A stretch of 64,000 nt of DNA from positions 23,337 to 87,336 of the forward strand of contig DCYT01000002.1 of assembly GCA_002331145.1 (NCBI GenBank), written 5' to 3'. Of this stretch, positions 1 to 64,000 are shown piece by piece. The notes beneath the pieces are model-generated. The model saw only the letters and a list, made by a program, of their open reading frames with translations, was not told the DNA's origin and searched no databases. How positions within the stretch are numbered: position 1 is the stretch's first letter; every line of letters starts with the position of its first letter. Both the position numbers and the translations under genes were made by a program. This stretch comes from Candidatus Minusculum obligatum. GTDB taxonomy: Bacteria; Patescibacteriota; Minisyncoccia; Phycocordibacterales; Phycocordibacteraceae.

Positions 1-1092
1 CTCTCTGAGCACGGGGCTCGAGAATGTCTTGAGATGATTCTAGATCTTGCGGGTGGGGAAGTTGTTGGCATGAGCCGAGCAGGATCTGAGCTCCCAGAGC
101 ATGCAAAGGTAGAGCTTTCAATTGAGCGAGCAAATAACTTACTGGGACTTTCTCTATCTCGAGATGAGGTGCTCGATATTCTAAAGCGTATTGGAGCATC
201 TTACGATGGAGAAGATACTCTTACCGTTGAGATTCCTCATGAAAGGGTAGATTTACGTATTGAAGAAGATCTAATCGAGGAGATTGGAAGATTGTACGGA
301 TATGACAAACTTCCTGAGATGGATCTTCCTGCAGCTGATGCGCCAGAGGCACATAAAACATTTTTGGTATTTGAGATAATTCGGGACCTTCTAACAAAAG
401 AAGGGTTCTCTGAAATATATGGATACTCTCTAAGAGATAAAGGAGAAGAGAAGCTTCTTAATGCTCTTAATACAGAGAAGAGCTACATGCGAGTAAATCT
501 AAGTGATGGGCTCGAGGAAGCTATTATTTTAAATAAAAACAACTTACCCCTTCTTGGAAAAGAGCATGTAGATATATTTGAAATTGGAAATGTATTTGGG
601 AAGGACGAGAAGACGCACTTTGGTATTGCCACAAGCAGAAAAAAGAAAGAAAAGATTTTTGAAGAGATTCTAGGAAAACTTGAAGAAGTTCTTGGTGTGA
701 AAGTGGAGGGGAAAATAAATCAGAATGTTTTTGAAGCAGATCTAACTTCTGTTATTGAAAAGGTTGATGCTAAAGACCTTCCAGAGTATTCAGCGCCTGA
801 TGTTCAGTTTGCTATTCCATCGGCTTATCCATTTGCACTTCGAGATGTTGCGGTATGGACCCCAGAGGGAACAACAGAAGAATCTGTAAGAGCGCTTATA
901 GAAGATGAGGCAGGAGAGCTGTTATATCGAATTGATCTATTTGATGAATTTAGTAAAGACGGGCGAACATCATATGGATACCATCTAGTATTCCAGTCTG
1001 ATACTGAGACGCTCAAGGATGAAGAGGTAAACACCATTATGGATAGAGTGTACGAGATGTTGAAGGGTCAAGAAGGGTTTGAGATTCGGTAG
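1..1092 (+). CDS. pheT: Phenylalanine--tRNA ligase beta subunit, C-terminal part. The reading frame is open from base 1, so the 5' end lies upstream of the window.
   Basis: The frame is open from position 1 with no upstream stop. A B5-like segment (ERANNLLGLSLSRDEVLDILKRIG) is followed by a C-terminal FDX-ACB-like domain (AIPSAYPFALRDVAVWTPEG...YGYHLVFQSDTETL). Stop codon TAG at 1090-1092. Confidence 0.85.
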   Translation, partial: LSEHGARECLEMILDLAGGEVVGMSRAGSELPEHAKVELSIERANNLLGLSLSRDEVLDILKRIGASYDGEDTLTVEIPHERVDLRIEEDLIEEIGRLYGYDKLPEMDLPAADAPEAHKTFLVFEIIRDLLTKEGFSEIYGYSLRDKGEEKLLNALNTEKSYMRVNLSDGLEEAIILNKNNLPLLGKEHVDIFEIGNVFGKDEKTHFGIATSRKKKEKIFEEILGKLEEVLGVKVEGKINQNVFEADLTSVIEKVDAKDLPEYSAPDVQFAIPSAYPFALRDVAVWTPEGTTEESVRALIEDEAGELLYRIDLFDEFSKDGRTSYGYHLVFQSDTETLKDEEVNTIMDRVYEMLKGQEGFEIR

Positions 1093-1149
1093 TTGTTTAA
1101 AGGAGTTACTTCTGATACCTTCGAGATAGGAAACAGAAAGGATTGTGTC

Positions 1150-1443
1150 ATGCACACGATTTGCAACACAACGATTCTCAAAGGAGAGGTCGAAGGGCTT
1201 TGTCTTGCACACAAAGAACATAAACTTCTTCCTCCAGATATTCGCAGGTGGCTGAAAGAAATTGAGGATCGAATTTCTCCTTCAGTTTGGTCTTTGATCC
1301 AGGAGTATGGTCAGGATTCTGAGAATAATATTTTCTCTTTACCTTGGGTTCCAACCTCAACCACGGTAGACAAAAGGCTGCAGGCTCTGTATGCATTTTG
1401 TTTGCGTGTCTGGTACCGTGACCACGCAGAAAGAGTTCATTAA
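1150..1443 (+). CDS. Hypothetical protein of about 97 aa. The ORF track opens it at a TTG at 1093; an ATG at 1150 preceded by aaagga is the more likely start.
   Basis: ORF between pheT and gyrB. AAAGGA lies 6 nt upstream of ATG 1150. No recognisable domain. A strong hairpin follows the stop. Confidence 0.3.
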   Translation: MHTICNTTILKGEVEGLCLAHKEHKLLPPDIRRWLKEIEDRISPSVWSLIQEYGQDSENNIFSLPWVPTSTTVDKRLQALYAFCLRVWYRDHAERVH

Positions 1444-1446
1444 ATT

Positions 1447-1476
1447 ATGCGCGCAGATATTGCTATCTGCGCGCAT
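1447..1476 (+). terminator. Perfect inverted repeat with 13-bp arms (atgcgcgcagata-ttgc-tatctgcgcgcat) immediately after the stop of the small ORF. Candidate intrinsic terminator for the pheT transcription unit.
   Basis: GC-rich perfect 13-bp stem with a 4-nt loop, followed by tcttcagtt (weak U tract). Located upstream of gyrB. Confidence 0.4.
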
Positions 1477-1543
1477 TCTTCAGTTAATAACACCTGTTAA
1501 ACCGATAGTATTTATGCTAAAATACAGCTAACTAACAGGATAT

Positions 1544-3571
1544 ATGGCAAAAGGTAAGCAAGAAACAAAAGGCAGCTATGGCGCCAAGGATATTACTGTT
1601 CTCGAGGGGCTAGAGCCAGTACGAAAGCGTCCAGGTATGTACATTGGTACAACTGGTCCTGATGGACTTCATCACCTTATTTGGGAGGTTTTTGATAACT
1701 CTCGGGATGAGGCAATGGCAAATGAGGCGGATGATATTGAAGTTACACTTCTTCCAGATTCTACTATTCGTGTAGTTGATAACGGGCGAGGTATTCCTGT
1801 AGACAAGCATCCAAAGACAAAAGTTTCAGCTCTTGAAACTATTATGACGACACTCCATGCGGGAGGTAAGTTCGGTGGTGAAGGATACAAAGTGTCAGGA
1901 GGGCTTCATGGAGTGGGAGTGTCTGTAGTTAACGCGCTTTCAACAATGACGCGTGCTGAGGTGCACAAAGATGGAGATGTGCACATGCAGGAGTACAACA
2001 TTGGAAAAGCAAAGGCTGCAGTAAAGAAAGTTGGGAAGAGCAAAAATCGAGGAACGGTAATTACATTCCGAGCAGACGATACTATTTTTGAAACAGTTGA
2101 ATATTCTTGGGACAAGATCGTATCGCACCTTCGGCAGCAAGCATACCTTGTAAAAGGAACACGTATTTCAGTATTAGATGCACGAGAGACTAAAGATCTT
2201 GATCTTAAGAATGTTTTCTACCTTCGAGATCTTGGTCTTGAGATGCCATCACAGTCTTTTTACTTTGAGGAGGGACTGAGGTCTCTTATTGGTTTCCGAA
2301 ACCAATATCAGACTCCAGTACACAAAAATATTTTCTATATTGATCGATCTGTTGAGGATGTGCAGGTTGAAGTTGCACTTCAGTATGTAGATGACATCTC
2401 ATCACGACTTACTGCCTTTGCGAACAATACCTACAACCCAGAAGGAGGTACGCACGTAACAGGATTCAAGACTGCACTTACGCGAACACTAAACGCGTAC
2501 GCAAAGAAGAATAACCTCATGAAGGATGAGACCTTCACAGGAGACGATGTGCTTGAGGGTATTACTGCTGTTATCTCAGTAAAGCTTCCAGAGATTCAGT
2601 TTGAGGGACAGACAAAGGCAAAGCTTGGATCAGTTGAAGCTCGTGGTGCGGTAGAGACAGTGTTTGGAGAAGGGTTCTCAGATTTCCTAGAGGAGCACCC
2701 AGATGATGCAAAGCACATCATCTCTAAAATCACACTTGCCCTTAAGGCGCGAAAGGCTGCAAAAGCTGCTAAAGAGTCAGTGCTTCGAAAAGGAGCTCTC
2801 GAAGGAATGACACTTCCTGGAAAGCTTGCTGACTGTTCAAGCAAGAGCGCAGAGGATTCAGAGATCTTTATTGTAGAGGGAGACTCAGCGGGAGGATCTT
2901 CTAAGCAGGCGCGAGACAGGAAGACGCAAGCCATCCTTCCTCTTCGAGGAAAGATTCTAAATGTAGAGCGAGCGCGTATTGATCGAATGCTTGCCTCAGC
3001 TGAGATTAAAGCTCTTGTTATTGCTATGGGTACAGCAATTGGAGATGTATTTGATATTGAAAAACTTAGGTACCACAAGATTATTATCGCAACCGATGCC
3101 GATGTAGATGGAGCGCACATTCGTACGCTACTTCTTACTCTTTTCTATCGATACTTTAAGCCGGTAATTGAAGGAGGGTATTTGTATATTGCACAACCAC
3201 CACTCTATAAGATTCAGCAGGGGAAGAAGGTAAATTATGTATATACAGAAGAGGAGAAGGTAGAGCTTCTTGGAGAGGATGCTGATGTTGTAGAAGAGGA
3301 AGGAGGAGAGGAAGCTGAGGAGCAGGAAGCGGAAGAGACAGCAAAGAAATCACCAAAGGCTCGTATCCAGCGATACAAGGGACTTGGAGAGATGAACCCA
3401 GACGAGCTGTGGGAGACAACTATGGATCCTGAGAACAGGGTGTTGAAGCAAGTGACAATTGAAGATGCTGTTCAGGCGGACAAGATCTTCGACATTCTTA
3501 TGGGAACGGATGTTCCATCTCGAAAGAACTTTATTCAAACGAATGCAAAGCTTGCGAACGTAGACGTATAA
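1544..3571 (+). CDS. gyrB: DNA gyrase subunit B
   Basis: 675 aa. Canonical N-terminus (GLEPVRKRPGMYIGTTGPDGLHHLIWEVFDNSRDEAMA), a TOPRIM region (EGDSAGGS...ATDADVDGAHIRTLLLTLFY) and a C-terminal tail. Acidic insert EEEGGEEAEEQEAEE. Confidence 0.95.
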   Translation: MAKGKQETKGSYGAKDITVLEGLEPVRKRPGMYIGTTGPDGLHHLIWEVFDNSRDEAMANEADDIEVTLLPDSTIRVVDNGRGIPVDKHPKTKVSALETIMTTLHAGGKFGGEGYKVSGGLHGVGVSVVNALSTMTRAEVHKDGDVHMQEYNIGKAKAAVKKVGKSKNRGTVITFRADDTIFETVEYSWDKIVSHLRQQAYLVKGTRISVLDARETKDLDLKNVFYLRDLGLEMPSQSFYFEEGLRSLIGFRNQYQTPVHKNIFYIDRSVEDVQVEVALQYVDDISSRLTAFANNTYNPEGGTHVTGFKTALTRTLNAYAKKNNLMKDETFTGDDVLEGITAVISVKLPEIQFEGQTKAKLGSVEARGAVETVFGEGFSDFLEEHPDDAKHIISKITLALKARKAAKAAKESVLRKGALEGMTLPGKLADCSSKSAEDSEIFIVEGDSAGGSSKQARDRKTQAILPLRGKILNVERARIDRMLASAEIKALVIAMGTAIGDVFDIEKLRYHKIIIATDADVDGAHIRTLLLTLFYRYFKPVIEGGYLYIAQPPLYKIQQGKKVNYVYTEEEKVELLGEDADVVEEEGGEEAEEQEAEETAKKSPKARIQRYKGLGEMNPDELWETTMDPENRVLKQVTIEDAVQADKIFDILMGTDVPSRKNFIQTNAKLANVDV

Positions 3572-3572
3572 C

Positions 3573-3604
3573 AAAAGCGCCCCAGACGGGGCGCTTTTGT
3601 TATA
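3573..3604. terminator. Bidirectional intrinsic terminator between the convergent gyrB and the downstream minus-strand gene.
   Basis: aaaagcgcccc-agac-ggggcgctttt: an 11-bp stem with an A-run on one side and a T-run on the other. Sits right after the gyrB stop. Confidence 0.6.
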
Positions 3605-3619
3605 AGAGAATAGTAAGCG

Positions 3620-4366
3620 TTAGTTTGCTACGGTGATTTTTACAAATGCACCATTATTATCCTCAGCAGATTCAACAACTCCACTCTTGTGGTCAATTGC
3701 AACTGCAATCTGTAGATCAGTTCCAACCTTTGATCGGTCAAATCCGATTACGTACTCAATCTTTTCTCCAGGGAGAAGGTTCTGTACGTGCTCAGCTTTT
3801 CCTTCAAAGATGTAGGTTGTCTCAGTTGGCATTACAACATTGAATCGCCAATTAGTTCCTGTCTCTTTTGTTCCTTTATTCTCAACTGCAAACTTCACGG
3901 CAATTCGATCAGTTTTTGAAAGAGTTGATGTGGCAACAAAGTTATCTGCTGCATATCCACCAACAAGCTTTCCTGTTGCAAGAATAGTTGGCACAAGATC
4001 AGGAAGTCCGTTTGGATCTGATACTGGTGCTCCAGGATTCTGTTCAGTTACTTCTGTTGTTTCTCCTCCAGGTGTTGGAGTTACAGCAGGAGTCTCTACA
4101 ACAGGCTCCTCAACTTCCGGCTCAAGAACGATAGGGAAGTTGGTTGTTGGAGTTGTAGTGCTTGTCTCAACGACAATTACGTCTCCATCAGCTGGTACGA
4201 AGATGCTTGTTATACCTACGACAGCAGCTGAGAGTCCATTAACCGCACCGTTTACAACGGTAGGGATGAATCGAGCTGAATTTCCAGCAAGTACAACAGC
4301 AAGAGCAAGAAGGGTAATGAACCCAACTACTGCAAGACCATTGATTGCTGCGTTTTTTGTTTCCAT
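3620..4366 (-). CDS. Membrane-anchored secreted protein with an N-terminal TM helix, a Thr/Pro/Glu-rich linker and a C-terminal beta-rich adhesin-like (CARDB/DUF11-like) domain.
   Basis: N-terminal hydrophobic helix (LAVVGFITLLALAVVLAG), then a low-complexity linker (TSTTTPTTNFPIVLEPEVEEPVVETPAVTPTPGGETTEVTEQ), then a globular C-terminal domain (ENKGTKETGTNWRFNVV). Divergent from the sortase gene. Confidence 0.55.
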   Translation of the reverse strand: METKNAAINGLAVVGFITLLALAVVLAGNSARFIPTVVNGAVNGLSAAVVGITSIFVPADGDVIVVETSTTTPTTNFPIVLEPEVEEPVVETPAVTPTPGGETTEVTEQNPGAPVSDPNGLPDLVPTILATGKLVGGYAADNFVATSTLSKTDRIAVKFAVENKGTKETGTNWRFNVVMPTETTYIFEGKAEHVQNLLPGEKIEYVIGFDRSKVGTDLQIAVAIDHKSGVVESAEDNNGAFVKITVAN

Positions 4367-4449
4367 ATTGTTTACTAACGCTTACTAATAAGTGGCAGAT
4401 TTTTACCATAGACAGAGTCTAATGTCAAGCACAAGAGGAAGCGGTTCTC

Positions 4450-4478
4450 TTGACAAAAGAGTTCTTTTAGTGTACTAA
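4450..4478 (+). promoter_or_regulatory. Sigma-70-like promoter, TTGACA-17-TACTAA, directly abutting the first ATG of the sortase ORF. This implies a leaderless or very short-leader mRNA starting near 4485-4492.
   Basis: TTGACA at 4450-4455, a 17-nt spacer, TACTAA at 4473-4478. The first ATG is at 4480 and the second at 4492. Confidence 0.35.
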
Positions 4479-4491
4479 TATGCCAGTCAAT

Positions 4492-5172
4492 ATGACTGAG
4501 CGCAAGACAGTATTTGTACAGACAGTGCGAGTTATTCGCACAATCCTACGGAATAAGTGGAAATTCCTGGCAATTTTTGTAATTGCCTTTCTTACTTTTG
4601 TATGGATTCTTGGGCGTCTAGATTTGCTCCCAGAGCCAGACACTTCAAAGAGTCTAAGTACTATTACAATTTCAAAGGAAAAGAATTCTTTTCCTGCGGC
4701 AGCTGCAGTTGCACTAGCAAAAACAGCTGAAAAGCCAACTCGCGTTGTTATTGACTCAGTTGGTGTTGATGTTGAGGTAAATAATCCGTTTAAGACAGAT
4801 ATTGCCTCACTTGATAACTCACTACTCTCAGGAGCTGTGCGATATCCAACATCAGGAAAGCTTGGAGAGAATGGAAATGTTGTGATCTTTGGTCACAGTT
4901 CGTACCTTCCAGTTGTAAAGAATGAATACTTTAAGGCATTCAACGGACTTCAGAATCTAAAGCGTGGAGAGATTATTGAGGTGCATGGAGAAGGTCTTGT
5001 ATATGAGTATGAGGTAAGTCGTGTGTATGAGGCAGATGCCACAGATACACGGATTCCACTTACAAAAGATTCAAAGAAACTGACTCTTTCTACATGTAAT
5101 TCATTTGGTGATCTAAATGATCGACATGTGGTAGAGGCATATTTCGTGGGAAGCAAAAAGATTTCTTCGTAG
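4492..5172 (+). CDS. Sortase-family transpeptidase. The ORF track starts it at 4480; a start at 4492 is likelier given the promoter position.
   Basis: N-terminal TM anchor (FLAIFVIAFLTFVWILG), catalytic His in VVIFGHSSY, TLxTC Cys motif in LTLSTCNSFG, and a conserved Arg downstream. About 226 aa. Confidence 0.8.
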   Translation: MTERKTVFVQTVRVIRTILRNKWKFLAIFVIAFLTFVWILGRLDLLPEPDTSKSLSTITISKEKNSFPAAAAVALAKTAEKPTRVVIDSVGVDVEVNNPFKTDIASLDNSLLSGAVRYPTSGKLGENGNVVIFGHSSYLPVVKNEYFKAFNGLQNLKRGEIIEVHGEGLVYEYEVSRVYEADATDTRIPLTKDSKKLTLSTCNSFGDLNDRHVVEAYFVGSKKISS

Positions 5173-5246
5173 AAATTTCTTTGCTCTCTATGAGAGCGTG
5201 AACATTACAACCGTCGCTACGGCGACGCAACAGAGAGGAAAAGCCG

Positions 5247-6230
5247 ATGGTTATTCGAATCATCATTCTGGCTGCGTCGCTCATCTTCGGATCGGCGGCT
5301 CACGCTCAGACACCATGGACAAATTGGGGCTCAGCTCCATATGCGTCCAGTCAGGAAGAAGCTTTCGAGCTCCTGCCTGAAGCGCTTGTTGCGCTTGGGG
5401 TTCCGCAGGAACTTCACAGCGAATTCATTGATATGGTTTCCGAGAATCCGGATGGGGAAGAAATCTTCCTTGATCCGAATGATCGGCTCATCGCGATGAT
5501 GAGTGGGGGTGCAAACCCTCATGCCATGCATGACGTGCCTGTTGCAGCCATTCCGGTCAATGAGACTGGTACGGTTGTGCAGGCAGCGCGTGCGCGCAAA
5601 TGGGAGATTGAGTATGAAGGCGTCACGTACGTCCTCATCCTCCCGGAAATCTGTTTCAACTGGTCGTACAATACCTTCGAGGTTGAAGTACGAGAAGTTG
5701 AGGTGCCACCTCCTCCCGAGGAATGTGCCATTATCGTATTTCCGGCTCAAGAAGGCTGGGTTGTTCGAAACTTCTTCCTTGCGGAAGAGAGTCGACTGCC
5801 TGCTAGCAATTGCTGGGCACTGCTTGATGGCGTTGATCATGAAGATGGTGCACGTATAAGCTCCTTGCCTGGTCGTTGTGATAACTGCGATCTTGAGCCC
5901 TACTTGCGTTGGGCACGTCGTGAGCACGGTCTTCGTGGAAGTCCTGTGAACAGCGCTAAGTATGGCGCCGAACGTGGCAATGTGCATGCGGTAATCATTC
6001 CGATCTCGCAGATTGAAAACTACAATACGATCTGCGTGGGTCCAGATGAACAGCGCCAGCGCTATTCGCCGGTGACAGTCGAACCCAGTGATTGGGATTC
6101 GGCTCTCCGGGAAAACCCGTTCGCGATTGATTTGCCTCAAGGGCAAACAATTCTGATTACCCATCAAGTGAACATCGAGGGGCGGCACTTTGAGTCGCTT
6201 CCGCGACGTCGCACCTGGCTGTGGTGGTAG
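5247..6230 (+). CDS. Secreted hypothetical protein encoded in a GC-rich island of foreign composition (likely horizontally acquired).
   Basis: Sec-type signal peptide MVIRIIILAASLIFGSAAHA|QT. Codon usage is GC3-rich (ctg, gcg, ccg, cgt, ggc), unlike the aga/gga/ctt-rich flanking genes. SD-like gagga sits 9 nt upstream. No recognisable domain. The antisense ORF 5331..6188 is judged spurious. Confidence 0.55.
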   Translation: MVIRIIILAASLIFGSAAHAQTPWTNWGSAPYASSQEEAFELLPEALVALGVPQELHSEFIDMVSENPDGEEIFLDPNDRLIAMMSGGANPHAMHDVPVAAIPVNETGTVVQAARARKWEIEYEGVTYVLILPEICFNWSYNTFEVEVREVEVPPPPEECAIIVFPAQEGWVVRNFFLAEESRLPASNCWALLDGVDHEDGARISSLPGRCDNCDLEPYLRWARREHGLRGSPVNSAKYGAERGNVHAVIIPISQIENYNTICVGPDEQRQRYSPVTVEPSDWDSALRENPFAIDLPQGQTILITHQVNIEGRHFESLPRRRTWLWW

Positions 6231-6233
6231 GCA

Positions 6234-6277
6234 GTAGGAGAGTGCACTGCACTCTCCTACACACCTCTCTTTTTTAT
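6234..6277 (+). terminator. GC-rich hairpin plus T-tract terminating the GC-rich island gene.
   Basis: gtaggagagtgcactgcactctcctac is a near-perfect 12-13-bp stem. A ctcttttttat T-run lies 8 nt downstream. Confidence 0.45.
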
Positions 6278-6281
6278 ACTT

Positions 6282-9143
6282 ATGATTTCAAAACCAAAAA
6301 ATATCCTTGCATATGCAAAAGCACATCCGATTAAGTCGGCTGTTCTTGGTGCATTTACATTTTTTACAATTCTAGGTGCAGGCTTTGGAACATTTTATGC
6401 AATTGCACCTGAGAGTGCAGAGGCACTTATTACAGGTGGGCCTGGATGTTGCGGAGGAACTTATGATCCAATTATCGTTGATCCTTGGATTCCTGGCGGA
6501 GGAGGTGGCTTCGGCGGAGGAGGTGGCGGAGGAGGTGGATCTGCTCCTGCTCCAACATGTACGCTTTCTGCTAATCCAAACTCAATTCTTGCAGGAGGAA
6601 GCTCAACGCTCACTTGGACAACAAGTTATGCAAATGAGGTAACTATCGATAATGGTGTCGGAGGAGTTGCCATTGGTTCTGGGACAACAAGTGTAAGTCC
6701 ACCAAACACAACAACCTATAGGCTTTCTGCTACAAACACTATAACGGGACGAACTACTGTGTGTACTGCAGCAGTAACTGTTACTCCAGCTCCAGTAGCG
6801 CCAAGCTGTACGCTTGATATTGCGCCTGCAGTTGTTGAGCTTGGAAATTCAGCTTCAGCATCTTGGACAACAACAAACGGAAGCACTTTTAGTATTAGTG
6901 GAGGAATTGGGCCTGTAACACCAGTTGCAGCAGGAAGCACAACAATTACACCAACAGCTCTCGGTACGTATACATATATTGGAGTAGTAACGAGCGCCAC
7001 AGGAGAAACTGCGACGTGTACTGACTCACTTGAGGTCATTCCACCAATTGTGGTGAATGCGCCAAGTTGTGAACTCAATGTCATTCCAGAGACAATTACT
7101 ATTGGAGATACAGTATCTATTGAGTGGGACACTCGATTTGCTAACACATTTAGTATTGATAATGGAATTGGAGCAATTTCAATTCTTACAACACCAGTTG
7201 CGGGAGGAGTTGTAAAAACAGTGCCAACAACAGAAGGGACAATTACCTACACGGGAACAGTAACAGCGCTCGATGGAACTACTGTGACATGTTCTGATAC
7301 GGTAAACGTACTTCCTGTTGGAGTGGATGCTCCTGCATGTACCCTTACTACCGATGGACTTGGTGCTGGGGAAACTGAAACAACAATCTACTGGACACTC
7401 ATCAATGTAGTTTCAGCAACTCTAAATGGAAAGAGTATTGCTCCTGTTGATGGTTCACAAACTGTAGGGGCAGGAACCTACACTCTTACTGGATCAAATA
7501 CAGATGGAGTTGAGGTTACGTGTGGACTTGTAATCGAACCGCCGCTTGATGGACCTGCTTGTACGCTAACAGCAGACAAACTTTCTCTTGCTCCAGGTGA
7601 GACAACTACAATCAACTGGACAATTAACAACGCAACAGAAGCAACGCTACAGCACCTTGATGCAGTTTCTATCATTGATCCAACAGATGGATCACAGTCT
7701 GCGGTTGCAGGAACGTACACACTTTCTGTAGGGAATGGAGTACAGAGTGACACGTGTGAGGTAACAATTGCAACAGTAACTCCAGGAGTACTTAGTTGTA
7801 CGCTCGATATTGACGAGGGTGTTATTCGATCTGGACAGTCAGCGAATATGACGTGGAGTACCAATGAGGCTGTCTCATTTACTATCAATGGAGATGATAA
7901 GGATCTTTCAGGAACTGAAGTTATTCGTCCACTGGGAGTACAGATCTATACATACACAGGAATTGCGACAGACGCAGATGGAAACACTGTTGAGTGTGCA
8001 GATACTATTCAGGTAACAGGAGGATCAGGTGGAGGAGGTCTCTCATGTGCAATGAGCTTCACCGAGTCTAATATTAAGAGTGGAGGGAAATCAACACTTC
8101 GATGGGAGGTTAACAATGCTGATCCAAGCACCATTGAAATTAATCAGGGAATTGGAAGTGTAGATCCAATTGATAGTGCTGATGTTACCAAGAATGCTGT
8201 TGGAACACATGAGTATATTCTTACCGCTCGTGGAGATGGAGATCAGGTAACATGTCGAGCAACCCTAACTGTTTCAGGAGGATCAGGTGGATGTACAAGT
8301 GGTTGTGGAGGTGGAAGCCGCCTGCCACAGGTGACTATCGATTTCCTTAAGGGGCCAAATGAGCAGCCTCTTGCCTTTGTTACTCTTTCACAAATTCCAT
8401 ATACAGGAATTGAGCTTGGGCAATTTGGCACAGTTATTTACTGGCTATTCCTAACAATCTGGAGCGGTGCAGTTGCATACCTTGTATTGTTCAAGATTGT
8501 GCCATTTACAGGCCGAAAACTGGCTGCAGTTAAGAATGGTGTGTCTGAGGCGATAAATGCCACAGAAGAGGGTACAATGGATATAACTATGCATGAGGAA
8601 ATGGAAGATATTCAAATGGATGGATTCTCTCCAAAGCAAGGAGATGAAGCTCTTTCTGTTGAAGATATTGTTCGTGGTCTCTCACGAATGCATCAAGAGT
8701 CTCGACCTGTCGCATCTGAGATTGAGGTGGAGGAGGAAGAGCCTGAGGTGTATGAGGCCGATGTAGCGCGCGAGATGGAAACAGCTCCAGTACAAACAGC
8801 AACACCACACTCTACTGGAGAAGAGCTTCAGCTACTCAATGCTCTTATGAGTGGAGATCGAGACACAAGCTTTAGTTTGCTGCGACGTGCAACTCGAAAT
8901 GGAGGTCGTCCAGATCTATTGATTGAGAAAGTGCTTGTGCACCTTGATGCTGCATATCGAGCACGAATTGATGGAATTCCTTGTTCTGAGGATGTGCGAC
9001 GAGCAACTGCAGCTCTAGATACTGCGCTTCTTGAGGAGGTGATTAGTTCTCTTGCATCTGCAATTGATACAACATATTCACAGTCTCAAACTGGAGCAAA
9101 GCTAGCGCTCGCTAGGGCGCACGCGGTGATTGAGCGCGGATAA
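6282..9143 (+). CDS. Large surface protein. It has an N-terminal TM anchor, a Gly-rich segment, seven tandem Ig-like repeats of about 95 aa with two cysteines each, an internal sortase-like IPYTG motif followed by a TM helix and K/R, and a ~230-aa acidic/helical C-terminal tail.
   Basis: 953-aa continuous ORF. GGGGGFGGGGGGGGGS after TM1. Each repeat begins (P/L)(T/S/A)C(T/E/A)L...W(T/D)... and ends ...TC.. . Then SQIPYTGIELGQFGTVIYWLFLTIWSGAVAYLVLFKIVPFTGRK, followed by a cytoplasmic tail containing EIEVEEEEPEVYEAD. Confidence 0.8.
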   Translation: MISKPKNILAYAKAHPIKSAVLGAFTFFTILGAGFGTFYAIAPESAEALITGGPGCCGGTYDPIIVDPWIPGGGGGFGGGGGGGGGSAPAPTCTLSANPNSILAGGSSTLTWTTSYANEVTIDNGVGGVAIGSGTTSVSPPNTTTYRLSATNTITGRTTVCTAAVTVTPAPVAPSCTLDIAPAVVELGNSASASWTTTNGSTFSISGGIGPVTPVAAGSTTITPTALGTYTYIGVVTSATGETATCTDSLEVIPPIVVNAPSCELNVIPETITIGDTVSIEWDTRFANTFSIDNGIGAISILTTPVAGGVVKTVPTTEGTITYTGTVTALDGTTVTCSDTVNVLPVGVDAPACTLTTDGLGAGETETTIYWTLINVVSATLNGKSIAPVDGSQTVGAGTYTLTGSNTDGVEVTCGLVIEPPLDGPACTLTADKLSLAPGETTTINWTINNATEATLQHLDAVSIIDPTDGSQSAVAGTYTLSVGNGVQSDTCEVTIATVTPGVLSCTLDIDEGVIRSGQSANMTWSTNEAVSFTINGDDKDLSGTEVIRPLGVQIYTYTGIATDADGNTVECADTIQVTGGSGGGGLSCAMSFTESNIKSGGKSTLRWEVNNADPSTIEINQGIGSVDPIDSADVTKNAVGTHEYILTARGDGDQVTCRATLTVSGGSGGCTSGCGGGSRLPQVTIDFLKGPNEQPLAFVTLSQIPYTGIELGQFGTVIYWLFLTIWSGAVAYLVLFKIVPFTGRKLAAVKNGVSEAINATEEGTMDITMHEEMEDIQMDGFSPKQGDEALSVEDIVRGLSRMHQESRPVASEIEVEEEEPEVYEADVAREMETAPVQTATPHSTGEELQLLNALMSGDRDTSFSLLRRATRNGGRPDLLIEKVLVHLDAAYRARIDGIPCSEDVRRATAALDTALLEEVISSLASAIDTTYSQSQTGAKLALARAHAVIERG

Positions 9144-9170
9144 TACTCGATCATTTTTTACCGATGTATA

Positions 9171-9199
9171 AAAACAGCACTCGTATGAGTGCTGTTTTT
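9171..9199. terminator. Bidirectional intrinsic terminator downstream of the surface-protein gene
   Basis: aaaacagcactc-gtat-gagtgctgtttt: a perfect 12-bp stem flanked by A- and T-runs. Confidence 0.6.
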
Positions 9200-9201
9200 A
9201 T

Positions 9202-9237
9202 AACTACGTAGTTAATTACGTAATTAACTACGTAGTT
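9202..9237. repeat. Perfect 36-bp palindrome aactacgtagttaattacgtaattaactacgtagtt, with three TACGTA cores, overlapping the thrS stop codon.
   Basis: The sequence equals its own reverse complement, verified base by base. It sits exactly at a convergent gene junction. A sibling perfect palindrome at 39066-39101 shares the core ttaactacgtagttaa. Confidence 0.75.
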
Positions 9238-10982
9238 GGTGCAAGTGCTCGAGAGTCTCGCTCTTCTATAAGTTTTTGGATAAAGTCATCTACGTTTACT
9301 CCATCAAGTTTTCCAAGGTCTCGATGCTCAGGAGAAACTTCATTGCTCTCAACTTCTTTATCTCCAACAACAATTACATATGGAACTTTTTGTCCTTTGA
9401 ATCCATAGATACGCTTTCCAAGAGAAATGTTCTCAGCATTTACTTCAACTCGAATATTTTGCGCTTCAAGTTTTTCTTTTAGTTCTTGTGTGTATGCTGC
9501 ATGGTCTTCTGATACTGGCACAAGCCCAACTTGTATAGGTGAGAGCCATAGAGGGAATGCTCCTGCAAAATGCTCAATTGCAACTCCTAGGAATCGCTCA
9601 AGAGATCCTGAGATAGCTCGGTGGATCATAACAGGGCGCTTTTTCTTTCCATCACTGTCTGTATATTCAAGCTTAAATCGCTCAGGAAGGTTGAAATCAA
9701 GCTGTGCGGTAGCTAATTGCCACTCTCGTCCAATTGCGTCAGTTGCAACAAAATCAATTTTTGGACCATAGAATGCTGCCTCTCCAGGCTCAGTTACGTA
9801 CTCTTTTCCAATCTCTTCAATACAAGACTTCAAAGTGTTGATTGAATTTTCCCAAAGCTCAGGAGTTCCAAGGTACTTCTCTGGCTCCTCAGGATCATTG
9901 GTAGAAAGTCTTACTGCAAGTGGCATATCAAAGGCTTCGTAGAAGTTTTTGATGATGTCGTAGATTGCGAGCACCTCGTCTTTTACTTGATCTTCAGTAC
10001 AAAATACATGGGCATCGTCCTGTGTAATTGATCGAACTCGAGTGAGTCCTGCAAGTTGCCCTGTATTTTCGTCTCGATATACCGTTGTTACCTCAGAGTA
10101 CCTGATAGGGAGATCTTTGTATGAGCGAGGTTGTGAGGCAAAGATTTGTGTGTGGTGAGGACAGTTCATCGGCTTCATGATGAACTCGTCATCTGTCTTC
10201 TTGCTTTTTACAAAGAAAATATCATCTGCAAACTTGTCATAGTGTCCACTTGTTTTGTAGAGATCACACTTTGCCATATGAGGAATATTTACACGCTCAT
10301 ATCCATAAGGCTTTGCAAGTTCCCACACAAACTCTTCAAGCTCTTTACGCATGATATTTCCCTTGGGTGTAAATAGGGGAAGTCCAGAACCAACAAGAGG
10401 AGAGAATGCAAAGAGATCAAGCTCCTTTCCAATCTTTCGATGGTCTCGCTTTTTTGCCTCTTCTTGTTGTTCTTTGTATGCATCAAGATCAGCTTTAGAT
10501 TCAAATGCTATTCCATAGATACGAGTAAGCATTTGATTGTTCTCATCTCCCTGCCAGTATGCTCCAGCAACATTTGAGAGCATGAAGGCTTCGGGATCAA
10601 TGTCCTTTGAAGACTCTACGTGAGGTCCTTCACAAAGATCTGTGAAGTTTCCAATAGTGTATGTAGAAAGTTTCGCACCTTCGTCATTTAGCTTTTCAAT
10701 GAGTTCAAGCTTATGAGTCTGGTCCTTGAAGCGCTGCTTTGCATCCTCGTATGTAATTTCATGCATCTCAGGAGTAAATCCTTCTTTGAGTATTTCGCGC
10801 ATAAGTTCCTCCAGTTTTGGAAGATTCTCCTCATTTACAGGAGATGAGAGTTCAATATCGTAATAAAAACCATTGTCTGTTGCAGGTCCCGTTCCGAATT
10901 TTGCCTTATCATCGTGCTCGAGCACAGCGCCTGCAAGTATGTGTGCTAGAGAGTGTCGAATCTTCAAAAGTTTGTCATCCAT
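9228..10982 (-). CDS. thrS: Threonine--tRNA ligase, a short form without the N-terminal TGS domain
   Basis: 584 aa. Editing-domain His motif RHSLAHILAGAV, class II core (HRKIGKELDLF, MNCPHH, FYGPKIDF) and a C-terminal anticodon-binding domain. Confidence 0.9.
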   Translation of the reverse strand: MDDKLLKIRHSLAHILAGAVLEHDDKAKFGTGPATDNGFYYDIELSSPVNEENLPKLEELMREILKEGFTPEMHEITYEDAKQRFKDQTHKLELIEKLNDEGAKLSTYTIGNFTDLCEGPHVESSKDIDPEAFMLSNVAGAYWQGDENNQMLTRIYGIAFESKADLDAYKEQQEEAKKRDHRKIGKELDLFAFSPLVGSGLPLFTPKGNIMRKELEEFVWELAKPYGYERVNIPHMAKCDLYKTSGHYDKFADDIFFVKSKKTDDEFIMKPMNCPHHTQIFASQPRSYKDLPIRYSEVTTVYRDENTGQLAGLTRVRSITQDDAHVFCTEDQVKDEVLAIYDIIKNFYEAFDMPLAVRLSTNDPEEPEKYLGTPELWENSINTLKSCIEEIGKEYVTEPGEAAFYGPKIDFVATDAIGREWQLATAQLDFNLPERFKLEYTDSDGKKKRPVMIHRAISGSLERFLGVAIEHFAGAFPLWLSPIQVGLVPVSEDHAAYTQELKEKLEAQNIRVEVNAENISLGKRIYGFKGQKVPYVIVVGDKEVESNEVSPEHRDLGKLDGVNVDDFIQKLIEERDSRALAPTT

Positions 10983-11143
10983 ATAGCCTTACTATACAAC
11001 AAATGCGACCTATTGGGGCCGCATTTCATAATATAAACACAACCGCCAGAGAGCGCTTACCACGTTGTGGTTGTTGTGTTTGTTACGATCATAATAATAA
11101 ATAGAGAGTAGCAGATGGGTAAGGGAAGTCAATGTGAAAGGCG

Positions 11144-11326
11144 CTATGATTGTAGCGCCTTTTTCCTTTCCTTTCTTTTCTTCTCCAGTGCTCCAACTTT
11201 CTTTCGGAGTGATTTGCGAATGTTCACAACTTCTCTGTCGTCTGAGGTTTTCAGAACAATGATTTCAGTATTGATGCCTGCAATTTTTGCATCAAGAAGG
11301 AATATTTCCCGCTCTCGTTTTTCCAT
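11144..11326 (-). CDS. Small basic hypothetical protein (60 aa) downstream of dnaE, with a strong Shine-Dalgarno.
   Basis: GGGAGGaaaatATG: SD 6 nt upstream of the start. Lys/Arg-rich C-terminus KKVGALEKKRKERKKALQS. The 3' end contains an 8-bp stem hairpin. Confidence 0.4.
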   Translation of the reverse strand: MEKREREIFLLDAKIAGINTEIIVLKTSDDREVVNIRKSLRKKVGALEKKRKERKKALQS

Positions 11327-11355
11327 ATTTTCCTCCCACTTCTTGCTTCAAGATG

Positions 11356-14300
11356 CTACAAAGATTGTATTTTGTCAATGATAAGGCTTGTTTCGCCATT
11401 TCGGGCAGATAAACTTCCTTTTGTAACTACACATGAAGATTGGAAGAGAAGTCCATTGCACTGCTCATATAGTTTTGGAAATACAACACACTCAAGAGAC
11501 CCTGACTTATCTCCAATTTTTACAAAGGCCATTTTGTCTCCCTTCTTTGTTAGAAATGGTTTTACATCTTCAATCATTCCAGCAACTACTGTGGGGAGTG
11601 TGCTCTTGGGTCCATCAACTAATTGAGAAATATTCTTTTTTACATTCTTTAGTTTTTCTTCGTACTGATCAAGAGGGTGTCCGGATACATAAATTCCAAG
11701 AAGCTCTTTCTCCCATACAAGCTTGTCTTGCTTTGCTGCATCAGGTGCTTCTTCAAGATCAAGCCGGTGTGATGGGGTAAGAGATCCAAAGAGTGAGTCT
11801 TGAGCTCCTGCCTCAGCTCCTGCTTCTTTATGGAAGGTAAGCATTTGCTCAAGATTGTGAAGGAGTGTTCCTCGGTTTGCAAAAGAGTCTAGCGCACCAG
11901 ATTTGATAAGAGATTCAAGACCTTTCTTATTAAGAGCACTTGAAGTTACTCGAGAAAGGAAGTTTGCAAGACTCTCAAATTTTCCATTTGCTTCACGCTC
12001 TTCAATAATTGCATTGGCAACTCCTTCTCCAAAGTTTTTAATTGAAACTAATCCAAAGCGGATCTTTGTATTATTTTCAACAATCGTAAAGTCGGTATTA
12101 CTTTCATTTACATCAGGAGGAAGAACTGGAATTCCCATTCGCTCACACTCTGCAATTAGTATTGAAATTTTGTCGATTTCTCCCGCATCAGCGGTAAGGA
12201 GCGCTGTCATGTACGGAACAGGGTAGTTGGCCTTCATGTAGGCAGTTTGATAGGCAACACGTCCATAACTTGCGGCATGAGCTTTGTTAAATCCGTATCC
12301 GGCAAATGGGGCAATAAGTTCCCAAATTTGTGCAGCCTTTTCTGCAGTCATTCCATTTTCAACGCATCCCTTAAGGAATTTCTCATGCTGCCGTTCCATC
12401 TCTTCAGGAATTTTCTTTCCCATAGCCTTTCGGAGCTTGTCAGCCTCAAGCCATGAATATCCTGCAAGATGGATTGAAATAAGAAGCACGTCATCCTGGT
12501 AGGTAATCACTCCGTATGACATATCAAGAATGTCTTTCATTCGATCATCAAGATAAGTAATTTTCTGAGGGTTATATTTTCGCTCAATGTAATCGGGAAT
12601 AGATTCCATCGGACCTGGACGATACAGCGCTACCATCGCATTAATATCATTGATGTTTGTTGGCTTTAGTTCTTTAAGGAATCTTGTCATTCCAGAACCG
12701 TTCAATTGGAAGAGTCCTTCTGTTTGTCCTGTTGCAAGAAGTTTAAACGTCTTTTCATCATCGATAGGAACATTTTCAATATCAACGACATCACCAGTTT
12801 CTTCTTTTGCCATGCGCACAGCGTCCGCCAAGATCGCAAGGTTTTTAATACCAAGGAAATCAAATTTAAGAAGACCTGCATCTTCAACAGAGTGCATGTC
12901 GTACTGTGTGATAAGTTTTCCTCCTTTGGGATCGAGCTGAATCGGTGCCCAATCAATAAGTGGAGTAGGAGAGATCACAACTCCAGCAGCGTGCACTCCA
13001 GTTTGGCGAGCACACCCCTCAACTTTCTTTGCAAGATCAATAATCTCTTTTACATCCTCGTCTCCTTTATAGAGCTTCTTAAGTTCAGGCTCCATTTTAA
13101 GAGCAGTGTCGATTGTCATAGGGAATCCCTGGCTTCCAATAGGGATAAGCTTTGCAATACGGTCTCCAACCATATATGCGTGTCCTAGGGCTCGTGCTGT
13201 ATCTCGAACTGCAGCGCGGGCTGCCATAGTTCCAAATGTACCAATCTGCGCAACATGATCTTCTCCATACTTTTCTCGAGCGTAATTAATAGCTTCATCT
13301 CGTCTATTATCGGCAAAGTCCATGTCGATATCAGGAGCAGACGGTCGCTCTGGATTTAGGAATCGCTCAAACGGAAGTTTGTATTCAAGTGGGTTTACGT
13401 TTGTAATTCCAAGGAGGTAAGTGGTTAAAGACCCCGCAACAGATCCACGAATAGTCGTAAGGATTCCTTTCTCTCGTGCAAAGCGCAGAAGGTCTCCCAC
13501 TACAAGGAAATATGGCGCGTACCCTTTGTGCTTGATAATTCCAAGCTCATACTCAAGACGCTCTACAAGTTCGTCAGTCTTTTCTAAGTCTCGAGTTTTA
13601 ATTCCTTCATACGCTAGGCGAGAGAGCTCCTCCTGGTACCCAAGTCCACTTTCAATCTTAATGTCAGGGAATACCCAGTTTCCAAGTTCAAAATCTAGAT
13701 CAATACTATCCGCAATCTTTTTTGAGTTGGCAATTGCTTCAGGAATTTTTTTAAATGCTTTTTCAATATCTTTTGGTTTTTTAAATGAGAGATCTAGTCC
13801 TGTTGTTCCTGTTGCGTGCCGCCCTTCTCTGATTCGCATAAGCACCTCACGAGCCTCACGGTCCTCAGGCTTTAGGTAGTACACTTCCTGGTTTGCAACA
13901 ACAGGCACATCTTCTGCTTTCCCAAGTTCAATTATTTTTTCAACAAGAGCTCCCCGTTCTTTTTTCTCTGGGTGATCTGTTATCTCAAGGTAGAGATCAT
14001 CTTTAAAAATATCTTTGTATGAAGAAAGGAGTGCTGCGGCTTCTGTTGCATTTCCTTGATTTAAAAGAACAGAAGTTTCTCCTTGGTGTGTTGGGATAAT
14101 TGCTATTACACCCTCGCTACTTTCTTTGAGAAGCTCAAGGTCTACACGTGGTCGCTCGCAAAAACCAGTAAGGTATGAGTCAGTAATGATCTTTAGAAGG
14201 TTTTTATACCCTGTTTCGTTTTTTGCTAGGAGAATAATTCGGGCCAGGTCATGATCTCTTTCGTGATCCTCTTTTCGACTGCCGGGCGCTACATAGGTGT

Positions 14301-14499
14301 GGACACCGATAATTGGTTTGATGTCATTTTTTTTACACTCTTTATAAAACTCAATGGCACCGTGCAAGTTTCCTGTATCGGTAAGTGCCAAAGCCTTCAT
14401 TTCATACTTTTTTGCTGTTGCTACAAGCTCCTTCACTTTGGGGAGAGCGCGGAGGAAGCTATAGTGACTATGCGTATCAATCTGGACGTAATCGCTCAT
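11356..14499 (-). CDS. dnaE: DNA polymerase III alpha subunit
   Basis: 1047 aa. N-terminal PHP domain (IDTHSHYSFLRALPKVKELV...ALALTDTGNLHGAIEFY), polymerase core, and C-terminal OB-fold region. Confidence 0.95.
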   Translation of the reverse strand: MSDYVQIDTHSHYSFLRALPKVKELVATAKKYEMKALALTDTGNLHGAIEFYKECKKNDIKPIIGVHTYVAPGSRKEDHERDHDLARIILLAKNETGYKNLLKIITDSYLTGFCERPRVDLELLKESSEGVIAIIPTHQGETSVLLNQGNATEAAALLSSYKDIFKDDLYLEITDHPEKKERGALVEKIIELGKAEDVPVVANQEVYYLKPEDREAREVLMRIREGRHATGTTGLDLSFKKPKDIEKAFKKIPEAIANSKKIADSIDLDFELGNWVFPDIKIESGLGYQEELSRLAYEGIKTRDLEKTDELVERLEYELGIIKHKGYAPYFLVVGDLLRFAREKGILTTIRGSVAGSLTTYLLGITNVNPLEYKLPFERFLNPERPSAPDIDMDFADNRRDEAINYAREKYGEDHVAQIGTFGTMAARAAVRDTARALGHAYMVGDRIAKLIPIGSQGFPMTIDTALKMEPELKKLYKGDEDVKEIIDLAKKVEGCARQTGVHAAGVVISPTPLIDWAPIQLDPKGGKLITQYDMHSVEDAGLLKFDFLGIKNLAILADAVRMAKEETGDVVDIENVPIDDEKTFKLLATGQTEGLFQLNGSGMTRFLKELKPTNINDINAMVALYRPGPMESIPDYIERKYNPQKITYLDDRMKDILDMSYGVITYQDDVLLISIHLAGYSWLEADKLRKAMGKKIPEEMERQHEKFLKGCVENGMTAEKAAQIWELIAPFAGYGFNKAHAASYGRVAYQTAYMKANYPVPYMTALLTADAGEIDKISILIAECERMGIPVLPPDVNESNTDFTIVENNTKIRFGLVSIKNFGEGVANAIIEEREANGKFESLANFLSRVTSSALNKKGLESLIKSGALDSFANRGTLLHNLEQMLTFHKEAGAEAGAQDSLFGSLTPSHRLDLEEAPDAAKQDKLVWEKELLGIYVSGHPLDQYEEKLKNVKKNISQLVDGPKSTLPTVVAGMIEDVKPFLTKKGDKMAFVKIGDKSGSLECVVFPKLYEQCNGLLFQSSCVVTKGSLSARNGETSLIIDKIQSL

Positions 14500-14542
14500 T
14501 TAGACACTAGTATACCAAAACAGATGATATAGTGTCTTGTAT

Positions 14543-15007
14543 ATGAAAAAGGGATTTACTCTCATAGAGCTTTTGGTGGTAGTTGCCATTATTGGAATGC
14601 TTTCTTCTGTAGTTTTGGCATCTTTAAACACTGCACGGGGAAATGCACGAGACACACGACGTCAGTCAGATCTTAAGCAAATACAGACTGCTTTAGAGCT
14701 TTATTACAATGTAAATAATGCATATCCAAATGAGACAGGATGTGACTCAAGTCAGGGAACTTCTTCAGGAGGATGTCCATCAGGAGGACTTGGAGGAAGC
14801 GACTGGAACTCAAGCAGCTTTATCTATCAAGCTCTTGTACCCACGTACATTCAGGCTCTTCCAGTAGACCCTATGAACAGCGGAGTCTATTACTACACAT
14901 ATGAACCAGCAAATCCTGCAGGACAAAACTACTGTCTTGGTGTTCCGCTTGAAGGTGGAGGGAGGTTTAACTTAAAAGATGGAACACCACTTGCAGGAAG
15001 TTGTTAA
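14543..15007 (+). CDS. Type IV pilin or pseudopilin with a prepilin-peptidase cleavage/N-methylation motif
   Basis: MKKGFTLIELLVVVAIIGMLSSVV: a class III signal with G-F at the cleavage site and E+5. The C-terminal globular part has paired Cys residues. The ORF track start at 14537 is 2 codons upstream. Confidence 0.75.
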   Translation: MKKGFTLIELLVVVAIIGMLSSVVLASLNTARGNARDTRRQSDLKQIQTALELYYNVNNAYPNETGCDSSQGTSSGGCPSGGLGGSDWNSSSFIYQALVPTYIQALPVDPMNSGVYYYTYEPANPAGQNYCLGVPLEGGGRFNLKDGTPLAGSC

Positions 15008-15577
15008 ATGTATATTGCAGGCATAGATGAGGTTGGAAGAGGGCCACTTGCTGGTCCTGTTTCTATTGGAATTGTGTGGGTCAAAAAAGATCTTGATCTG
15101 AAGGAGAAATACCCAACCCTCAATGATTCAAAAAAGCTTTCTGAAAAGAAGCGAGAGGAAATATATAAATTAGCAAAGAAAGATTCTGATATTTCATATG
15201 TGGTTGTGAGTAATGCAGCAAAAGTTATAGATGAGAAGGGAATTGAGTTTGCAATTAGAGATGCAATTGCTAGGGGGTGTAAAAAACTTCCCGAAGATAC
15301 ATCTATATATTTAGATGGAAGACTTAAGGCTCCAGATAATTTTAAACAAGAGACTGTAGTTGGGGGAGATGCAAAAATTCCAGCAATTTCCTTAGCCTCT
15401 ATAATGGCGAAGGTAGAGCGGGATAGATATATGAAGAAAATATCAGAGGATTATCCTCAATATGGTTTTCATAAGCATAAAGGGTATGGAACAAAAGCTC
15501 ACATGGAAGCAATTGTTGATTGTGGGTTTTGTGAATTCCATAGGGAGAGTTTTTGTAGAAATTTGACCCAAGAATAG
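15008..15577 (+). CDS. rnhB: Ribonuclease HII
   Basis: N-terminus MYIAGIDEVGRGPLAGPVSIG with catalytic DE. 189 aa. The start codon immediately follows the pilin stop. Confidence 0.9.
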   Translation: MYIAGIDEVGRGPLAGPVSIGIVWVKKDLDLKEKYPTLNDSKKLSEKKREEIYKLAKKDSDISYVVVSNAAKVIDEKGIEFAIRDAIARGCKKLPEDTSIYLDGRLKAPDNFKQETVVGGDAKIPAISLASIMAKVERDRYMKKISEDYPQYGFHKHKGYGTKAHMEAIVDCGFCEFHRESFCRNLTQE

Positions 15578-15613
15578 ATTTCTTGTAGAACAAGTGAGGA
15601 AAAGGAGGTTCCA

Positions 15614-15802
15614 ATGGAGCTTTATTGGATTGGTTTTTCTCTTATGGTGGCTGGTGTTGTTATAGCGGGTATTTTGCCTGAGTATGTAACGAGAAAGCCG
15701 GCATGTCGGATGTCTCTTTATATAGGAGGCTCCATAATTGTATTTATTGGAGTGTTTCTTGCAGTCTATGCTGCACTTGATGAATGGCCCGCTGCTTTGT
15801 AG
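15614..15802 (+). CDS. Small hypothetical membrane protein (2 TM helices, 62 aa)
   Basis: Two hydrophobic helices: IGFSLMVAGVVIAGIL and LYIGGSIIVFIGVFLAVYAAL. No homolog recognised. Confidence 0.35.
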   Translation: MELYWIGFSLMVAGVVIAGILPEYVTRKPACRMSLYIGGSIIVFIGVFLAVYAALDEWPAAL

Positions 15803-15853
15803 CGGGCTTTCACTTGCCTTTTTATGCATATATGAGTATAGTGCTAGCCACAT

Positions 15854-16201
15854 ATGAGTTCACGAATGAAAATCACGCGAGGAAAGACGGGAAGCCGTCG
15901 AAGCCACCACGGCCTTACAGCGCCGCGTCTTTCGCATGACAAAGAGACTGACTCAACTCACAAGCGACACCATGTAGACCTTGAGACAGGAATGTACCGA
16001 GGAAAGCAGATTTTTGAACCTAAGGTGAAAACTCCAAAGGTAGAAGAAGTAGCAGAAGAGGTGGTAGAGAAAATTGAGGAGGTAGCAGAGGAAGTAAAAG
16101 AGGAGGTAAAGGAAATTGGAGAGGAGATTAAAGAAGATATTGAAGAGGTAATCGAAGCAGTTACAGAAGAGAAAGAAGAAAAGAAAGAGGAAGAGAAATA
16201 A
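15854..16201 (+). CDS. rpmF: Ribosomal protein bL32 that lacks the zinc-ribbon cysteines and carries a ~60-aa Glu/Lys-rich C-terminal extension
   Basis: RMKITRGKTGSRRSHHGLTAPRLS...HKRHHVDLETGMYRGKQI aligns to the bL32 core (RRSHxxLTAP ... HHV..CG.Y.G). It is followed by EEVAEEVVEKIEEVAEEVKEEVKEIGEEIKEDIEEV. Confidence 0.75.
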   Translation: MSSRMKITRGKTGSRRSHHGLTAPRLSHDKETDSTHKRHHVDLETGMYRGKQIFEPKVKTPKVEEVAEEVVEKIEEVAEEVKEEVKEIGEEIKEDIEEVIEAVTEEKEEKKEEEK

Positions 16202-16210
16202 ACAGAAAAC

Positions 16211-16238
16211 AAAAAGTCCCGCTTGTGCGGGACTTTTT
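16211..16238 (+). terminator. Intrinsic terminator after rpmF
   Basis: aaaaagtcccgc-ttgt-gcgggacttttt: a perfect 12-bp stem ending in T5. Confidence 0.7.
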
Positions 16239-16268
16239 GTATGCTACTTTTAACTCACGTTCTTTTAT

Positions 16269-17159
16269 ATGGCGAACCGACACCTTGCGCGATCAATTGT
16301 TCTTCAAACCCTCTTTGAGTGGGACTCTGTTGAAGGAGAAAAAGGAAATGCAAAAGAAATTTATGATCGAAACGTAGAGGAGTTTGCATCTGACAGTCGA
16401 GATGACAGGTTTATGCAGGAGCTTCTAGATGGAGTGCTCGCCAAACAAAAAGATATTGACCTCATTATAGTAAAAGCAGCACCTGATTGGCCGCTTGAAA
16501 AGATTTCAACCGTAGATCGGAATATTTTACGTATTGGACTATTTGAACTTCTCTTTGGAGATAGGGACCAAGTACCTGCAAAGGTGGCTATTAATGAAGC
16601 TATTGAATTAGCAAAGACATTTGGAGGAGATAGTAGCGGGCGATTTATAAATGGAGTACTTGGTGCTGTATATAAAGAAATTGGAGAGCCGGGGAAAAAT
16701 GACACAGGAAAAGGGAAGGGTGTAAAAGAGTTGCCAATTGAGAAGTATGGAGGAGCTGTTGTATATGCTGAGCATGAAGGACAGACATACCTTGCTCTTG
16801 TACATGATATTTTCGGACATTGGACATTGTCTAAGGGGCATATTCAAGATGATCCAAGCACGGAAGAGGGTGTAAAGAGAGTAATAAAGGAGGAATTGGA
16901 TCTTGATGTGGTGGTAGAAGAGCAGGTGGGAGAGAATGAATATGTAGCAAGTCATCCTGAAAAAGGGAAGACAAAGAAGATTGGAAAGTATCATTTAGCA
17001 AAAGCTGATTTTGCCCCGCTAACGCTAAAGAAATCGGGGGGATTAGATGATGCAAAGTGGTTTAAATTGCAGGATATCCTTGAGCTCAATTTCTATCGTG
17101 ATATGCTCCCTGTGGTAACTACTGCCGTGCAGAAGCTTGCCGCTAAGAAAGATTCATGA
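16269..17159 (+). CDS. nusB: Transcription antitermination factor NusB fused to a C-terminal Nudix hydrolase domain
   Basis: N-terminal NusB (RHLARSIVLQTLFEWD...NEAIELAKTFGGDSSGRFINGVLGAVYK, about 135 aa). Then a Nudix box GHIQDDPSTEEGVKRVIKEELDL matching Gx5Ex7REUxEExGU. 296 aa in total. The stop overlaps the rnc start (ATGA). Confidence 0.8.
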   Translation: MANRHLARSIVLQTLFEWDSVEGEKGNAKEIYDRNVEEFASDSRDDRFMQELLDGVLAKQKDIDLIIVKAAPDWPLEKISTVDRNILRIGLFELLFGDRDQVPAKVAINEAIELAKTFGGDSSGRFINGVLGAVYKEIGEPGKNDTGKGKGVKELPIEKYGGAVVYAEHEGQTYLALVHDIFGHWTLSKGHIQDDPSTEEGVKRVIKEELDLDVVVEEQVGENEYVASHPEKGKTKKIGKYHLAKADFAPLTLKKSGGLDDAKWFKLQDILELNFYRDMLPVVTTAVQKLAAKKDS

Positions 17160-17845
17160 GCACAATCAAAGATTTTCAAAATAAATTAGGAGTTACATTC
17201 TCTGATATTTCACTATTAGAAACGGCGCTAACACACCGGTCATTTTTGAATGAGAATAAATCAGACGGGCTTCAGCACAATGAACGTCTCGAATTTTTGG
17301 GAGACGCGGTACTTGAACTTGCCACAACAGACAGACTTTTTAAGAATTATCCAAAAGCGCCTGAGGGAGAGCTAACTGCCTATAGAGCAGCACTTGTGAA
17401 TACACTTTCTCTTGCTGCCATCTCAGAGGAGCTTGGGCTCAATGAATATATTCGACTTTCAAAGGGAGAGGCAAAAGATACAGGGCGCGCACGACAGTTT
17501 ATTCTTGCAAATGCAGTAGAGGCAATTATCGGAGCTCTATACTTAGATCAAGGGTATGAAGCAGCTGAGAAGTTTATCGCTACATATTTTTATCCAAAGC
17601 TTGATGAAGTTATTGAAAAGAGACTTTGGCAGGATGCCAAGAGTGCTTTTCAGGAGAAATCACAGGAGAGGGTTGGAATTACACCTCAGTACAACGTGAT
17701 AAGTGAAGAAGGACCAGATCATGACAAGACATTTACTGTTGCAGTAGTGCTTGGAGATGATGAAGTAGCACAAGGAACAGGACTTTCAAAACAGGAGGCA
17801 GAACAAAACGCAGCACGAGCTGGGCTTGATTCGAAGGGTTGGTAA
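17156..17845 (+). CDS. rnc: Ribonuclease III
   Basis: Signature ERLEFLGDAVLELATTDRLF and a C-terminal dsRBD. 229 aa. Confidence 0.9.
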   Translation: MSTIKDFQNKLGVTFSDISLLETALTHRSFLNENKSDGLQHNERLEFLGDAVLELATTDRLFKNYPKAPEGELTAYRAALVNTLSLAAISEELGLNEYIRLSKGEAKDTGRARQFILANAVEAIIGALYLDQGYEAAEKFIATYFYPKLDEVIEKRLWQDAKSAFQEKSQERVGITPQYNVISEEGPDHDKTFTVAVVLGDDEVAQGTGLSKQEAEQNAARAGLDSKGW

Positions 17846-17864
17846 AAAATGATACACTATCTCC

Positions 17865-20009
17865 ATGCAGCTAAAGGCGCTGGAGCTAACAGGATTTAAG
17901 TCGTTTGGTAAGAAAACGACTCTTTCTTTTACCAAGCCAATTACATCTATTGTGGGACCCAATGGGTCAGGAAAAAGTAATGTAGCAGAGGCATTTCGCT
18001 TTGCACTAGGTGAACAATCTATTAAAAGTCTTCGAGGGAAAAGAGGAGAGGATCTTATCTTCTCAGGAAGTGCGCAAACTCCTCGAAGTAACAAAGCGAG
18101 TGTAAAAGTAACGTTTGATAATTCAAATAAACTTTTTAATGTAGATTTTCCAGAGGTAACAATTGAACGAACAGTATTTCGAGATGGAGTAAATGAATAT
18201 TCTATAAATGGATCAAAGGTTCGCCTAAAAGATGTGCACGAACTTTTAGCCCATGCCAACATTGGTCAAACAGGACATCACATAATCTCTCAAGGAGAGG
18301 CAGATAGAATTCTGTCTTCAAATGCAAAAGAGCGAAGGAGTATGATCGAAGAAGCTCTTGGGCTTCGTGTATATAAATATAAAAAGGAAGAGGCACAGAA
18401 GAAGTTGGCAAAGACAGAAGAGAATATTGGAAATGTAGAGTCTCTACGAAAAGAAATTGCACCGCATCTGCGTTTCCTTAAGAAGCAGGTAGACAAGGTA
18501 GAGCGAGCAAAAGAACTCAAGGATGAGCTTGTTGGAGAGTATCAAGAGTATTTTGCACTTGAGGAAGCATGGCTCAAAGAAGAGGAGGGAAAGAATAAAG
18601 ACGCCCTCAATGAGCCAGAGAAACGTCTTGAAGAGATAGAGAAAGAAATCCAAGATCTTCCAGAAGATTCTCCGGTAGATACTTCAGATTTTGATACAAA
18701 GGTTCAAGAAAACGAATTTAAGCTCCGAGATCTTGAAGATGAGAGCCAGAATGCATTTCAGAAGCTATCTCGAATAGAAGGAGCTCTTGAGCTTACAAAA
18801 AAGAACCAAAGCACTGAAGAGAAGGTTTCAATTCATGCTGATACATTCTCTGAGTTTCGAAACAATGTACTTAAGGCAGGTGAAGAGGGAGAAAGAGCAG
18901 ATTCATTTGGAGACATGAGAAAAGCGTTTGATGGTCTTTTGAATGTTGTGCGCCCATTTGTAGATGCGTACAAAACAGCAGAAGTAGAGACTGAGGACAC
19001 AACAGAGCTTGAAGAAGAGCACGCACAGCTTAAAGAGGAGTATGAGAAAGCACGGTCTTCAGTACAGGAAATAAGGACAAGTATTTCAGAACTTCGCACA
19101 AAGAGAGAGGAAGTGCGAAATAAAACACAGGAGGGGCAGATAAAGCGTCTTGCACTTACTGCAGAGCAGGCAAAGCTCATTGCGCTCACCACATCACACA
19201 AAGAGCGTGCAGAGCGTCTTCGGGTTGAGCGTGAAGAGTTTGAACGCGAGCATAGAGAGGCTCTTGCGTTAATTGGAGAAGAGGCTGTTCGATATGAAAA
19301 GACTAAAGTAAGAGATGAGGCGCGAAGTGTACAGGAAGAGCGAAAGAGGAATATTCAGCGAATGAAGATTCGAGTCGAAGAGCTTGGCGGTGGTGGAGAG
19401 GAGGTTATGAAGGAGTTCTCTGAAGTGCAGCAAAGAGAAGAGTTCCTTGGAAATGAGGTGGAAGATTTGCAAACTTCGGCAGAGGCTCTTAAGGAACTTA
19501 TTGTAGAGCTCGAGAAAGAACTCACCTCTACATTCAATGAAGGTCTTGTGGCGATCAATACTGCCTTCAATGAATTTTTTGTAACAATGTTTGGTGGGGG
19601 ATCTGCACGTCTTGTTGCGGCAGATGCAAAAGACGAAGAAGAAGGAGTAGAAGATATTGGAATTGATGTGTCTGTATCAGTTCCTGGAAAGCGCGTGAAG
19701 GGACTCATGGCGCTTTCAGGTGGTGAGAGAGCCCTAACTTCAATTGCACTTATCTTTGCGATGAGTCAGGTGAACCCACCTCCTTTCCTTATTCTTGATG
19801 AGACGGACGCAGCCCTCGATGAAGCAAACAGTAAGCGTTATGCAGACATGATTGAGAATCTTGCAAAGCGATCACAGCTTATTCTTATCACACACAATAG
19901 AGAGACTATGAGTCGGGCGGGAGTACTCTACGGAGTAACTATGATGGGAGATGGAATTAGTAAACTCCTTTCTATTCAGTTTGAAGAGGCTGTGCAGGTT
20001 GCGAAGTAG
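17865..20009 (+). CDS. smc: SMC-family ATPase, unusually short (714 aa), with no recognisable hinge domain
   Basis: Walker A GPNGSGKSN, C-terminal signature LSGGERALTSIALIFAM and Walker B LILDETDAALD. The middle is an E/K/R-rich coiled coil of only about 400 aa. Confidence 0.8.
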   Translation: MQLKALELTGFKSFGKKTTLSFTKPITSIVGPNGSGKSNVAEAFRFALGEQSIKSLRGKRGEDLIFSGSAQTPRSNKASVKVTFDNSNKLFNVDFPEVTIERTVFRDGVNEYSINGSKVRLKDVHELLAHANIGQTGHHIISQGEADRILSSNAKERRSMIEEALGLRVYKYKKEEAQKKLAKTEENIGNVESLRKEIAPHLRFLKKQVDKVERAKELKDELVGEYQEYFALEEAWLKEEEGKNKDALNEPEKRLEEIEKEIQDLPEDSPVDTSDFDTKVQENEFKLRDLEDESQNAFQKLSRIEGALELTKKNQSTEEKVSIHADTFSEFRNNVLKAGEEGERADSFGDMRKAFDGLLNVVRPFVDAYKTAEVETEDTTELEEEHAQLKEEYEKARSSVQEIRTSISELRTKREEVRNKTQEGQIKRLALTAEQAKLIALTTSHKERAERLRVEREEFEREHREALALIGEEAVRYEKTKVRDEARSVQEERKRNIQRMKIRVEELGGGGEEVMKEFSEVQQREEFLGNEVEDLQTSAEALKELIVELEKELTSTFNEGLVAINTAFNEFFVTMFGGGSARLVAADAKDEEEGVEDIGIDVSVSVPGKRVKGLMALSGGERALTSIALIFAMSQVNPPPFLILDETDAALDEANSKRYADMIENLAKRSQLILITHNRETMSRAGVLYGVTMMGDGISKLLSIQFEEAVQVAK

Positions 20010-20052
20010 TGGTATATTCAGGGAAGTTGATCCAAGCAGAAAAGGGACTTCC

Positions 20053-20205
20053 ATGAATCTTGGAAATTATGGAAGATCACCACATGAGCTTGAAAGAGCT
20101 CGTGAGGAAGCTGAGCAGTTGATTCGTCGACGACCTCCGCCAATAGAAGATGTTCGTACTGCGCGTGAGCGTCGTCGCGGACGGAACCCTAAAGATGGCC
20201 ACTAG
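20053..20205 (+). CDS. Small Arg-rich hypothetical protein (50 aa)
   Basis: ATG at 20053 preceded by aaaggga. Locally GC-rich. Sits between the smc stop and the terminator. No homolog recognised. Confidence 0.25.
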   Translation: MNLGNYGRSPHELERAREEAEQLIRRRPPPIEDVRTARERRRGRNPKDGH

Positions 20206-20223
20206 AGCCTTTCAGCAACACAG

Positions 20224-20250
20224 AAAAGCCGCGTCCTTGGACGCGGCTTC
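20224..20250. terminator. Bidirectional terminator between convergent smc and rnr
   Basis: aagccgcgt-ccttgg-acgcggctt stem-loop with a cagaaaa A-run upstream and a ctttatttctttt T-run downstream. Confidence 0.6.
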
Positions 20251-20251
20251 T

Positions 20252-22189
20252 TTATTTCTTTTCTTCTGCAAGAGCAAAATCTAGAAGGCGATCAATAGTA
20301 TTTACTTTAATTAGTCGCACACGAACAGTGTCTCCAAGCTGATATGTCTTTCCTTTATTTTGTCCAACAAGTCGATACTTGCTCTCTTCGTATGAGTAGA
20401 AGTCATCTCCCATGCTTCGGATAGATACAAGTCCTTCAGATCGAGTATCTTGCTCCTCTACAAAGATTCCTCGCTCCATTACGCCTGTAATGATTGCATC
20501 AAATTCTTTCCCAACGAATTGCTCCATGAATTCAACTTGCTTTAGCTTGATTGAATCTCGCTCTGCTTCAGATGCTGAGATTTCTCTCTCAGTTGATCTA
20601 AGTGCGTCCTCATCAATACTTGCAATCTCAGCTTGTGAGAGCTTTCGTCCACTTGCAACTGCTTTTATCAACCTATGCGCTATAAGGTCTGGGTATCGCC
20701 TAATAGGAGAGGTGAAGTGAGAATAAAATTCAAACGCTAGTCCAAAGTGTCCAATATTTTTTGTGCTGTAGATAGCCTTGCTCATTGATCGAATAGCAGT
20801 TGTCTTTACAAGATATTCCTCCGGAGCTCCCTCGATTTCTTTAAATAATCTATTGAGATCTTTTCCAGTTATTCCTCCTTCTTTTTCTGTTGGAAGTTCG
20901 TGTCCAAGCACCTTCAGGAATTCTGCAAGGATTTTAATTTTTTCATCATTTGGTGTGTCGTGAATTCGGTAGATAAATGGTCGAGAACCACCACTGTCAT
21001 TTGCAATGTTAGTCATGTACTCAGACACCTTTTCATTTGCAAGAAGCATAAAGTCTTCAACAAGAAGGTTGGTATCTTGCCGCTCCTTTAGGTACACACG
21101 AACAGGAACACCGCTCTCATCTACTTCAATCTTCACCTCATCTCGATCAAAAGAAACAGCTCCTCGTTTTGTCCGCTTCAAGCGAAGCTTCTTTGCAAGA
21201 GTGTTAAGAGTATTTAGCTCCTCAAGGAACGGTCCATCTTGCTTATCAAGTACACCTTGAGCTTCTTCATATGTAAATCGTTTGTCTGAGTAGATTGCAG
21301 TTTCTCCATACCACTCATCATGAATATTTCCTTCTGCGTCGAGCACGAAGATTGCACTCATGGCGAGACGATCTTCCTCAGGCCGTAGTGAACAAAGATT
21401 TTCTGAAAGTACGTGTGGAAGCATGGGGATGGTTCGGTCTACAAGATAGACGCTTGTGGCACGTTTTCGTCCCTCATCATCAATTGCAGTTCCTGGAGTT
21501 ACAAAGTACGAAACGTCTGCAATATGAATCCCAATTTCGAACTTTCCATCATCAAGTTTTTTAACTGAGATGGCATCATCAAAATCTTTTGCGTCTACTG
21601 GGTCGATGGTGAAGGTTGTAATGCCTCGCATATCACGACGCCCTTCAATACCAGCTTTGAGAAGATCTGCTCCTTTTTCTTCAAGCTCTTCAGCTTCCTT
21701 TTGCACAGGAAGAGGGAAGTCAGCTTCAAATCCACCACGAAGAAGAAGTGCTCGCATCTCAACTTCATGATCTCCAACTGCTCCAAGCACTTCCATAATC
21801 TCTCCTTCAGGAAGGTTCTTTGCCTCATTCCATCCAGAGAAGTGAAGAATTGCTTTTACATTTTCTTTTTGTTCTCCCTTTGCAATAAAGAAGGGCACCT
21901 TTGTTCTTTTGTGATCTGCATAGAAAAGCCAATCTCCTTCCTCTTGTACGATTCGTCCCACGTACTTTTCTTGTCCGCGCTCAAGAATCTCTACCACCTT
22001 TGCAGCAGGCCGACCTCTCTCCATCCCAGCTTTTTCAAATCGCACCAAGTCCCCAGATAGGGCGGTACTCGTATCTCCAATTCGTACAACAAGTGACTCT
22101 TTGTCACCAAAATCAATAAAACCAACACCCTTGCGAGTGATGGAAATAATTCCCTGATCATCTTTTGGAGTTTTTTCGTCTGTTTTCAT
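20252..22189 (-). CDS. rnr: Ribonuclease R (RNB-family 3'-5' exoribonuclease with a C-terminal S1 domain)
   Basis: 645 aa. N-terminal cold-shock-like OB, an RNB catalytic domain (TIDPVDAKDFDDAISV, HFGLAFEFYSHFTSPIRRYPDLIAHR) and C-terminal S1 (GVMERGIFVE). Confidence 0.9.
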   Translation of the reverse strand: MKTDEKTPKDDQGIISITRKGVGFIDFGDKESLVVRIGDTSTALSGDLVRFEKAGMERGRPAAKVVEILERGQEKYVGRIVQEEGDWLFYADHKRTKVPFFIAKGEQKENVKAILHFSGWNEAKNLPEGEIMEVLGAVGDHEVEMRALLLRGGFEADFPLPVQKEAEELEEKGADLLKAGIEGRRDMRGITTFTIDPVDAKDFDDAISVKKLDDGKFEIGIHIADVSYFVTPGTAIDDEGRKRATSVYLVDRTIPMLPHVLSENLCSLRPEEDRLAMSAIFVLDAEGNIHDEWYGETAIYSDKRFTYEEAQGVLDKQDGPFLEELNTLNTLAKKLRLKRTKRGAVSFDRDEVKIEVDESGVPVRVYLKERQDTNLLVEDFMLLANEKVSEYMTNIANDSGGSRPFIYRIHDTPNDEKIKILAEFLKVLGHELPTEKEGGITGKDLNRLFKEIEGAPEEYLVKTTAIRSMSKAIYSTKNIGHFGLAFEFYSHFTSPIRRYPDLIAHRLIKAVASGRKLSQAEIASIDEDALRSTEREISASEAERDSIKLKQVEFMEQFVGKEFDAIITGVMERGIFVEEQDTRSEGLVSIRSMGDDFYSYEESKYRLVGQNKGKTYQLGDTVRVRLIKVNTIDRLLDFALAEEKK

Positions 22190-22211
22190 CCCATGACTAT
22201 AGCGTATTACC

Positions 22212-22240
22212 TTGACGAAATACAGCCCGCTTGCTATGTT
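22212..22240 (+). promoter_or_regulatory. Sigma-70-like promoter TTGACG-17-TATGTT, 6 nt upstream of the rpsP ATG (near-leaderless).
   Basis: TTGACG at 22212-22217, a 17-nt spacer, TATGTT at 22235-22240. The ATG is at 22247. The region is divergent from rnr. Confidence 0.35.
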
Positions 22241-22246
22241 TCCCGC

Positions 22247-22750
22247 ATGTTAGTAATTCGATATCAGAGGGTTGGACGTCGCAACGATGCGTCTTTTCGT
22301 ATTGTTGTAACAGAACATACAACTGGCCCAAAGAGTGGAAAGCATGTTGAGCAGCTTGGCTCATACAATCCAAAGACCAAGGCGGTAACTTTGAAGAAAG
22401 ACCGAATTGAGCATTGGATGAGTGTAGGAGCACAGACTTCAGATTCAGTACACAATCTTCTTGTAAAGGAAGGTGTGCTTGAAGGAGGAAAGATCAACGT
22501 ACTTCCAAAGAAATCTCCAATTGCAAAAGAAGTAGAAGAGGCAGAGGAGGCAGCACCAGCTGCAGAGGCTGCTCCTGAGGGAGAAGAAGCTCCTGCAGAG
22601 GAAGCTGTGGCAGAGGAAGCAGCTCCAGCTGAGGAGACTCCTGTAGTTGATGAGGCGCCCGCAGAAGAGGTGAAGGAGGAGGAAGCTCCTGCAGCAGAAG
22701 AGGCGCCAGAAGCACCAGCAGAAGAGGAAGAAAAGAAGGAGGACGCGTAA
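22247..22750 (+). CDS. rpsP: Ribosomal protein bS16 with an Ala/Glu/Pro-rich C-terminal extension
   Basis: MLVIRYQRVGRRNDASFRIVVTEHTTGPKSGKHVEQLGSYNP matches the bS16 core. The tail is EEAEEAAPAAEAAPEGEEAPAEEAVAEE. The ORF track start at 22193 is an upstream extension. Confidence 0.85.
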   Translation: MLVIRYQRVGRRNDASFRIVVTEHTTGPKSGKHVEQLGSYNPKTKAVTLKKDRIEHWMSVGAQTSDSVHNLLVKEGVLEGGKINVLPKKSPIAKEVEEAEEAAPAAEAAPEGEEAPAEEAVAEEAAPAEETPVVDEAPAEEVKEEEAPAAEEAPEAPAEEEEKKEDA

Positions 22751-22768
22751 GTAGTCCCCGTAAGGCCC

Positions 22769-22799
22769 TTGACGTAATTATCTAATCCTTAGATAATTC
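22769..22799 (+). promoter_or_regulatory. Promoter TTGACG-17-GATAAT overlapping a 10/11-bp inverted repeat (taattatctaa-tcc-ttagataatt[c]), a candidate operator. It lies upstream of the KH protein and trmD.
   Basis: TTGACG at 22769-22774 and GATAAT at 22792-22797. IR arms at 22775-22785 and 22789-22799. Confidence 0.35.
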
Positions 22800-22828
22800 A
22801 AGTAATCAGTAACGATAGTACGTTTTGT

Positions 22829-23134
22829 ATGGAAAGAGACCAGGAATTTCTCGAGCAAGTAATTAAAGCTATGGTAGAGCATCCGGAGGATGTTGTAGTT
22901 AGTCGTAGCGTTGATGAGATGGGAGTGCTGCTAACTCTTGATGTAAATCGAGGAGATATGGGTACTATCATTGGAAAAGACGGACAAACTGCAAAAGCAA
23001 TCCGGACACTTCTTCGAGTTGTTGGAATGAAGCACAATGCCCGAGTTAATCTAAAAATTAACGAGCCAGTAGGAGGGAAGCGTGCATCAGAGCAATTCCA
23101 GAGTGTAGATGAGGCAATCGATCAGATGGCATAG
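22829..23134 (+). CDS. KH-domain RNA-binding protein (UPF0109/YlqC family)
   Basis: GVLLTLDVNRGDMGTIIGKDGQTAKAIRTLLRVVG contains a GxxG KH motif. Sits in the conserved rpsP-KH-trmD neighbourhood. Confidence 0.8.
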   Translation: MERDQEFLEQVIKAMVEHPEDVVVSRSVDEMGVLLTLDVNRGDMGTIIGKDGQTAKAIRTLLRVVGMKHNARVNLKINEPVGGKRASEQFQSVDEAIDQMA

Positions 23135-23188
23135 TCATCTGTACGAAACAGCAAATGCGTGTATCTTTAGAGGTGTACGCATTTTTGT

Positions 23189-23824
23189 ATGAAGTATCAC
23201 ATCATTTCAGTTTTCCCAGAATCAACAAGCTCATACCTTGAGAGCTCGCTTCTTAAGCGCGCAAAAGAGAATGGGATTATTGATGTGTCTTTTTATAATA
23301 TTCGGGACTATACAGAAGATAAGCACAACAAAGTAGATGATCGTCCATATGGAGGAGGTCCAGGGATGGTTATCTCTGCTATGCCAGTTCTAAAGGCAGT
23401 AGAGGATGCAGTAGAGAAGTCAGAAAATCCTTTAATTGTTTTCTTTACGCCTCATGGAGAAGAGTTTTCAAATACAATGGCAGATGAGATTAAAGATGAA
23501 TACACAGATGCCATCTTCATTTGTGGGCACTATGAGGGAGTTGATGCGCGAGTGACACAAATTTTAAAAACAAAGAATGTTTCTATTGGAAACTATGTAC
23601 TTACAGGAGGGGAGCTTCCAGCTCTTGTAATGATTGATGCTATTACACGACGTATCCCTGGAGTATTGGGAGATGGCCTGTCAGTAGAAGAGAATAGGAT
23701 TGCACCAAAGGACCCATATACACGTCCTGAGTGTTTTGAATATCAAGGAGAAGAGTATTGTGTGCCAGAAGTACTTCGTTCTGGAAACCATGCAAAAATT
23801 GATGAATTTCGAAAAGAGAATTGA
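23189..23824 (+). CDS. trmD: tRNA (guanine37-N1)-methyltransferase
   Basis: MKYHIISVFPE...RPYGGGPGMVISAMPVLKAVE...FICGHYEGVDARV: SPOUT knot motifs. 211 aa. Confidence 0.9.
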   Translation: MKYHIISVFPESTSSYLESSLLKRAKENGIIDVSFYNIRDYTEDKHNKVDDRPYGGGPGMVISAMPVLKAVEDAVEKSENPLIVFFTPHGEEFSNTMADEIKDEYTDAIFICGHYEGVDARVTQILKTKNVSIGNYVLTGGELPALVMIDAITRRIPGVLGDGLSVEENRIAPKDPYTRPECFEYQGEEYCVPEVLRSGNHAKIDEFRKEN

Positions 23825-23874
23825 CGAATAGATTTTAGAGGAGCATAGTGAAGAAAGAAAAGGGAGGTAAAGAC

Positions 23875-24123
23875 ATGAGTTCTATTTCGCAGACAGAGAT
23901 ACTCACTTTGGGTGATCTTGAGAATGCTGTGGCGGTTGGAAATATTCAACTTGCGCAACATGCATTTGATAACAGCAATCAGGGTGTGGGAGATATCCCT
24001 CGCCTTGAAATGCTGATACCCAAACTCGAGAGTCTCAAAGAGGCTCCGGAAAAAGGTCCTCATTTTCACGAGATTAAAAATCTTATTGAAGGTATTCGGG
24101 ATCGAATTAGCTACCTCAAGTAG
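23875..24123 (+). CDS. Hypothetical small protein (82 aa)
   Basis: Strong SD GGGAGG 8 nt upstream of the ATG at 23875. No homolog recognised. Confidence 0.45.
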   Translation: MSSISQTEILTLGDLENAVAVGNIQLAQHAFDNSNQGVGDIPRLEMLIPKLESLKEAPEKGPHFHEIKNLIEGIRDRISYLK

Positions 24124-24200
24124 TGGCGATCAAACAGCTGTCAGAAATGGCAGCTGTTTTTCTATGGTACGATTTATATAGAAAAAGAAAGGAGTGTGTC

Positions 24201-24503
24201 ATGCCCGTTCCCGCACGTATAGAGGAACATGAGCTTCACGTCGCATATTGTGCATGCTGCCAATGCATTTGTGCTGCCGAGAAGTCCGGGTTAACCATGG
24301 AGGATGTGAAGAATATTGAGGACTACATTAAGTTCCTCACCGATTATTTCGCTTCCCCGCAAACGTTGTACGCTCTTCAAAACCAAATTGCCAACACCAT
24401 TGGTCTTTTGGAGCAAGAGCAGCCAAGCGGATGGGAAGAGGACTACTGTATTCTTTCCGAATTCCTTGTAACTTTGTCTGAGGTGATACATTGCACCTCT
24501 TAA
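24201..24503 (+). CDS. Hypothetical Cys-rich small protein (100 aa)
   Basis: SD AAAGGAG 6 nt upstream of the ATG at 24201. Motif HVAYCACCQCICAAE. Confidence 0.45.
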   Translation: MPVPARIEEHELHVAYCACCQCICAAEKSGLTMEDVKNIEDYIKFLTDYFASPQTLYALQNQIANTIGLLEQEQPSGWEEDYCILSEFLVTLSEVIHCTS

Positions 24504-24518
24504 GACACAAAATTTTAT

Positions 24519-24550
24519 AAAGGCGATGCTAAATAAGCGTCGCCTTTCCA
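24519..24550 (+). terminator. Hairpin after the Cys-rich ORF, a possible weak terminator
   Basis: aaaggcgatgc-taaataa-gcgtcgccttt: 11 bp including one G-U pair, followed by only a short T tract. Confidence 0.35.
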
Positions 24551-24740
24551 CAGCTTTGTTGACAGTAAACTAACAAAAGCATATACTCCTAGTGACGAAT
24601 TTACGACTGAGTTACGGGAGCAACGAGAGATTTTCGTACAATTAAAGAGATTACTAAATTGAGCGCACAGCGTAGCGCGAGCCCTTGTATATTGGGTTCA
24701 ATTTTTGCGTCTACCTGTTTAACAAAAACATAACTCGGCT

Positions 24741-27700
24741 ATGGCAGGACTAAACCAAAAGCATTTTGGGAAATACGTGGAGCCCCGCGTGGACTTCCCA
24801 GACTTGGTGCTTCACCAGCGTGAGTCATTCAAATGGCTTACAAAAGAGGGACTTGGAGAACTCTTCAATGAATTCTCACCAATCCCTGATTACTCAGGAA
24901 AGAAGTTCAATCTTTCATTTGAAAGTTTTGAAGTAGGAGAGCCAAAGTGCACTCCAGAACATGCTAAGGGAAATAAGCTAACGTACGATGCGCCACTACG
25001 TGCAACCGTAAAGCTAGAGAACAAGACATTTGGAGGAGAGAAGACTCAAGAACTCTTCCTTGCAGACATTCCGCTTATGACAGAGCAGGGTAGCTTTGTG
25101 ATTAATGGAGTGGAGCGAGTAATCGTTCCTCAGCTTGCTCGAAGTTTCGGAGTATTCTTCACAAGCGACATTGTTCGTGGACACGAGCAGTTTGGTGCCA
25201 AGATTATTCCAGCACGTGGTGCTTGGGCTGAGCTTGAGAGTGCTCCCGATGGAACAATTCACGTAAAAATTGATCGAAAACGAAAATTCCCCGTAACAAC
25301 ACTTCTTCGTGTATTTGGCGCAACTCGCGACAAAGACATGCTTGATCTTGTAGGAAAGAGTTCAGCTGCGAAGGAGGTTATCGCGAAGACTCTTGAGGAG
25401 GATCCAGCAAAGACTCCAGAGGATTCATTTATTGAGATCCATAAGCGACTTCGAGATGGAGACCTTGCAACAGCCGAGAACGCAAAGGAATTCATCAATT
25501 CAATCTTCTCAGATGAGCGGTACGATCTTTCACGAGTTGGACGATACCGATTCAACCACCGATTCAATCACTCTCTTGCCGAGAAGGAGCTTGATCGTCG
25601 AACACTATCTCTTGATGACCTTATCGACATTGTAATTAATATTGCGGAGCTAAATGCAGATCCAAATGCAACTCCTGACGATATTGATGACCTAGGATTC
25701 CGTCGAGTACGATTCATTGGAGAGCTACTCCAGCAGCGAATGCGAGTTGGAATGTCTCGAATGAAGCGAAACATTCAGGATCGAATGTCTACAATTGATG
25801 CTGAGACAACACTTCCAATGCAGATCATTAACCCGCGACCACTTGCGGCATCTGTAAAGGAATTCTTTACCGCAAACCAGCTATCTCAGTTCATGGATCA
25901 GCAGAATATCTTAGCTGAGCTTGAGCACCTTCGAACGCTTTCAGCGCTAGGGCCTGGAGGACTAAGTCGTGAGCGTGCTGGTATTGAGGTTCGAGACGTA
26001 CACCCATCTCACTATGGGCGACTTTGTCCTATTCACACACCTGAGGGACAGAACATTGGACTTATCCTGCGAATGGCAACACACGCACGAACAAATGACT
26101 TTGGAGTTATTGAGACTGCGTACGCAAAGGTGGAAAAGGGAATTGTACAAAAAGACGTTGTGTACCTAAATGCATTTGATGAGAAAGATTTCACAATTGC
26201 TCATGGTGCTATCAATGTAGATGATAAAGGGAAGATCTCAGATGAGTATGTAGAAGCCCGAAAGGGAGGAGAGCCTACACTTGTAGCTCGAAATGACATT
26301 GACCTTATTGATGTGTCTACGTACCAGATGTTCTCAATCGCAACAAACATGATTCCGTTTGTGGATCACGATGATGCTAACCGAGCGCTCATGGGGTCAA
26401 ACATGCAAAAGCAGGCGACTCCTTGTCTTATTCCTGAGGCACCACTTGTTTCAACAGGAATTGAGGAGCACGCTGCTCGAAATACAGGACGACTTGTGCT
26501 CGCACAAGAAGCTGGAGAAGTTGTGTTTGTGGATGCACGAAAGATTGAGGTGAAGAACAGTAAGGGAAAGAAGCAGGTATATCCTCTTACAACTCTTACT
26601 CAGACAAACCAGAACTCAGCATTTAACCACCGACCTTCTGTATCTCTTGGAGATAAGGTAAAGAAGGGAGATCTTCTGGCTGATGCTAGTTCATCAGATC
26701 ACGGACAGATGGCACTAGGACAGAATGCTCGAGTTGCCTTCATGACATGGTCAGGATGGAACTACGAGGATGCCATCATCATCTCAGAGAAACTTGTACA
26801 GGATCACAAATTCTCAACAATTCACATTGAGGACTTTGAGTCAGTAGTACGAGACACAAAGCTTGGAGCAGAAGTTACAACTCACGATATTCCAAACGTA
26901 GGAGAGCTACGACTTAAGAACCTTGATGAGGAGGGAATTATCCGTGTGGGAGCTGAAGTACGATCAGGAGATATCTTGGTTGGAAAGGTAACGCCTAAGG
27001 GAGAAACACAGCTAACACCTGAGGAGCGACTTCTTCGATCTATCTTTGGAGATAAAGCCAAGGATGTGAAGGACACATCACTTCGTCTTGAGGGAGGAAA
27101 GCGAGGACGAGTTATTGGCGTAAAGGTCTTCTCTCGAGAGCAGGGAGATAATCTTGAGAGTGGAATCATCAAGAAGATCGTTATTACCGTAGCGCAGGTT
27201 CGAAACGTAACAGTGGGAGATAAGCTTGCTGGACGTCACGGAAACAAGGGAGTTATCTCACGAGTACTTCCTGTTGAGGACATGCCGTACGACAAGAACG
27301 GAGATCCAGTTGATGTAATCCTTACACCTCTTGGAGTTCCTTCTCGAATGAACCTAGGACAGATTCTTGAGATGCACCTAGGACTTGCAGCGAATGCTGG
27401 AGGATATCAGGCTGTTGTTCCTGCCTTTGGAGGAGCGACTATGGCTGAGATTCAGGATGAGCTTGAAAAGGAAGGATTTGATCGTTCAGGAAAGCAGAAG
27501 CTATACGATGGACGAACAGGAGATTCCTTCGCGCAAGATATCGCGGTTGGATATATGTACATCTTGAAACTTCACCACATGGTGGAAGACAAGATTCACA
27601 TGCGTTCAATTGGACCTTACTCTCTTATTACGCAGCAGCCTCTTGGAGGAAAAGCGCAAAATGGAGGACAGCGATTCGGAGAGATGGAAGTGTGGGCACT

Positions 27701-27917
27701 TCTTGGATATGGATCAGCATATACGCTTCGCGAAATGCTAACCATCAAGTCAGATGACATTCAAGGACGATCAGCTGCCTTTGACGCAATCGTTAAGGGA
27801 GAGCCAATCACACAGCCAGGAACTCCAGCTTCATTCTCTGTATTGATGAATCAGCTGAAGGGACTTGCCCTAAATGTAGAGCTATTAGAAGAGGGCGATA
27901 GCGAAGAAACTAAGTAA
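24741..27917 (+). CDS. rpoB: DNA-directed RNA polymerase beta subunit, a short form (1058 aa)
   Basis: Conserved RpoB blocks throughout (RFGEMEVWAL, GRHGNKGVISRVLP, NMQRQA-like MGSNMQKQATP). Confidence 0.95.
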   Translation: MAGLNQKHFGKYVEPRVDFPDLVLHQRESFKWLTKEGLGELFNEFSPIPDYSGKKFNLSFESFEVGEPKCTPEHAKGNKLTYDAPLRATVKLENKTFGGEKTQELFLADIPLMTEQGSFVINGVERVIVPQLARSFGVFFTSDIVRGHEQFGAKIIPARGAWAELESAPDGTIHVKIDRKRKFPVTTLLRVFGATRDKDMLDLVGKSSAAKEVIAKTLEEDPAKTPEDSFIEIHKRLRDGDLATAENAKEFINSIFSDERYDLSRVGRYRFNHRFNHSLAEKELDRRTLSLDDLIDIVINIAELNADPNATPDDIDDLGFRRVRFIGELLQQRMRVGMSRMKRNIQDRMSTIDAETTLPMQIINPRPLAASVKEFFTANQLSQFMDQQNILAELEHLRTLSALGPGGLSRERAGIEVRDVHPSHYGRLCPIHTPEGQNIGLILRMATHARTNDFGVIETAYAKVEKGIVQKDVVYLNAFDEKDFTIAHGAINVDDKGKISDEYVEARKGGEPTLVARNDIDLIDVSTYQMFSIATNMIPFVDHDDANRALMGSNMQKQATPCLIPEAPLVSTGIEEHAARNTGRLVLAQEAGEVVFVDARKIEVKNSKGKKQVYPLTTLTQTNQNSAFNHRPSVSLGDKVKKGDLLADASSSDHGQMALGQNARVAFMTWSGWNYEDAIIISEKLVQDHKFSTIHIEDFESVVRDTKLGAEVTTHDIPNVGELRLKNLDEEGIIRVGAEVRSGDILVGKVTPKGETQLTPEERLLRSIFGDKAKDVKDTSLRLEGGKRGRVIGVKVFSREQGDNLESGIIKKIVITVAQVRNVTVGDKLAGRHGNKGVISRVLPVEDMPYDKNGDPVDVILTPLGVPSRMNLGQILEMHLGLAANAGGYQAVVPAFGGATMAEIQDELEKEGFDRSGKQKLYDGRTGDSFAQDIAVGYMYILKLHHMVEDKIHMRSIGPYSLITQQPLGGKAQNGGQRFGEMEVWALLGYGSAYTLREMLTIKSDDIQGRSAAFDAIVKGEPITQPGTPASFSVLMNQLKGLALNVELLEEGDSEETK

Positions 27918-27918
27918 T

Positions 27919-30900
27919 ATGCCTATGCGAAAACGAAATAATCTACATACCTTCGACACAATGGCGATTTCAATCGCACCGCCTGAGAAAATTCTTGAGT
28001 GGAGTCATGGAGAGGTAACAAAGCCAGAGACAATCAACTACCGAACACAGCGCTCAGAAAAGCATGGTCTTTTCGATGAGAAAATCTTCGGACCTGAGAA
28101 GGATTACGAGTGTTACTGTGGAAAGTACAAGGGAATTCGATACAAGGGAATTATCTGTGATAAGTGTGGAGTAGAAATCACACGATCAGTAGTACGACGT
28201 GAGCGAATGGGACACATTGAGCTTGCTACACCTGTATCACACATTTGGTTCTTGCGAGCCCTTCCATCACGAATGGCAACAGTGCTTGGAATGACATCAG
28301 CTGACCTTGAGAAGGTTGTCTACTTTGCAGGGTATATCGTTACTTCAGTTGCAGAGGCTGAGAAAAATCGACTTATCGCTGAACTTGATAACGAGTTCCA
28401 GACAAAGTTTGCTGCTGCAAAAGAAGCTGCAGAGAAGGATCGTCTAAAAGAACTTGCAACAAATACTCGAAATGAAATCGACGGAATTGTTGTGGGACGA
28501 GTTCTTGATGAGGTTGATTATCACCGATTCTCAGTAAAGTACTCAACTCTATTTGAGGCTGAGATTGGAGCTGAGGCCGTATTTGAGATCTTCAAGAAAC
28601 TTGATCTTGTAAAGCTTAAGGAGGATCTTGAAGAGCGATTCCCGAAAGCTGGAGCACAGGAGAAAGAGAAGCTTACAAAGCGGATCTCACTTATTTCAAG
28701 CATGATCAAGTCAGGTGTTAAGCCTGAGTGGATGTTCCTAACACGAATCCCAGTTATCCCGCCCGCAATCCGTCCAATGGTTGCACTCGAAGGAGGAAGG
28801 CACGCTACATCTGATGTAAACGACTTATACCGTCGTGTGATTAACCGAAACAATCGATTAAAGAAGTTGATGGATATTCACGCACCGGAGGTTATTCTTC
28901 GAAACGAGAAGCGAATTCTTCAAGAGGCTGTTGACGCACTTCTTGATAACTCAATCCGAAGGGGGACTGGAGGAGCACTAAATGCTAGTCAGCGACGACC
29001 GCTTAAGTCTCTTACTGACTACCTAAAGGGAAAGCACGGATACTTTAGGCAGAACCTTCTAGGAAAGCGAGTAGATTACTCAGGGCGATCTGTGATTGTG
29101 GTTGGACCATCTCTTGAGCTTGATGAGTGTGGACTTCCAAAGCACATGGCGCTTGAGCTATTTAGACCATTTATTATTGCGAAGCTTCTCGAGCGAGAGC
29201 TCGCCTTTAACATCCGAGGAGCAGGACGTCTTATTGAAGACTCTGTTCCTGAGGTATGGGAGATTCTTGAAGAGGTAATTGAAGGAAAGTACGTAATGCT
29301 TAACCGTGCTCCTACACTTCACCGTCAGGGAATCCAGGCATTCCGCCCAACTCTAATTGAGGGAAATGCTATCCAGCTTCACCCTCTAGTTTGTCCTGCG
29401 TTTAACGCGGACTTCGATGGAGACCAGATGGCGGTTCACGTACCGCTTTCAGAGGAGGCACAGATGGAGGCACGGGAAATTATTTCTGCAAAGAAGAACG
29501 TTCTTAAGCCTGGGTCTGGAGATCCTGTGATCTCAATGAGTCACGATATTGCACTTGGAATCTACTGGATGACACGTGCAGTTGAGGGTGCGAAGGGAGA
29601 AGGAAAAGCATTTGAATCTCCAAATGCTGCAATTACAGCACATGACTATGGCGTAATTGATTTCCGCGCAAAGGTACACGTACTTCCTACAGAGGATAAT
29701 CCAAAGTACGCAATCTTTAATGGGGAGCGATTTGAGACAACAGTTGGTAGGCTTCTTGCAAACTCAATCTTCCCTAAGGACTATGACTACATTAATGATG
29801 ACATCAACAAGAAGCGACTTGGACAAATCATCAACCAGCTTATTGAGCGATATGGTATCGACAAGATTCCAAGTATTGCTGACAAGATCAAGAAGTTTGG
29901 ATTCAAGTACGCAACCGATGGAGGAGTTACGTGGAGTCTAAGTGACATTAAGGTTCCTGAAGAGAAGGAAGGAATTGTTAATGAAGCTATCGAAAAGGTA
30001 CAGGAGCTTCGAGATCAGTACGATAACGGACTTATTACTCGAGATGAGCGAAAGCGAATGAGTACTGAGATCTGGTATAAGGTAAAGGAGGATATTGAGA
30101 AGACACTTCCTGCGACACTTGAGGAGCATGGTTCAGTTGCAACTATGATGAACTCAGGAGCGCGAGGAACAATCTCAAACCTTTCACAGATGGCAGGAAT
30201 GAAGGGACTTGTAACAAACCCCAAGGGAGAAGTTATTGAGTTCCCGATTATCTCATCTATGAGCGAAGGATTTACTCCGGTTGAGTACTTTATGAGTACC
30301 CACGGATCTCGAAAGGGACTTGCCGATACAGCCCTTGGAACAGCGAAGGCCGGATACCTTACACGTCGTCTCTTTGATGTGGCTCAAGACGCTATCATTT
30401 CTGAGGTTGATTGTAAGACAAAGCAGGGAATCAAGATCTCACGAGAGAGTGCTTCAGGAATCCAGAAAGACTTTGCAGAAAGTATTGTTGGACGGAATCT
30501 TCTTGAGGAGCTTAAGGATAAGAAGGGCAAGGTGCTATTCCCGAAGGGACACCTTATTACTCACCCTGATGCTCGTGTTATCGAGGAGTCAGATGTTGAC
30601 GAGCTAATGGCTCGGTCTCCAATGACATGTACTGCAAATCATGGAATTTGTCAGAAGTGTTATGGATCAGACCTAACTACTCGAGAAGAGATTGATCTTG
30701 GAGAGGCAGTAGGAACAATCGCCGCTCAAGCGATTGGAGAGCCAGGAACACAGCTAACCATGCGTACATTCCACGCCGGAGGTATTGCGGCAGCTGGAGG
30801 AGATATTACACAAGGACTTCCACGTGTAGAGGAGATGTTTGATAAGCGTCATCCAAAATCTCCTGCTGTTATCGCATCATGTTCTGGAACTGTTATTGAG

Positions 30901-31635
30901 GTAAATAACGAAGTTGGAGCAAAGACTATTGTTGTAGCTCCTGAGATTGGAGAGGAGAAGGGAGGAAAGAAGAACGACAGCGTTACCTTCAAGGTACTTC
31001 CTGCTCGTCTTCCTCTTGTGAAGGTTGGAGACAAGATTGAGAAGGGTCAGTTCCTAACTGACGGATCAGCTGATCTTCCAGATCTCTTCAAGTATGCAGG
31101 ACGTGAGGCAACACAAAACTATGTGATTTCTGAGGTAAGTAAGATTTACGAGCTTCAGGGAGCGCCAGTTTCTCACAAGCACATCGAGGTAATCATTCGT
31201 CAGATGTTCTCACGAATGAAGATTACCGAGGCAGGTGATGCGTCACTATCTCGAGGAGATGTGATCTCACAAGGTGAGTTTGCAGAACTTACTGCAAAAG
31301 CAAAGGAGGCAGGAACAGATGCGCCAAAGGCAGATCATCTTGTTTCTGGAATTACCGATGTAGCGCTTACAAGAAAGAGCTTCCTATCAGCTGCATCCTT
31401 CCAGCACACAACAAAGGTGCTTATCAACGCATCAGTGCGAGGGGCAACAGATACTCTACGAGGACTCAAAGAGAACGTTATTATCGGACGTCTTATCCCT
31501 GCAGGAACAGGATTCAAGGGATCTAAGAAGCAGGTGATGATCAAAGAGCTTCAGGACGAGAGAGACGTACGAGTAGCTCAAATACGAGCAGAGCGAGAGG
31601 CTCGAGAGGCAGAGGAGACAGAAACAACAAAGTAA
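27919..31635 (+). CDS. rpoC: DNA-directed RNA polymerase beta' subunit
   Basis: Zn-finger [22 protein letters not shown], catalytic [12 protein letters not shown], 1238 aa. The start is 1 nt after the rpoB stop. Confidence 0.95.
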
Positions 31636-31638
31636 TCT

Positions 31639-33306
31639 ATGGCATCAAAAACGATCGAAGACATCAAAAATAAACTTTCGATCGTTGATGTTGTAACGCC
31701 ATACGTAAAACTCATTAAGGCAGGGAGGTATCAGAAAGGACTTTCTCCTTTCACCAAAGAAAAGACACCGTCATTTTTTGTTTCTCCCGATAGAGGTACG
31801 TACCATTGCTTTAGCAGCAATCAAGGTGGCGACATATTCACGTTCATTGAAAAGATGGAAGGAGTGGACTTTAAGGGTGCGCTCAAGATCCTTGCAGATA
31901 AAGCAGGTGTTGAGATTGTGTACGAAGCAAAAGGAAAGAAAGATGCTCGAGACAATCTCTACCAAGCTGTTGCATTAGCTGAGCAGTTCTACAAAGAGCA
32001 GCTACAAGCAAGTGATACTGCAAAAGAGTATGCAAAGGGTCGTGGAATCACTGGAGAAACTGCACGTGACTGGGGGATAGGGTATGCGCCAGATGACTGG
32101 CGAACCTTCCTCACTTACGCTGAAGGAAAAGGAATAAGTATTCCAATTCTTCTTAATGCGGGTCTCATCAAAGAATCTGATGGAAAGAAAGGAACGTACT
32201 ATGACAGATTTCGGAACAGACTTATGTTTCCGATTCGTGACATAGCTGGACGTACAGTTGGATTCTCAGGACGTACTCTAAGTACTGACAAAGACGAAGC
32301 AAAGTACTTAAATAGTCCAGAAACAGATATCTACAAGAAATCAGAACTTCTCTATGGCTTGGATAAAGCCAAACAAGAAATTCGAACTCGTGGGTATGTG
32401 CTTGTTGTAGAGGGGCAGATGGATTTGATGCTTTGCCATCAGGCAGGGTTTCTAAATACCATCGCACTCTCAGGAACTGCATTTACACAGACGCAGATGA
32501 GTCTCATCATGCGCTTTGCAAAGAATGTAATGCTTGCGCTTGATAGCGATAAGGCAGGAATTACCTCGGCTGAAAAAAGTGCAGCGCTTGCAATCTCTAT
32601 GGGGTGCAAGGTGAAGGTGGTTCCTATGCCAGAGGGTGAGGATCCTGCAGACATAATCGTAAAAGATGAAAAAGTCTTTGCGGATATGGTGGCAAAATCA
32701 GTACATATTATTGATTTCCTCACAGCGCACTACATGCATCTTGGGAAAGACACACGGGGTGCCCTAGAGCTTGTAGAGCAACATGTGATTCCACTCATTA
32801 AGGCAATTCCAAGTCCTATTGAGCGAGAGCACTTCGTAAAAGAAGTTGCAGGCATGCTCGATGTCTCATCGACATCAGTACTTGAATCAGTGAATTCAGC
32901 AACTGTTACGCCAAATACACAAGCTGTAGAGGTGAATGTTGCGCCAGCTTCTGTGGAAGTTGAGGACCAGGCAACAAAGAGAGTTCTCACACTCTCAGCC
33001 CTAACTATCCTTTATAAAGAACACCCTGCTATTTCAAGAATAGAAGAGGTGCTCAAAAAGTATGGTGGGAAGGTTGAGACTCCAGAGAAAACTCTCTTTG
33101 AGACAGAACAAGTATTTGGAGAGAATCCAAAGGAAGAAGACATTGAACTTTTTGCCACAGAGTGTGAAAAGGAGTTCATAAAAAACGAACTTGCAGATGC
33201 AGTCCAGAAACTGCGTCTTGCAGAGAAGGAGAGAGATGAGAAGTTGGTTGATGAGCTTTCTGCAAAAGTTGCAGAGCTCACAGGTACACTTCGAACATAT
33301 TCATAA
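31639..33306 (+). CDS. dnaG: DNA primase with a degenerate zinc-binding domain
   Basis: TOPRIM motifs ([26 protein letters not shown]). The N-terminal Zn-ribbon region [35 protein letters not shown] retains only 1 of the 4 canonical C/H ligands. Starts 3 nt after the rpoC stop. Confidence 0.9.
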
Positions 33307-34583
33307 TGGCTACAAAGAAAACAACAAAAAAAGTAGTAAAAAAAAGCGTTACCAAAACGCCTAAAGCGGCAGCTGCACGTAAGTCAGCACCAAAAAAACC
33401 GGCAGCAACTAAAAAGACTGCGGTAAAGAAAACAACAACAAAGAAGGTAGTAAAGAAAGCAGCACCTAAGAAAGCTCCTGCTAAAAAACCAGCAGCTCCA
33501 AGAGGAAAAGCTGCAAAGATGCTCAAGCAGGCAGAGATGCTTGTAGACAAGGGGCGAGCGCGAGGATACGTAACATATAGCGAAATTCTTCGTGAGTTCC
33601 CAGAGATTGAGAAAGACATTGTCTTTCTTGAGGAACTGTATGAGCGATTTAATACAGTTGGTGTTGATGTGCTTGAAGGTGGAGGAATGCTTGAAAATGA
33701 TGCTGATGAGTATCTTCAGAATCGAAATGTATACAGAAAGGGAGAGGGGGGAGGATATGACTCAATTCAGATTTACCTTCGGGAAATCGGACAGTATCCA
33801 CTTCTAAATGCGGCGCAAGAGCGTGAACTTGCAAAGCGTATTGTAGAGGGCGATGAAGAAGCAAAGCATATTCTTGCACGAAGTAACCTACGTCTTGTAG
33901 TTTCTATTGCAAAGAAGTATGCAAACCGAAGTCCAGACCTTACACTTCTTGATCTTATTCAGGAAGGAAACATTGGACTATATAAGGCGGTAGAGAAGTT
34001 TGACTACACAAAGGGGTATAAGTTCTCAACATATGCTACTTGGTGGATTCGTCAGGCTATTACACGTGCGCTAGCCGATCAGTCACGAACCATTCGTATT
34101 CCGGTACACATGGTTGAGACAATTGCTAAGTACAAGCAGGTTTCTCGGCGTCTCTCACAGGCTCTTGGACGTGATCCTATGCCAGAGGAGATCTCAGTTG
34201 AGATGAATGTAGATGTAGAGAAGATTTATCAGATTGAGAAGATTAATCAAGACACTCTTTCACTTGAGAATCCTGTGGGGTCTGATGATGATGAGAAGTC
34301 TACACTCGGAGACTTTATCGCAGACGATAAACTTCCAACTCCAGATAAGGATACGTCAGAGCGAATCCTATCTGAGCAGCTTGAGGATATTCTCGATGAT
34401 CTTTCTGAGAAGGAGCGAAAGATTCTCGAGATGCGACACGGGCTAGCCGATGGTGTGTATCATACACTTGAGGAGGTAGGAAAAGAATTTGGTGTTACGC
34501 GAGAGCGTATTCGTCAGATTGAGGCCAAGGCACTTGAGAAGATTCGAAGTCATGAAAAATCTCGAAGACTAAAGAGTTATTAG
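33306..34583 (+). CDS. rpoD: RNA polymerase sigma-70 factor with a Lys/Ala/Pro-rich, histone-H1-like N-terminal extension
   Basis: Regions 1.2, 2, 3 and 4 present ([40 protein letters not shown]; [24 protein letters not shown]). The N-terminal ~75 aa are KKxxAxKK repeats. The start overlaps the dnaG stop (ATGA). Confidence 0.9.
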
Positions 34584-34600
34584 TCTCTGTAAAGAAGATA

Positions 34601-34630
34601 AGGAACAGCCACTTTTTAGTGGCTGTTCCT
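34601..34630 (+). terminator. Hairpin after rpoD, a likely terminator. A TATAAT box lies immediately downstream.
   Basis: aggaacagccact-tttt-agtggctgttcct: a perfect 13-bp stem. Confidence 0.45.
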
Positions 34631-34637
34631 GTATAAT
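34630..34637 (+). promoter_or_regulatory. -10 element (TG)TATAAT 9 nt upstream of the helicase-nuclease ATG. Suggests a leaderless transcript.
   Basis: tgtataat at 34630-34637. ATG at 34646. No SD is possible in the 8-nt gap. Confidence 0.35.
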
Positions 34638-34645
34638 GCCCCTAT

Positions 34646-37564
34646 ATGAATCTCTTTGAGGAGGCGTACAAAAGGCTTAATAAAGACCAGAAAAGGGCCG
34701 TGGATACGATTGAGGGGCCTGTAATGGTGATTGCAGGGCCTGGAACGGGAAAGACACAGATTCTTACCCTTCGTATTGCAAATATCCTCAAAAACACTGA
34801 TACACCTCCATCTGCTATTCTTGCTCTTACCTATACAGATGCGGGGGTAAATGCGATGCGAGAGCGCCTTGTGCAGTTTATTGGTACCGAAGCGTACCTT
34901 GTGCGTATCCATACATATCACTCATTTGCAGAGAGTTTAATAAAAGAATATGGAGAGCATCTAGAGCGTTTGCGAGATGGAATGCTTGCAGATGATGTGG
35001 ATCAAAGAGAAATACTTGAGAGGGCTTTTGATTCAGTCTCAGCACCACTTCTAACAAGTAGAGGAGATGCATACAGGGGAATAAAAGAAGTTGTAAGGTT
35101 TATCGATACTGCAAAGCGAGAGCTCTACACTCCAGAGAAACTTTTGAAGGAATATAAAGAAGATGAAGAGAGGATACGAAACCTGGAAGATTTTGAACAT
35201 GTAAAAGGTGCGCACAAAGGAAAGGTGAAGGCGGAATACTTAAAGGCACTCGCAAAGATTGAGAAAAATACTCAAGCTACAGAAATTTATAAAGCGTATG
35301 AAGATATTCTTCGAAGAGAAAATCGATATGATTATCAGGATCTTTTGCTTGAGTTAGTCGCAGCTCTAAAAGAGAATCAAGAATTTAAACAAATTCTTCA
35401 AGAGCAATTCTTATATTTCCTTGCAGATGAGCACCAGGATGCAAATGCAACACAGAATGAAATCTTGCTGGAGCTGGCAGACTTTCACGATTCACCAAAT
35501 GTATTTGTGGTGGGAGATGAGAAGCAGGCGATCTATAGATTTCAAGGAGCAGACCTTGATACCTTCCTAACACTCAAGGAGCGATATCAAAATGCAGAAG
35601 TTATTTTGCTTGAGACAAACTATCGATCAACCCAAGAGGTGCTTGATACAGCACATGAGCTTATATCAAAAGCTCCAATTCCAGATGAGAGTCTTCGAAA
35701 GGAACTTGGTGCACATCACGGAAGTGGAGCTAAGGTACGTGTGTGTAAAGCTCACGATGGTGAGGATGAGCTCTCACAAGTTGTTGGATATATAGAAAAG
35801 CTTCTAAAAGAAGGAGTAAGTGAGAAGGATGTTGCGGTACTTGTGCGAAACAATGCAGATGCATCTATTGTTGCTGGTGCATGTATGCGAGCAAAAATCC
35901 CTTTTACTATTATGGCGAAAGAGAATGTGCTAAAGAGTGCGTTTGCAAAACTCTACATTAATTTACTCCGTGCTATTTGGGATGGAGATACTATCGCACT
36001 AACTAAAGCACTCTTTCTCCCAGGGATTGTAAGCGATGGCACAGACAGGTTGAAACTCATCGAAGCTCTTAGGAAAACAAAGAAAAACCTTCTTAAAGAT
36101 ATAGATGAGAGCAAGTTCTCAGAAAAAGAAGAAATAAAGAAATTAAAAGAAGTGTTTGCTGAACTTCATGAAGAAGTGCACGCATTTCCTGCGGCCCGTG
36201 TAGTTCCGCATATTATTTCAAAACTAAACATTGTATCTGGAATAACGAAGAGACTTGATGCCCAAGAACTTTATGGAATTCTTCAGGCACTACTACACGA
36301 TGTAGAGAAATTTGCCGGCGCATATCCCGGATCTGACATAGGAGCATATCTTGAGAGGGTAGATTTAATTGAAAAGCATGAGCTTTCTGTTATCTCAACA
36401 AAGAAAGAGGTACGAGGTATTCAAATAATGACCGCGCATAGTTCAAAAGGTCTTGAGTTTCCATATGTAATTATTCCTTTTGCTACTGATAGAAGGTATG
36501 GAAAGAAGCGGGCGAATGAGCTATCAGTTCCAGGATCATTAATCCAAGAAGAGCACGATGAGCGAAGACTTTTGTATGTGGCACTTACCCGTGCAGAAAA
36601 AGAAGCGCTTATTACCTATGCTGCAAGGAATGCTTTGGGAAGAGAGGAAACTCCAACAAGGTTTATTCATGACATGGGTGAGCTGCTAGAGGATATGGAG
36701 AGTTTTGAAACAACACTGCCATTAGTTGCAGAGGAGGAGCGAACATCACTTATTGATACTTCATACATAAAAGACAGGCTTCTAGAATCTGGAATGTCAG
36801 CAACAGCATACGGAAACTACAAAGCATCTCCATGGAAGTATTTCTTTAGAAATCTTCTAAGGCTTCCAGAGGGGAAGACACTGCCACTTATTTATGGATC
36901 TGCAGTGCATGCTGCGCTGGAGGAAGCGGGAAATCAATCCCTTGCAAAGGGAGAGTTTGATATCAAAGAAGTAGAGAAGCTTTTTGAAGAGAAGATGCAG
37001 TCTTCTGATCTAACTGAAAAAGAAAGAAAAGAATATACGCCAATAGGAAAGAAAGTTCTGAAGGAATATTTAGAACAGACAACGCTTCCAAAAGAAGGGA
37101 AGACAGAGTTTTCAGTTTCAGCACCATTTGAGATTCCAGGAGTTGGGACGCTAACCATTCGAGGAAATCTCGATCGACTAGATATCGTTGATGGATCTTC
37201 TGTACGTGTAGTTGATTACAAGACAGGGAAGCCAAAGAGTGAGAATGAGATTAAAGGATTAACTGCAAATGGTGATCCTTCGTACTACGTGCAGCTTATG
37301 TTCTACGCATTGCTTCTAAAGCACGACCCATCACACTTATACAATATGAAAGAGGGGGTGCTTGAGTTTGTAGAGCCAAATGCAACAAGGAAGTATGTGT
37401 CTCGATCTTTTGTAATTGATGAGAAGGAGCTCTCAGAATTTGAGGAGGTCTTTAAGAAAGACCTTGCTGATATAGCAAGCGGCGCATTTTTGAATGCGCC
37501 GCTTAGCGATGACTACAAAGAGTTAGTCGAAATGATTAGCTTGAAGAAAGAATCTGGTCAATAA
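34646..37564 (+). CDS. UvrD/PcrA-type superfamily 1 helicase with a C-terminal PD-(D/E)xK (RecB/AddA-like) nuclease domain
   Basis: Walker A AGPGTGKTQ, DExQD-like FLADEHQDANATQ, helicase motifs through IMTAHSSKGLEFPYVIIP...VALTRAEK. C-terminal nuclease motifs GNLDRLDIVDGSSVRVVDYKTG...YYVQLMFY. 972 aa. Confidence 0.85.
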   Translation: MNLFEEAYKRLNKDQKRAVDTIEGPVMVIAGPGTGKTQILTLRIANILKNTDTPPSAILALTYTDAGVNAMRERLVQFIGTEAYLVRIHTYHSFAESLIKEYGEHLERLRDGMLADDVDQREILERAFDSVSAPLLTSRGDAYRGIKEVVRFIDTAKRELYTPEKLLKEYKEDEERIRNLEDFEHVKGAHKGKVKAEYLKALAKIEKNTQATEIYKAYEDILRRENRYDYQDLLLELVAALKENQEFKQILQEQFLYFLADEHQDANATQNEILLELADFHDSPNVFVVGDEKQAIYRFQGADLDTFLTLKERYQNAEVILLETNYRSTQEVLDTAHELISKAPIPDESLRKELGAHHGSGAKVRVCKAHDGEDELSQVVGYIEKLLKEGVSEKDVAVLVRNNADASIVAGACMRAKIPFTIMAKENVLKSAFAKLYINLLRAIWDGDTIALTKALFLPGIVSDGTDRLKLIEALRKTKKNLLKDIDESKFSEKEEIKKLKEVFAELHEEVHAFPAARVVPHIISKLNIVSGITKRLDAQELYGILQALLHDVEKFAGAYPGSDIGAYLERVDLIEKHELSVISTKKEVRGIQIMTAHSSKGLEFPYVIIPFATDRRYGKKRANELSVPGSLIQEEHDERRLLYVALTRAEKEALITYAARNALGREETPTRFIHDMGELLEDMESFETTLPLVAEEERTSLIDTSYIKDRLLESGMSATAYGNYKASPWKYFFRNLLRLPEGKTLPLIYGSAVHAALEEAGNQSLAKGEFDIKEVEKLFEEKMQSSDLTEKERKEYTPIGKKVLKEYLEQTTLPKEGKTEFSVSAPFEIPGVGTLTIRGNLDRLDIVDGSSVRVVDYKTGKPKSENEIKGLTANGDPSYYVQLMFYALLLKHDPSHLYNMKEGVLEFVEPNATRKYVSRSFVIDEKELSEFEEVFKKDLADIASGAFLNAPLSDDYKELVEMISLKKESGQ

Positions 37565-38225
37565 CTCCTTTCATTTGCTCATACGGTAGAGCGCTTGAGA
37601 AGCTAACTGGTTCCTCTCCTTCCATAATAACGATGTTAAATGGAGTTCCTGTTCCTCCAGCCTCAACTGCTGTGTTGAATGAGTTCTGTACTTTCTCTGT
37701 GTACTTTCCGCTTGCAACACATGCATCGAGTGCTTCTTTTGATACACCAACCTGTTCTGCGTACTCTCCGTACTTACTTGGATCGGTTTGTTGATTTCCT
37801 GGTGCGTTCTCAAATAGAACATCAAGGAAGCTCCAGAATGAATCATTTCCTCCAAGTTCCGCTACACACTCAGCAGCTTCTGCATGCTTTGCTGCATTTG
37901 GGTGAATAGATGATAGAGGGAAGTGTCGGTATACCCATGCCACGTCTCCTGATGGACCATACTCATCAATGATTTGCTTCATTGTCTCATGGAAGTTCTT
38001 ACAGAACGGACAATCAATATCTGAGTACTCAATAATAGTAATTTTCGCATTAGGACTTCCTAGGATGTGATCATCCTCTGTAATTGGAAGTACAACACTC
38101 ACATCAGCTTCCTGCTGATTATTTGGGTTTTGTGGAGCCTGTTCATTAAAGAATACTGCTCCTGCAATCAGCAGTCCTGCCACTACTATCGCTCCTGGAA
38201 TCGCAAATTTAGCCATATATTTCAA
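37536..38225 (-). CDS. DsbA-like thiol:disulfide oxidoreductase, membrane-anchored (paralog 1)
   Basis: N-terminal TM helix. CPFC active site in IIEYSDIDCPFCKNFHETM, and a VAWVYRHFPL motif shared with the other two paralogs. Overlaps the helicase 3' end by 29 nt (convergent). Confidence 0.85.
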   Translation of the reverse strand: MKYMAKFAIPGAIVVAGLLIAGAVFFNEQAPQNPNNQQEADVSVVLPITEDDHILGSPNAKITIIEYSDIDCPFCKNFHETMKQIIDEYGPSGDVAWVYRHFPLSSIHPNAAKHAEAAECVAELGGNDSFWSFLDVLFENAPGNQQTDPSKYGEYAEQVGVSKEALDACVASGKYTEKVQNSFNTAVEAGGTGTPFNIVIMEGEEPVSFSSALPYEQMKGVIDQILSSS

Positions 38226-38242
38226 TCTTATCGTGCTATTAT

Positions 38243-39067
38243 ATGGGCCAGTATACCATGGAAGTTTTTACAGCCATCATCCTTGGTCTTATCCAAGGAA
38301 TCACAGAATTTCTCCCAATTTCGTCAACCGGACACCTTGTTTTGGTGCAAGAATTCTTAGGAGTATCTGATATTTACGGGCTTTCTTTTGATGCAATCTT
38401 ACACCTTGCTACTGCCTTGGCTGTTGGAATCTACTTTTTTAAAGATTTTCTAAAGATTGCCTATGCATTTCTTTATAGAATTACAGGTCGTCCAGTTGTA
38501 AAAGAGGATGAGACAATGCTCTTGCTTCTCATTATCGGAACTATTCCAGCTGCAGCATTGGGATTTTATTTAGAAGATTACATGGATACCATCTTCCGGA
38601 ATCCTGTTTTGGTTGCCTGGACACTTATCTTGGGAGCCCTTATCTTCCTTTTGGCTGAGTGGGTGGGGAAGCGATATCAGGAGCAAGAAGAAGTTCCTAC
38701 AAAAATGAAAGCACTTTGGATTGGATTCTTCCAAGCGCTCGCCCTTATTCCAGGAATGAGTCGCTCTGGTATGACAATCTCAGGAGGATTGATGCTTGGT
38801 CTTACAAGAGAGGCTGCAGCACGCTTTGGATTTATGTTGGCTTTTCCAATTATCCTTGGATCTGGAGGAAAGAAGTTTCTCGATCTTCTAAATGCTGGAA
38901 CTTTTGATGCAAATATTGCTCCAATATTCTGGGGAGCAGTTGCAGCGTTTGTAAGTGGGCTTTTGGTTATTCATTACCTTCTAAAATTCCTGCGAAATCA
39001 TTCGCTTACTGTATTTGCGGTGTATAGAATACTATTGGCAATAGTTGTGCTTGTTTGGTTTGTCTAA
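38243..39067 (+). CDS. uppP: Undecaprenyl-diphosphate phosphatase
   Basis: ITEFLPISSTGHLVL and PGMSRSGMTISGGLMLGL signatures. 8 TM helices. Confidence 0.9.
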   Translation: MGQYTMEVFTAIILGLIQGITEFLPISSTGHLVLVQEFLGVSDIYGLSFDAILHLATALAVGIYFFKDFLKIAYAFLYRITGRPVVKEDETMLLLLIIGTIPAAALGFYLEDYMDTIFRNPVLVAWTLILGALIFLLAEWVGKRYQEQEEVPTKMKALWIGFFQALALIPGMSRSGMTISGGLMLGLTREAAARFGFMLAFPIILGSGGKKFLDLLNAGTFDANIAPIFWGAVAAFVSGLLVIHYLLKFLRNHSLTVFAVYRILLAIVVLVWFV

Positions 39068-39101
39068 CTACTGAGTTAACTACGTAGTTAACTCAGTAGT
39101 T
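39066..39101. repeat. Perfect 36-bp palindrome aactactgagttaactacgtagttaactcagtagtt, filling the gap between convergent uppP and the exonuclease gene
   Basis: Equals its own reverse complement. Overlaps the uppP stop (39065-39067) and ends 1 nt before the exonuclease stop. Shares the ttaactacgtagttaa core with the palindrome at 9202-9237. Confidence 0.75.
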
Positions 39102-39102
39102 G

Positions 39103-39678
39103 CTAAAGACCTAAAGTTTGCGTCACAGCCCCTCCATCTGATTTATCCCACTCTGAAGTATCGATTTTAATATCTCGAATCTCATTAAGGTCTTTCCACT
39201 TAATGATTCCGTTTTCTTTTGCATATTCAAAAATATCTTTTGTTACTTTCACGTCCTGAAGACAATACTCACGCACTTTGTCTACGAGTCCTTGCTGCCA
39301 CCATTCAATAGCCTTAAGTCCATCAGCACTTTTTCCTTCTCCAAGTGTTGCTTCAGCTAAGTTATTTAGACGAATACGTCGCCCAAGGGATTTATGTACA
39401 TCCTTTAGAAGATCAATGCTTTTAATATTTGTTAAATCACCAGGATAGTATTTGTTGAGGAGGGGAATATCGAACGTATCTGAGTTAAATCCAATAAGAG
39501 CATCAGTTGATTCAACTAGTGGCCAGAAGTTTATAAGCTCTTCTGCTGTGTAGCTTGTGTACTCGTCTGTTTTGCTGTTGTAGGCACCCAAAATGGCGAT
39601 ATCCAGTGTTGTTACCGTCTTCTCATTAATATACGGAAGAGTATCCGTTGTTTCGATATCGAATACTATGTAGTTCAT
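39103..39678 (-). CDS. DEDD-family 3'-5' exonuclease (DnaQ-like fold)
   Basis: Exo I IVFDIETTD, Exo II GFNSDTFDIPLL, Exo III YCLQDVKVT (DEDDy type). 191 aa. Confidence 0.7.
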   Translation of the reverse strand: MNYIVFDIETTDTLPYINEKTVTTLDIAILGAYNSKTDEYTSYTAEELINFWPLVESTDALIGFNSDTFDIPLLNKYYPGDLTNIKSIDLLKDVHKSLGRRIRLNNLAEATLGEGKSADGLKAIEWWQQGLVDKVREYCLQDVKVTKDIFEYAKENGIIKWKDLNEIRDIKIDTSEWDKSDGGAVTQTLGL

Positions 39679-40937
39679 AGACTCTCGTTTATAAGGTCGA
39701 GAATGTTCTCTTTCTTTGTTTCAAGCTCATCTCCAGTTTCAATATTTTTTAGCGTAACCATAGAGCTCTTCGCTTCATCCTCTCCATAGACAATGACATG
39801 CGTAATATTTCGCTTTTCTGCATCTTTGATTTGGTCTCCAATTTTCTTTCCTGAAAGATTTACGAATACCGAAAGGCCTTGCTCTCGCAATTCGTTTGCA
39901 AATGCTTGTGCAGCAGGAATATTCTCCTCACTTGGTGTTGCAAGGTATATGTGTGAGCTGAAATCCACTTCAGGAAGTAGATCATGTGTCTCTAGGAAGT
40001 CCTGAAGCGTTACGTCTCCAAAAGCAAATCCTACAGCTGGAATCTCATCATTTGAGAATAGGGAAAGGAGATTATCATATCGTCCTCCTCCAAAGAGAGC
40101 TCGTGCATTTGATGGATCAGTATCAAAGAACTCAAAGATAACTCCTGTGTAGTAATCAAAACCACGAACAAGTGTTGGATCGTACACGACATTTTCAATT
40201 CCGCGCTCTTTGAGTGTTGCGATAAATGTTTCAAGCTTTTCTTTCTCTTCTTTAACTGAAGGGTCATCAGCACCATCAATACAAGCAAGTGGATCTTTTC
40301 CGTCTCCTACAAGTTCTTTTTGCTTTTCTTCAAACTCAGAAGCTTCCATCTTGTTCTTTCGATCAAGAAGTCGCATGTATGAAGCATGATCTTCATCCTT
40401 AAGAGCAGAAGCTTTACATGCTGCAGTTAGGAGTTTTCGTGAGTTAATTCGAATTGAAAATGTCTCATCTCCTGCACCAAATGCTCGAAGCACATCTCGT
40501 CCTACGCGGATAACTTCAAGATCAGCTTCTCCTTCTGGTGCTCCTACAAGATCAACATCTACTTGATAGAACTCTCGAAGACGTCCTTTCTGTGGTCGTT
40601 CATATCGGAAACGGTTTCCAATTGAATACCATCGAAGTGGGAAGGGAATCTCTCGCCGCTTTGCGGCTGCCATACGAGCCAAGGTAGGAGTCATCTCAGG
40701 ACGAAGGGTTACCTTTCGATCTCCACGATCGGTAAAAGTGTAGGTTTGCTCATTCACAATCTCTTCACTCGTTTTTGATTCATAGAGCTCAGCTCGCTCA
40801 AGAGGAGATGCGTCATACTCAGAGTATCCATACTTTGCTAGTACATCCTGCACAATTGCAAAAAGAGCCGTAAGACGGGCTTTGTCATCTGGATAGAAGT
40901 CTCGAACTCCTTTATATGGATCTGTGTCTAATTTCAT
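39675..40937 (-). CDS. hisS: Histidine--tRNA ligase
   Basis: Class II motifs (RLREFYQVDVD, GGRYDNL) and a C-terminal anticodon-binding domain. 420 aa. The stop overlaps the exonuclease start. Confidence 0.9.
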   Translation of the reverse strand: MKLDTDPYKGVRDFYPDDKARLTALFAIVQDVLAKYGYSEYDASPLERAELYESKTSEEIVNEQTYTFTDRGDRKVTLRPEMTPTLARMAAAKRREIPFPLRWYSIGNRFRYERPQKGRLREFYQVDVDLVGAPEGEADLEVIRVGRDVLRAFGAGDETFSIRINSRKLLTAACKASALKDEDHASYMRLLDRKNKMEASEFEEKQKELVGDGKDPLACIDGADDPSVKEEKEKLETFIATLKERGIENVVYDPTLVRGFDYYTGVIFEFFDTDPSNARALFGGGRYDNLLSLFSNDEIPAVGFAFGDVTLQDFLETHDLLPEVDFSSHIYLATPSEENIPAAQAFANELREQGLSVFVNLSGKKIGDQIKDAEKRNITHVIVYGEDEAKSSMVTLKNIETGDELETKKENILDLINESL

Positions 40938-40958
40938 ATCTTTCTATTCTACGATCTC

Positions 40959-41498
40959 TTATACATCATGCAAACTTCCAGGGCGTTTTTTAATCTCCTC
41001 CATAATAAGTCGCCTTATTTTTCGAGGATTTCCAACAGTTTTCATTATTAAATCATGCTTATGTCCCGCGGTTTCTATGTGCACGTCTCCAATATTAAAG
41101 AGGGTTGGGAAGAAGCCATGAATATCTGTCTGTACATCCTGAATGCGCTCAATACGGAAACTATTTACCTGTCGACTAAAGAATCCGCGCTGCACGATTC
41201 CAACGATCCTCTGATTGCTAATAATCCAAGTATCAAGATAGAAGTCAGTTATAAAGTGCATCATTCCAAGCCATAGCAAAAGGAAGAGAAGGCCTGCGCC
41301 AAGCGTTACGATATCTTCAGGAAATCCCGGGAAACTCACATATCCTAATGGCGTCCAAATATTTCCGTCTATAAATGCAGCTTGCACAAGAGAGGTTAGG
41401 TATCCTGCAAAGATAAATGGCAGAACACCAACCAAAAATACAAGAGAGTGTCGACGTATTGTCTTTCGGTGCTTTTCTCCGCTTCCAAGATTAAACAT
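40959..41498 (-). CDS. Membrane protein with a bacterial PH-like domain (bPH_2/DUF304, YdbT-like)
   Basis: Two TM helices followed by WIISNQRIVGIVQRGFFSRQVNSFRIERIQDVQ...FNIGDVHIETAG. Confidence 0.65.
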   Translation of the reverse strand: MFNLGSGEKHRKTIRRHSLVFLVGVLPFIFAGYLTSLVQAAFIDGNIWTPLGYVSFPGFPEDIVTLGAGLLFLLLWLGMMHFITDFYLDTWIISNQRIVGIVQRGFFSRQVNSFRIERIQDVQTDIHGFFPTLFNIGDVHIETAGHKHDLIMKTVGNPRKIRRLIMEEIKKRPGSLHDV

Positions 41499-41715
41499 AA
41501 GGCATTTTACTTACTATCATTCCAATAAGGAAAAGAGACACTCCATAGTAGGCAATGAGTACAAGAATCGAAATGACAATATTTCGTCCATATACAAGCC
41601 AATGGTAGGTAATAGAGAAAGAGAAAATAATCCAGAAGAGAGCAACAATTCCGGAAACGAGTGAGACGATAGGGAGATCTTGAATATATTGAAGCAATAC
41701 TGACAGATCAGTCAT
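41491..41715 (-). CDS. Small hypothetical membrane protein (74 aa, 2 TM)
   Basis: Hydrophobic helices. Overlaps both neighbours by 8 nt (operon packing). Confidence 0.45.
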   Translation of the reverse strand: MTDLSVLLQYIQDLPIVSLVSGIVALFWIIFSFSITYHWLVYGRNIVISILVLIAYYGVSLFLIGMIVSKMPYV

Positions 41716-42439
41716 GCTTATAGTGTGCCACGGTATACCGGGCTACGCCATACTGATCAGTGCGTGGAGAAACAGTAAATGAGGAAGGGAAGAGCTCCAT
41801 AATTTCATCACTTTGGGTGCTGTCATGCTCCAAGTAAAGTGCTCCGCCAGGATTGAGGTGATCTTTTAATTTTTCTACAAGCTCTCGAATAAAAATAAGG
41901 CCATCATCTCCTGCAAAGAGAGCAATGAGAGGTTCAAAATTTATAACTCCTTTAGGAAGATCGCGATTCTGTGGAACGTACGGAGGATTTGCAAGGATAA
42001 TATCGAATGAACCTTCGATATTTTTAAACACATCACTCTGAAGGATTTCTACTTCATTTGTAATGCCATTCTCTTTTATATTCTTTTCAATTGTTGCTAG
42101 GTGATTCTCATCAAGCTCTGCAAAGGTGATAGAGTCCTGCGGACGTGCTTTTGCCCAGGCAATGCCAAGTGCTCCTGATCCTGCAAAGATGTCCAGAACT
42201 TTCTTTGGAGATTCGTCAGTTTCTTTAAGCGCTTGCTCAAGCCAGAACTCGCTTTCAACTCGTGGGATAAGAGGCTTTGAATCAAGATGGATTGTTGTAT
42301 TTAAAAAAGGTGCGTTCCCAATGATATAGGCTAGAGGTTCGCCATTGTCTAGGCGCTCCTTATCTATCTGAAACTCAGTGGTAGCTTTCCCGTTATATTT
42401 TTCCTGAAGCAATTGTTGCTCCTCTCTCGTATCTATCAT
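41708..42439 (-). CDS. prmC: Release-factor glutamine N5-methyltransferase (HemK/PrmC)
   Basis: SAM motif VLDIFAGSGALG and catalytic NPPY in ILANPPYVPQ. Confidence 0.85.
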   Translation of the reverse strand: MIDTREEQQLLQEKYNGKATTEFQIDKERLDNGEPLAYIIGNAPFLNTTIHLDSKPLIPRVESEFWLEQALKETDESPKKVLDIFAGSGALGIAWAKARPQDSITFAELDENHLATIEKNIKENGITNEVEILQSDVFKNIEGSFDIILANPPYVPQNRDLPKGVINFEPLIALFAGDDGLIFIRELVEKLKDHLNPGGALYLEHDSTQSDEIMELFPSSFTVSPRTDQYGVARYTVAHYKHD

Positions 42440-42549
42440 AAAAGTATGTGCACCATATAACCAAGAAGAATGAATCCAAGCAAGAGGAGAATGTAGGCAA
42501 GGTGTTGGTATGACATAGACGACTGTACTTTAAGAAGTATACTACGATC

Positions 42550-43242
42550 ATGTTTGGAGTTAGAAAGCGGGTCCTTGGTCTAGGACTTTTTCTTATTGCT
42601 ATGCTTGTTGTATGGTTTTTCCTCAAGGACGTAGTAACCCTTGAGGTATTGCAGGCAAAGCAAATGGAGCTAAAGGCATTTGTTGATACAAACTATTTTC
42701 TAGCACTCCTTATCTTCTCTGTTGTGTATGCGATCTCAGCGACAACCGCTTTCCCTCTAGGGGGTATTTTTGTACTTCTTGCAGGATTCCTCTTTGGCGT
42801 AATTGTGGGAACTGTAGTTACTGTGCTTGCTGCAACACTTGGAGGAGCTGCGCTTTTCCTTGTAACCAAGTATGGATTTAAAGAATGGGTAGAGAATCAC
42901 TATGGAAAGTACCTAGCACCCATTGAAAAGGAGTTAAGTGAGCATCCAGCCTCGTACATGCTTTTTTTGCGATTTATGCCGGTAGTTCCTTATGTTGTAA
43001 TTAATGTGGTGCCAGCTCTTGTAAATGTACGCTTCAGTACATTTTTATGGACAAGTATTATCGGTCTTTTGCCAGGAGCACTCATCTTTACGATAGCAGG
43101 GAAGGAGCTCTCCCGTATTGCTAGTACGGGTGATGTAATGACTCCATCATTTATCTTTGCACTCCTATTGCTTGGCGGGCTATCTCTTGTGCCGCTTGTA
43201 TATAGGAAATATCGTAAATATAAAGAACGCAACGTATCTTGA
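42550..43242 (+). CDS. TVP38/TMEM64 (DedA-related) family membrane protein
   Basis: LRFMPVVPYVVINVVPAL signature with multiple TM helices. Confidence 0.75.
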   Translation: MFGVRKRVLGLGLFLIAMLVVWFFLKDVVTLEVLQAKQMELKAFVDTNYFLALLIFSVVYAISATTAFPLGGIFVLLAGFLFGVIVGTVVTVLAATLGGAALFLVTKYGFKEWVENHYGKYLAPIEKELSEHPASYMLFLRFMPVVPYVVINVVPALVNVRFSTFLWTSIIGLLPGALIFTIAGKELSRIASTGDVMTPSFIFALLLLGGLSLVPLVYRKYRKYKERNVS

Positions 43243-43277
43243 CAAACTGTCAATAATAGTGCTATAATACGTTCGTT

Positions 43278-43538
43278 ATGAACGATAATCCAGCAGCACT
43301 TCGAGAGTGTCTTCAGGGAGATTGTAATAAGATCCTTCGAGAAACGCTTCATGCATTTGATGCAGAAGAGCAGCAGTCAAAGAATGTTTGTGATATTGAT
43401 GTCGATGCAGTGCTTGAGCGTCCGCTTACAAAGCTAAACTATGGACGAGTAGCAAAGCCAAAGACATCGTTTGTGATCCCACGAACTCCACAAGCTTCTG
43501 GCGCTCGAGGATTTATCAAAGATCTCCTTACGAAATAA
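43278..43538 (+). CDS. Hypothetical protein (86 aa)
   Basis: ORF only. No recognisable motif. Confidence 0.35.
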   Translation: MNDNPAALRECLQGDCNKILRETLHAFDAEEQQSKNVCDIDVDAVLERPLTKLNYGRVAKPKTSFVIPRTPQASGARGFIKDLLTK

Positions 43539-43556
43539 ACAATTTATTTATAGAAG

Positions 43557-43594
43557 AAAACGCATGCGCTTGATATACTTAGCGCATGCGTTTT
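43557..43594. terminator. Inverted repeat with 14-bp arms (aaaacgcatgcgct-tgatatactt-agcgcatgcgtttt). A terminator-like element. The annotated start of the next ORF lies inside the right arm.
   Basis: Perfect 14-bp arms with a 10-nt loop, flanked by an A-run and a T-run. Confidence 0.45.
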
Positions 43595-44044
43595 CATTTT
43601 TGGTATACAGTTTTTTCACTCTTCTTCTTTGTAGAGGCAGTTTTAGCGGTAATGCACTTAGGGTCACTGGGACTTATTCCTACGTGGATTCCTGTTTTTG
43701 ATTTTATTCTTCTTACACTTGCCACATTCAGGCTAACTCGACTGTTTGTATATGACAGTATTACAGCTTTCGTTCGGGGATGGTTCTACGGACAGCCTAA
43801 AAATAGTTTCCTAGGAACACTTAATACTCTTATTAACTGCCCATGGTGCACCGGTCTTTGGTTTGGTTTCCTTACCGCGTACTTCTATTTCCTAACACCA
43901 TACGCTTGGTTCTTCATTCTATTCCTTGCGGTTGCAGGACTCGGGACTATGGTTCAGATCTTCTGTAACTTGCTTGGTTGGAGCGCAGAAGCTGCAAAAC
44001 AGAAGGCAAGCAATGGGAATGGGCCACACGTTTGTGGAGGTTAA
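43586..44044 (+). CDS. DUF1360-like membrane protein with a CPWC motif. The true start may be the internal Met at 43652.
   Basis: ITAFVRGWFYG...LINCPWCTGLWFGF. Multiple TM helices. Confidence 0.5.
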   Translation: MRFHFWYTVFSLFFFVEAVLAVMHLGSLGLIPTWIPVFDFILLTLATFRLTRLFVYDSITAFVRGWFYGQPKNSFLGTLNTLINCPWCTGLWFGFLTAYFYFLTPYAWFFILFLAVAGLGTMVQIFCNLLGWSAEAAKQKASNGNGPHVCGG

Positions 44045-44046
44045 AT

Positions 44047-44078
44047 AAAAACAGTGGACAATATTGTCCACTGTTTTT
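44047..44078. terminator. Perfect 32-bp palindromic terminator (aaaaacagtggacaat|attgtccactgttttt)
   Basis: 16-bp arms with A5/T5 flanks built in. Follows the DUF1360 stop. Confidence 0.7.
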
Positions 44079-44097
44079 CTTATGTTAATATGAATGT

Positions 44098-44382
44098 ATG
44101 TTCATATCTTCAAACATCGAACAGTCAGCAGAGCTTCTAAAACTTTTAGGAGACACTACTCGATTGAAAATCCTTAATCTTCTTTTCTCTGAAGATCGAG
44201 ATATGTGTGTAAATGAAATTGCCTACGAAGTAGGAGCAAGTCAGTCAGCAACAAGTCATCAGCTTTCCAAATTAGAGGCACTTAATATAGTGTCTTGTTT
44301 TCGTGATGGTCAAAAGGTTTGTTATGAATTAACTGACAAGCCAATTGTCGATTCTATTAGAAATATTTTGAAAGTTGTATGA
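44098..44382 (+). CDS. ArsR/SmtB-family transcriptional regulator
   Basis: ELLKLLGDTTRLKILNLLFSEDRDMCVNEIAYEVGASQSATSHQLSKL is an HTH. 94 aa. Heads a 5-gene operon linked by 4-nt overlaps. Confidence 0.85.
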   Translation: MFISSNIEQSAELLKLLGDTTRLKILNLLFSEDRDMCVNEIAYEVGASQSATSHQLSKLEALNIVSCFRDGQKVCYELTDKPIVDSIRNILKVV

Positions 44383-45374
44383 GAAACCATGCTCAAATAG
44401 TCGCAATAGTAATTCTCTTTATTGTTGCAATACTTGGATACTTTTTATTTATACAAAATAGAGGTCCAGAGTTTACATTCGAGGAAAACCAAACTGATAC
44501 AATTATAGATACTCATACTATGGAAGAAATAAATACAACAGATGGAACAAAACATTCAATTCCACTTAATGAAATCCTCTCAGGAGGACCACCAAAAGAT
44601 GGAATTCCTTCAATTGACGATCCAAAATTTCTTTCAGCTGAGGATGCAGGTTTCCTTGCAGGAAGTGATGTAGGGCTTGGACTTTCAATTGGTGGAGAGG
44701 ATAGATTTTATCCATATCAGATTTTGGTATGGCATGAGATTGTAAACGATACTGTTGGAGATACTCCAGTGCTTGTAACGTACTGTCCTCTTTGCGCTAC
44801 AGGGATTGTATTTGAGCGGAAAGTAAAGGGAGAAGAACAGGAATTTGGAGTGTCAGGAAGGCTTTGGCAGAGCAATCTTCTTATGTATAACCGAGGAGAG
44901 GAAGAATCTCTGTGGTCTCAGGTGCTTGGGGAGGCTGTTGTGGGAGAGCATACAGGAGAGAAGCTTGCTGTGGTTCGCTCAAGTACCGTTAGGTGGGAGG
45001 ATTGGAAGCGTGAGCATCCGGATACAAAAGTGCTTTCAAAAGACACTGGTGCTGTGAGAGTATATGGACAGGACCCATATGGTGATTATTACACCAATGA
45101 GTCAGTATCTTTTGGTGCGTCATTTAGTGACACAAGACTTCATCCAAAAGCATTTGTGCTTGGAATAGAGGTGCAAAATCAATTTAAGGCATATCATAAG
45201 GATGCTCTTCCTGAAGGAGAGACAAAAGACTCCTTTGCAGGAGTGGAGGTGGTGATTAGTAAGAATAGTATCGGAGAGGTATCTATGAGCGTTGCAGGAG
45301 AAGAACTTCCATATGTTGGAGGATTCTGGTTTAGCTGGCTTGCAGTACACGAAGAAACGGAATTATATAAATAG
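44379..45374 (+). CDS. DUF3179-family protein with an N-terminal TM anchor
   Basis: YPYQILVWHEIVNDTVGDTPVLVTYCPLC and GVSGRLWQSNLLMYNR blocks. ATGA overlap with arsR. Confidence 0.7.
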   Translation: MRNHAQIVAIVILFIVAILGYFLFIQNRGPEFTFEENQTDTIIDTHTMEEINTTDGTKHSIPLNEILSGGPPKDGIPSIDDPKFLSAEDAGFLAGSDVGLGLSIGGEDRFYPYQILVWHEIVNDTVGDTPVLVTYCPLCATGIVFERKVKGEEQEFGVSGRLWQSNLLMYNRGEEESLWSQVLGEAVVGEHTGEKLAVVRSSTVRWEDWKREHPDTKVLSKDTGAVRVYGQDPYGDYYTNESVSFGASFSDTRLHPKAFVLGIEVQNQFKAYHKDALPEGETKDSFAGVEVVISKNSIGEVSMSVAGEELPYVGGFWFSWLAVHEETELYK

Positions 45375-45375
45375 T

Positions 45376-46017
45376 ATGAATCAAGGAACAACAATAGCAG
45401 GAGCACTTATTGCAGGAGCAGTAATCTTTAGTAATGGAAATACACAAGTAGCAGGTGGAGGTAACGAGAATCAAAACCAAGAAGTAAATATCGCTGAAAT
45501 AACAGAGAGAGATCATCTTTTTGGAAATCCAAATGCGCCAATAAAGATTGTGGAGTATTCAGATTTTGAATGTCCTTTCTGTTCACGATTCCATCCAACT
45601 GTAGAGCAGGTAGTACAAGAGTTTGATGGAGAGGTTGCGTGGGTATATAGGCACTTCCCATTAAACATTCATGCAAATGCAGAACCTGCTGCAGAGGCAA
45701 GTGAGTGTGTAGCAGAGCTTGGAGGGAACGATGCTTTCTGGAGTTTTTCAGAAGAGCTGTTTAATAATCAGAGAGGTCTTGGAGAGTCTCTATATCTACA
45801 ACTTGCAGCAGCTGAAGGTGTGAGTGAGTCAGCAATGCAAAGTTGTCTTGATAGTGATCGACACCTAGCAAAGGTGCGAAGTGACATGCAGGACGCTATC
45901 AATGCAGGAGGTCGAGGAACACCATTCTCTGTTGTTATTGGAGAGAATGGAGATATGGTTCCATTCTCAGGAGCGCTTCCGTATGAGAGCGTAGTGAGCG
46001 TTATCAATTCTCTATGA
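45376..46017 (+). CDS. DsbA-like thiol:disulfide oxidoreductase (paralog 2)
   Basis: IVEYSDFECPFCSRFHPTV and VAWVYRHFPL. N-terminal TM helix. The ORF track start at 45292 overlaps the upstream gene; the ATG at 45376 is preferred. Confidence 0.85.
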   Translation: MNQGTTIAGALIAGAVIFSNGNTQVAGGGNENQNQEVNIAEITERDHLFGNPNAPIKIVEYSDFECPFCSRFHPTVEQVVQEFDGEVAWVYRHFPLNIHANAEPAAEASECVAELGGNDAFWSFSEELFNNQRGLGESLYLQLAAAEGVSESAMQSCLDSDRHLAKVRSDMQDAINAGGRGTPFSVVIGENGDMVPFSGALPYESVVSVINSL

Positions 46018-46517
46018 AAGTAACCCTAGGAATTGTCGTCGTTATCCTAATAGCTCTTGGAGCGATACTTTTCTTTGCGGGTAGTAGTGAGAATACAGTG
46101 CGTGCACAGGTGCCAGATTTGGCACTAATACAGCATGGAGGTGAAGAGGTTGCGTTAGCAGAGATTAAAGGATTTGCTGTGCTTAATAGTTGGGCAACAT
46201 GGTGTCCATTTTGTGTGCAGGAAGTTCCAGATTTTGTAGAGCTACAGAAAGAATTTGAAAACGTATCTGTGGTTCTTATAAATCGTAGTGAGGACGCTGC
46301 CAAAGCAGAAGCTTTCTTGGAGGGTAGAGGAGTGAATCTTTCAGATCTTATATTCCTTGAAGATCCTAAAGATTCCTTCTATAAGGGAATTGGAGGGTTC
46401 TCAATGCCTGAGACACTCTTTGTAAAAGATGGAGAAGTAATCTTCCATAAGAGAGGATTCATAAACTTGTCTGAAATGAGAGATTTAACCACTAGCTTAA
46501 TAAATGGAACACTATGA
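46014..46517 (+). CDS. TlpA/ResA-like thioredoxin-fold thiol-disulfide oxidoreductase
   Basis: WATWCPFC active site. N-terminal TM helix. ATGA overlap with the upstream dsbA. Confidence 0.8.
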   Translation: MKVTLGIVVVILIALGAILFFAGSSENTVRAQVPDLALIQHGGEEVALAEIKGFAVLNSWATWCPFCVQEVPDFVELQKEFENVSVVLINRSEDAAKAEAFLEGRGVNLSDLIFLEDPKDSFYKGIGGFSMPETLFVKDGEVIFHKRGFINLSEMRDLTTSLINGTL

Positions 46518-47284
46518 TTGAAGTAGAAATAGGATTCATCATCTCAGCATTCATTGCAGGCCTTGTTATGTTCTTGGCACCCTGCACGCTTCCCATTGTT
46601 CCTGCATACCTTGGGTTCATTAGTGGTGTATCTCTTAAAGATCTTGCAAAGCTTGAGGGAGAAGAGCGAAGGAGGGTTCAAAGAAAGATTTTCCTAAACG
46701 GCGTTGCATTCATTCTTGGATTCACACTCATCTTTGTGCTCTTTGGAACGCTCGCTGGGCTTTTGGGAGAAGCGCTGGCGCCGGTTCGAATATGGCTTGC
46801 TCGAATAGGCGGGGTACTTGTAATACTCTTTGGACTTTTCATGCTTGGAGTATTTGATCTTAAATTCCTGCAGACAGAGAAGAGACTAAAACTTCCTTCA
46901 TTTATGAAGATTGGGTCTCCAACAACTTCATTTGGTATAGGATCAGCATTTGCATTTGGGTGGACTCCTTGTGTTGGTCCAATTCTTGCAAGTATTCTTC
47001 TTCTTGCTTCAACTTCCTCAACAGCATTCCAGGGAGGATTCCTGCTCCTTATCTTTTCTCTAGGGCTTGCAGTACCGTTTCTTATTGTTGCTGCAGCAAC
47101 AAGCTATGCAAGCTCATTTATTGAGAGGGGAGGGAAATTCTTAAAGTATGTCTCTATTATCGGAGGAATATTCCTTCTAGGTCTTGGAACACTGCTCCTC
47201 ACAGACAATTTTGGTCTTCTTATCCAGTATGGGTATCAGTATTTTGATTTCCTAAACTATGAAGCGCTACTAGATTATCTGTAG
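46514..47284 (+). CDS. ccdA: Cytochrome c biogenesis/thiol-disulfide transporter CcdA (DsbD transmembrane domain)
   Basis: LAPCTLPIVPAYLGF (TM1 Cys) and GWTPCVGPILASIL (TM4 Cys). ATGA overlap with tlpA. Confidence 0.85.
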   Translation: MIEVEIGFIISAFIAGLVMFLAPCTLPIVPAYLGFISGVSLKDLAKLEGEERRRVQRKIFLNGVAFILGFTLIFVLFGTLAGLLGEALAPVRIWLARIGGVLVILFGLFMLGVFDLKFLQTEKRLKLPSFMKIGSPTTSFGIGSAFAFGWTPCVGPILASILLLASTSSTAFQGGFLLLIFSLGLAVPFLIVAAATSYASSFIERGGKFLKYVSIIGGIFLLGLGTLLLTDNFGLLIQYGYQYFDFLNYEALLDYL

Positions 47285-47393
47285 AAGCTGAAATAGGGGA
47301 AATACACAATAACAGTACAAAAAACAATACAATGCAAGTATTCTAAAATGGCTCTACAAAGGGCCTTTTTTAGTATAAAAGAGGTCTAAACAC

Positions 47394-47423
47394 TTGACAA
47401 ATACTACATATATGTATTATAAT
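47394..47423 (+). promoter_or_regulatory. Sigma-70 promoter TTGACA-18-TATAAT upstream of the 3D-domain gene
   Basis: TTGACA at 47394-47399 and TATAAT at 47418-47423. Confidence 0.45.
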
Positions 47424-47468
47424 AGCGTCGCATTAATCTAATACGGTATATTAGTACCTTAATTCATT

Positions 47469-48029
47469 ATGATGCATCTTATTACTTCGATCGCTATTGC
47501 GAGTTTTTTATTTGGAGGAACGCCAGTTGCTCCAATCGCAGTAGACAATCTTAAGTCAGCTGAGGAAGGATACTTTCTCGCAGCGCACATTCCAAAAACA
47601 TATACGGTTAAGCTAACTGGATACAACGCTCTTGAGGCGCAAACTGATGAGGATCCATTTACGACTGCTAGTGGTCTATACTCTAATCCTGAGATTATTG
47701 TAGCCAAGAGTCGTGACATCGATCTTCCGTTTGGTACGGTTGTGAAAATTGATTCAAGCAATCGAGAGCTAACAGGAAGTTGTGGTGTAGAGGTGGTGTC
47801 TGAGCAGATTGGATACCGAGTGATCGGAGACGTAACACATGCACGTAAGTCGATGCAGATTGACGTTCTCCTAGATCATACAAAGCCTGTAGACCTAAAC
47901 GGTAAGTTACTAAACCCAAGTATTATTCTTGGAATCTGTGAAGGAGTACAGATTGAGGTTGTCGGAAAGATTGACCTTGATAAAGTCCCTTCAACGCAGA
48001 AAGAACTAGCCAAGCTGATTGAAGGTTAA
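47469..48029 (+). CDS. 3D-domain (MltA-like double-psi beta-barrel) protein with a signal peptide
   Basis: YTVKLTGYNALEAQTDEDPFTTASG...GTVVKIDS...IGDV...IDVLLD carries the conserved Asp residues typical of 3D domains. Confidence 0.65.
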   Translation: MMHLITSIAIASFLFGGTPVAPIAVDNLKSAEEGYFLAAHIPKTYTVKLTGYNALEAQTDEDPFTTASGLYSNPEIIVAKSRDIDLPFGTVVKIDSSNRELTGSCGVEVVSEQIGYRVIGDVTHARKSMQIDVLLDHTKPVDLNGKLLNPSIILGICEGVQIEVVGKIDLDKVPSTQKELAKLIEG

Positions 48030-48036
48030 ATCAAAT

Positions 48037-48066
48037 AAAAAACACCCCCTTGCGGGGGTGTTTTTT
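48037..48066. terminator. Bidirectional intrinsic terminator between the 3D-domain gene and convergent cspA
   Basis: aaaaaacaccccc-ttgc-gggggtgtttttt: a perfect 13-bp stem with A6/T6 flanks. Confidence 0.8.
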
Positions 48067-48069
48067 GAT

Positions 48070-48270
48070 TTATGCTCGAGCTACGTTTGTGGCGTTAGGT
48101 CCCTTAGGTCCGTCACTTACCTCAAATGTAACTGCGTCTCCTTCTCGAAGGTCGTTGAACTCTGTATCGTTAAGCTCGTTTGCGTGGAAGAAAAGATCCT
48201 TGTCTCCCTCATCCGGCTTAATGAATCCAAAACCTCGGTCAGTAACACGAGCGATTGTTCCTTTGTTCAT
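48070..48270 (-). CDS. cspA: Cold-shock protein
   Basis: GTIARVTDRGFGFIKPDEGDKDLFFHANEL carries RNP1/RNP2 motifs. 66 aa. Confidence 0.9.
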   Translation of the reverse strand: MNKGTIARVTDRGFGFIKPDEGDKDLFFHANELNDTEFNDLREGDAVTFEVSDGPKGPNATNVARA

Positions 48271-48369
48271 TTCTGCAAGAGAAATTATCTACTAACTCAA
48301 AACCTTGGTAGAAAAATTTCTCACCAGAATGCTTTGATTGGTGCACAGTAGTATGAAAGTCTCTGAATG

Positions 48370-49146
48370 TCAATAGAGTTTTGCCCAAAAGGGGATAGAG
48401 AAGAGTCTTCTATACAATCCAATTTTTGTTCGGTGAATAGAGAGAGCAAACGCCTTTGTTCCAAAAGTGCTTCCAAGACGCATGGCAAGGGTCCTCATGT
48501 ATGTTCCAGAGCCAACTACTGCTCGTATTTTGAGTACTTGGAAGCCTCTATGTGTATTAGGAAGGAGATTTTTCCATTCTTCACGTATTTCATCTTGCCT
48601 GAAATCTGCACCAAGAGCTTTTTCTGGAAGAGTTGAACGGGGGATAGAAGAGAGTCTATCTTGTATATAGTTTATAAGGTATGCAGATGAGATAAATCGC
48701 GTATCCATAAGTTCTAGGTGATAAACAGTTTCCTCATGTGTTGGAATTTCAATAGTGTCGAGTGTCTTTTCAAGTGCGTATACAAAAAGAGGTTTTCCAT
48801 TAACTGGTTTTGATGAAAAGTGCGGATATTCACGAACGTGAGTACCAAGCTCAGACCTCAGTGCTCTTTGAATAATATTATTTGAAAGCCGTGTTTCTTG
48901 TAGGGCTTCTTTGGGAAGGCCAAGCATGTCTCCTGTATCAGTTTCAATATCAAGAAGCACTTCGATAATGTACTCCTTATCAAGTCCTAAATATTTTTCC
49001 CTTCGCTTTGTTTCTTCTCCTGTTAGCACAAGAAGTTTTCCGCTTGCCATAGGGTCAAGACGTCCAGCATAGGTCGCTTTTTCTTTTGTAGACCGCCTGA
49101 TTGCTTCAAGTGGAGTTTCTCCAACTTTCTTATTAATAACTTTCAT
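48370..49146 (-). CDS. truB: tRNA pseudouridine synthase TruB-like
   Basis: YAGRLDPMASGKLLVL (catalytic Asp) and LDKEYIIEVLLDIETDTGD (KxY...TDTxD). Start set at the ATG at 49146, which overlaps the TGA of the upstream gene (ATGA). The ORF track gives a 26-codon upstream extension. Confidence 0.75.
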   Translation of the reverse strand: MKVINKKVGETPLEAIRRSTKEKATYAGRLDPMASGKLLVLTGEETKRREKYLGLDKEYIIEVLLDIETDTGDMLGLPKEALQETRLSNNIIQRALRSELGTHVREYPHFSSKPVNGKPLFVYALEKTLDTIEIPTHEETVYHLELMDTRFISSAYLINYIQDRLSSIPRSTLPEKALGADFRQDEIREEWKNLLPNTHRGFQVLKIRAVVGSGTYMRTLAMRLGSTFGTKAFALSIHRTKIGLYRRLFSIPFWAKLY

Positions 49147-49646
49147 AATTTTCTTGCATCGTATGCCCAATGAATGAGTGATTGGCGTTGTTTTGGTCTG
49201 CAAGAATAATCTTTTCTTCTGCAATTTTTAACAACTTGTGCAGCATGTCGCTTGTACGCTTCCCATCGCTTAATTTGTCGCTCATCATCTTCATGCCGTC
49301 GTCCCATATAGTATCTGCAATACCATTGGAACCATCCTCGAGGATCATCTTTATGTATCCAGCCTTTTTCTCTCCAAACAGAAAGAGGTTGTGATGCATT
49401 AAGCCCAAAGTAATTTAAATCTTTGTACCGTTTTTTATCCGGAGAGAGTTTTGCTTTTGTAAACCAGCTCTTTGGGAATTCTTTTCCACCATCTGTCATA
49501 TATAGTCCTCCAAAAGAACCAAGCTCCAACATTTCTTTTGGAGTAAGGTTTGGCTTAAAGTCTTTGTGAAAATTTTTCCCCTCGGGTTCTGTGAGGTAGT
49601 ACGTATAGTTTTGAAACATGTCACGCACAACAATCTTTTTTCTCAT
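49143..49646 (-). CDS. Hypothetical basic protein (167 aa) translationally coupled to truB
   Basis: Conserved-looking block GWIHKDDPRGWFQWYCRYYMGRRHEDDERQIKRWEAYKRH. No family assigned. Confidence 0.5.
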   Translation of the reverse strand: MRKKIVVRDMFQNYTYYLTEPEGKNFHKDFKPNLTPKEMLELGSFGGLYMTDGGKEFPKSWFTKAKLSPDKKRYKDLNYFGLNASQPLSVWREKGWIHKDDPRGWFQWYCRYYMGRRHEDDERQIKRWEAYKRHAAQVVKNCRRKDYSCRPKQRQSLIHWAYDARKL

Positions 49647-49687
49647 GCTTCTTAGTATACAAAAAATGGGCTAATAGCCCATTTGTT

Positions 49688-49879
49688 TTACTTACGCCCC
49701 ATTTGCCACCCGTTGAAAGCCATTACTGCGGCCACAACTCCGATAACAAGACTTGCCCACAGAGGGAGGTCATATGTTCCGATTGTTAGATCCCAAGATC
49801 GAAAGAATCGAAGAAGGTGTAGTGCACCACCGATTCCAAAAAGAATGGCAGCAAGATTAAAGAAATCTTTTCTTTTCAT
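49688..49879 (-). CDS. Small hypothetical membrane protein (63 aa, 2 TM)
   Basis: Helices LAAILFGIGGALHLL and LWASLVIGVVAAVMAF. Confidence 0.4.
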   Translation of the reverse strand: MKRKDFFNLAAILFGIGGALHLLRFFRSWDLTIGTYDLPLWASLVIGVVAAVMAFNGWQMGRK

Positions 49880-49903
49880 GTGAATTTTTATTACTTATAA
49901 ACT

Positions 49904-49963
49904 TTCTACGTATACTGAGTGTAGCAATAAAGTGTAGGTATTTCTGTAAATTACGTAGTTTTT
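49904..49963. repeat. Degenerate copy of the TACGTA palindrome family, in a divergent intergenic region
   Basis: ttctacgtatactgagtg ... aattacgtagttttt resembles aactactgagtt / aactacgtagtt from the two perfect palindromes. Confidence 0.35.
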
Positions 49964-49981
49964 GTTGATATACTTTTTTAT

Positions 49982-50389
49982 ATGACATTCATTCAAATAA
50001 TATATTTATATTTTCTTACCATTCCAGTCTTCTTTATTATTGATTTGTTATGGATTGGAGTGATTGCAAAAGATTTTTATCGTAATCAAATAGGATTTCT
50101 TTTAGGCCCAGTCAATTGGGTGGCAGCAATTGTTTTCTACCTTATTTTTATTGCTGGAATCTTAGTATTTGCAGTGCTGCCAGCGCTTGATGCAGGTTCC
50201 TTAATGAAAGCTGTTGTACTAGGTGCCTTCTTTGGTTTTGTTGCATATGCGACATATGATCTAACAAATCTTGCCTTAACAAAAAACTGGCCCCTCATGG
50301 TTACTGTCGTAGACATGATTTGGGGCGCAGTTATTGCAGGTTCAGTTGCAACAGCGAGTTATCTTATTGCAACAAAACTTTTCTCTTAA
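49982..50389 (+). CDS. DUF2177-like integral membrane protein
   Basis: Four TM helices. YDLTNLALTKNWP block. Confidence 0.55.
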   Translation: MTFIQIIYLYFLTIPVFFIIDLLWIGVIAKDFYRNQIGFLLGPVNWVAAIVFYLIFIAGILVFAVLPALDAGSLMKAVVLGAFFGFVAYATYDLTNLALTKNWPLMVTVVDMIWGAVIAGSVATASYLIATKLFS

Positions 50390-50544
50390 ATTCCTGGTGC
50401 AAAGAATTCTCCAAGGAAGAACGGCCAAAGAATGATTGCAAGAAGTCCTTTAAAGAAACTTAGCTGCAAGAACCCAATGGTAAATAGCCATGCAGCAAAC
50501 CAGAATCCTTCAAAGAAATAATGTGTAATTTTTATTTTTTGCAT
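50386..50544 (-). CDS. Small hypothetical membrane protein (about 52 aa from the internal Met)
   Basis: HYFFEGFWFAAWLFTIGFLQLSFFKGLLAIILWPFFLG. Confidence 0.3.
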   Translation of the reverse strand: MQKIKITHYFFEGFWFAAWLFTIGFLQLSFFKGLLAIILWPFFLGEFFAPGI

Positions 50545-50552
50545 ATGTTTTA

Positions 50553-50741
50553 TTATACACTTTCTGCTTTCTCCCACTCCTCATTAAATTTTCCCATCCA
50601 CTCTTTTTTATTTTCTGGCGTTGCTCCCTCAATAATTTCTTTATGATCAGACATATAGTGTGGATGCATTGCATCCATCATATTCTCTGGTGTATCTGCG
50701 GTAAATTCTTTATCACAGTCTGGACATGTCATTTTTTTCAT
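50553..50741 (-). CDS. DUF1059-like small metal-binding protein
   Basis: MTCPDCDKEF...MHPHYMSDH. 62 aa. Confidence 0.55.
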   Translation of the reverse strand: MKKMTCPDCDKEFTADTPENMMDAMHPHYMSDHKEIIEGATPENKKEWMGKFNEEWEKAESV

Positions 50742-50757
50742 ATGCGTTAATTATAAC

Positions 50758-50781
50758 AAAGCCCCGCATGTGCGGGGCTTT
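50758..50781 (-). terminator. Hairpin right after the stop of the minus-strand SurA-N-like gene
   Basis: aaagccccg-catgtg-cggggcttt: a 9-bp GC-rich stem. Confidence 0.5.
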
Positions 50782-50783
50782 GT

Positions 50784-51359
50784 TTACAGTTTGATATCAA
50801 TTTCTGCTCCTTCTCGAAGTTTTTGGATAACTGTTCCAAGGAATTGTTGCATTTTTCCTTGTCCGAGTTCCATTTTTAGTTGCGTTTTTATCTCGTCAAA
50901 TTTAGGCGCTCCTTCCTTTGAAGCAAGATGCTCATCATATAGTTTTTGCGCTTCCTCATCAGTTGCTTCAAGATCCTGTCCCTCAAAGATTTCTTTGTAG
51001 TACTGATCGATAGTTCGTTGCCTTGTGATTGTGTCTTTAAGACCTTCTTTTGTAAGGCTCATTCCTTCAAGTTGCTTTGCAAATGTTTCCTCATCTGGGA
51101 ATTTTGCTGCAATAGCATCAAATTCTTTTTGTACATCTTCATCCTTTACGCTGTATCCTTTCTCTTTTGCTGCAGCAAAGATAAGTTCATCATTTACAAG
51201 CTGCTGTGCCACCATCTTTTCAAACTGAGCGTACTTATCAGCATCAGTTTTATCTGGTGTTGGAATGTTTGGATTGTGAGAGAGCTGTGCCAGCTGTGCA
51301 TCAAGCATCTCGCGTGTAATTTCTGTTCCGTTTACGGTTGCAATAGTCATAGTCTGCAC
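50784..51359 (-). CDS. SurA N-terminal-domain-like chaperone protein with no PPIase domain
   Basis: IATVNGTEITREMLDAQLAQL ... ELIFAAAKEKGYSVKDEDVQKEFD follows the SurA_N / PpiD-N pattern. 191 aa. Confidence 0.6.
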   Translation of the reverse strand: MQTMTIATVNGTEITREMLDAQLAQLSHNPNIPTPDKTDADKYAQFEKMVAQQLVNDELIFAAAKEKGYSVKDEDVQKEFDAIAAKFPDEETFAKQLEGMSLTKEGLKDTITRQRTIDQYYKEIFEGQDLEATDEEAQKLYDEHLASKEGAPKFDEIKTQLKMELGQGKMQQFLGTVIQKLREGAEIDIKL

Positions 51360-51388
51360 AGGCTATCACGTAAGAAGCGCATGGTAAA

Positions 51389-53044
51389 ATGCCATCCATG
51401 ACTCAAAGAGAAGCTCTCGATATCCTAAAGGCTGGCCGAAATGTATACCTTACTGGTCCTGCTGGAAGTGGAAAAACATACGTATTAAATCAATACACAA
51501 AATACCTAAAAGAGCGGGGAGTTGTAACTGCAATTACCGCATCTACTGGTATAGCAGCAACACATATAGGAGGCATGACGATACATTCATGGAGTGGTAT
51601 TGGCATCAAAGATACGCTCTCAGATTCTGACATCGATCTTCTTGTACAAAAGGAACATCTTTTTAAGCGGTACGAAAAAACAAAGGTTCTTATCATTGAT
51701 GAAGTTTCCATGATGCATCCTGAGATGTTTGATGCACTTGATCGACTGGCCAGAGCAATGAAAATGAATGAGAAGCCTTTTGGAGGAATGCAAATTGTAT
51801 TATCTGGTGACTTCTTTCAGCTTCCACCAATAACAAAAGGAGGAGGGAGTATCTATGTAGATAGTTCAAAGGCTTGGAAAAGTATGGATATTCGAGTGTG
51901 TTATCTAGAAGAACAGCACAGACAGCAAGGAGGATCACTGGAAAATATCTTGTCTGAAATACGTGATGGAGAAATTTCATACAGTACACAAGAGATATTC
52001 GAAGAACTTCTCGAGAATAAACAAAGATTAAATGGAGAGCCAACTCGCTTGTATACACACAATGCAGATGTAGACGCTATTAATGAAGCAGAGCTTGAGA
52101 AGCTCGAGGGAGAGCTCTTTTCATACGAAATGGATTCAAGAGGGAAGGCAAATCTTGTAACAAGTCTTTCAAAGAGTATTTTGGCACCTCAATACCTAAA
52201 TATTAAAAAGGACGCAATTGTGATGTTTGTAAAAAACTCTTTTGAAGAAGGGTATGTAAATGGAACTCTTGGAAGAGTTGTTGATTTTGAAGAGGGTAGT
52301 CCTGTTGTAGAAACATACGAGGGAAAGAAAATAACAGTATCTCCTGCAACATGGGAGATTCAAGATGATGGAAAAGTATTAGCTGCGGTAGATCAACTGC
52401 CTATTCGTCTTGCTTGGGCCATAACGGTACACAAAAGCCAGGGAATGAGCCTTGATGCAGTGGAGATGGATCTTTCAAAATCTTTTGTGCCAGGACAAGG
52501 ATATGTAGCACTTTCAAGACTTCGTGATATTGAAGGGCTCACGCTCCTTGGGCTTAATCGCATGGCACTTACTGTGGATCCGTATGTAATTGAACTAAAC
52601 AAATGGCTTTTAGATGAATCTGCAAAATGGTCCAAAAGAATTGCGAAGTTTAGTAAAGAAGAGTTTGTAAAAATGCATGAGGAGTTTGTAGATAGGTGTG
52701 GCGGAACAAATGATGAGAGGGAGATAGAAAAGAACAAGGCAGCAAAAGAATATGAGGGTATGCAGGAGGTAATTCCATCTCACCACAAAACTCTTGTATT
52801 GCTTGAAGAGAAGATGAGTCTCAAAGATATGGCAAAAGAGCGGAAAGTAACAAAAGCAACAATCATTTCTCATCTAGAGAAGTTAAAGAGTGAAGGTGTT
52901 GGAGACTATGAGTATCTAAAACCCAAAGGTCTTGCAGCAATGAAAAAGGTAATAAAAGAAGAGGAGAAATTATCTTCTGCGCACAAGAAGCTGAGAGGGA
53001 AATATACGTACGAAGATTTGAGACTTGCGAGGTTATTTGCCTAG
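51389..53044 (+). CDS. Pif1/RecD-like superfamily 1B DNA helicase
   Basis: Walker A TGPAGSGKTY, LIIDEVSMM, GGMQIVLSGDFFQLPPI, C-terminal AITVHKSQGMSLDAVEMDL and a C-terminal HTH-like tail. 551 aa. Confidence 0.8.
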   Translation: MPSMTQREALDILKAGRNVYLTGPAGSGKTYVLNQYTKYLKERGVVTAITASTGIAATHIGGMTIHSWSGIGIKDTLSDSDIDLLVQKEHLFKRYEKTKVLIIDEVSMMHPEMFDALDRLARAMKMNEKPFGGMQIVLSGDFFQLPPITKGGGSIYVDSSKAWKSMDIRVCYLEEQHRQQGGSLENILSEIRDGEISYSTQEIFEELLENKQRLNGEPTRLYTHNADVDAINEAELEKLEGELFSYEMDSRGKANLVTSLSKSILAPQYLNIKKDAIVMFVKNSFEEGYVNGTLGRVVDFEEGSPVVETYEGKKITVSPATWEIQDDGKVLAAVDQLPIRLAWAITVHKSQGMSLDAVEMDLSKSFVPGQGYVALSRLRDIEGLTLLGLNRMALTVDPYVIELNKWLLDESAKWSKRIAKFSKEEFVKMHEEFVDRCGGTNDEREIEKNKAAKEYEGMQEVIPSHHKTLVLLEEKMSLKDMAKERKVTKATIISHLEKLKSEGVGDYEYLKPKGLAAMKKVIKEEEKLSSAHKKLRGKYTYEDLRLARLFA

Positions 53045-53060
53045 GTAGATGTTGCTATGA

Positions 53061-53090
53061 AAAATAGCCCGCAAAAGGGCTATTTTCTCT
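53061..53090 (+). terminator. Intrinsic terminator after the Pif1-like helicase
   Basis: aaaatagccc-gcaaaa-gggctatttt followed by ctcttg. Confidence 0.55.
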
Positions 53091-53094
53091 TGCT

Positions 53095-53465
53095 CCGTAT
53101 ATATGATGAAATCCGAATGTATTTCAGACGGAGTCTGAAATGAACGGCGAGAGCCGGTGGTGGCCCGTACATACACCTCCGCGAGGTGATCTCCACATAC
53201 TTTCCGCACCGACACGACAAGCTAACGCTCGCCGTGCACAAATAGAATCCTTCTTTGCACTTTTATCCTTTCCTGCGCCCCCATTTTTTGGGAAAGAAGA
53301 AAAGAAGTTTCTATTTGCCTTCTGCTCCGCAGAAGGGGTGCTTGTACCTCCAGGTATGTGTTTACTTCCCCTAGAGAAGCAAAAGGCACTTTCCAGAGCC
53401 TCTAGCGAGGCTTCCAAACGCTTCAATTACACCAATTGAAGCGTTTGAGGGGAAAGTGTGTAGAT
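53095..53465. ncRNA. Candidate structured non-coding RNA of about 370 nt. GC-rich and hairpin-dense. Strand and identity unresolved; RNase P RNA or another housekeeping RNA is possible.
   Basis: Locally GC-rich (about 55-60%) within an AT-rich genome. Lies between convergent genes. Contains at least 6 perfect 6-14-bp stems (for example tttcagac-ggag-tctgaaa, ccttctgc-tcc-gcagaagg, caaacgcttcaatt-acacc-aattgaagcgtttg, cacctc-cgc-gaggtg). The ORFs on both strands (53124..53426 -, 53140..53439 +) are low-complexity and non-protein-like. On the minus strand, GGAGCAGAAGGCAAAUAG and GGUGCGGAAAG resemble RNase P blocks, but their order is non-canonical. Confidence 0.3.
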
Positions 53466-53469
53466 ATTT

Positions 53470-53856
53470 CTAAGCAAGAGCATCAATGCTTTGTTTAAGT
53501 TGTTTTTCTACATCTTGAGCAACACCTTTAAGTATATCTGATTCAACCATACTCATTGCGGCAGAAGGAAGGATAGAAGAAACATATGTATTCTTGTTTT
53601 GTTCATACACAATCACATTACAAGGAAGAAGGAGTCCTATTTCTTTTTCTGCTGAAAGTGCTTTGTGCGCAAATGTAGGATTACATGCGCCAAGAATTGT
53701 GTAGCGATCATAATCAGCGCCAATTTTTTCTTTCATGGTTTTTTGTACATCAATAGTTGTAAGTACTCCAAAACCATTATCAGCGAGTGACTTTTTTACA
53801 GCACCAATTGCCTCATCAAAAGAAAGGGACGTCTTTACGGTGTGACTGTATTTCAT
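53470..53856 (-). CDS. DUF302-domain protein
   Basis: ILGACNPTFAHKALSAEKEIGLLLPCNVIVYE block. 128 aa. Confidence 0.65.
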   Translation of the reverse strand: MKYSHTVKTSLSFDEAIGAVKKSLADNGFGVLTTIDVQKTMKEKIGADYDRYTILGACNPTFAHKALSAEKEIGLLLPCNVIVYEQNKNTYVSSILPSAAMSMVESDILKGVAQDVEKQLKQSIDALA

Positions 53857-54092
53857 GCAAGTTTATTATATGTCACTGCAAACAGATAGAAGGCAATAAA
53901 TGACATAATTGCAGCTTCAATCATCCCTGTTAGTGTTCCAACAATAGTGGGGGAATAGAAGAGGTGCATTTCTTGCATTGCTGAAACTGCAATCGTATAA
54001 ATTCCCAGAGAGTTAAAGATAGTTAGAAGGAGCATGATAAGAGCAGAAACAATTCCTGCTGCATACCCAAGTGCTTTTGCATGTAATTTCAT
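53853..54092 (-). CDS. Small hypothetical membrane protein (79 aa), translationally coupled to the DUF302 gene
   Basis: Two TM helices. ATGA overlap. Confidence 0.45.
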   Translation of the reverse strand: MKLHAKALGYAAGIVSALIMLLLTIFNSLGIYTIAVSAMQEMHLFYSPTIVGTLTGMIEAAIMSFIAFYLFAVTYNKLA

Positions 54093-54170
54093 ATCAGAAA
54101 AGATTTACTTTAATAAAATAGGGGATAAAGAATTGACGTATAATACCCCCTAGGGGTATTATACCTTCTA

Positions 54171-54443
54171 ATGAAGAAAGATATCAAGAAGAGAGTTGTG
54201 CACAGGTTGAAAATCATCGAGGGGCAAGTGAAAGGTTTGCAAAGAATGGCAGAAGAAGAAGAGTATTGTATTAGCATCATTACTCAAGTTTCAGCAATGA
54301 GGCAAGCACTTTCTTCTGTAGAAGACTTAATGCTTGAAAATCACTTACTTACACATGTGGTGAGTCAAATGAAGAGCAAGAAAGGTCAAACGAAAGCAGT
54401 GGAGGAAATGTTGTCCATTTATAAACTTTCAAAGAAAAAGTAG
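54171..54443 (+). CDS. CsoR/RcnR/FrmR-family (DUF156) metal- or persulfide-sensing transcriptional repressor
   Basis: RLKIIEGQVKGLQRMAEEEEYCISIITQVSAMRQAL...LENHLLTHV: Cys in the YC motif, and an H-x-x-x-H where CsoR has H-x-x-x-C. Confidence 0.75.
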   Translation: MKKDIKKRVVHRLKIIEGQVKGLQRMAEEEEYCISIITQVSAMRQALSSVEDLMLENHLLTHVVSQMKSKKGQTKAVEEMLSIYKLSKKK

Positions 54444-54447
54444 ATAT

Positions 54448-55275
54448 ATGAATGCAAAAATACTTGGAATTGGAGCTTTTGTCGCACTACTCATTGCTGG
54501 CTTTGTGTTGGTGCAAGGTGGTGTTCCAGAATCTAAAATGGTTGAAGAGCACAGTGATTCTCTAGAATCATACGAAATGAGTCCTTCACAAGCTGTTAGC
54601 CGAATGCAAAGCAAAGATGATGTTGTGGTTCTTGATGTTCGAACAATTCAAGAATATGAAGAAATTCACCTTCAAAATGCTCTCTTGCTCCCCGTGCAGG
54701 AACTTTCTCAAGCTTCACTTGATGCGATTGGTCTTTCTGACAAAGATCAGGAAATAATTCTCTATTGCAGGAGTGGTGCTCGGAGTAAGACGGCTTTCGA
54801 TATCATGAATTCTCTTGGGTATACAAATATAAAAAGCGTTGCAGGAGGGATGATTCATTGGCAAGAAGATAATTACCCACTTACAGAGGTAGGAAAATTC
54901 AATGAATCAAAGAATATTCAGGAAAGTGACGAAAACACAATGGGTCCAAAGATAAGTGTCGATCGTAAGCTACATGATTTTGGAGAGATTCCTCAATTTG
55001 CAGGTGTAGTACAGACTATGTTTACTGTTACAAATTTGGGGACAGAAACTCTTACTGTTGGCGATATTACAACTAGTTGTAGCTGTACATCAGCAACACT
55101 GTCTTCATATTCTATTGGGGTGGGAGAGAGCGCTGAACTTACCGTTCTCTTTGACCCTGATTTACACGAAGAGCCAGAGGGTGTGTTTACACGAACGGTA
55201 TTTATCCCAAGTAATGACGTGAATACTCCAGAGGCAGAAGTTGCAGTACAAGTCGATATATTAGAAGGAGTTTAA
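54448..55275 (+). CDS. Membrane-anchored rhodanese (sulfurtransferase) domain fused to a DUF1573 Ig-like domain
   Basis: Rhodanese active-site loop ILYCRSGARSKTA. C-terminal DUF1573-like FGEIPQFAGVVQTMFTVTNLGTETLTVGDITTSCSCT. Confidence 0.7.
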   Translation: MNAKILGIGAFVALLIAGFVLVQGGVPESKMVEEHSDSLESYEMSPSQAVSRMQSKDDVVVLDVRTIQEYEEIHLQNALLLPVQELSQASLDAIGLSDKDQEIILYCRSGARSKTAFDIMNSLGYTNIKSVAGGMIHWQEDNYPLTEVGKFNESKNIQESDENTMGPKISVDRKLHDFGEIPQFAGVVQTMFTVTNLGTETLTVGDITTSCSCTSATLSSYSIGVGESAELTVLFDPDLHEEPEGVFTRTVFIPSNDVNTPEAEVAVQVDILEGV

Positions 55276-55286
55276 AATTAGATAAT

Positions 55287-55757
55287 ATGAATAATTACAT
55301 CGTAGGAGCACTAGTTATTGCAGGAGCACTTATTGCAGGAGCAATATTCTTTGTGGGTGGAGGTCCTGTTACAGAAAAGGTTGTGGCATCGGAGATTACT
55401 CTTGAGGCAAACGAGTATGATTTTGGTGACATTGATATTTTTGGTGGAAAGGTAAAAGCAACTTTCCCACTTACAAATACTGGAAGTGCTGATGTGACAG
55501 TGCTGTCTGGAGTTACAAGTTGTATCTGTACAGAAGGAGAAATAGATTCACTTTCCTTTGGCATGCATGGAAGTGATGGCGAGACAGTAATACCGGCAGG
55601 AGAGACAAGGGAGTTGGTTGCAATATATGATCCATTAGCACATGGTCCTGATGGAGTTGGGAAAATAAAGCGACAGTTGCAACTAAAGACAAACTCTTCG
55701 GTAACTGAGTACATCGACGTAAGTTTTACAGGAAATGTAGTAAAGAATGCTGAGTAA
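55287..55757 (+). CDS. DUF1573 Ig-like domain protein with a signal anchor
   Basis: YDFGDIDIFGGKVKATFPLTNTGSADVTVLSGVTSCICT: a paralogous fold to the C-terminus of the upstream protein. Confidence 0.6.
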   Translation: MNNYIVGALVIAGALIAGAIFFVGGGPVTEKVVASEITLEANEYDFGDIDIFGGKVKATFPLTNTGSADVTVLSGVTSCICTEGEIDSLSFGMHGSDGETVIPAGETRELVAIYDPLAHGPDGVGKIKRQLQLKTNSSVTEYIDVSFTGNVVKNAE

Positions 55758-55771
55758 TAAATAATATTCTC

Positions 55772-56725
55772 ATGGATAAAGTAAAAATAGCACTCGTAGG
55801 TATCGCATTCATTCTCTTGTCAATCATGCTTGTTGGAGGATTTAGTCTACTGACTTCTCCTACTATGGTTCCAGGATTTTCTCTGGCATTTTTGGCAGGG
55901 ATATCAATGATTGTGCTTCCGTGTACTTTTCCTCTTGTGTTTATCATTGTTCCTCTTGCGCTCTCAAAACAAAACGTGAAGAAAGGCATCATTATGGCAC
56001 TTCTTTTTGGTCTTGGTCTTACCGTTACATTTACGCTGTATGGTCTAGCACTCGGATGGCTGGGTGGTTTCGTTGGATTGTACAAAGTTGTCAGTGCAAT
56101 GCTTCTTATTGGAGGTATAGCAGCCCTCTTCTTTGGATTGGCAGAACTTGGTTTAGTGAACTTCTCTTTGCCATTTCGAAAAACTATTCTTCCACAGTCG
56201 CTCCAGCAAAAGAATGACTACATACGGAGCTTCTTTCTAGGCTTCTTCTTGGGAAACGCCGGAGTTGGTTGTCCAAATCCAGCCTTCTACATATTGTTTG
56301 GGTACGTTGCCACACTTGGAGATCCTATTACTGGGGCGTCTCTTGGAGCATTACATGGAATAGGAAGAATGGTTCCTCTTCTATTTCTAGTAGTTCTTGC
56401 AATTCTTGGAATAAATATGATGGAAAAGGTGAGTGCATATCAGGAAAGGGTAAAGCGTTGGGTTGCATGGTCGCTTGTTGTGCTTGGAGCATTCATACTT
56501 AACTATGGACTCTTTGGCATGGCATGGTTTGAAAAATCAGGTATTCATGAAGCATGGAATCAGTTCCTTCTTGCGGTAGTTCCAAAAATTGCAGAGTCAG
56601 CAGAGCTTGAGTCAGCTCTGCAGCTTCCGCAGGGTGTTGGTGGTATTATGCCCTGGATAGTTCTTGGTGCGGTTATAAGTGGGGTAATTGTATGGAGTGC
56701 GGTTAAGGCACGAAATAGTAAATAA
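55772..56725 (+). CDS. DsbD_2/CcdA-like thiol-disulfide transmembrane electron transporter (second copy in the window)
   Basis: Cys in TM1 (IVLPCTFPLV) and Cys in a later TM (GVGCPNPAFYIL). About 8 TM helices. Confidence 0.65.
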   Translation: MDKVKIALVGIAFILLSIMLVGGFSLLTSPTMVPGFSLAFLAGISMIVLPCTFPLVFIIVPLALSKQNVKKGIIMALLFGLGLTVTFTLYGLALGWLGGFVGLYKVVSAMLLIGGIAALFFGLAELGLVNFSLPFRKTILPQSLQQKNDYIRSFFLGFFLGNAGVGCPNPAFYILFGYVATLGDPITGASLGALHGIGRMVPLLFLVVLAILGINMMEKVSAYQERVKRWVAWSLVVLGAFILNYGLFGMAWFEKSGIHEAWNQFLLAVVPKIAESAELESALQLPQGVGGIMPWIVLGAVISGVIVWSAVKARNSK

Positions 56726-56727
56726 TT

Positions 56728-56880
56728 ATGACTAACTTTATACAAATAGCATATGCACATGGAGGAGAGGAAGTTGAAGCTGTAACAGCTCTTGATTTCT
56801 CAGGGCCACTTATTGCTCTGGGAATGATTGTTGCAGCAATTATTATTGCAAAAATTATTTCTAAGAAAAAAATAACATGA
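56728..56880 (+). CDS. Small membrane peptide (50 aa) whose stop overlaps the start of the Grx-like gene
   Basis: MTNFIQIAYAHGGEEVEAVTALDFSGPLIALGMIVAAIIIAKIISKKKIT. Not in the ORF track (under 60 aa). TGA/ATG overlap at 56877. Confidence 0.35.
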   Translation: MTNFIQIAYAHGGEEVEAVTALDFSGPLIALGMIVAAIIIAKIISKKKIT

Positions 56881-57134
56881 TTAAAGTAACACTTGTCCGC
56901 CCAGAAGGATGTCATCATTGTAAGGAGGTTAAAAACACACTTGAGGGAATGAGAGATGAATTTCCTGATATTTCAATTGAAGAAATTGATATGGTTACAC
57001 CTGAAGGAAGGGAGCTTGTTCAAAAATATCAGATGCTATCAAGCCCAGGGATTTTAATTAATGATGAATTCTTTGCTTTTGGCGGCGCTACTGAGGAACA
57101 GTTTAGAAAAAAGTTTAACGAAATTAATGGCTAG
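56877..57134 (+). CDS. Glutaredoxin/NrdH-like small thioredoxin-fold protein (CxxC = CHHC)
   Basis: VTLVRPEGCHHCKEVKNTLEGM. 85 aa. Confidence 0.6.
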   Translation: MIKVTLVRPEGCHHCKEVKNTLEGMRDEFPDISIEEIDMVTPEGRELVQKYQMLSSPGILINDEFFAFGGATEEQFRKKFNEING

Positions 57135-57155
57135 GCCTGGTAAAGAATAAAGAAA

Positions 57156-57869
57156 ATGTTGTTGGGAATTAAAAGTAAAAAAGTTGCACTCTTGCGCCAC
57201 TTAGCAATGGCTATTGTTGGGGGATTGCTTGTGTATTTGGTTTGGTCACTTAATGGTACGTGGAGTCCAGATATGCGGTTGTGGAAAGCATTTGGTGGAG
57301 CATCTTTTTTCCTCCTATGGTTTGCTGTTGTTATTGGGCCGTTAGCAAAGCTTCTTCCATCATTTAACTTAATGCTCTCGTATCGTCGCGAGGCAGGAGT
57401 TTGGTTTTTTATCATTGCATTGGTGCACGGATATCTCATTCTTGATGGCTGGGTGCGGTGGAATGTATGGGAATTTTTCGGCTATCAATACTTTACTGAA
57501 GTAGAGATGTATTTAAGAGTTGAGCCTGGGTTTGGATTAGCAAGTTTACTTGGACTTGTTGCTCTCATGTTTGCTCTTGCGCTTGCTGCAACATCTTTTG
57601 ATTGGGCAGTTAATCTTCTAGGTATTACTTCTTGGAAATGGTTGCATATGTTTGCGTACGTTGTGTTTTATTTGGCAGCAATGCATGTTGTATATTTTGC
57701 CTTTATTCATTACACACCTTCGTTTAATAGGCTTGCTATGGGGCTTCCAACAGATTATCCAGATAACCCATTGAAATATTATTATCTCAACGCACTTCTG
57801 AGTGTGTTTGTTTTGCAGACATCTGCTTTTATTGCAACGGTACGTAAAAATAAAAGAGCAAGCTGGTAG
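57156..57869 (+). CDS. Ferric-reductase-type (FRD/MsrQ-like) di-haem transmembrane protein
   Basis: His pair spaced 13 apart on one helix (LHMFAYVVFYLAAMH). His in an earlier helix (IIALVHGYLIL). Six TM helices. Confidence 0.65.
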   Translation: MLLGIKSKKVALLRHLAMAIVGGLLVYLVWSLNGTWSPDMRLWKAFGGASFFLLWFAVVIGPLAKLLPSFNLMLSYRREAGVWFFIIALVHGYLILDGWVRWNVWEFFGYQYFTEVEMYLRVEPGFGLASLLGLVALMFALALAATSFDWAVNLLGITSWKWLHMFAYVVFYLAAMHVVYFAFIHYTPSFNRLAMGLPTDYPDNPLKYYYLNALLSVFVLQTSAFIATVRKNKRASW

Positions 57870-57872
57870 CGT

Positions 57873-58553
57873 ATGGTATTTGAAACAATAATTAAAGGAC
57901 GTAAAAAAGTTGCAAAAGGTACTTGTGAAATAACTTTCAAAAGACCCGAGAAATTTGTATTTAAAGCAGGGCAATATATACAAATTGCCATACCAGAATT
58001 ACTTAGTCCGGATTTAAGGGGTAATTCACGGCTATTTTCTGTCACTTCGTCTCCGGACGATTTAGAAAATATCCGCGTAGTTTTTAGAGTCTCTACTAGT
58101 GGATTCAAACAAACATTGGTGAGTATGCCAGTTGGTGCAACAGTGCAAATTGAACAGGCTGCTGGCAGTTTTGTTTTACCGCAATCACCAAAACAGCAAC
58201 AAATTTTTGTTGCTGGCGGTGTTGGCATCTCTCCATTTATGAGCTACTTCAATCAAGAGAATACTCCATTTGAGAAAGGGCAGACTACTCTTTTTTATGG
58301 AAATCAAAACGAAGAGAGTGCCGCATATGTTACTGAGCTCCGCGCTTTTGCAAAGAGGTATCAATCTTTTTCACTTCAAGAGCTGTATGAAAGACCTTCC
58401 TCTGAATTCTTTAGGAGAAATGCGCAAATGTATAAAGATGCTACGTGGTGGGTGGTTGGGCCACCGGCAATGGTTGGAGTTGTTGTAAACGGACTTCAAT
58501 TAGGGGGTGTGGACCAAAATAATATTATAACTGAACCCTTTGAAGGATATTAG
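57873..58553 (+). CDS. FNR-fold FAD/NAD(P)H oxidoreductase (Fre-like flavin reductase), encoded separately from the FRD membrane domain
   Basis: RLFSVTSSP (RxYS FAD motif), IFVAGGVGISP (GGxGxxP NAD(P)H motif) and a C-terminal WWVVGPPAMV. Confidence 0.7.
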   Translation: MVFETIIKGRKKVAKGTCEITFKRPEKFVFKAGQYIQIAIPELLSPDLRGNSRLFSVTSSPDDLENIRVVFRVSTSGFKQTLVSMPVGATVQIEQAAGSFVLPQSPKQQQIFVAGGVGISPFMSYFNQENTPFEKGQTTLFYGNQNEESAAYVTELRAFAKRYQSFSLQELYERPSSEFFRRNAQMYKDATWWVVGPPAMVGVVVNGLQLGGVDQNNIITEPFEGY

Positions 58554-58557
58554 ACAT

Positions 58558-59328
58558 ATGAAAAATACTTTAGGATTAATTGTTTTTATTCTCGTACTTG
58601 TTGCACTAACTGCAATATTTTTTCTGAATGGTAGAAATACAGAAGTAACAATCGATGAAATATTTTCTGTATCTGCTCAGGATATTAAAGATCAAATTAC
58701 CATTGATCGTGTTGTTATGGACCAGCCAGGATTTATTGTGGCACGAGAAATTATAGATGGAAAACCGGGGCAGATAGTGGAAGTAAGTAAGTATTTAAAG
58801 GCGGGCGAAAATGTTGATGTTGTTATAGGTCTTGCACAACCATTAATTGAGGGGGTTGGTGTGAGCAGCGATCAATTTGATCAAGAAATTGTTGTTGCTG
58901 TGTATTATGATGATGGAGATAAGGGCTTTAATCCGTCTCTTGATTCTCTTGCATATCGTGAAGGGGAAGTGCTCGCACGGTTTGTCAAAACAGGAGTAAT
59001 GGCGCCTGAGTCAGCAGTGGTGCCAAACACTAAGGGTGAAAATATTGATGTTGCTCAAATAGTTACCTATACAGACAGTGGGTTTATTCCTCGGAACAGT
59101 GAAATTTCTTCTGGTGATACTGTTCGATTTATTAATAAGAGCAGTAATCAAATGTGGGTTGCCTCAAATGGGCATCCGGCACATATGATACTTCCAACAT
59201 TTGATCAGTTTAGTGCTTCTTCATATGGTGAAAGTTATGAATACACTTTTGAAAAAGAGGGGGTGTGGGAGTATCACGATCACATAAATGCTAGCCAGGT
59301 TGGTGTCATGTTAGTTCATTCAAATTAA
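58558..59328 (+). CDS. Membrane-anchored protein with a C-terminal cupredoxin-like domain that lacks the canonical type-1 copper cysteine (HDH in place of C..H)
   Basis: GDTVRFINKSSNQMWVASNGHPAHM...YEYTFEKEGVWEYHDHINASQVGVMLV follows the cupredoxin pattern (N.S....H....YEY.C..H..M.G...V) with Cys replaced by Asp. Confidence 0.55.
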   Translation: MKNTLGLIVFILVLVALTAIFFLNGRNTEVTIDEIFSVSAQDIKDQITIDRVVMDQPGFIVAREIIDGKPGQIVEVSKYLKAGENVDVVIGLAQPLIEGVGVSSDQFDQEIVVAVYYDDGDKGFNPSLDSLAYREGEVLARFVKTGVMAPESAVVPNTKGENIDVAQIVTYTDSGFIPRNSEISSGDTVRFINKSSNQMWVASNGHPAHMILPTFDQFSASSYGESYEYTFEKEGVWEYHDHINASQVGVMLVHSN

Positions 59329-59333
59329 ATTAC

Positions 59334-59804
59334 ATGCAAAATACAATAAATATTTGGGGAGTGTCTGCCATTATTGGCATAACGGTTTTGTTACTTGGTG
59401 GCGTTGCATTGTTGCCAAAAGCTCCTACAGGAGAGGGAGATGCTGTTGCTGCGGGACTCCATTGGCATCCTGAATTGCAAATTTTTGTTGATGAAGAAAA
59501 GCAGCAAATTCCAGCAAACATAAGGCTTGGTGGTGGCGGACATCAGCCAATACATACACACACAGAAGATGTTGAGGAAGGAGTACTTCACTTTGAGTTT
59601 GGAGGAGTTGCCTATACTGGAGATCTTCGTTTAGGAAACTTCTTCCGTATTTGGGGAAATAAAGATATGCAAACAGCGTTTGGCGTACTTGAACGAATGA
59701 TAGTAAATGGAGAAGAAAACAGTGAATTTGGAGAATATATTGTACAAAGTGAAGACAAAATAGAGCTCCACTACAACACTTTATTGCAGGGAGAGGTTAT
59801 GTAG
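59334..59804 (+). CDS. His-rich hypothetical exported protein (HWHP...HQPIHTHTED), a candidate metal binder
   Basis: Signal anchor, then LHWHPELQIFVD...GGGGHQPIHTHTEDVEEGVLHFEF. Confidence 0.5.
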   Translation: MQNTINIWGVSAIIGITVLLLGGVALLPKAPTGEGDAVAAGLHWHPELQIFVDEEKQQIPANIRLGGGGHQPIHTHTEDVEEGVLHFEFGGVAYTGDLRLGNFFRIWGNKDMQTAFGVLERMIVNGEENSEFGEYIVQSEDKIELHYNTLLQGEVM

Positions 59805-59847
59805 GCATGTTATTATTACTTAAATAAAAAAATAAAATATTGTTACT

Positions 59848-60573
59848 ATGGAAGAAAAAAAGAAAGAAGGGATGAATTTGGCAGTTCCGGGTGCGATTAT
59901 GTTTGCTGGAATACTCATTGCTGGCGCATTAGTGTTCTCCTCACTGCAAAGCAGTGGGGGACAGCAAGTAGCTGAAGAGGCTCCACAAGACGCAGGGTCT
60001 CTTGACGCAATGGATCCAGTGTCAGAAAAAGATCACGTTCGAGGGAATCCAAATGCTCCAGTTATGATTGTTGAGTATTCAGACTATGAATGTCCTTTCT
60101 GTAAGCGCTTCCATGAGACCATGAACCAGGTTATGGATACATATGGTGCTGAAGGAAAAGTTGCGTGGGTATATCGGCACTTTCCTCTTGACCAACTCCA
60201 TCCAGTAAAAGCTCGGCAAGAAGCTGCCGCAGCAGAATGTGTTGCTGAAATTGGCGGAGATGACATGTTTTGGAGGTTCTCAGATAGATTCTTTGAGCTT
60301 ACGCCATCTAACAATCAAACCGACCTCACCGTGGTTCTTCCACAAATTTATTCTGAACTAGGTCTTTCGCAAGCAAAGGTGAATGAGTGTGTTGCAAGTG
60401 GGAGGTATGATGATCATATTCAAGCTGAGTTTGAAAATGCTGTGGCAACAGGAGGTCGTGGTACGCCGTGGAGCATTCTTATAGCTGCAGACGGTACAAA
60501 GTACCCACTGTCTGGCGCACAACCTCTTAGTGCTATAAATCAGCTTATTGAACTTGGATTAGGAAACAACTAG
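59848..60573 (+). CDS. DsbA-like thiol:disulfide oxidoreductase (paralog 3)
   Basis: IVEYSDYECPFCKRFHETM and VAWVYRHFPL. N-terminal TM helix. About 50% identical by eye to paralogs 1 and 2. Confidence 0.85.
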   Translation: MEEKKKEGMNLAVPGAIMFAGILIAGALVFSSLQSSGGQQVAEEAPQDAGSLDAMDPVSEKDHVRGNPNAPVMIVEYSDYECPFCKRFHETMNQVMDTYGAEGKVAWVYRHFPLDQLHPVKARQEAAAAECVAEIGGDDMFWRFSDRFFELTPSNNQTDLTVVLPQIYSELGLSQAKVNECVASGRYDDHIQAEFENAVATGGRGTPWSILIAADGTKYPLSGAQPLSAINQLIELGLGNN

Positions 60574-60577
60574 TCTT

Positions 60578-61099
60578 ATGGAGAAGCAAAGAATATTCGC
60601 ATATATTCTTATTGGAGCCATCATTTCTTTCATTGTTTTTTCTCTTGCTGTATTTCTTCCAAACCTTACTCTTGTATGGACGATAGCAAATTCTCCTGCT
60701 TTGTTAGGTGAAAAATTTGCACTGCTTGTGAGTTTATATGGTGCTATTGGAACAAACTTTACATTTCTTGCAGCGGGGTACACCATTTTGATGTCTCTCT
60801 TGTTTGGCTTAAATGTCACACTGCTGATTTATCTTGTGCGTAGCAGGAGTGTTGGTGCTGTTGGTAAAAATGCCGCAGTTAGTATAGGGGGTCTTATAAG
60901 TGGAATACTGGGTGTTGGGTGTGCTGCTTGTGGAACATTTATCCTCTCAGCGGTACTTGGACTTGTAGGTGCAGCCGGGTTACTTACGCTTCTACCGCTT
61001 GGTGGAGAAGAGTTTGGAATAGTGGGTGTTCTTTTGCTAGCATATACAACATATGCACTGGTTAAAAAAATTCGTGAACCAAATGTTTGCAGCGCTTAG
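60578..61099 (+). CDS. Hypothetical polytopic membrane protein with an intramembrane GCAACG (CxxC) motif
   Basis: GILGVGCAACGTFILSAVLG. 4-5 TM helices. Confidence 0.5.
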   Translation: MEKQRIFAYILIGAIISFIVFSLAVFLPNLTLVWTIANSPALLGEKFALLVSLYGAIGTNFTFLAAGYTILMSLLFGLNVTLLIYLVRSRSVGAVGKNAAVSIGGLISGILGVGCAACGTFILSAVLGLVGAAGLLTLLPLGGEEFGIVGVLLLAYTTYALVKKIREPNVCSA

Positions 61100-61108
61100 A
61101 TAGCTAGT

Positions 61109-61570
61109 ATGGATACACTGATTATATTTCTTGGAAGCTATTTGCATTTCTTCATTATTGCAACAGCTTTATTAAGTGTTATTTTTGCATCTTCAAAAAT
61201 ACGTCTAGAATACATCTCTTTCTTAATTTTTGTTGGACTGCTTGCTTATTTGTTAGGAGAGTTAGTCGGTATGGTTGTATATAATCCACGACCCTTTGTT
61301 ATCTTAGAGGTTGTTCCACTTATTCCTCATGATCCAACAAACGGATTTCCTTCCACGCACGCACTTGTTTCTATAAGCATTGCTTTTGCTGTGTTTGTGT
61401 TTAATAAAAAACTTGGATTTGTACTTTTCTTGCTGGCAATCCTTGTTGGGGCTGGCCGTGTTTTTGCACAAATACACAGTGTTGAAGACGTTCTTGGGAG
61501 CATTGTTGTGGCGCTTGTGGCAGTATGTGTGGGGTTATTTGTCAAAAAGGTTTTTAAAAACCAATCCTAA
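61109..61570 (+). CDS. PAP2-superfamily membrane phosphatase
   Basis: PSTHALVSISIAF (PSGH-like) and AGRVFAQIHSVEDVLGS (SRxxxxxHxxxD) motifs. Confidence 0.65.
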   Translation: MDTLIIFLGSYLHFFIIATALLSVIFASSKIRLEYISFLIFVGLLAYLLGELVGMVVYNPRPFVILEVVPLIPHDPTNGFPSTHALVSISIAFAVFVFNKKLGFVLFLLAILVGAGRVFAQIHSVEDVLGSIVVALVAVCVGLFVKKVFKNQS

Positions 61571-61631
61571 TTTTAATGACATAACATTAATTAATGTGTA
61601 AGATTAACAAATAATTGACTAACAAAAATTT

Positions 61632-62372
61632 ATGGAAAAAAATACAGAGGAAGAATATAAAAAAAATCGAATGCAGACCAAACCTAAATCAAAAGCAGTT
61701 ACGTGGAGTCTAGCTGCCGTGGTTGTTCTTACAGGACTTATATGGGGTCTATCCTCTGGTTCAACAGATAATTCAACAGAAAAAAACTCGATAGCAAATA
61801 CGCTTACGGCAATTGTTGATGATGATTATATAGTTGGTCCAGCAAACGCACCTGTAACACTCATAGAGTACCTCGACTTTGAATGTGAAGCATGTGGTGC
61901 ATACTTTCCGCTAATAAAACAATTAGAGAAAGAGTTTCCAGATGATCTCCGGGTGGTGATGCGGTACTTCCCTCTACCAGGTCACAGAAATGGACTTACG
62001 GCAGCACTTGCCGTTGAAGCGGCAGCACAACAAGGAAAATACAACGAGATGCACGATCTATTATTTGAAGAACAGGAAAATTGGGGTGAGCGATCTGCAC
62101 CGGATCCTTTAATTTTCGAGGAATATGCAAAACAACTTGGGCTTGACACGGAACGATTCAAACAAGATGTATCTTTGCAATCTGTTAAGGATCGTATACA
62201 GCGTGATGTAGATTCAGGAAGAAAACTTGGCAATACTGGAACACCCTCATTCTTCCTAAATGGAAAAAAAATCAACAACCCGCGTAGCTATGAAACATTT
62301 CGACAATTAATTCTAGATGAAATTGAAATTGTTGGAGTGCAACATTCAACTTCTACCCAAATGCAGAATTAG
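61632..62372 (+). CDS. DsbA-like thioredoxin-fold oxidoreductase (divergent fourth paralog; CxxC = CEAC)
   Basis: LIEYLDFECEACGAYFPLI and VVMRYFPL. N-terminal TM helix. Confidence 0.75.
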   Translation: MEKNTEEEYKKNRMQTKPKSKAVTWSLAAVVVLTGLIWGLSSGSTDNSTEKNSIANTLTAIVDDDYIVGPANAPVTLIEYLDFECEACGAYFPLIKQLEKEFPDDLRVVMRYFPLPGHRNGLTAALAVEAAAQQGKYNEMHDLLFEEQENWGERSAPDPLIFEEYAKQLGLDTERFKQDVSLQSVKDRIQRDVDSGRKLGNTGTPSFFLNGKKINNPRSYETFRQLILDEIEIVGVQHSTSTQMQN

Positions 62373-62383
62373 TTAGCCATTGT

Positions 62384-62959
62384 ATGTCATTAGATCAATT
62401 CTCAACTTTGCTCACGCTTGGTTCTTCAGTACTTTTTGTAGGTCTAGCATTTATTGTGCTTGCTACTTGCACTTCAGAGAAGTTGCGTGAACATATGGCG
62501 CGTTTGGGGTACTTTTCTTACCTCTGGGTAATTGCTGGGGTATCGGCATTCTCTATAGCTAGCGCGTTTATTTATCAATTGGTTTATCTAACTCCTGTAT
62601 GTGAGCTATGTTGGATACAGCGTATTTTTTTCTACCCAATAGTTATTATAATGCTTGTCGCCATATGGCATCGTACGCGTGAGGCACACATCACCATAGC
62701 CATACTCTCTGCGCTTGGCCTGTTAGTGGCTATATATCATTACTATTATCAATTTCAGAAACTTGTTCTTGGAAATGTGCTGGCACTACCGTGTTCTTAC
62801 GGCGGACTTTTGCCAGCTTGTACGGATTCATCAATTCTTATATTCGGCTTTGTAACGATCCCTTTTATGGGCATACTTATGTTTGGAAGTTTTCTTTTAT
62901 TGGCCGGACTAGCTGAATTTGCTAAGAGACGCATGGATAGAATAATTAATAACAAATAA
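62384..62959 (+). CDS. Disulfide bond formation protein B (DsbB/BdbC-like)
   Basis: First loop Cys pair CELCWIQR. Second pair LPCSYGGLLPAC. Four TM helices. Confidence 0.7.
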   Translation: MSLDQFSTLLTLGSSVLFVGLAFIVLATCTSEKLREHMARLGYFSYLWVIAGVSAFSIASAFIYQLVYLTPVCELCWIQRIFFYPIVIIMLVAIWHRTREAHITIAILSALGLLVAIYHYYYQFQKLVLGNVLALPCSYGGLLPACTDSSILIFGFVTIPFMGILMFGSFLLLAGLAEFAKRRMDRIINNK

Positions 62960-62971
62960 TTATTCAGTATT

Positions 62972-64000
62972 ATGCAAAACAACAACTTTAAAATTGCCAG
63001 ATTGTTACTTGTAGGGGTGGTAATTTTAGCTGTTCTTATAATAGGAGGGAAGAATCTGGCACGTATTGATGCATATATATCATTGGTCATACAAGATAGT
63101 CAGGATGAGACATTAGAATATACAGAAAAAATAGAAATTGTTATCAAACCTGGTGATACGTTTGCGACAATCATGGAATCTGCTGGAGTGTCATATGATG
63201 AGACGGAGGCAATGCTTGCCTCAGCAAAAGATGTATATGATCTTACGAAACTACACTCTGGAAAGTTCCTGCACCTGTTCCTTGTAGAAGAGGCATTTGC
63301 CGCGGTTGATTACGACCTCAATGACGAGATGAAAATAGTCATCGAAAAATATGAGGACAGCTTTGAGGCACGAGAGGAGCCGATTGTTTACGATACCTAT
63401 CAAACAAGCGCTGAAGCTGTCATCACTTCTTCACTCTTTGTCGACGGAGCAGAGGCAGGTCTCTCTGATGTGACACTTCTCGCGCTTGCTGATATATTTG
63501 CTTGGGATATTGATTTCTTGACAGATATTCGTAAGGGAGATTCTTTCAATATTGTGTACAAGAAACGATTTCTCGACGGAGAAGAAGCTGGTCCGGGTAA
63601 CATACTTGCCGCCCGTTTTGATAACCAGGGAGTGACTCATGCCGCTTTTTATTATAAGGACGCCTTTGGAGAAGAAGGCTACTATGATCTTCAAGGTAAA
63701 TCCCTTTCTCGCCAATTCTTGAAGTCTCCACTTGATTATTCCTACATTAGCTCTGGATTCAGTTATAAACGCGTAAATCCTGTCACCAAACAACTGACTC
63801 CTCATCGTGCAATTGACTATGCAGCCGATACTGGAACACCGGTTATTGCGACTGCAGATGGCAAGGTAACTGCTGCCGGATCAAAGGGTGGTTTAGGGAT
63901 TACTGTGGAGATCAGGCATGGTAGTTACCTTACGCAATATGCTCATCTTTCACGTATTGCCAAAGGAGTAGAAAATGGGGCGGATGTCGCCCAAGGAGAT
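62972..64000 (+). CDS. M23-family metallopeptidase with an N-terminal TM anchor. 3' end beyond the window.
   Basis: HRAIDYAADTGTPVIATADGKV...GLGITVEIRHGSYLTQYAHLS (HxxxD ... HxH). Frame open to position 64000. Not in the ORF track because no stop is reached. Confidence 0.75.
   Translation, partial: MQNNNFKIARLLLVGVVILAVLIIGGKNLARIDAYISLVIQDSQDETLEYTEKIEIVIKPGDTFATIMESAGVSYDETEAMLASAKDVYDLTKLHSGKFLHLFLVEEAFAAVDYDLNDEMKIVIEKYEDSFEAREEPIVYDTYQTSAEAVITSSLFVDGAEAGLSDVTLLALADIFAWDIDFLTDIRKGDSFNIVYKKRFLDGEEAGPGNILAARFDNQGVTHAAFYYKDAFGEEGYYDLQGKSLSRQFLKSPLDYSYISSGFSYKRVNPVTKQLTPHRAIDYAADTGTPVIATADGKVTAAGSKGGLGITVEIRHGSYLTQYAHLSRIAKGVENGADVAQGD

Follow-up and report, generated by a model that had tools for sequence, protein, structure and literature searches.

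A conserved Paceibacteria gene cassette linking a sortase to a candidate xPYTG substrate and a hypervariable GC-rich gene

The sortase gene analysed here – located in a 64,000-nucleotide stretch of a Candidatus Minusculum obligatum contig, referred to as the window – belongs to a group of genes whose order is conserved throughout a class of the ultra-small Patescibacteria: the sortase is followed by a GC-rich gene that we call X and by a gene for a bitopic membrane protein carrying an xPYTG motif. Together with the gene of a CARDB-domain membrane protein, these probably form a vertically inherited four-gene envelope cassette of the Paceibacteria, situated between gyrB and thrS, in which the sortase acts on the xPYTG motif of its neighbour and X is a native, hypervariable accessory. 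X would look compositionally foreign in this low-GC genome because it is hypervariable and its variants appear to have been replaced between lineages. A first-pass annotation had suggested that the sortase and its substrate were an ancestral pair later split by a foreign island; the pairing gains support from synteny that holds in both directions and from an invariant P-x-T-G signature, and the insertion is refuted by the criterion proposed along with it, because relatives carry homologous X genes between the two partners. The features of the locus are listed in Table 1.

Table 1. Features of the sortase cassette (nucleotide positions in the window; residues of the respective protein)
Feature	Residues	Position	Strand	Details
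CARDB-domain membrane protein		3620..4366	-	248 aa, divergent from the sortase; Pfam CARDB 28.4 bits; N-terminal membrane helix, Thr/Pro/Glu-rich linker, C-terminal CARDB Ig-like domain
Sortase		4480..5172	+	230 aa as maximal ORF
Sortase membrane helix	29-45			N-terminal
Sortase catalytic His139	139	4894-4896		in IFGHSS
Sortase catalytic Cys206	206	5095-5097		in LTLSTC
Sortase catalytic Arg215	215	5122-5124		in DRHVV
Gene X		5247..6230	+	327 aa, secreted; signal peptide ending SAAHA, followed by QT; at least 4 conserved Cys
Perfect 13-bp inverted repeat		6234..6260	+	begins 4 nt after the X stop; followed by T-run 6270-6275
xPYTG protein		6282..9143	+	953 aa, bitopic membrane protein, candidate sortase substrate
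xPYTG protein, N-terminal membrane helix	19-42	6336-6407		followed by Gly-rich stretch
xPYTG protein, Ig-like repeats	93-671	6558-8294		seven, Cys-bracketed, followed by Gly-rich linker
IPYTG pentapeptide	705-709	8394..8408	+	within conserved block LAFVTLSQ-IPYTG-IELGQFGT
xPYTG protein, motif region				candidate cleavage peptides LSQIPYTGIELG, VTLSQIPYTGIELGQ
xPYTG protein, membrane helix	715-737	8424..8492	+	followed by basic residues K738, R745, K746
xPYTG protein, cytoplasmic all-helical domain	844-952	8811..9137	+	predicted fold like the clamp-loader collar (domain III)

The sortase open reading frame is given at its maximal extent, and the true start is probably Met5 (position 4492), the residue from which the sortases of relatives are called. 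Its match to the Pfam Sortase family (PF04203) scores 70.4 bits, above the gathering cutoff of 26.6, and in the alignment of 30 family members the conservation of His139, Cys206 and Arg215 is complete or at least 90%. The IFGHSS and LTLSTC motifs that had been read from the sequence are present and the catalytic triad is intact; the accompanying statement that this is the only sortase in the window is also borne out, a family HMM applied to the six-frame ORFs of the 64-kb window having returned no second one. The family as a whole is large and Patescibacteria-specific, with 1,375 matches at E<=1e-3.

Judged by HMM scores against the model cutoffs, the sortase is outside every curated NCBIfam class, and class membership therefore gives no guidance on its compatibility with IPYTG. 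The class C, D, E, F and GN models score it at 24-34 bits against cutoffs of 140-166 bits, the best being SrtD at 34 bits, and the class B model does not match it. Across the 30 family members the best NCBIfam E-values are 6.9e-17 for class E and ~1e-12 for class D, and among solved structures the class D and class A enzymes come closest (E ~1e-6). Class D and E sortases are the nearest by HMM score and PDB match (4d70, 2ln7), and share with the cassette enzyme a His/Cys/Arg domain and an N-terminal membrane anchor, but the cassette family scores only ~30-60 bits where members of those classes must pass cutoffs of 140-165 bits. Class D and E sortases recognise LPxTA- and LAxTG-type signals, a preference that is uninformative for xPYTG.

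The candidate substrate is encoded 1,110 bp downstream, counting from the sortase stop to the start of the xPYTG gene, in agreement with the ~1.1 kb estimated at first pass. The Ig-like repeats of its ectodomain are ~75-90 aa long, each bracketed by a Cys pair. Matches to [LIV]PxTG in the ORFs of the window are IPYTG (aa 705) and VPFTG (aa 740), both in this protein, and one in an antisense ORF, leaving the 6282-9143 product as the only window protein with a sortase-type motif, as had been claimed. The pentapeptide alone is at chance level: shuffled ORFs would give 1.27 occurrences, and the window has three (P=0.14).

P, T and G are invariant in 42 of 42 tabulated orthologue motifs and Y is found in 39, and in ten further orthologues the PYTG core is unchanged and position 1 is T, M, L, A, I or V. 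The motif is embedded in a block of ~8 conserved residues on each side, extending into the membrane helix, for which the 42 orthologues give the consensus L-A-[YF]-[LV]-Y-L-S-[QE]-[IV]-P-Y-T-G-L-[DE]-L-G-P-x-G-T; the primed side, G(L/I/F)(D/E)LGPxGT, is conserved as well. In every orthologue a Gly-rich linker precedes the block, and the membrane helix and basic residues follow it. An AlphaFold 2 (AF2) model leaves the IPYTG segment unstructured, with the membrane helix starting immediately afterwards.

IPYTG is not a classical C-terminal sorting signal, because 244 residues follow it here and 188-312 in every orthologue, including a folded cytoplasmic domain. The last ~110 residues form a helical domain that is confidently predicted, and in the model this domain resembles the clamp-loader collar. 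Searches with PDB profiles and Pfam revealed no similarity at the sequence level to clamp loaders or to any other entry of these databases, and the xPYTG protein does not have the make-up of a clamp-loader subunit, in which AAA+ domains I-II are combined with collar domain III (as in tau, delta, delta' and RFC). The C-terminal module – conserved block, membrane helix and cytoplasmic domain – defines a family that is widespread in Paceibacterota and carries variable ectodomains, one of which matches the Pfam SpaA_2 domain.

A loose scan for classical CWSS found no other candidate substrates in the window or among ~3,300 ORFs from ~160 related loci. Two window ORFs with sorting-signal-like C-termini, 42550-43242 (IASTG...) and 55772-56725 (IAESA...), each with a hydrophobic segment and a basic tail behind the motif, were rejected as polytopic membrane proteins, and the remaining matches from the ~160 loci were set aside as polytopic membrane proteins or spurious antisense ORFs. 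Some 'short' xPYTG proteins (P0123, P0124 and others), with the motif at residue ~14-25, could be taken as counter-evidence to a sorting signal, but mostly look like truncated gene calls, because they start inside the conserved ...LPHxxxQPLAY... sequence, many are on short contigs, and contigs often break here. Of the 80 loci recovered with the module as query (L089-L168), most lie on contigs that start inside the xPYTG gene, and assemblies seem to break in its repetitive, hypervariable ectodomain.

To describe the neighbourhood, each GTDB species with a sortase alignment was represented by a single genome. This gave 80 loci, with sortase identities to the window down to ~42%, in which cassette members were located by HMM search of the six-frame ORFs. 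Among the 51 loci with at least 4.5 kb of downstream sequence, 48 encode the xPYTG module on the same strand no more than 2.5 kb downstream of the sortase. The reverse test, a metagenome scan with the C-terminal module as query, yielded 25 loci with at least 2.5 kb of upstream sequence, and 24 of them have a same-strand sortase upstream. A CARDB homologue occurs in 87/89 scanned loci, nearly always as the gene immediately before the sortase and in divergent orientation; the CARDB protein has no sortase-type motif. Relatives whose sortases are 97%, 76% and 71% identical to that of the window – the last being the closed genome UBA2103 – share the order gyrB, CARDB (-), sortase, X, xPYTG, thrS (-), dnaE (-). 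The surrounding core genome is similarly constant, with gyrB upstream in 75 of 84 loci and thrS downstream in 67 of 72, and synteny is therefore weaker-than-usual evidence of functional coupling.

With regard to mechanism, we lean slightly towards cleavage of the xPYTG protein by the sortase between T and G, which we take to be the likeliest way for the pair to work. The membrane-anchored sortase would recognise the exposed juxtamembrane xPYTG segment of the neighbouring protein and cut between T and G, and the Ig-repeat ectodomain would then be transferred to an envelope acceptor. Peptidoglycan/lipid II would be this acceptor, although the CARDB protein or X might also serve. Cleavage would leave the membrane helix, with its clamp-loader-collar-like cytoplasmic domain, in the membrane. 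X would act as a native accessory of the sortase system, with variants exchanged between lineages.

The constancy of gyrB and thrS as neighbours also suits a different reading, one that is unlikely but deserves to be taken seriously: the xPYTG block may be a juxtamembrane element of a bitopic receptor-like protein, serving in oligomerisation, partner binding or recognition by some other protease, with the sortase acting on unlinked substrates and the adjacency reflecting frozen gene order or shared envelope regulation. The long, conserved and folded cytoplasmic domain that follows the motif fits such a role, as do the variability of position 1, the conservation that runs beyond the pentapeptide into the membrane helix and a pentapeptide that is not by itself above chance. 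Against this, every orthologue has the invariant P, T and G, correctly placed with respect to the linker, the helix and the basic residues, the linkage of sortase and xPYTG holds both ways (48/51 and 24/25), all four cassette proteins are envelope proteins, and none of the neighbourhoods scanned offers an alternative CWSS.

Two further proposals seem improbable to us. In the first, the cassette would be a Patescibacteria-specific surface system in which cleavage at xPYTG fixes or releases a rapidly diversifying Ig-repeat adhesin that works with the exchangeable X, perhaps in host recognition by these episymbionts, and leaves a membrane-tethered collar-like domain with a new N-terminal Gly that could signal or oligomerise inside the cell. 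The sortase would then drive a transmembrane coupling device, not simply process an anchoring signal; we would give this a small chance. Slightly less probable again is a sortase-polymerised fibre or pilus, in which the Thr of the xPYTG ectodomain is joined to a Lys in X or in the CARDB protein, or else to a second xPYTG ectodomain, and not to the cell wall. The structural matches are to generic beta-sandwiches and Foldseek returned nothing significant, the YPK-type pilin motif is absent from X and from the xPYTG protein, a sorting-type motif is present in only one cassette protein, and the class C HMM scores 24 bits against a cutoff of 160. The locus thus departs from sortase-assembled pilus loci, which combine a class C sortase with at least two CWSS pilins bearing YPKN.

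Cleavage of a dedicated neighbour would place the cassette beside other single-target sortases, such as those of class GN ('marine', TIGR03784), which have an adjacent target, and SrtB, which acts with IsdC. As in those systems, the cassette sortase is encoded near one protein with a variant motif, and the pairing is conserved across many genomes. It differs from class GN in its score (24.5 bits against a cutoff of 158), and from both class GN and SrtB-IsdC in the motif itself – xPYTG with a conserved primed side and a 188-312-residue tail containing a folded domain – and in having two extra conserved partners, CARDB and the hypervariable X. Compared with the classical LPXTG signal of class A substrates, the xPYTG protein has the same succession of Ig-like ectodomain, Gly-rich spacer, [I/V]PxTG, helix and basic residues, but its motif lies 244 residues from the C-terminus, a conserved domain replaces the short charged tail, and the flanks of the pentapeptide are almost invariant.

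The DNA between the sortase and the xPYTG gene is GC-rich, as had been noted, and the GC-rich block coincides with the single ORF of X, at 5247-6230 (GC 0.535; window 0.42). By GC3, no other gene of the window is as strong an outlier as X (0.523, with a median of 0.325). Its AlphaFold model (pLDDT 74) has N-terminal helices followed by beta-sandwich domains, and both X and the xPYTG module are without a model in Pfam and NCBIfam. Among 1.84 billion representatives, a profile search recovered 246 relatives of X, and X may be modular, because many of these match one half only. An antisense ORF (5331-6188, minus strand, 285 aa, 'GC3' 0.663) was rejected as a real gene: it is not kept open in relatives, with 39-45% open coverage in the close relatives L005 and L010, and its high 'GC3' is the GC1 of X. 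X is preferred because it has homologues at the protein level, a signal peptide and a confident fold, and the antisense ORF is most readily accounted for by the GC richness of the sense gene. Downstream of X, the inverted repeat and T-run may separate X from the xPYTG gene as a terminator or attenuator; a promoter-like site at 6258-6286 overlaps the same region, and Rfam gave no match in the window.

The slot between the sortase and the xPYTG gene was checked in relatives for adjacency without an island, the pattern that a later insertion would predict, and was mostly found to hold a homologue of X. In the relatives with 97%, 76% and 71% identical sortases, X is 98%, 56% and 25% identical, respectively, with a GC content of 0.50-0.54 against 0.43-0.44. 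In the loci found through the sortase, the slot is filled by an ORF of ~300-400 aa with a signal peptide; when both locus sets are combined, an ORF of 150 aa or more occupies it in 75 of 78 loci. The slot ORFs make up one divergent family: an iterative HMM search links 65/78 of them to X, and BLAST places 70 of 72 in one cluster. High GC is a trait of this family, X being GC-richer than its own locus in 54 of 65 species.

The three loci in which the slot is empty look like secondary losses, because they are nested among X-bearing lineages and one of them keeps a remnant of X. In that locus (L118, at 5507-5731) X is gone except for ~85 bp of its 3' end, and contigs that are 97-99% identical (L116/L120/L114) carry X, so that its presence or absence is polymorphic within one population. 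The other two, L149 (with L014) and L136, are nested among X-bearing lineages at ~70% sortase identity.

X diverges in a different manner from its neighbours. Over 44 loci, pairwise identity correlates with that of the sortase at rho 0.80 for the C-terminal module and 0.74 for CARDB, but at 0.10 for X, and normalised BLAST scores fall from 0.51 for the sortase through 0.42 for the C-terminal module, 0.28 for the proximal ectodomain and 0.22 for the distal ectodomain to 0.07 for X. Among close pairs, X similarity is bimodal, at either ~0 or 0.5-0.97, and X types are shared incongruently: L015 and L039 have one type and L018 and L021 another, yet L015 is nearer to L018 by sortase. In two congeneric loci (L059 and L063) the flanks are ~80% identical at the DNA level, and identity drops to ~40-45% precisely across X and into the following gene, for its first ~500 nt (~10700-12430), recovering downstream. 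X and the distal ectodomain were replaced together in this pair, but co-variation between them has no general support (rho 0.12). Between the window and L005, the N-terminal half of X is 81-84% identical in nucleotides, like the flanks, and the C-terminal half 35-57%; between the window and UBA2103 the whole of X is at background identity.

A shared pool from which X types are repeatedly replaced would account for these data, as would an old polymorphism, and GC-biased conversion at a recombination hot spot may contribute. The GC of X follows that of the host genome with a slope of 0.43 (r 0.54), compared with 0.95 (r 0.95) for the sortase, and with such replacement the occupant of the slot may well be partly 'foreign'; the slot itself is ancestral. 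Abrupt losses of DNA identity, limited to X and the distal ectodomain in congeners otherwise ~80% identical, and X types that are incongruent with neighbouring genes recall the variable surface-protein loci that conserved genes flank in host-associated bacteria. In contrast to such hypervariable replacement cassettes, no repeats, recombinase or silent copies were seen in the X loci.

The later insertion of a foreign GC-rich island between an originally adjacent sortase and substrate is thus very improbable: the GC3 of X, its poor tracking of host composition and the direct abutment of sortase and xPYTG gene in 3/78 loci would be expected of it, but X homologues fill the slot at every depth sampled, the X-less loci are nested and include the remnant in L118 with its X-bearing sister contigs, the N-terminal half of X was co-inherited to judge by a similarity to L005 that equals that of the flanking genes, and the borders (5200-6260) have no flanking direct repeats, tRNA genes (none occur in the window) or integrase or other mobility gene. 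Of the marks of a genomic island, X therefore shows the atypical composition, and neither absence from relatives nor insertion signatures.

Méheust et al. (PMC6744442) report that over half of the CPR/Patescibacteria genomes have a sortase family. We found no substrate named in that study or in the other CPR literature searched, our literature search found no relevant mention of IPYTG, and there appears to be no earlier description of the cassette, of its atypical bitopic substrate or of how X behaves. What we propose is a dedicated target for a CPR sortase, carrying an invariant PYTG-type motif and encoded two genes downstream across the whole class. Hypervariability, as seen in X and the ectodomain, is to be expected of proteins that make host contact in organisms living on other cells, and a GC-rich gene within a low-GC genome need not mean insertion. 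For annotation, X, the xPYTG module and the CARDB partner are three uncharacterised families that can be defined and linked to one another.

Some further observations concern individual loci. Between the window and L009 (UBA3533), which share ~92-96% DNA identity, the ectodomain segments 6452-6779 and 7334-7580 have no BLAST alignment, and the CARDB-sortase-X block is 96.5% identical, above the flanking housekeeping genes; judged from these alignments, the xPYTG ectodomain is mosaic even between near-conspecifics. One xPYTG-module protein, encoded at 7479-8888 of L092, is the sole case without an upstream sortase; its N-terminus has a double zinc-ribbon-like CxxC repeat and then poly-Pro in place of the signal/membrane helix, the genes upstream are metabolic (aldehyde dehydrogenase-like), and the locus may be a chimeric contig or a variant architecture. 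Beyond the cassette, 14537-15007 of the window encodes a type IV pilin-like protein (N_methyl motif, weak T2SSG match) between dnaE and an RNase HII-like gene, and this neighbour of dnaE is also present in relatives.

What the first reader, a model, noticed from the sequence alone, without database searches (positions are those of the whole stretch)
9202..9237. Family of perfect 36-bp palindromes with TACGTA cores at convergent gene junctions
Two 36-nt sequences, aactacgtagttaattacgtaattaactacgtagtt at 9202-9237 and aactactgagttaactacgtagttaactcagtagtt at 39066-39101, are each exactly self-complementary. They share the core ttaactacgtagttaa. Each sits at the meeting point of two convergent genes and overlaps a stop codon (thrS and uppP respectively). 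Degenerate relatives occur at 49904-49963 and possibly at 24603-24625 (ttacgactgagttacg). Perfect 36-bp palindromes are unlikely by chance in 64 kb. They could act as bidirectional terminators, as binding sites for a dimeric protein, or as recombination or restriction-related sites (TACGTA is itself a 6-bp palindrome).
Basis: seen in the sequence. Interest (0 to 1): 0.6.

Follow-up and report, generated by a model that had tools for sequence, protein, structure and literature searches.

The report
Stop-codon-hugging palindromic repeat family
The two perfect 36-bp palindromes are real members of a small dispersed repeat family, most like bacterial REP elements, that sits on gene stop codons in tiny-genome marine Patescibacteria, keeps its sequence and positions across diverged relatives, and turns up almost unchanged in unrelated phyla; what copies it and what it does are unknown.

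Summary
Confirmed. Window 9202-9237 and 39066-39101 are exact 36-bp palindromes (about 1e-6 expected by chance). Each is built from three 12-bp units.

They belong to a family.
- The sister genome UBA3533 (about 95% identical) has at least 10 dispersed copies.
- A relative about 80% identical has 7, all at orthologous sites. Cores are 160/160 identical in five pairs, against about 18% flank divergence.
- Two orthologous sites switched between the two sequence types, with all six differences symmetric.

Copies are always intergenic. Eight of 10 touch a stop codon and 6 of 10 lie at convergent junctions (P about 0.002). Several sit beside a canonical terminator, and none has a U-tract. Both strands carry stops in 2 or 3 frames.

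Presence varies within the clade. The uppP and thrS sites are empty in some relatives.

The same 32-nt core occurs in Chlorobiota and Bacteroidales MAGs. It was not found in isolates, plasmids or phages, and a sequence-string literature search found nothing.

Best reading (about 0.45): a REP-like, GTAG-type, copy-and-paste hairpin element tolerated at gene ends. Its transcript caps 3' ends and stops translation.

Rivals are a protein-binding array and a recombination site.

The parts
9202..9237 (.). Palindrome 1, type A-B-A. Units are at 9202-9213, 9214-9225 and 9226-9237. It is a perfect 36-bp dyad.
   Evidence: The identical sequence occupies the orthologous thrS 3' end in UBA3533 (L023/L075). 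It is 35/36 identical in Ga0316204_10000037 (L062).
9228..10982 (-). thrS, threonyl-tRNA synthetase, 584 aa. Its last two codons (ACT ACG) and its stop TAG (9228-9230) are supplied by palindrome 1.
   Evidence: C-termini of homologues...PTT* where the palindrome is present, and ...P*...PKA* or ...PTS* where it is absent.
9170..9199 (.). Canonical bidirectional intrinsic terminator (A5-CAGCACTC-GTAT-GAGTGCTG-T5), 2 nt from palindrome 1. It lies downstream of both convergent genes.
   Evidence: It is conserved, with a compensatory stem change, in L062. It is also present in relatives that lack the palindrome (L107, L110).
6282..9143 (+). 953-aa ORF with no Pfam match. It is the convergent partner of thrS.
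39066..39101 (.). Palindrome 2, type C-A-C'. Units are at 39066-39077, 39078-39089 and 39090-39101. It is a perfect 36-bp dyad with stop codons in all six frames.
   Evidence: The same sequence with one mismatch is in UBA3533 at L099 11564-11599, between two extra genes. Identical copies occur at other UBA3533 loci (L022/L033, L025).
38243..39067 (+). uppP (BacA, undecaprenyl-diphosphatase). Its stop TAA is formed by a T plus the first AA of palindrome 2.
39103..39678 (-). RNase_H_2 / PolB-exo-like exonuclease gene, the last gene of the hisS operon. Its stop TAG lies 1 nt beyond palindrome 2.
   Evidence: In relative L103 its stop and the uppP stop overlap in TTAA with no palindrome, which is the empty site.
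49904..49963 (.). It is not accepted as a family member.
   Evidence: It lies in a divergent promoter spacer between a small membrane-protein gene and a DUF2177 gene. It has no phased units. It is only partly conserved in L113.

Best explanation
The palindromes are members of a small dispersed repeat family of the REP kind, most like head-to-head dimers of GTAG-tagged REPs.

Proposed mechanism, with shown and inferred steps marked:
1. A 32-44-bp dyad is built from TTAA-phased 12-bp units (shown).
2. The dyad is copied to new intergenic sites, and existing copies are homogenised, by an unidentified process acting in trans. A hairpin-recognising single-strand DNA enzyme of the RAYT/IS200 type, or gene conversion between copies, are candidates (inferred).
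3. In these 94%-coding, roughly 0.6-Mb genomes, copies survive only where they do no harm. That is immediately after, or overlapping, a stop codon, mostly where two genes converge (inferred from the positions seen).
4. They can overlap gene ends because the element supplies TAA/TAG stops, plus TGA in the C-A-C' type. These cover 2 or 3 frames on both strands (shown).
5. Once in place, the element is transcribed as the first part of the 3' UTR. There it folds into a perfect 16-bp stem with a 4-nt loop (fold is predicted; transcription is inferred).
6. I infer that the hairpin caps the mRNA 3' end or blocks read-through into the convergent gene. I also infer that it ends translation in any frame, and that this is why copies persist.
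For: Family and copying:
- The same 36-mers occur at 10 or more loci on at least 8 contigs of UBA3533 and at 7 loci of Ga0316204_10000037.
- A copy is present at the uppP junction only in the window/UBA3533 lineage. L102 has a remnant there. L103 has an empty site, TTAA. L105 and L106 have none.
- The thrS copy is absent from L107 and L110, which fall inside the same ThrS clade, and from the outgroups L108 and L109.

Homogenisation:
- Two orthologous sites carry C-A-C' in UBA3533 and A-B-A in Ga0316204. All 6 differences are symmetric, and the result is identical to other copies in the same genome.

Constraint:
- All 7 Ga0316204 sites have an ortholog in UBA3533.
- Cores are 160/160 identical in five pairs, against 73-88% identity in the flanks.

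Position:
- All copies are intergenic. Eight of 10 abut or overlap a stop codon, 6 of 10 are convergent (P = 0.002), and none lies at a divergent junction.
- At thrS and L092 the order is stop codon, then palindrome, then canonical terminator. That places the palindrome in a 3' UTR.

Structure:
- Predicted RNA hairpins have z-scores of -5 to -9. DNA hairpins fold at -14 kcal/mol.
- Degenerate arrays in other lineages keep a whole-array hairpin (L019, L020, L021, L003, L080).
- Stop codons by frame are computed.

Precedent:
- GTAG REPs are 20-40-bp palindromes lying mostly downstream of ORFs, between unidirectional and convergent genes.
- No target-site duplication was found, as with REPs.
Against: - No copying enzyme was found. 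No Y1/HUH transposase, integrase or ParB gene appears in the window or in the Pfam-annotated neighbourhoods of relatives. Whole genomes could not be scanned.
- Copy number is about 10 per genome, far below typical REP families.
- The GTAG is paired and symmetric, not an unpaired tag at one end.
- REP families are normally lineage-specific. This core is near-identical in Patescibacteria, Chlorobiota and Bacteroidales MAGs.
- The 12-bp modular units are not explained by a hairpin role alone.
- Perfect conservation at 7 of 7 old sites fits a sequence-specific binding site as well as it fits homogenisation.
- There are no expression data, so the RNA role is inference.
- Some copies lie after a terminator (L033/L063), where they may not be transcribed.
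Confidence: 0.45

Rival explanations
1. The palindromes are arrays of binding sites for a sequence-specific dimeric DNA-binding protein. Each 12-bp palindromic unit (TTAAC-TACGTA-GTTAA register) would bind one dimer, and three dimers would bind cooperatively, as MetJ does on tandem metboxes or KorB/ParB/Noc on dispersed palindromes. Placed at transcriptionally quiet gene ends, the arrays would serve chromosome organisation or act as transcription roadblocks.
For: - The unit vocabulary (A, B, C, C') and the strict 12-bp phasing are shared across lineages.
- Sequence conservation at orthologous sites is perfect.
- There are about 10 dispersed sites per 0.6-Mb genome, a number typical of such systems.
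- The same core occurring in several phyla recalls parS, from my own knowledge.
- No canonical parS was found in about 350 kb of clade DNA, so that role is not visibly filled.
Against: - New 36-bp sites identical to the others cannot arise by point mutation, so a copying step is still needed.
- The non-palindromic C and C' units are placed so that only the whole element is symmetric.
- Degenerate arrays preserve the whole-array hairpin rather than unit consensus.
- Two coexisting sequence types and type switching are awkward for one binding protein.
- No candidate binding protein was found nearby.
- The half-site matches parS at only 3 of 8 positions by my own comparison, and no parS within 3 mismatches occurs in the window.
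Confidence: 0.25
2. They are simply bidirectional transcription terminators, or transcript-end hairpins, that evolved in place at convergent junctions. The two convergent stop codons are naturally reverse complements and could seed a stem.
For: - The hairpins are strong.
- Palindrome 2 is the only structure between uppP and the exonuclease gene.
- Relatives in other lineages have A and T tracts flanking the same core and look like true intrinsic terminators (L004, L007, L040, L088).
Against: - Independent evolution in place cannot give identical 32-36-mers at 10 loci and in several phyla.
- Window copies lack U-tracts and are AT-rich.
- A canonical terminator already sits beside palindrome 1 and beside other copies.
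- The relative L103 manages with no spacer at all.
Confidence: 0.1
3. They are symmetric target sites for a tyrosine recombinase of the lox or dif type. The sequence parses as a 14-bp arm, an 8-bp centre and a 14-bp arm. The arm resembles the loxP arm ATAACTTCGTATA. Such sites would allow gene-cassette gain, loss or inversion at gene ends, a natural analogue of the loxPsym sites placed after stop codons in synthetic yeast.
For: - The 14+8+14 parse fits both types, and the two types differ in the centre (read directly from the sequence).
- Gene content differs right next to the palindrome at the uppP site. The window has none, UBA3533 has Exo_endo_phos and CDPS on either side, and L102 has one extra gene.
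- Gene content also differs on one side of the comFC site.
- The resemblance to loxP is recalled from memory and is a lead only.
Against: - The extra genes are not flanked by a second copy, as site-specific integration would require.
- No inversion or rearrangement was seen at any of the 7 shared sites despite about 20% divergence; flanks are syntenic on at least one side at all 7 and clearly on both at five.
- No recombinase gene was seen in the annotated neighbourhoods.
- The uppP-to-exonuclease gap also varies in relatives that have no palindrome.
Confidence: 0.08
4. They are DNA-uptake signal sequences, like the Neisseria DUS or the Haemophilus USS. Those often occur as inverted pairs at gene ends and show lineage 'dialects'.
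For: - Patescibacteria keep competence genes. Two copies abut comEC and a comFC-like gene.
- Several neighbours are DNA-metabolism genes: ogt, rnhA, an exonuclease and ham1.
- The A-B-A versus C-A-C' difference between lineages resembles a dialect.
Against: - About 10 copies per genome is orders of magnitude too few for uptake bias to work.
- Sharing across phyla argues against a self-recognition signal.
Confidence: 0.03
5. The palindromes are chance matches or technical artefacts, such as an adaptor, a linker or an assembly error.
For: - All extended copies come from metagenome-derived sequences, and none from isolates.
- The sequence resembles synthetic stop-codon linkers, from memory.
Against: - The chance expectation is 1e-6.
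- The same locus with the palindrome was recovered by independent assemblies and projects: UBA/NCBI, Tara, ENA megahit, Logan and JGI.
- The flanking genes are complete.
- Positions are orthologous across diverged genomes.
- Degenerate variants occur on a 2.1-Mb MAG contig (L019, L020).
Confidence: 0.01

Closest known systems
GTAG-tagged REP elements and their head-to-head dimers (REPINs), mobilised by RAYT tyrosine transposases (Di Nocera et al. 2013, PMC3733652; Bertels & Rainey 2011, PMC3116915)
   Same: - Both are 20-40-bp palindromic dispersed repeats in extragenic space.
- Both lie mostly downstream of ORFs, between convergent or co-directional genes.
- In both, the termini can supply the TAG stop of the flanking ORF.
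- REPs form head-to-head dimers, with spacers as short as 1-2 bp, that fold into one large hairpin.
- Neither makes a target-site duplication.
- Both show sub-types that differ by complementary stem changes.
   Different: - Only about 10 copies per genome, against tens to hundreds.
- The dyad is perfect, with zero spacer.
- The GTAG is paired (CTAC|GTAG) rather than being an unpaired tag.
- The build is modular, in 12-bp units.
- The element is AT-rich.
- The same core occurs in several phyla.
- No RAYT gene was found, though whole genomes were not searchable.
E. coli REP sequences close to stop codons (Liang, Rudd & Deutscher 2015; from my own knowledge, not checked here)
   Same: A stable hairpin lies within a few nucleotides of a stop codon. 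In E. coli this stalls the terminating ribosome and lowers expression of the upstream gene. Here 8 of 10 copies abut or overlap a stop codon.
   Different: The effect has not been tested in this lineage. Here the stop codon is often inside the stem itself.
Neisseria DUS inverted pairs and Correia elements
   Same: Both are short repeats at gene ends that double as terminator-like hairpins. Both show lineage dialects.
   Different: Copy number is far lower here. There is no TA duplication and no internal sequence. The element is shared across phyla.
parS / KorB O_B / Noc-binding palindromes; MetJ metbox arrays
   Same: Both are short exact palindromes with an ACGT centre and about 10 dispersed copies. 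Both are conserved across lineages. Tandem palindromic boxes give a larger dyad.
   Different: The sequence does not match parS. Copies sit at stop codons. Copies are gained as whole 36-bp blocks. No binding protein has been identified.
loxP / loxPsym and dif-type recombination sites
   Same: Both are inverted 13-14-bp arms around an 8-bp centre, 34-36 bp in total. In synthetic yeast, loxPsym is placed just after stop codons.
   Different: There is no recombinase and no recombination products, and synteny is kept at shared sites.

Membership tests
REP / REPIN (GTAG superfamily) | A 20-40-bp palindromic repeat located in extragenic space. | tested here: met
   The dyads are 32-44 bp, and all copies lie between ORFs.
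REP / REPIN (GTAG superfamily) | High copy number, typically tens to hundreds per genome. | tested here: not met
   The pattern used found at least 10 copies in UBA3533, 7 in the 555-kb contig Ga0316204_10000037, and 2 in this 64-kb window. Copies with a different centre would have been missed.
REP / REPIN (GTAG superfamily) | An unpaired GTAG (or GTGG) tag at one end of the stem-loop. | tested here: not met
   GTAG is present three times per element but always paired with CTAC inside the stem. It fits only if the element is read as fused head-to-head dimers.
REP / REPIN (GTAG superfamily) | Preferential location downstream of ORFs, between convergent or unidirectional genes, with termini supplying TAG stops. 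| tested here: met
   Six sites are convergent, 4 co-directional and none divergent. The thrS, rnhA and ogt stops lie inside the element. The feature is described in PMC3733652.
REP / REPIN (GTAG superfamily) | A cognate RAYT (Y1 HUH transposase) gene in the genome, often flanked by REPs. | not testable with these tools
   None was seen in the window or in the annotated loci. Complete genomes could not be scanned.
Rho-independent (intrinsic) terminator | A GC-rich stem of 5-14 bp and a short loop, immediately followed by a U-tract. | tested here: not met
   The stems are 28-33% GC. Neither side of either window copy has a T-tract. The consensus scan does not call them. Some relatives elsewhere do have T-tracts (L004, L007, L040, L088).
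MITE | Terminal inverted repeats around an internal sequence, flanked by a target-site duplication, usually 50-500 bp. | tested here: not met
   There is no internal sequence. No consistent duplication is seen in the flanks or in the filled-versus-empty comparisons.
Integron attC | An imperfect palindrome with R''/L''-L'/R' boxes and extrahelical bases, arranged in cassette arrays next to intI. | tested here: not met
   The dyads are perfect, copies are about 30-50 kb apart and flank housekeeping genes, and there is no array.
parS (ParB centromere) | The 16-bp palindrome TGTTNCACGTGAAACA, clustered near the origin and bound by ParB. | tested here: not met
   No match within 3 mismatches was found in the window or in clade loci. 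The palindromes share only the ACGT centre with parS. Copies lie on at least 8 different contigs.
DNA uptake sequence (DUS/USS) | Hundreds to thousands of copies per genome. | tested here: not met
   There is about 1 copy per 50 kb.
lox/dif-type tyrosine-recombinase site | Inverted arms around a 6-8-bp crossover region. | tested here: inconclusive
   A 14+8+14 parse is possible for both types, but any 36-bp dyad can be parsed this way.
lox/dif-type tyrosine-recombinase site | Recombination products (inversion, deletion or integration) bounded by the sites, and a cognate recombinase. | tested here: not met
   No rearrangement was seen at the 7 shared sites; synteny holds on at least one side at all 7 and clearly on both at five. 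The extra genes at the uppP site are not bounded by a second copy. No recombinase was seen in the loci.
Rfam RNA families / TIGR arrays | A match to a curated covariance model, or tandem guide-RNA units with box C/D. | tested here: not met
   There is no gathering-score hit in the window. Below threshold only generic hairpin (miRNA) matches appear. The elements are solitary and have no box C.

The most novel reading that the evidence does not exclude
This would be a previously undescribed class of ultra-short (32-44 bp) hairpin element mobilised in trans. It carries its own six-frame translational stop, which lets it insert into the last codons of essential genes in highly compact genomes. It has spread between phyla (Patescibacteria, Chlorobiota, Bacteroidota). 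Alternatively, the same sites are natural symmetric recombination or binding sites placed at stop codons that organise gene-cassette turnover.
Probability: 0.2. Interest if true: 0.8.

Novelty: new variant of a known kind. Interest (0 to 1): 0.55.

Why it matters
Patescibacteria (CPR) genomes are thought to be streamlined and nearly free of repeats. Four properties make this family unusual for a dispersed repeat there:
- Copies stay sequence-perfect and in the same positions across about 20% divergence.
- New copies are still being gained.
- The element overlaps the stop codons of essential genes such as thrS.
- The same core recurs in other phyla.

If it is mobile, it would be among the smallest mobile DNAs known, and a marker of DNA exchange between CPR bacteria and other community members. 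If it is a binding or processing site, it points to an unrecognised layer of 3'-end or chromosome organisation in organisms that cannot yet be cultured.

In practice the repeats break assemblies. UBA3533 scaffolds have gaps exactly at copies. The repeats also alter predicted C-termini.

Tried and rejected
- **Adaptor, linker or assembly artefact: rejected.** Independent assemblies and projects recover the same locus. The flanking genes are intact. Positions are orthologous in diverged genomes.
- **Phage or plasmid origin: no support.** The viral-contig scan gave only 2 chance hits with a 6-bp core. PLSDB plasmids gave no match. GenBank phages gave one 22-nt chance match.
- **Known RNA family: none found**.
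- **Literature searches.** Searches for the sequence strings found nothing relevant. A Patescibacteria/palindrome search led only to TIGR-Tas arrays, which do not fit.
- **Canonical parS:** absent from the window and clade loci, and the palindromes do not resemble it.
- **Restriction-site avoidance or enrichment:** TACGTA frequency is normal.
- **Target-site duplication or a conserved flanking tetranucleotide** (IS200/IS605-style target): none found.
- **Further copies or other unit combinations** in the window and in about 130 kb from other relatives: none found.
- **About 35 metagenome hits** (Ga0056115, Ga0209568 and others) turned out to be an unrelated element in ORF-poor, eukaryote-like DNA with CAGTG... 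termini. I set them aside. L074 is likewise eukaryote-like.
- **G-U versus A-C mismatches as a sign of RNA-level selection:** too few cases to judge, about 2 against 2 in L019.
Full report
**1. Observation**

- Window 9202-9237 reads AACTACGTAGTTAATTACGTAATTAACTACGTAGTT. Window 39066-39101 reads AACTACTGAGTTAACTACGTAGTTAACTCAGTAGTT. Both are exactly self-complementary.
- With this base composition, 1.4e-6 such palindromes are expected in 64 kb.
- Each palindrome is three 12-bp units. The first is A-B-A, with A = AACTACGTAGTT and B = AATTACGTAATT. The second is C-A-C', with C = AACTACTGAGTT and C' its reverse complement.
The 12-mer A is the true shared core.
- Palindrome 1 lies between a 953-aa ORF (+) and thrS (-). 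The thrS reading frame ends ...gca ccA ACT ACG TAG, so the last two codons and the stop lie inside the palindrome.
- Palindrome 2 fills the whole spacer between uppP (+) and an RNase-H-fold exonuclease gene (-). The uppP TAA uses the palindrome's first two bases. The exonuclease TAG lies 1 nt past its end.
- A textbook bidirectional terminator (9170-9199) lies 2 nt from palindrome 1.

**2. Source and relatives**

- The gene content is that of a small Patescibacteria (CPR) chromosome: pheT, gyrB, a sortase, dnaE, thrS, a pilin, rnhB, nusB, smc, rnr, hisS, many Dsb/thioredoxin genes, and no mobile-element genes. RNase III, dnaG, rpoD and rpoC are named from the syntenic, Pfam-annotated loci of relatives, not from a search of the window ORFs.
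- The window is 42% GC and about 94% coding.
- The window is 100% identical to Tara/JGI contigs (L111, L112).
- It is about 95% identical to MAG UBA3533.
- It is about 79% identical to the 555-kb contig Ga0316204_10000037.
- A protein identical to the window's DUF2177 sits on a 602,686-bp contig, so the genome is about 0.6 Mb.

**3. The family within the clade**

- I scanned one genome per species (GTDB) for AGTTAANTACGTANTTAACT. This found 9 places in UBA3533: 8 family copies, one of them imperfect, and the thrS copy among them. The mismatched copy in L099 and any copies hidden in gaps would add to that count.
- Some UBA3533 copies sit at scaffold gaps, as expected when a repeat breaks an assembly.
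- The metagenome scan recovered the same UBA3533 loci from the Tara assembly. It also found 7 copies in Ga0316204_10000037.
- No other unit combinations or long dyads of this kind occur in the clade loci.

**4. Conservation of position**

- All 7 Ga0316204 sites are orthologous to UBA3533 sites. Five pairs (ogt, rnhA/comEC, ABC-2/pfkB, FKBP/tgt, thrS) are syntenic on both sides.
- At the comFC site the adjacent genes differ on one side. At the clpP site only one side aligns clearly.
- In five pairs the 32-nt core is identical at 160 of 160 positions. The 120-nt flanks are 73-88% identical. At 18% divergence that outcome has a probability of about 1e-14.
- At the other two sites UBA3533 carries C-A-C' and Ga0316204 carries A-B-A. 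All six differences are symmetric, and each version is identical to other copies in its own genome.
- This is concerted evolution: copying between sites or re-insertion. It is not independent compensatory mutation.

**5. Gain and loss**

At the uppP-exonuclease junction:
- Relative L103 (UppP 82% identical) has an empty site. The two stop codons overlap in TTAA.
- The window has the palindrome alone.
- UBA3533 has uppP > Exo_endo_phos > palindrome (one mismatch) < cyclodipeptide synthase < exonuclease.
- L102 has Exo_endo_phos plus a decayed remnant (...ACGTAGTTg...).
- L105 and L106 have other genes, ordinary terminators and no palindrome.

At the thrS 3' end:
- Relatives L107 and L110, which fall inside the same ThrS clade, and the outgroups L108 and L109, lack the palindrome.
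- L107 and L110 keep the AGCACTC...GAGTGCT terminator.
- The outgroups end ...CCA TAA. The filled sites read ...CC[A ACT ACG TAG ...GTAGTT]A TAA AAA.
- This is what a clean 36-bp insertion into the last codon would give, with no target duplication.

So copies are gained as whole blocks, and they are lost or decay.

**6. Where copies sit**

- Of 10 distinct sites in the clade, 6 are between convergent genes. About 17% of junctions in the window are convergent, which gives a binomial P of 0.002.
- Four sites are between co-directional genes. None is in a divergent promoter region.
- In 8 of 10, a flanking gene's stop codon is inside the dyad or touches it.
- In one case (rnhA-palindrome-comEC) the comEC ATG abuts the other end of the dyad in both genomes.
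- The neighbours are ordinary housekeeping genes: thrS, uppP, ogt, rnhA, comEC, a comFC-like gene, clpP, tgt, an FKBP gene, ABC-2, pfkB and ham1.
- Several copies lie between a stop codon and a canonical terminator, or directly beside one.

**7. Intrinsic properties**

- As RNA, each folds into a perfect 16-bp stem with a 4-nt loop. With flanks the z-scores are -5 to -9. As single-stranded DNA the fold is -14 kcal/mol.
- The stems are 28-33% GC, and the window copies have no U-tract. They are therefore not canonical intrinsic terminators.
- Reading in from either side, frames 2 and 3 hit TAG or TAA within 12 nt. The C unit adds a TGA in frame 1. The C-A-C' type therefore stops translation in all six frames.

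**8. Beyond the clade**

- The core CTACGTAG-TTAA-CTACGTAG-TTAA-CTACGTAG (type A-A-A) occurs as a 32-42-bp perfect dyad in several other MAGs:
  - a Chlorobiota MAG, two copies (L002, L006);
  - Candidatus Spechtbacterales, two copies (L004, L007);
  - Bacteroidales (L017) and Rikenellaceae (L024).
- These MAG loci range from 37% to 56% GC and sit beside ordinary chromosomal genes such as a fucosidase, a beta-galactosidase and metG.
- Degenerate 4-5-unit arrays with the same unit vocabulary occur on a 2.1-Mb Bacteroidales contig (L019, L020), in a Woesebacteria MAG (L021) and in other contigs. L080 is an example, lying between pgk and a HIT gene whose stops touch the element.
- Most of these arrays still fold as one long hairpin.
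- Hits in isolate genomes were only chance 6-bp cores.
- Nothing was found in phage contigs, GenBank phages or PLSDB plasmids.
- About half of the metagenome hits are an unrelated element in ORF-poor, eukaryote-like DNA.

**9. Interpretation**

- Exact reuse at many sites, block-wise gain, type switching and the cross-phylum core together require a copy-and-paste process.
- Whole-element dyad symmetry, including the non-palindromic C and C' units, points to a hairpin or cruciform as the relevant form. So does the retention of whole-array hairpins in degenerate members.
- The location, the supply of TAG stops, the lack of a target duplication and the head-to-head CTAC|GTAG junctions all match published features of GTAG-type REP elements and their dimers (PMC3733652).
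- I therefore rank a REP-like hairpin element first, at about 0.45. Such an element would be tolerated and probably useful at transcript ends, capping the 3' end, insulating convergent genes and stopping translation in any frame.
- Shown: family membership, conservation, positions, gain and loss, fold potential and stop-codon content.
- Inferred: the copying mechanism, transcription of the element and any benefit.
- Strict REP membership fails on copy number and on the unpaired-tag criterion. The RAYT criterion could not be tested. I file it as a new variant, not a member.

**10. Rivals**

- **Protein-binding array, about 0.25.** This explains the 12-bp units, the perfect conservation and the parS-like spread across phyla. 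It still needs a copying step and has no candidate protein.
- **Plain terminator evolved in place, about 0.1.** This cannot explain sequence identity between sites.
- **Recombination site, about 0.08.** The 14+8+14 parse and the gene-content changes next to two copies are suggestive. Against it, no rearrangement was seen at any shared site, and the extra genes are not bounded by a second copy.
- **Uptake signal, about 0.03.** There are too few copies.
- **Chance or artefact, about 0.01 or less.** Excluded.

**11. Limits**

- Only sequence around pattern hits and around three proteins' homologues could be fetched. No complete genome of the clade could be scanned.
- Total copy number, chromosomal distribution and the presence of a cognate enzyme therefore remain open.
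- No expression data were available.

Noticed in passing
window 44047-44078: A 32-bp perfect palindrome, AAAAACAGTGGACAATATTGTCCACTGTTTTT, follows the DUF1360 gene. It is a textbook bidirectional intrinsic terminator and is unrelated to the TACGTA family. In UBA3533 two extra genes (GcrA-like and ArsR-like) are annotated just after the DUF1360 gene; GcrA has no counterpart in the window, and ArsR was not checked.
   Followed up: partly
window 9170-9199; L023 5195-5230: The thrS-side terminator (AGCACTC-N4-GAGTGCT stem) is conserved across the clade with a compensatory stem change. In UBA3533 it is itself a perfect 36-bp palindrome directly abutting the family palindrome.
   Followed up: partly
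window 39067-39103 and loci L099, L102, L103, L105, L106: The gap between uppP and the exonuclease gene is a hot spot of gene-content change in this clade. Depending on the genome it holds nothing, the palindrome only, Exo_endo_phos plus a cyclodipeptide synthase, Exo_endo_phos plus NfeD plus a flotillin, or an unknown 189-aa gene.
   Followed up: partly
L031, L067, L054 and about 30 other loci from Ga0056115, Ga0209568, Ga02097xx and Ga0049105/7: This is an unrelated multi-copy element in ORF-poor, eukaryote-like DNA. It has a conserved terminus, CAGTGATGGGCA..., followed by several GTAGTTAACTAC boxes. It looks like a Tc1/mariner-type transposon end with repeated binding boxes.
   Followed up: partly
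L028 8404-8439 / L083 4983-5020: In the rnhA-palindrome-comEC arrangement, the comEC ATG abuts the palindrome in two diverged genomes. That leaves no room for a ribosome-binding site outside the hairpin, so translational coupling or hairpin control of comEC is possible.
   Followed up: no
L108 3922-5094: In a more distant relative, a gene combining a reverse-transcriptase domain (RVT_1) with a DnaG-type zinc ribbon lies just downstream of thrS, in the position where the window has the palindrome and terminator.
   Followed up: no
window 6282-9143 and 9228-10982: The 953-aa ORF convergent with thrS has no Pfam match, and the corresponding ORFs in relatives are 701-875 aa (some may be incomplete calls). 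ThrS is a short 584-aa form with no match to the N-terminal TGS domain.
   Followed up: no
L012, L014, L025 (UBA3533 scaffolds): Runs of about 300 N start or end exactly at family palindromes. The repeat evidently breaks short-read assemblies, so copy number in MAGs is probably underestimated.
   Followed up: partly
L034 2109-2145 (= L009): UBA3533 has an imperfect hybrid copy, C - (B/A) - A, with 3 mismatched pairs. It lies in a longer spacer away from any stop codon. It is either a decaying copy or a recombinant between the two types.
   Followed up: partly

Follow-up and report, generated by a model that had tools for sequence, protein, structure and literature searches.

A NusB-Nudix fusion conserved in Patescibacteria carries a degenerate Nudix box

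Few bacterial transcription factors are as conserved and as constant in architecture as NusB, and the Patescibacteria are uncultivated bacteria with reduced genomes. In the stretch of DNA analysed here, 64,000 nucleotides in all and referred to below as the window, a NusB is encoded together with a Nudix-fold domain in one polypeptide. The question raised by this locus is what such a domain does on an antitermination factor, that is whether it cuts nucleotides or RNA ends, binds them, or was joined to NusB incidentally. The gene, nusB::nudix, lies at 16269..17159 on the forward strand and was identified from the open reading frame listing and the sequence as one unbroken reading frame of 296 aa with an ATG start. 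It joins NusB to a Nudix-fold domain, and both domains were found in the single reading frame by the Pfam scan that the preliminary description had proposed as a check on this fusion. The NusB domain (residues 7-136; 16287..16676, +) was delimited by PF01029, TIGR01951, Foldseek and alignment to E. coli NusB, and the Nudix-fold domain (residues 157-295, Pfam NUDIX 164-279; 16737..17153, +) by PF00293, Foldseek and phmmer. Between them runs a flexible linker of about 20 aa, rich in Lys, Gly and Pro (residues 139-157; 16683..16739, +), that was recognized by its pLDDT and by its low identity in diverse fusions, where it is variable in length and has a mean pairwise identity of 18%. The AlphaFold2 model (pTM 0.58) consists of two well-folded domains with the disordered linker between them (pLDDT <50 at residues 140-152) and has no defined interface between NusB and Nudix domains.

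By sequence and predicted fold the N-terminal half is a bona fide NusB, as had been claimed for it. PF01029 matches residues 7-136 with 120.3 bits against a gathering score of 23.1 (E 9.5e-35), and the TIGR01951 nusB equivalog model scores 125.4 bits against a cutoff of 88.35. The predicted model places seven helices within residues 2-138 in the all-helical NusB fold, and Foldseek aligned the domain to Aquifex NusB from the NusB-NusE-boxA complex (3r2c/3r2d) at a target-normalised TM of 0.88 and an rmsd of 2.0, and to E. coli NusB (3d3c) at a target-normalised TM of 0.86. Upon alignment to E. coli NusB the AINEAIELAK..FG...F(V/I)NGVL core is kept, with F16 at Y18 and F126 at F122, while in 41 diverse fusions conservation is at least 90% at R4 and R8 and complete at F126 and G129. 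The N-terminal 138 residues are thereby alike in sequence, fold and core residues to canonical NusB of E. coli and Aquifex aeolicus (3d3b, 3r2c). Canonical NusB is however a stand-alone protein of ~140 aa, to which the fusion adds the ~20 aa linker and a ~140 aa Nudix domain, and the fusion gene is also set apart by its location between rpmF and rnc. RsmB family models match residues 7-139 as well. In the RsmB/Sun 16S rRNA methyltransferase, as in the fusion, a second functional domain is attached covalently to an RNA-binding N-terminal domain that is NusB-like, but the C-terminal domain of RsmB is an active SAM methyltransferase acting on rRNA and its N-domain is a NusB paralogue, whereas the N-domain of the fusion clears the NusB equivalog threshold. 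No second NusB was found in the window with HMMs built from the fusion family and a Nudix-box regex, and the same fusion-family HMMs and box regex found no other Nudix gene there. Rfam and tRNA scans of the window found no rRNA leader or boxA context, nor is S10 encoded in it.

The preliminary description had called for a survey of the fusion across related genomes. The architecture of NusB plus NUDIX was found in at least 8000 database proteins, where the best 120 homologues all carry both domains and full-length homologues with both Pfam domains measure 296-310 aa. A relative is present in at least 504 species-level genomes, all of them labelled Patescibacteria/Paceibacteria, and the fusion persists down to ~27% identity in the Nudix domain. 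Databases name the fusion proteins simply 'NusB', and distant fusion clusters bear one Parcubacteria label, some 'NusB' labels and otherwise almost no names. Within the close set, NusB domains share a mean pairwise identity of 80% and Nudix domains one of 82%; judged from these alignments, both domains are under purifying selection, and the fusion is genuine and conserved in Patescibacteria/Paceibacteria. The same Nudix subfamily also occurs joined to HTH DNA-binding domains (P0253). True stand-alone relatives (P0249 and P0174) are situated in unrelated contexts, one metabolic and one phage-like, and no nusB was found near either. No description of a NusB-Nudix fusion was found in the searchable literature, and the architecture appears to be undescribed so far.

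The surroundings of the gene are likewise conserved, the order being nearly always rnhB-rpmF-nusB::nudix-rnc-smc in 80 related loci. Upstream, rnhB (RNase HII; 15008..15577, +; PF01351, E 1.4e-33) is found in 73 of the 80 loci and rpmF (15854..16201, +), coding for ribosomal protein L32 with a Glu/Lys-rich C-terminal tail (PF01783 at residues 6-55 of 115), in 66. A terminator scan placed a GC-rich, terminator-like hairpin with A/T-run flanks between rpmF and the fusion gene (16209..16240, no strand assigned); its 14-pair stem contains 7 G-C pairs, and the hairpin is conserved in the related contig L002. Downstream follow rnc (RNase III; 17156..17845, +; Pfam Ribonucleas_3_3, Ribonuclease_3 and dsrm), present in 79/80 loci, and a gene for a short SMC-like ATPase of 714 aa (17865..20009, +; PF02463 SMC_N, E 3.9e-64), present in 70/80. 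An RNase R gene is also close by. The fusion stop overlaps the rnc start as ATGA at 17156-17159. Across 79 related loci, the limits of the tblastn matches put the gap between the two genes at an estimated median of 55 nt, with values ≤0 in 10. The translational coupling to rnc proposed earlier is consistent with the ATGA overlap here and with adjacency in 79/80 loci, but would be specific to the closest relatives; the RNA-processing context that was read from the same arrangement holds more widely, with rnc immediately downstream and conserved.

The C-terminal domain was assigned to the Nudix superfamily by an alpha/beta/alpha fold and by a PF00293 match at residues 164-279 above the gathering score (31.3 bits against 21.1, E 2.3e-7). 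Its best PDB sequence match in phmmer is the C. elegans Ap4A hydrolase 1kt9 (E 1.4e-5), followed in second place by AraR, a non-catalytic Nudix regulator. In Foldseek the top match is the Nudix domain of NrtR (3gz8, E 3.4e-8), in a structure that is ADP-ribose-bound, and further matches include the Aquifex Ap4A hydrolase 3i7u (target-normalised TM 0.84-0.86, rmsd 2.3-2.5), Ndx1 (TM 0.82) and the C. elegans Ap4A hydrolase. The best matches of the domain are accordingly Ap4A/Ap6A Nudix hydrolases (1kt9/1ktg, Aquifex aq_158 3i7u, T. thermophilus Ndx1 1vc8, human NUDT2 and the mycobacterial MutT1 Nudix domain), and both sequence and model place it closest to this NUDT2/Ndx1/MutT1-like branch, from which it probably derives. 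The NCBIfam models of RppH, YtkD and NudC had no match to the full protein (E up to 1) or to the C-domain (E up to 0.01), and membership in RppH or NudC was rejected on this account; BdRppH and NudC ranked 47 and 50 among the Foldseek matches. Stand-alone relatives match the RppH, YtkD and NudC models weakly and the MutT1 Nudix model best. A two-domain resemblance to Dcp2 was also rejected, in that the Foldseek matches span ~260 columns but at an rmsd of 13-14 Å.

A 'clear' Nudix box had been reported for this domain. The quoted string GHIQDDPSTEEGVKRVIKEELDL is indeed present at residues 190-212 (16836..16904, +) on direct reading of the sequence, but only 6 of the 9 defined positions of GX5EX7REUXEEXGU are matched (G1, R15, U17, E19, E20 and U23). 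E7 is replaced by P196, E16, the Glu of 'RE', by V205, and G22 by D211, so that two of the four glutamates are missing and the intact box of active hydrolases is absent from the window protein. The defect is common to all 121 closest sequences, which have a non-Glu residue at E7 (P196 or other) and V/I at 205, and is therefore a family trait and not a local error. The five key box residues (E7, R15, E16, E19 and E20) are all kept in none of these 121 sequences, in 20 of the 80 nearest species, in 5 of 40 diverse fusion cluster representatives (E16 being present in 7/40) and in 8/8 genuine stand-alone relatives. Among the 80 nearest species the E16 position reads E34/A23/V10/K6/S3/I2, while E20 is invariant. 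The mean pairwise identity of the box is below that of the whole Nudix domain both in diverse fusions (29% vs 32%) and in the close set (75% vs 82%), and in one protein of the fusion family (P0258) the Nudix domain falls below Pfam detection. As compared in the alignments, the box is degenerate in the window protein and drifts across the fusion family, whose Nudix fold is nevertheless maintained.

Comparison with the C. elegans Ap4A hydrolase, to which the domain aligns at 22-24% identity, locates what has been lost and what is retained. Of the catalytic Glu triad (E52, E56 and E103) only E56 has its counterpart, E209; E52 aligns with V205 and E103 with G258, with D260/D261 nearby. The fusion thus differs from Ap4A hydrolases in having Val for the 'RE' Glu and Pro for the GX5E Glu, as well as in lacking a match to an equivalog model and in the joining of its Nudix domain to NusB. 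Common to both are a W-T-x-x-K-G-H motif ahead of the box, a Lys cluster (EKGKxKK vs AKGKPKS) and a C-terminal Tyr aligned with the adenine clamp. In this alignment K189 corresponds to K36, K232/K234/K236 to K79/K81/K83 and Y276 to Y121. We take K36 and K79/K81/K83 of the C. elegans enzyme to be phosphate-binding and Y121 to be its adenine clamp. Residues at the phosphate- and adenine-contacting positions are hence shown by the alignment to be retained as putative binding residues, and conservation in diverse fusions reaches at least 90% at W185, T186, K189, Y241, W264 and Y276. In its closest relatives and its aligned binding residues the domain is therefore NUDT2-like. Five acidic residues (D195, E224, E231, D260 and D261) are invariant within the clade of the window protein, and together with the retained R204, E208 and E209 of the box these could possibly form an alternative metal site that supports residual or altered hydrolysis. 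Catalysis may moreover be ancestral and still relevant in some lineages, as all five key box residues are intact in one in four of the nearest species.

Since the catalytic motif is damaged, the Nudix domain is likelier to bind a nucleotide or RNA end than to cut it. We lean towards the explanation that the protein is a genuine NusB to which a Nudix module, impaired in catalysis but able to bind nucleotides, is attached, and that this module acts as a sensor, a 5'-end reader or a structural part. The fusion gene product would then be the NusB of the organism, that is the factor that binds boxA RNA and S10 and nucleates the rRNA antitermination complex, and its Nudix domain would in the source organism be a weak or inactive hydrolase that serves as a binding module tethered to NusB. 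The ligand would be a nucleoside polyphosphate, either a free signal of Ap4A or NTP type or the tri- or tetraphosphate 5' end of the boxA-bearing leader of nascent pre-rRNA. Through such binding, the assembly of the complex for antitermination and rRNA maturation may be modulated or stabilised close to where RNase III acts.

Two known systems bear a resemblance to this arrangement. The Nudix-fold domain of NrtR has a randomly eroded signature and little or no hydrolase activity but retains ligand binding (PMC2330246). In NrtR and AraR, as in the fusion, a degenerate Nudix-fold domain is covalently joined to a nucleic-acid-binding domain. NrtR differs in that its Nudix domain, derived from ADP-ribose pyrophosphatases, precedes a winged-HTH that binds DNA operators, whereas the fusion has NusB ahead of a Nudix domain of the Ap4A-like branch, with a partner domain that is predicted to bind RNA and S10. 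The protein lacks an HTH domain and is thus no member of the NrtR family; the likeness would be one of analogy, with a degenerate Nudix domain used as effector. The second system is SuhB, which joins NusB, NusE, NusA and NusG on rRNA operons in a NusB-dependent manner (PMC6614797, PMC6614801). SuhB works together with Nus factors in a capacity that is not linked to its activity as a phosphatase, and Nus defects are suppressed by mutations in rnc (PMC4807359). By analogy, the fusion would resemble SuhB in the E. coli rRNA antitermination complex, an enzyme fold recruited as a structural part. SuhB has an unrelated fold, that of inositol monophosphatase, and is a separate polypeptide.

An alternative is that NusB brings an active Nudix hydrolase to nascent boxA transcripts, where it would remove a 5' pyrophosphate or an NAD or Np4N cap, or degrade dinucleoside polyphosphates locally, and so couple antitermination to 5'-end processing. 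Relatives of Ap4A hydrolases can act on RNA 5' triphosphates, and NUDT2 trims PPP-RNA (PMC8616924). RsmB provides a precedent for a NusB-like domain that delivers a catalytic domain to rRNA, the genes for RNase III and RNase R are close by, and the Nudix fold and Pfam match are real. Retention of R204, E208 and E209, invariance of E20 in the 80 nearest species and the intact key residues in 20 of these and in 5/40 diverse clusters are also consistent with activity. Against this, two box glutamates are absent here and the E16 Glu is absent in all 121 closest sequences. The equivalent Glu-to-Gln changes, E52Q in the C. elegans Ap4A hydrolase and E53Q in MutT, lower kcat roughly 10^3- to 10^4.7-fold. 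In addition, drift of a box position through E/A/V/K/S/I is unexpected under catalytic constraint, and no part of the Nudix domain is less conserved than the box. Of the NAD-cap or 5'-pyrophosphate removal that had been suggested, the Nudix fold stands; the chemistry is at odds with the missing glutamates, with their drifting positions, with the absence of matches to RppH, YtkD or NudC models and with nearest structures that are Ap4A/Ap6A hydrolases and NrtR. An active-hydrolase mechanism is thus poorly supported by the sequence and we regard it as unlikely.

We consider it more improbable still that the fusion is incidental, a housekeeping Ap4A-type Nudix gene having been joined to nusB during genome streamlining and since then either kept for an unrelated role or left to decay slowly. 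Such an origin would fit the small and compact genomes of Patescibacteria, the flexible linker with its low conservation, the lack of a predicted interdomain interface and the ongoing erosion of the catalytic residues. The Nudix domain is however as conserved as NusB in the close set, which argues against decay, and subfamily-specific non-catalytic residues are nearly invariant. Incidental joining also sits poorly with the persistence of the fusion in at least 504 species genomes, down to ~27% Nudix identity, and no genuine split or domain-loss variant was found among the apparent cases inspected (L085, L086 and L087).

That a sequencing or assembly error merged separate nusB and Nudix genes by removing a stop codon has next to no probability, given that the unbroken fusion is seen in thousands of independent assemblies and that the one relative annotated as two genes, L085, has a single in-frame TAA in place of the conserved codon for Tyr135, the linker following in an unchanged reading frame. 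Other apparent two-gene relatives proved to be artefacts themselves, contrary to what a missing stop here would predict. The apparent stand-alone Nudix gene of L086 is a contig-end fragment that still encodes the end of NusB, and the apparent separate gene of L087 is on a contig that appears chimeric and palindromic. Contig L002, which is 99% identical, seemed to contain an insertion of 320 bp, but this is a stretch of N attributable to masking or a scaffold gap and was rejected as a real insertion.

Read as a NusB with a tethered binding module, the fusion would give a lineage-wide NusB an appended, nucleotide-binding pseudo-enzyme domain, which would be new for the Nus system and would offer a testable handle on the regulation of rRNA synthesis in Patescibacteria. 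It would join NrtR/AraR as a second case of a Nudix fold that has been put to non-catalytic use while attached to a protein that binds nucleic acids. A probable over-annotation is corrected as well, as the Pfam NUDIX match here is not to be taken as a hydrolase. A further-reaching form of this explanation, which we put forward as a tentative and rather doubtful proposal, is an antitermination factor gated by a ligand, which would make the protein the counterpart of NrtR at the level of RNA. The pseudo-Nudix domain would sense a nucleoside polyphosphate (Ap4A-type alarmone, NTP or ADP-ribose) or take hold of nascent pre-rRNA by its phosphorylated 5' end, and nucleotide status would thereby act as the switch for NusB-S10-boxA assembly and for rRNA maturation coupled to RNase III. 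Few classical regulators are expected in candidate-phyla-radiation bacteria. If true, a ligand-gated NusB-Nudix protein would provide growth-rate control of ribosome synthesis in these bacteria.

The nusB::nudix fusion (16269–17159, + strand) is an uninterrupted open reading frame encoding 296 amino acids. Pfam assigned NusB to residues 7–136 (E 9.5e-35) and NUDIX to residues 164–279, the latter at 31.3 bits against a gathering score of 21.1, and the protein passed the NCBIfam NusB equivalog TIGR01951 (125.4 versus 88.35 bits). AlphaFold2 modeling with 39 homologues as input (mean pLDDT 83) resulted in an all-helical N-domain at residues 2–138 and an alpha/beta C-domain at residues 157–295, connected by a disordered linker with pLDDT below 50 at residues 140–152. 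The fusion stop codon and the rnc start share an ATGA at 17156–17159. Based on the single reading frame, the domain matches, the two-domain model and this overlap, the combination of NusB and Nudix in one protein, as proposed in the preliminary description, is real.

The N-domain superimposed on Aquifex NusB of the NusB-NusE-boxA complex (TM 0.88, rmsd 2.0) and on E. coli NusB (TM 0.86) in Foldseek. Alignment to E. coli NusB showed that the AINEAIELAK..FG…F(V/I)NGVL core is kept, F126 falling on F122 and F16 on Y18. Among 41 diverse fusions, E93, F126 and G129 were invariant while R4, R8, D83, L87 and R88 were at least 90% conserved. HMMs built from the fusion family together with a box regex found no second NusB within the 64-kb window. 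The N-domain was treated as the NusB orthologue and, as a family member, would be expected to bind S10 and boxA. No Rfam (gathering threshold), tRNA or tmRNA matches were obtained in the whole window (1–64000), hence there is no rRNA leader or boxA context within 64 kb.

The C-domain has a Nudix fold. Its nearest solved structures in Foldseek were the ADP-ribose-bound Nudix domain of NrtR (3gz8, E 3.4e-8) and Aquifex Ap4A hydrolase (3i7u; TM 0.84–0.86, rmsd 2.3–2.5), followed by C. elegans Ap4A hydrolase, the mycobacterial MutT1/Rv2985 diadenosine polyphosphatases, Chlamydia CT771 and Thermus Ndx1. By sequence, the best PDB matches were C. elegans Ap4A hydrolase (E 1.4e-5), the non-catalytic regulator AraR and then Ndx1. 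The same Nudix subfamily is also joined to DNA-binding helix-turn-helix domains in the related protein P0253 (Sigma70_r4, DnaA_C and NUDIX by Pfam). Two further relatives carry other additions in Pfam: P0217 (577 aa) has a weak cold-shock domain match ahead of NusB and NUDIX, and P0149 has a Rho_N-like C-terminal tail following both.

The Nudix box had been described as clear, a view that the alignment does not bear out. Residues 190–212 (GHIQDDPSTEEGVKRVIKEELDL) match GX5EX7REUXEEXGU at G1, R15, U17, E19, E20 and U23, but E7, E16 (the Glu of 'RE') and G22 are replaced by Pro, Val and Asp. Key positions E7, R15, E16, E19 and E20 were then scored across the family. None of the 121 closest sequences (70% identity or more) kept all five; they have V/I at position 16 and P, A or S at position 7. 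In the 80 nearest species genomes, the best of at least 504, all five were kept in 20; E20 was present in 80/80 and R15 in 77/80, while position 16 was Glu in 34, Ala in 23, Val in 10, Lys in 6, Ser in 3 and Ile in 2, and position 7 Glu in 54, Pro in 16 and Ala in 5. Five of 40 full-length fusion representatives (50%-identity clusters) kept the full set, E16 being found in 7, E19 with E20 in 18 and R15 in 25. All 8 genuine stand-alone relatives of about 140–150 aa kept all five. Four 'stand-alone' sequences with a defective box were left out: P0148, P0132 and P0248 are parts of fusions; P0127 (134 aa), whose match begins at model position 10, is presumably a fragment as well. Mean pairwise identity was 29% for the box versus 32% for the whole domain in the diverse fusions, and 75% versus 82% in the close set. 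The box is less conserved than its domain, the reverse of what is seen in an active Nudix family. Although the Nudix domain of the P0258 cluster has diverged past Pfam detection, the domain is not decaying, since its conservation in the close set equals that of NusB (82% versus 80%).

In the diverse fusions, conservation is 90% or more at G162, D180, W185, T186, K189, Y241, W264, L273 and Y276, and these residues recur in the stand-alone relatives. Aligned to C. elegans Ap4A hydrolase, H184, K189 and K232/K234/K236 correspond to H31, K36 and K79/K81/K83, H229 and Y276 to Y76 and Y121, and V205 and E209 to E52 and E56. In the C. elegans enzyme K36, H31 and K83 reportedly contact the phosphates, Y76 and Y121 are said to clamp the adenine, and E52Q reportedly cuts kcat by about 10^3-fold. 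The pattern in the fusion is one of relaxed catalytic and retained binding residues.

We lean towards a bona fide NusB carrying a weakly active or inactive Nudix module. The module would bind nucleoside polyphosphate, either as a free signal or as the phosphorylated 5' end of a boxA-bearing nascent leader, and would thereby adjust or stabilise the complex for antitermination and maturation. The Nudix ligand, the effect on boxA/S10 binding and the protein contacts are all points that we infer. An active hydrolase acting on RNA 5' ends, caps or ApnA is the less likely reading, at perhaps half the weight. R204, E208 and E209 are retained along with clade-invariant acidic residues, some fusion members keep the five key box residues, and NUDT2 acts on PPP-RNA (PMC8616924), yet catalytic positions drift across the fusion family. 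The RNA-cap and 5'-pyrophosphate hydrolysis suggested earlier would point to enzymes such as BdRppH and NudC, but these ranked only 47 and 50 among the Foldseek matches, and none of the RppH, YtkD and NudC NCBIfam models match the protein.

A search of a 5.8-billion-protein collection returned at least 8000 homologue candidates, the best 120 of which were all 241–347 aa with both Pfam domains. One-genome-per-species scanning found a relative in at least 504 genomes. Almost every one of the best 80 was a MAG with a Patescibacteria, Paceibacteria or Parcubacteria-group label (Wolfe-, Kaiser-, Adler-, Nomura-, Yonath-, Lloyd- and Taylorbacteria), and many bear the generic label 'Saccharibacteria'; one Bacillota and one Azotimanducaceae label were taken to be odd bin labels. 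An incidental fusion of domains without coupling is improbable: the architecture persists over hundreds of species, and the Nudix domain is under strong purifying selection. That the fusion is an artefact can practically be dismissed, with relatives in so many genomes and NusB and Nudix sharing one reading frame in 80/80 loci.

Separate genes in relatives, with a stop missing here, were not found among the cases inspected: three apparent splits proved non-genuine. L085 (NCBI JACCDV010735530.1) is annotated as two genes on account of one in-frame TAA (940–945, between the NusB and Nudix parts) replacing the conserved Tyr135 codon (…GAV*KELGEP…), which could be a sequencing error, pseudogene or recoded stop. 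L086 is cut by its contig end, the end of NusB still being encoded. L087 (ENA ERZ26869290 ctg138659) appears palindromic, an inverted duplication in which rnc and a NusB/Nudix-like fragment occur on either strand, with overlapping, apparently frameshifted NusB and downstream ORFs in the minus-strand copy; it is probably an assembly chimera. What looks like 320 bp of additional sequence within nusB of L002, a contig of 'Patescibacteria group bacterium UBA3533' about 99% identical to the window, is merely a run of N.

Across the 80 loci rnc (79) and smc (70) lie downstream and rnhB (73) and rpmF (66) upstream. Translational coupling to rnc holds here through the 4-nt overlap but only in the closest relatives besides, the estimated gap having a median of 55 nt and being zero or less in 10/79 loci. 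A perfect GC-rich hairpin (16209–16240; GTCCCGC-TTGT-GCGGGAC between A5 and T5 runs) separates rpmF from the fusion gene about 28 nt upstream of the ATG and resembles a bidirectional terminator. Between this hairpin and the fusion gene, no sigma-70-like promoter was detected. An RNase R/II-type exoribonuclease (20252–22189, − strand; RNB, CSD2 and S1 domains) lies shortly downstream, so that three ribonucleases, RNase HII, RNase III and RNase R, are found no more than 7 kb from the fusion gene. The SMC-like protein (17865–20009, +) is only 714 aa, with SMC_N at 3–699, head halves at both ends and no hinge domain among the matches at E up to 0.001. In related loci the tblastn matches span about 2.2 kb, which indicates that this reduced length is usual in the lineage. 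L32 (15854–16201, +) is 115 aa, Pfam L32p covering only residues 6–55 ahead of a Glu/Lys-rich low-complexity tail (EEVAEEVVEKIEEVAEEVKEEVKEIGEE...) that differs in length among related loci, and S16 (22193–22750, +; 185 aa, Pfam S16 at 26–83 only) is a ribosomal protein that likewise carries a long extension.

The pattern of the fusion's Nudix domain matches NrtR almost exactly. SuhB, an inositol monophosphatase, provides a precedent within the Nus system: it enters NusB-dependent rRNA antitermination complexes (PMC4807359; PMC6614797; PMC6614801) independently of its enzymatic role (PMC4807359). Nus-factor defects are suppressed by rnc mutations (PMC4807359), which provides a rationale for the conserved nusB-rnc adjacency. 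Literature searches found no paper describing a NusB-Nudix fusion, and source databases name these proteins 'NusB'. It is not unusual for housekeeping proteins to gain domains. From its sequences the family appears to be a NusB extended, throughout its lineage, by a mostly pseudo-enzymatic Nudix domain, which would surprise Nus-factor specialists and whose putative function is readily testable.
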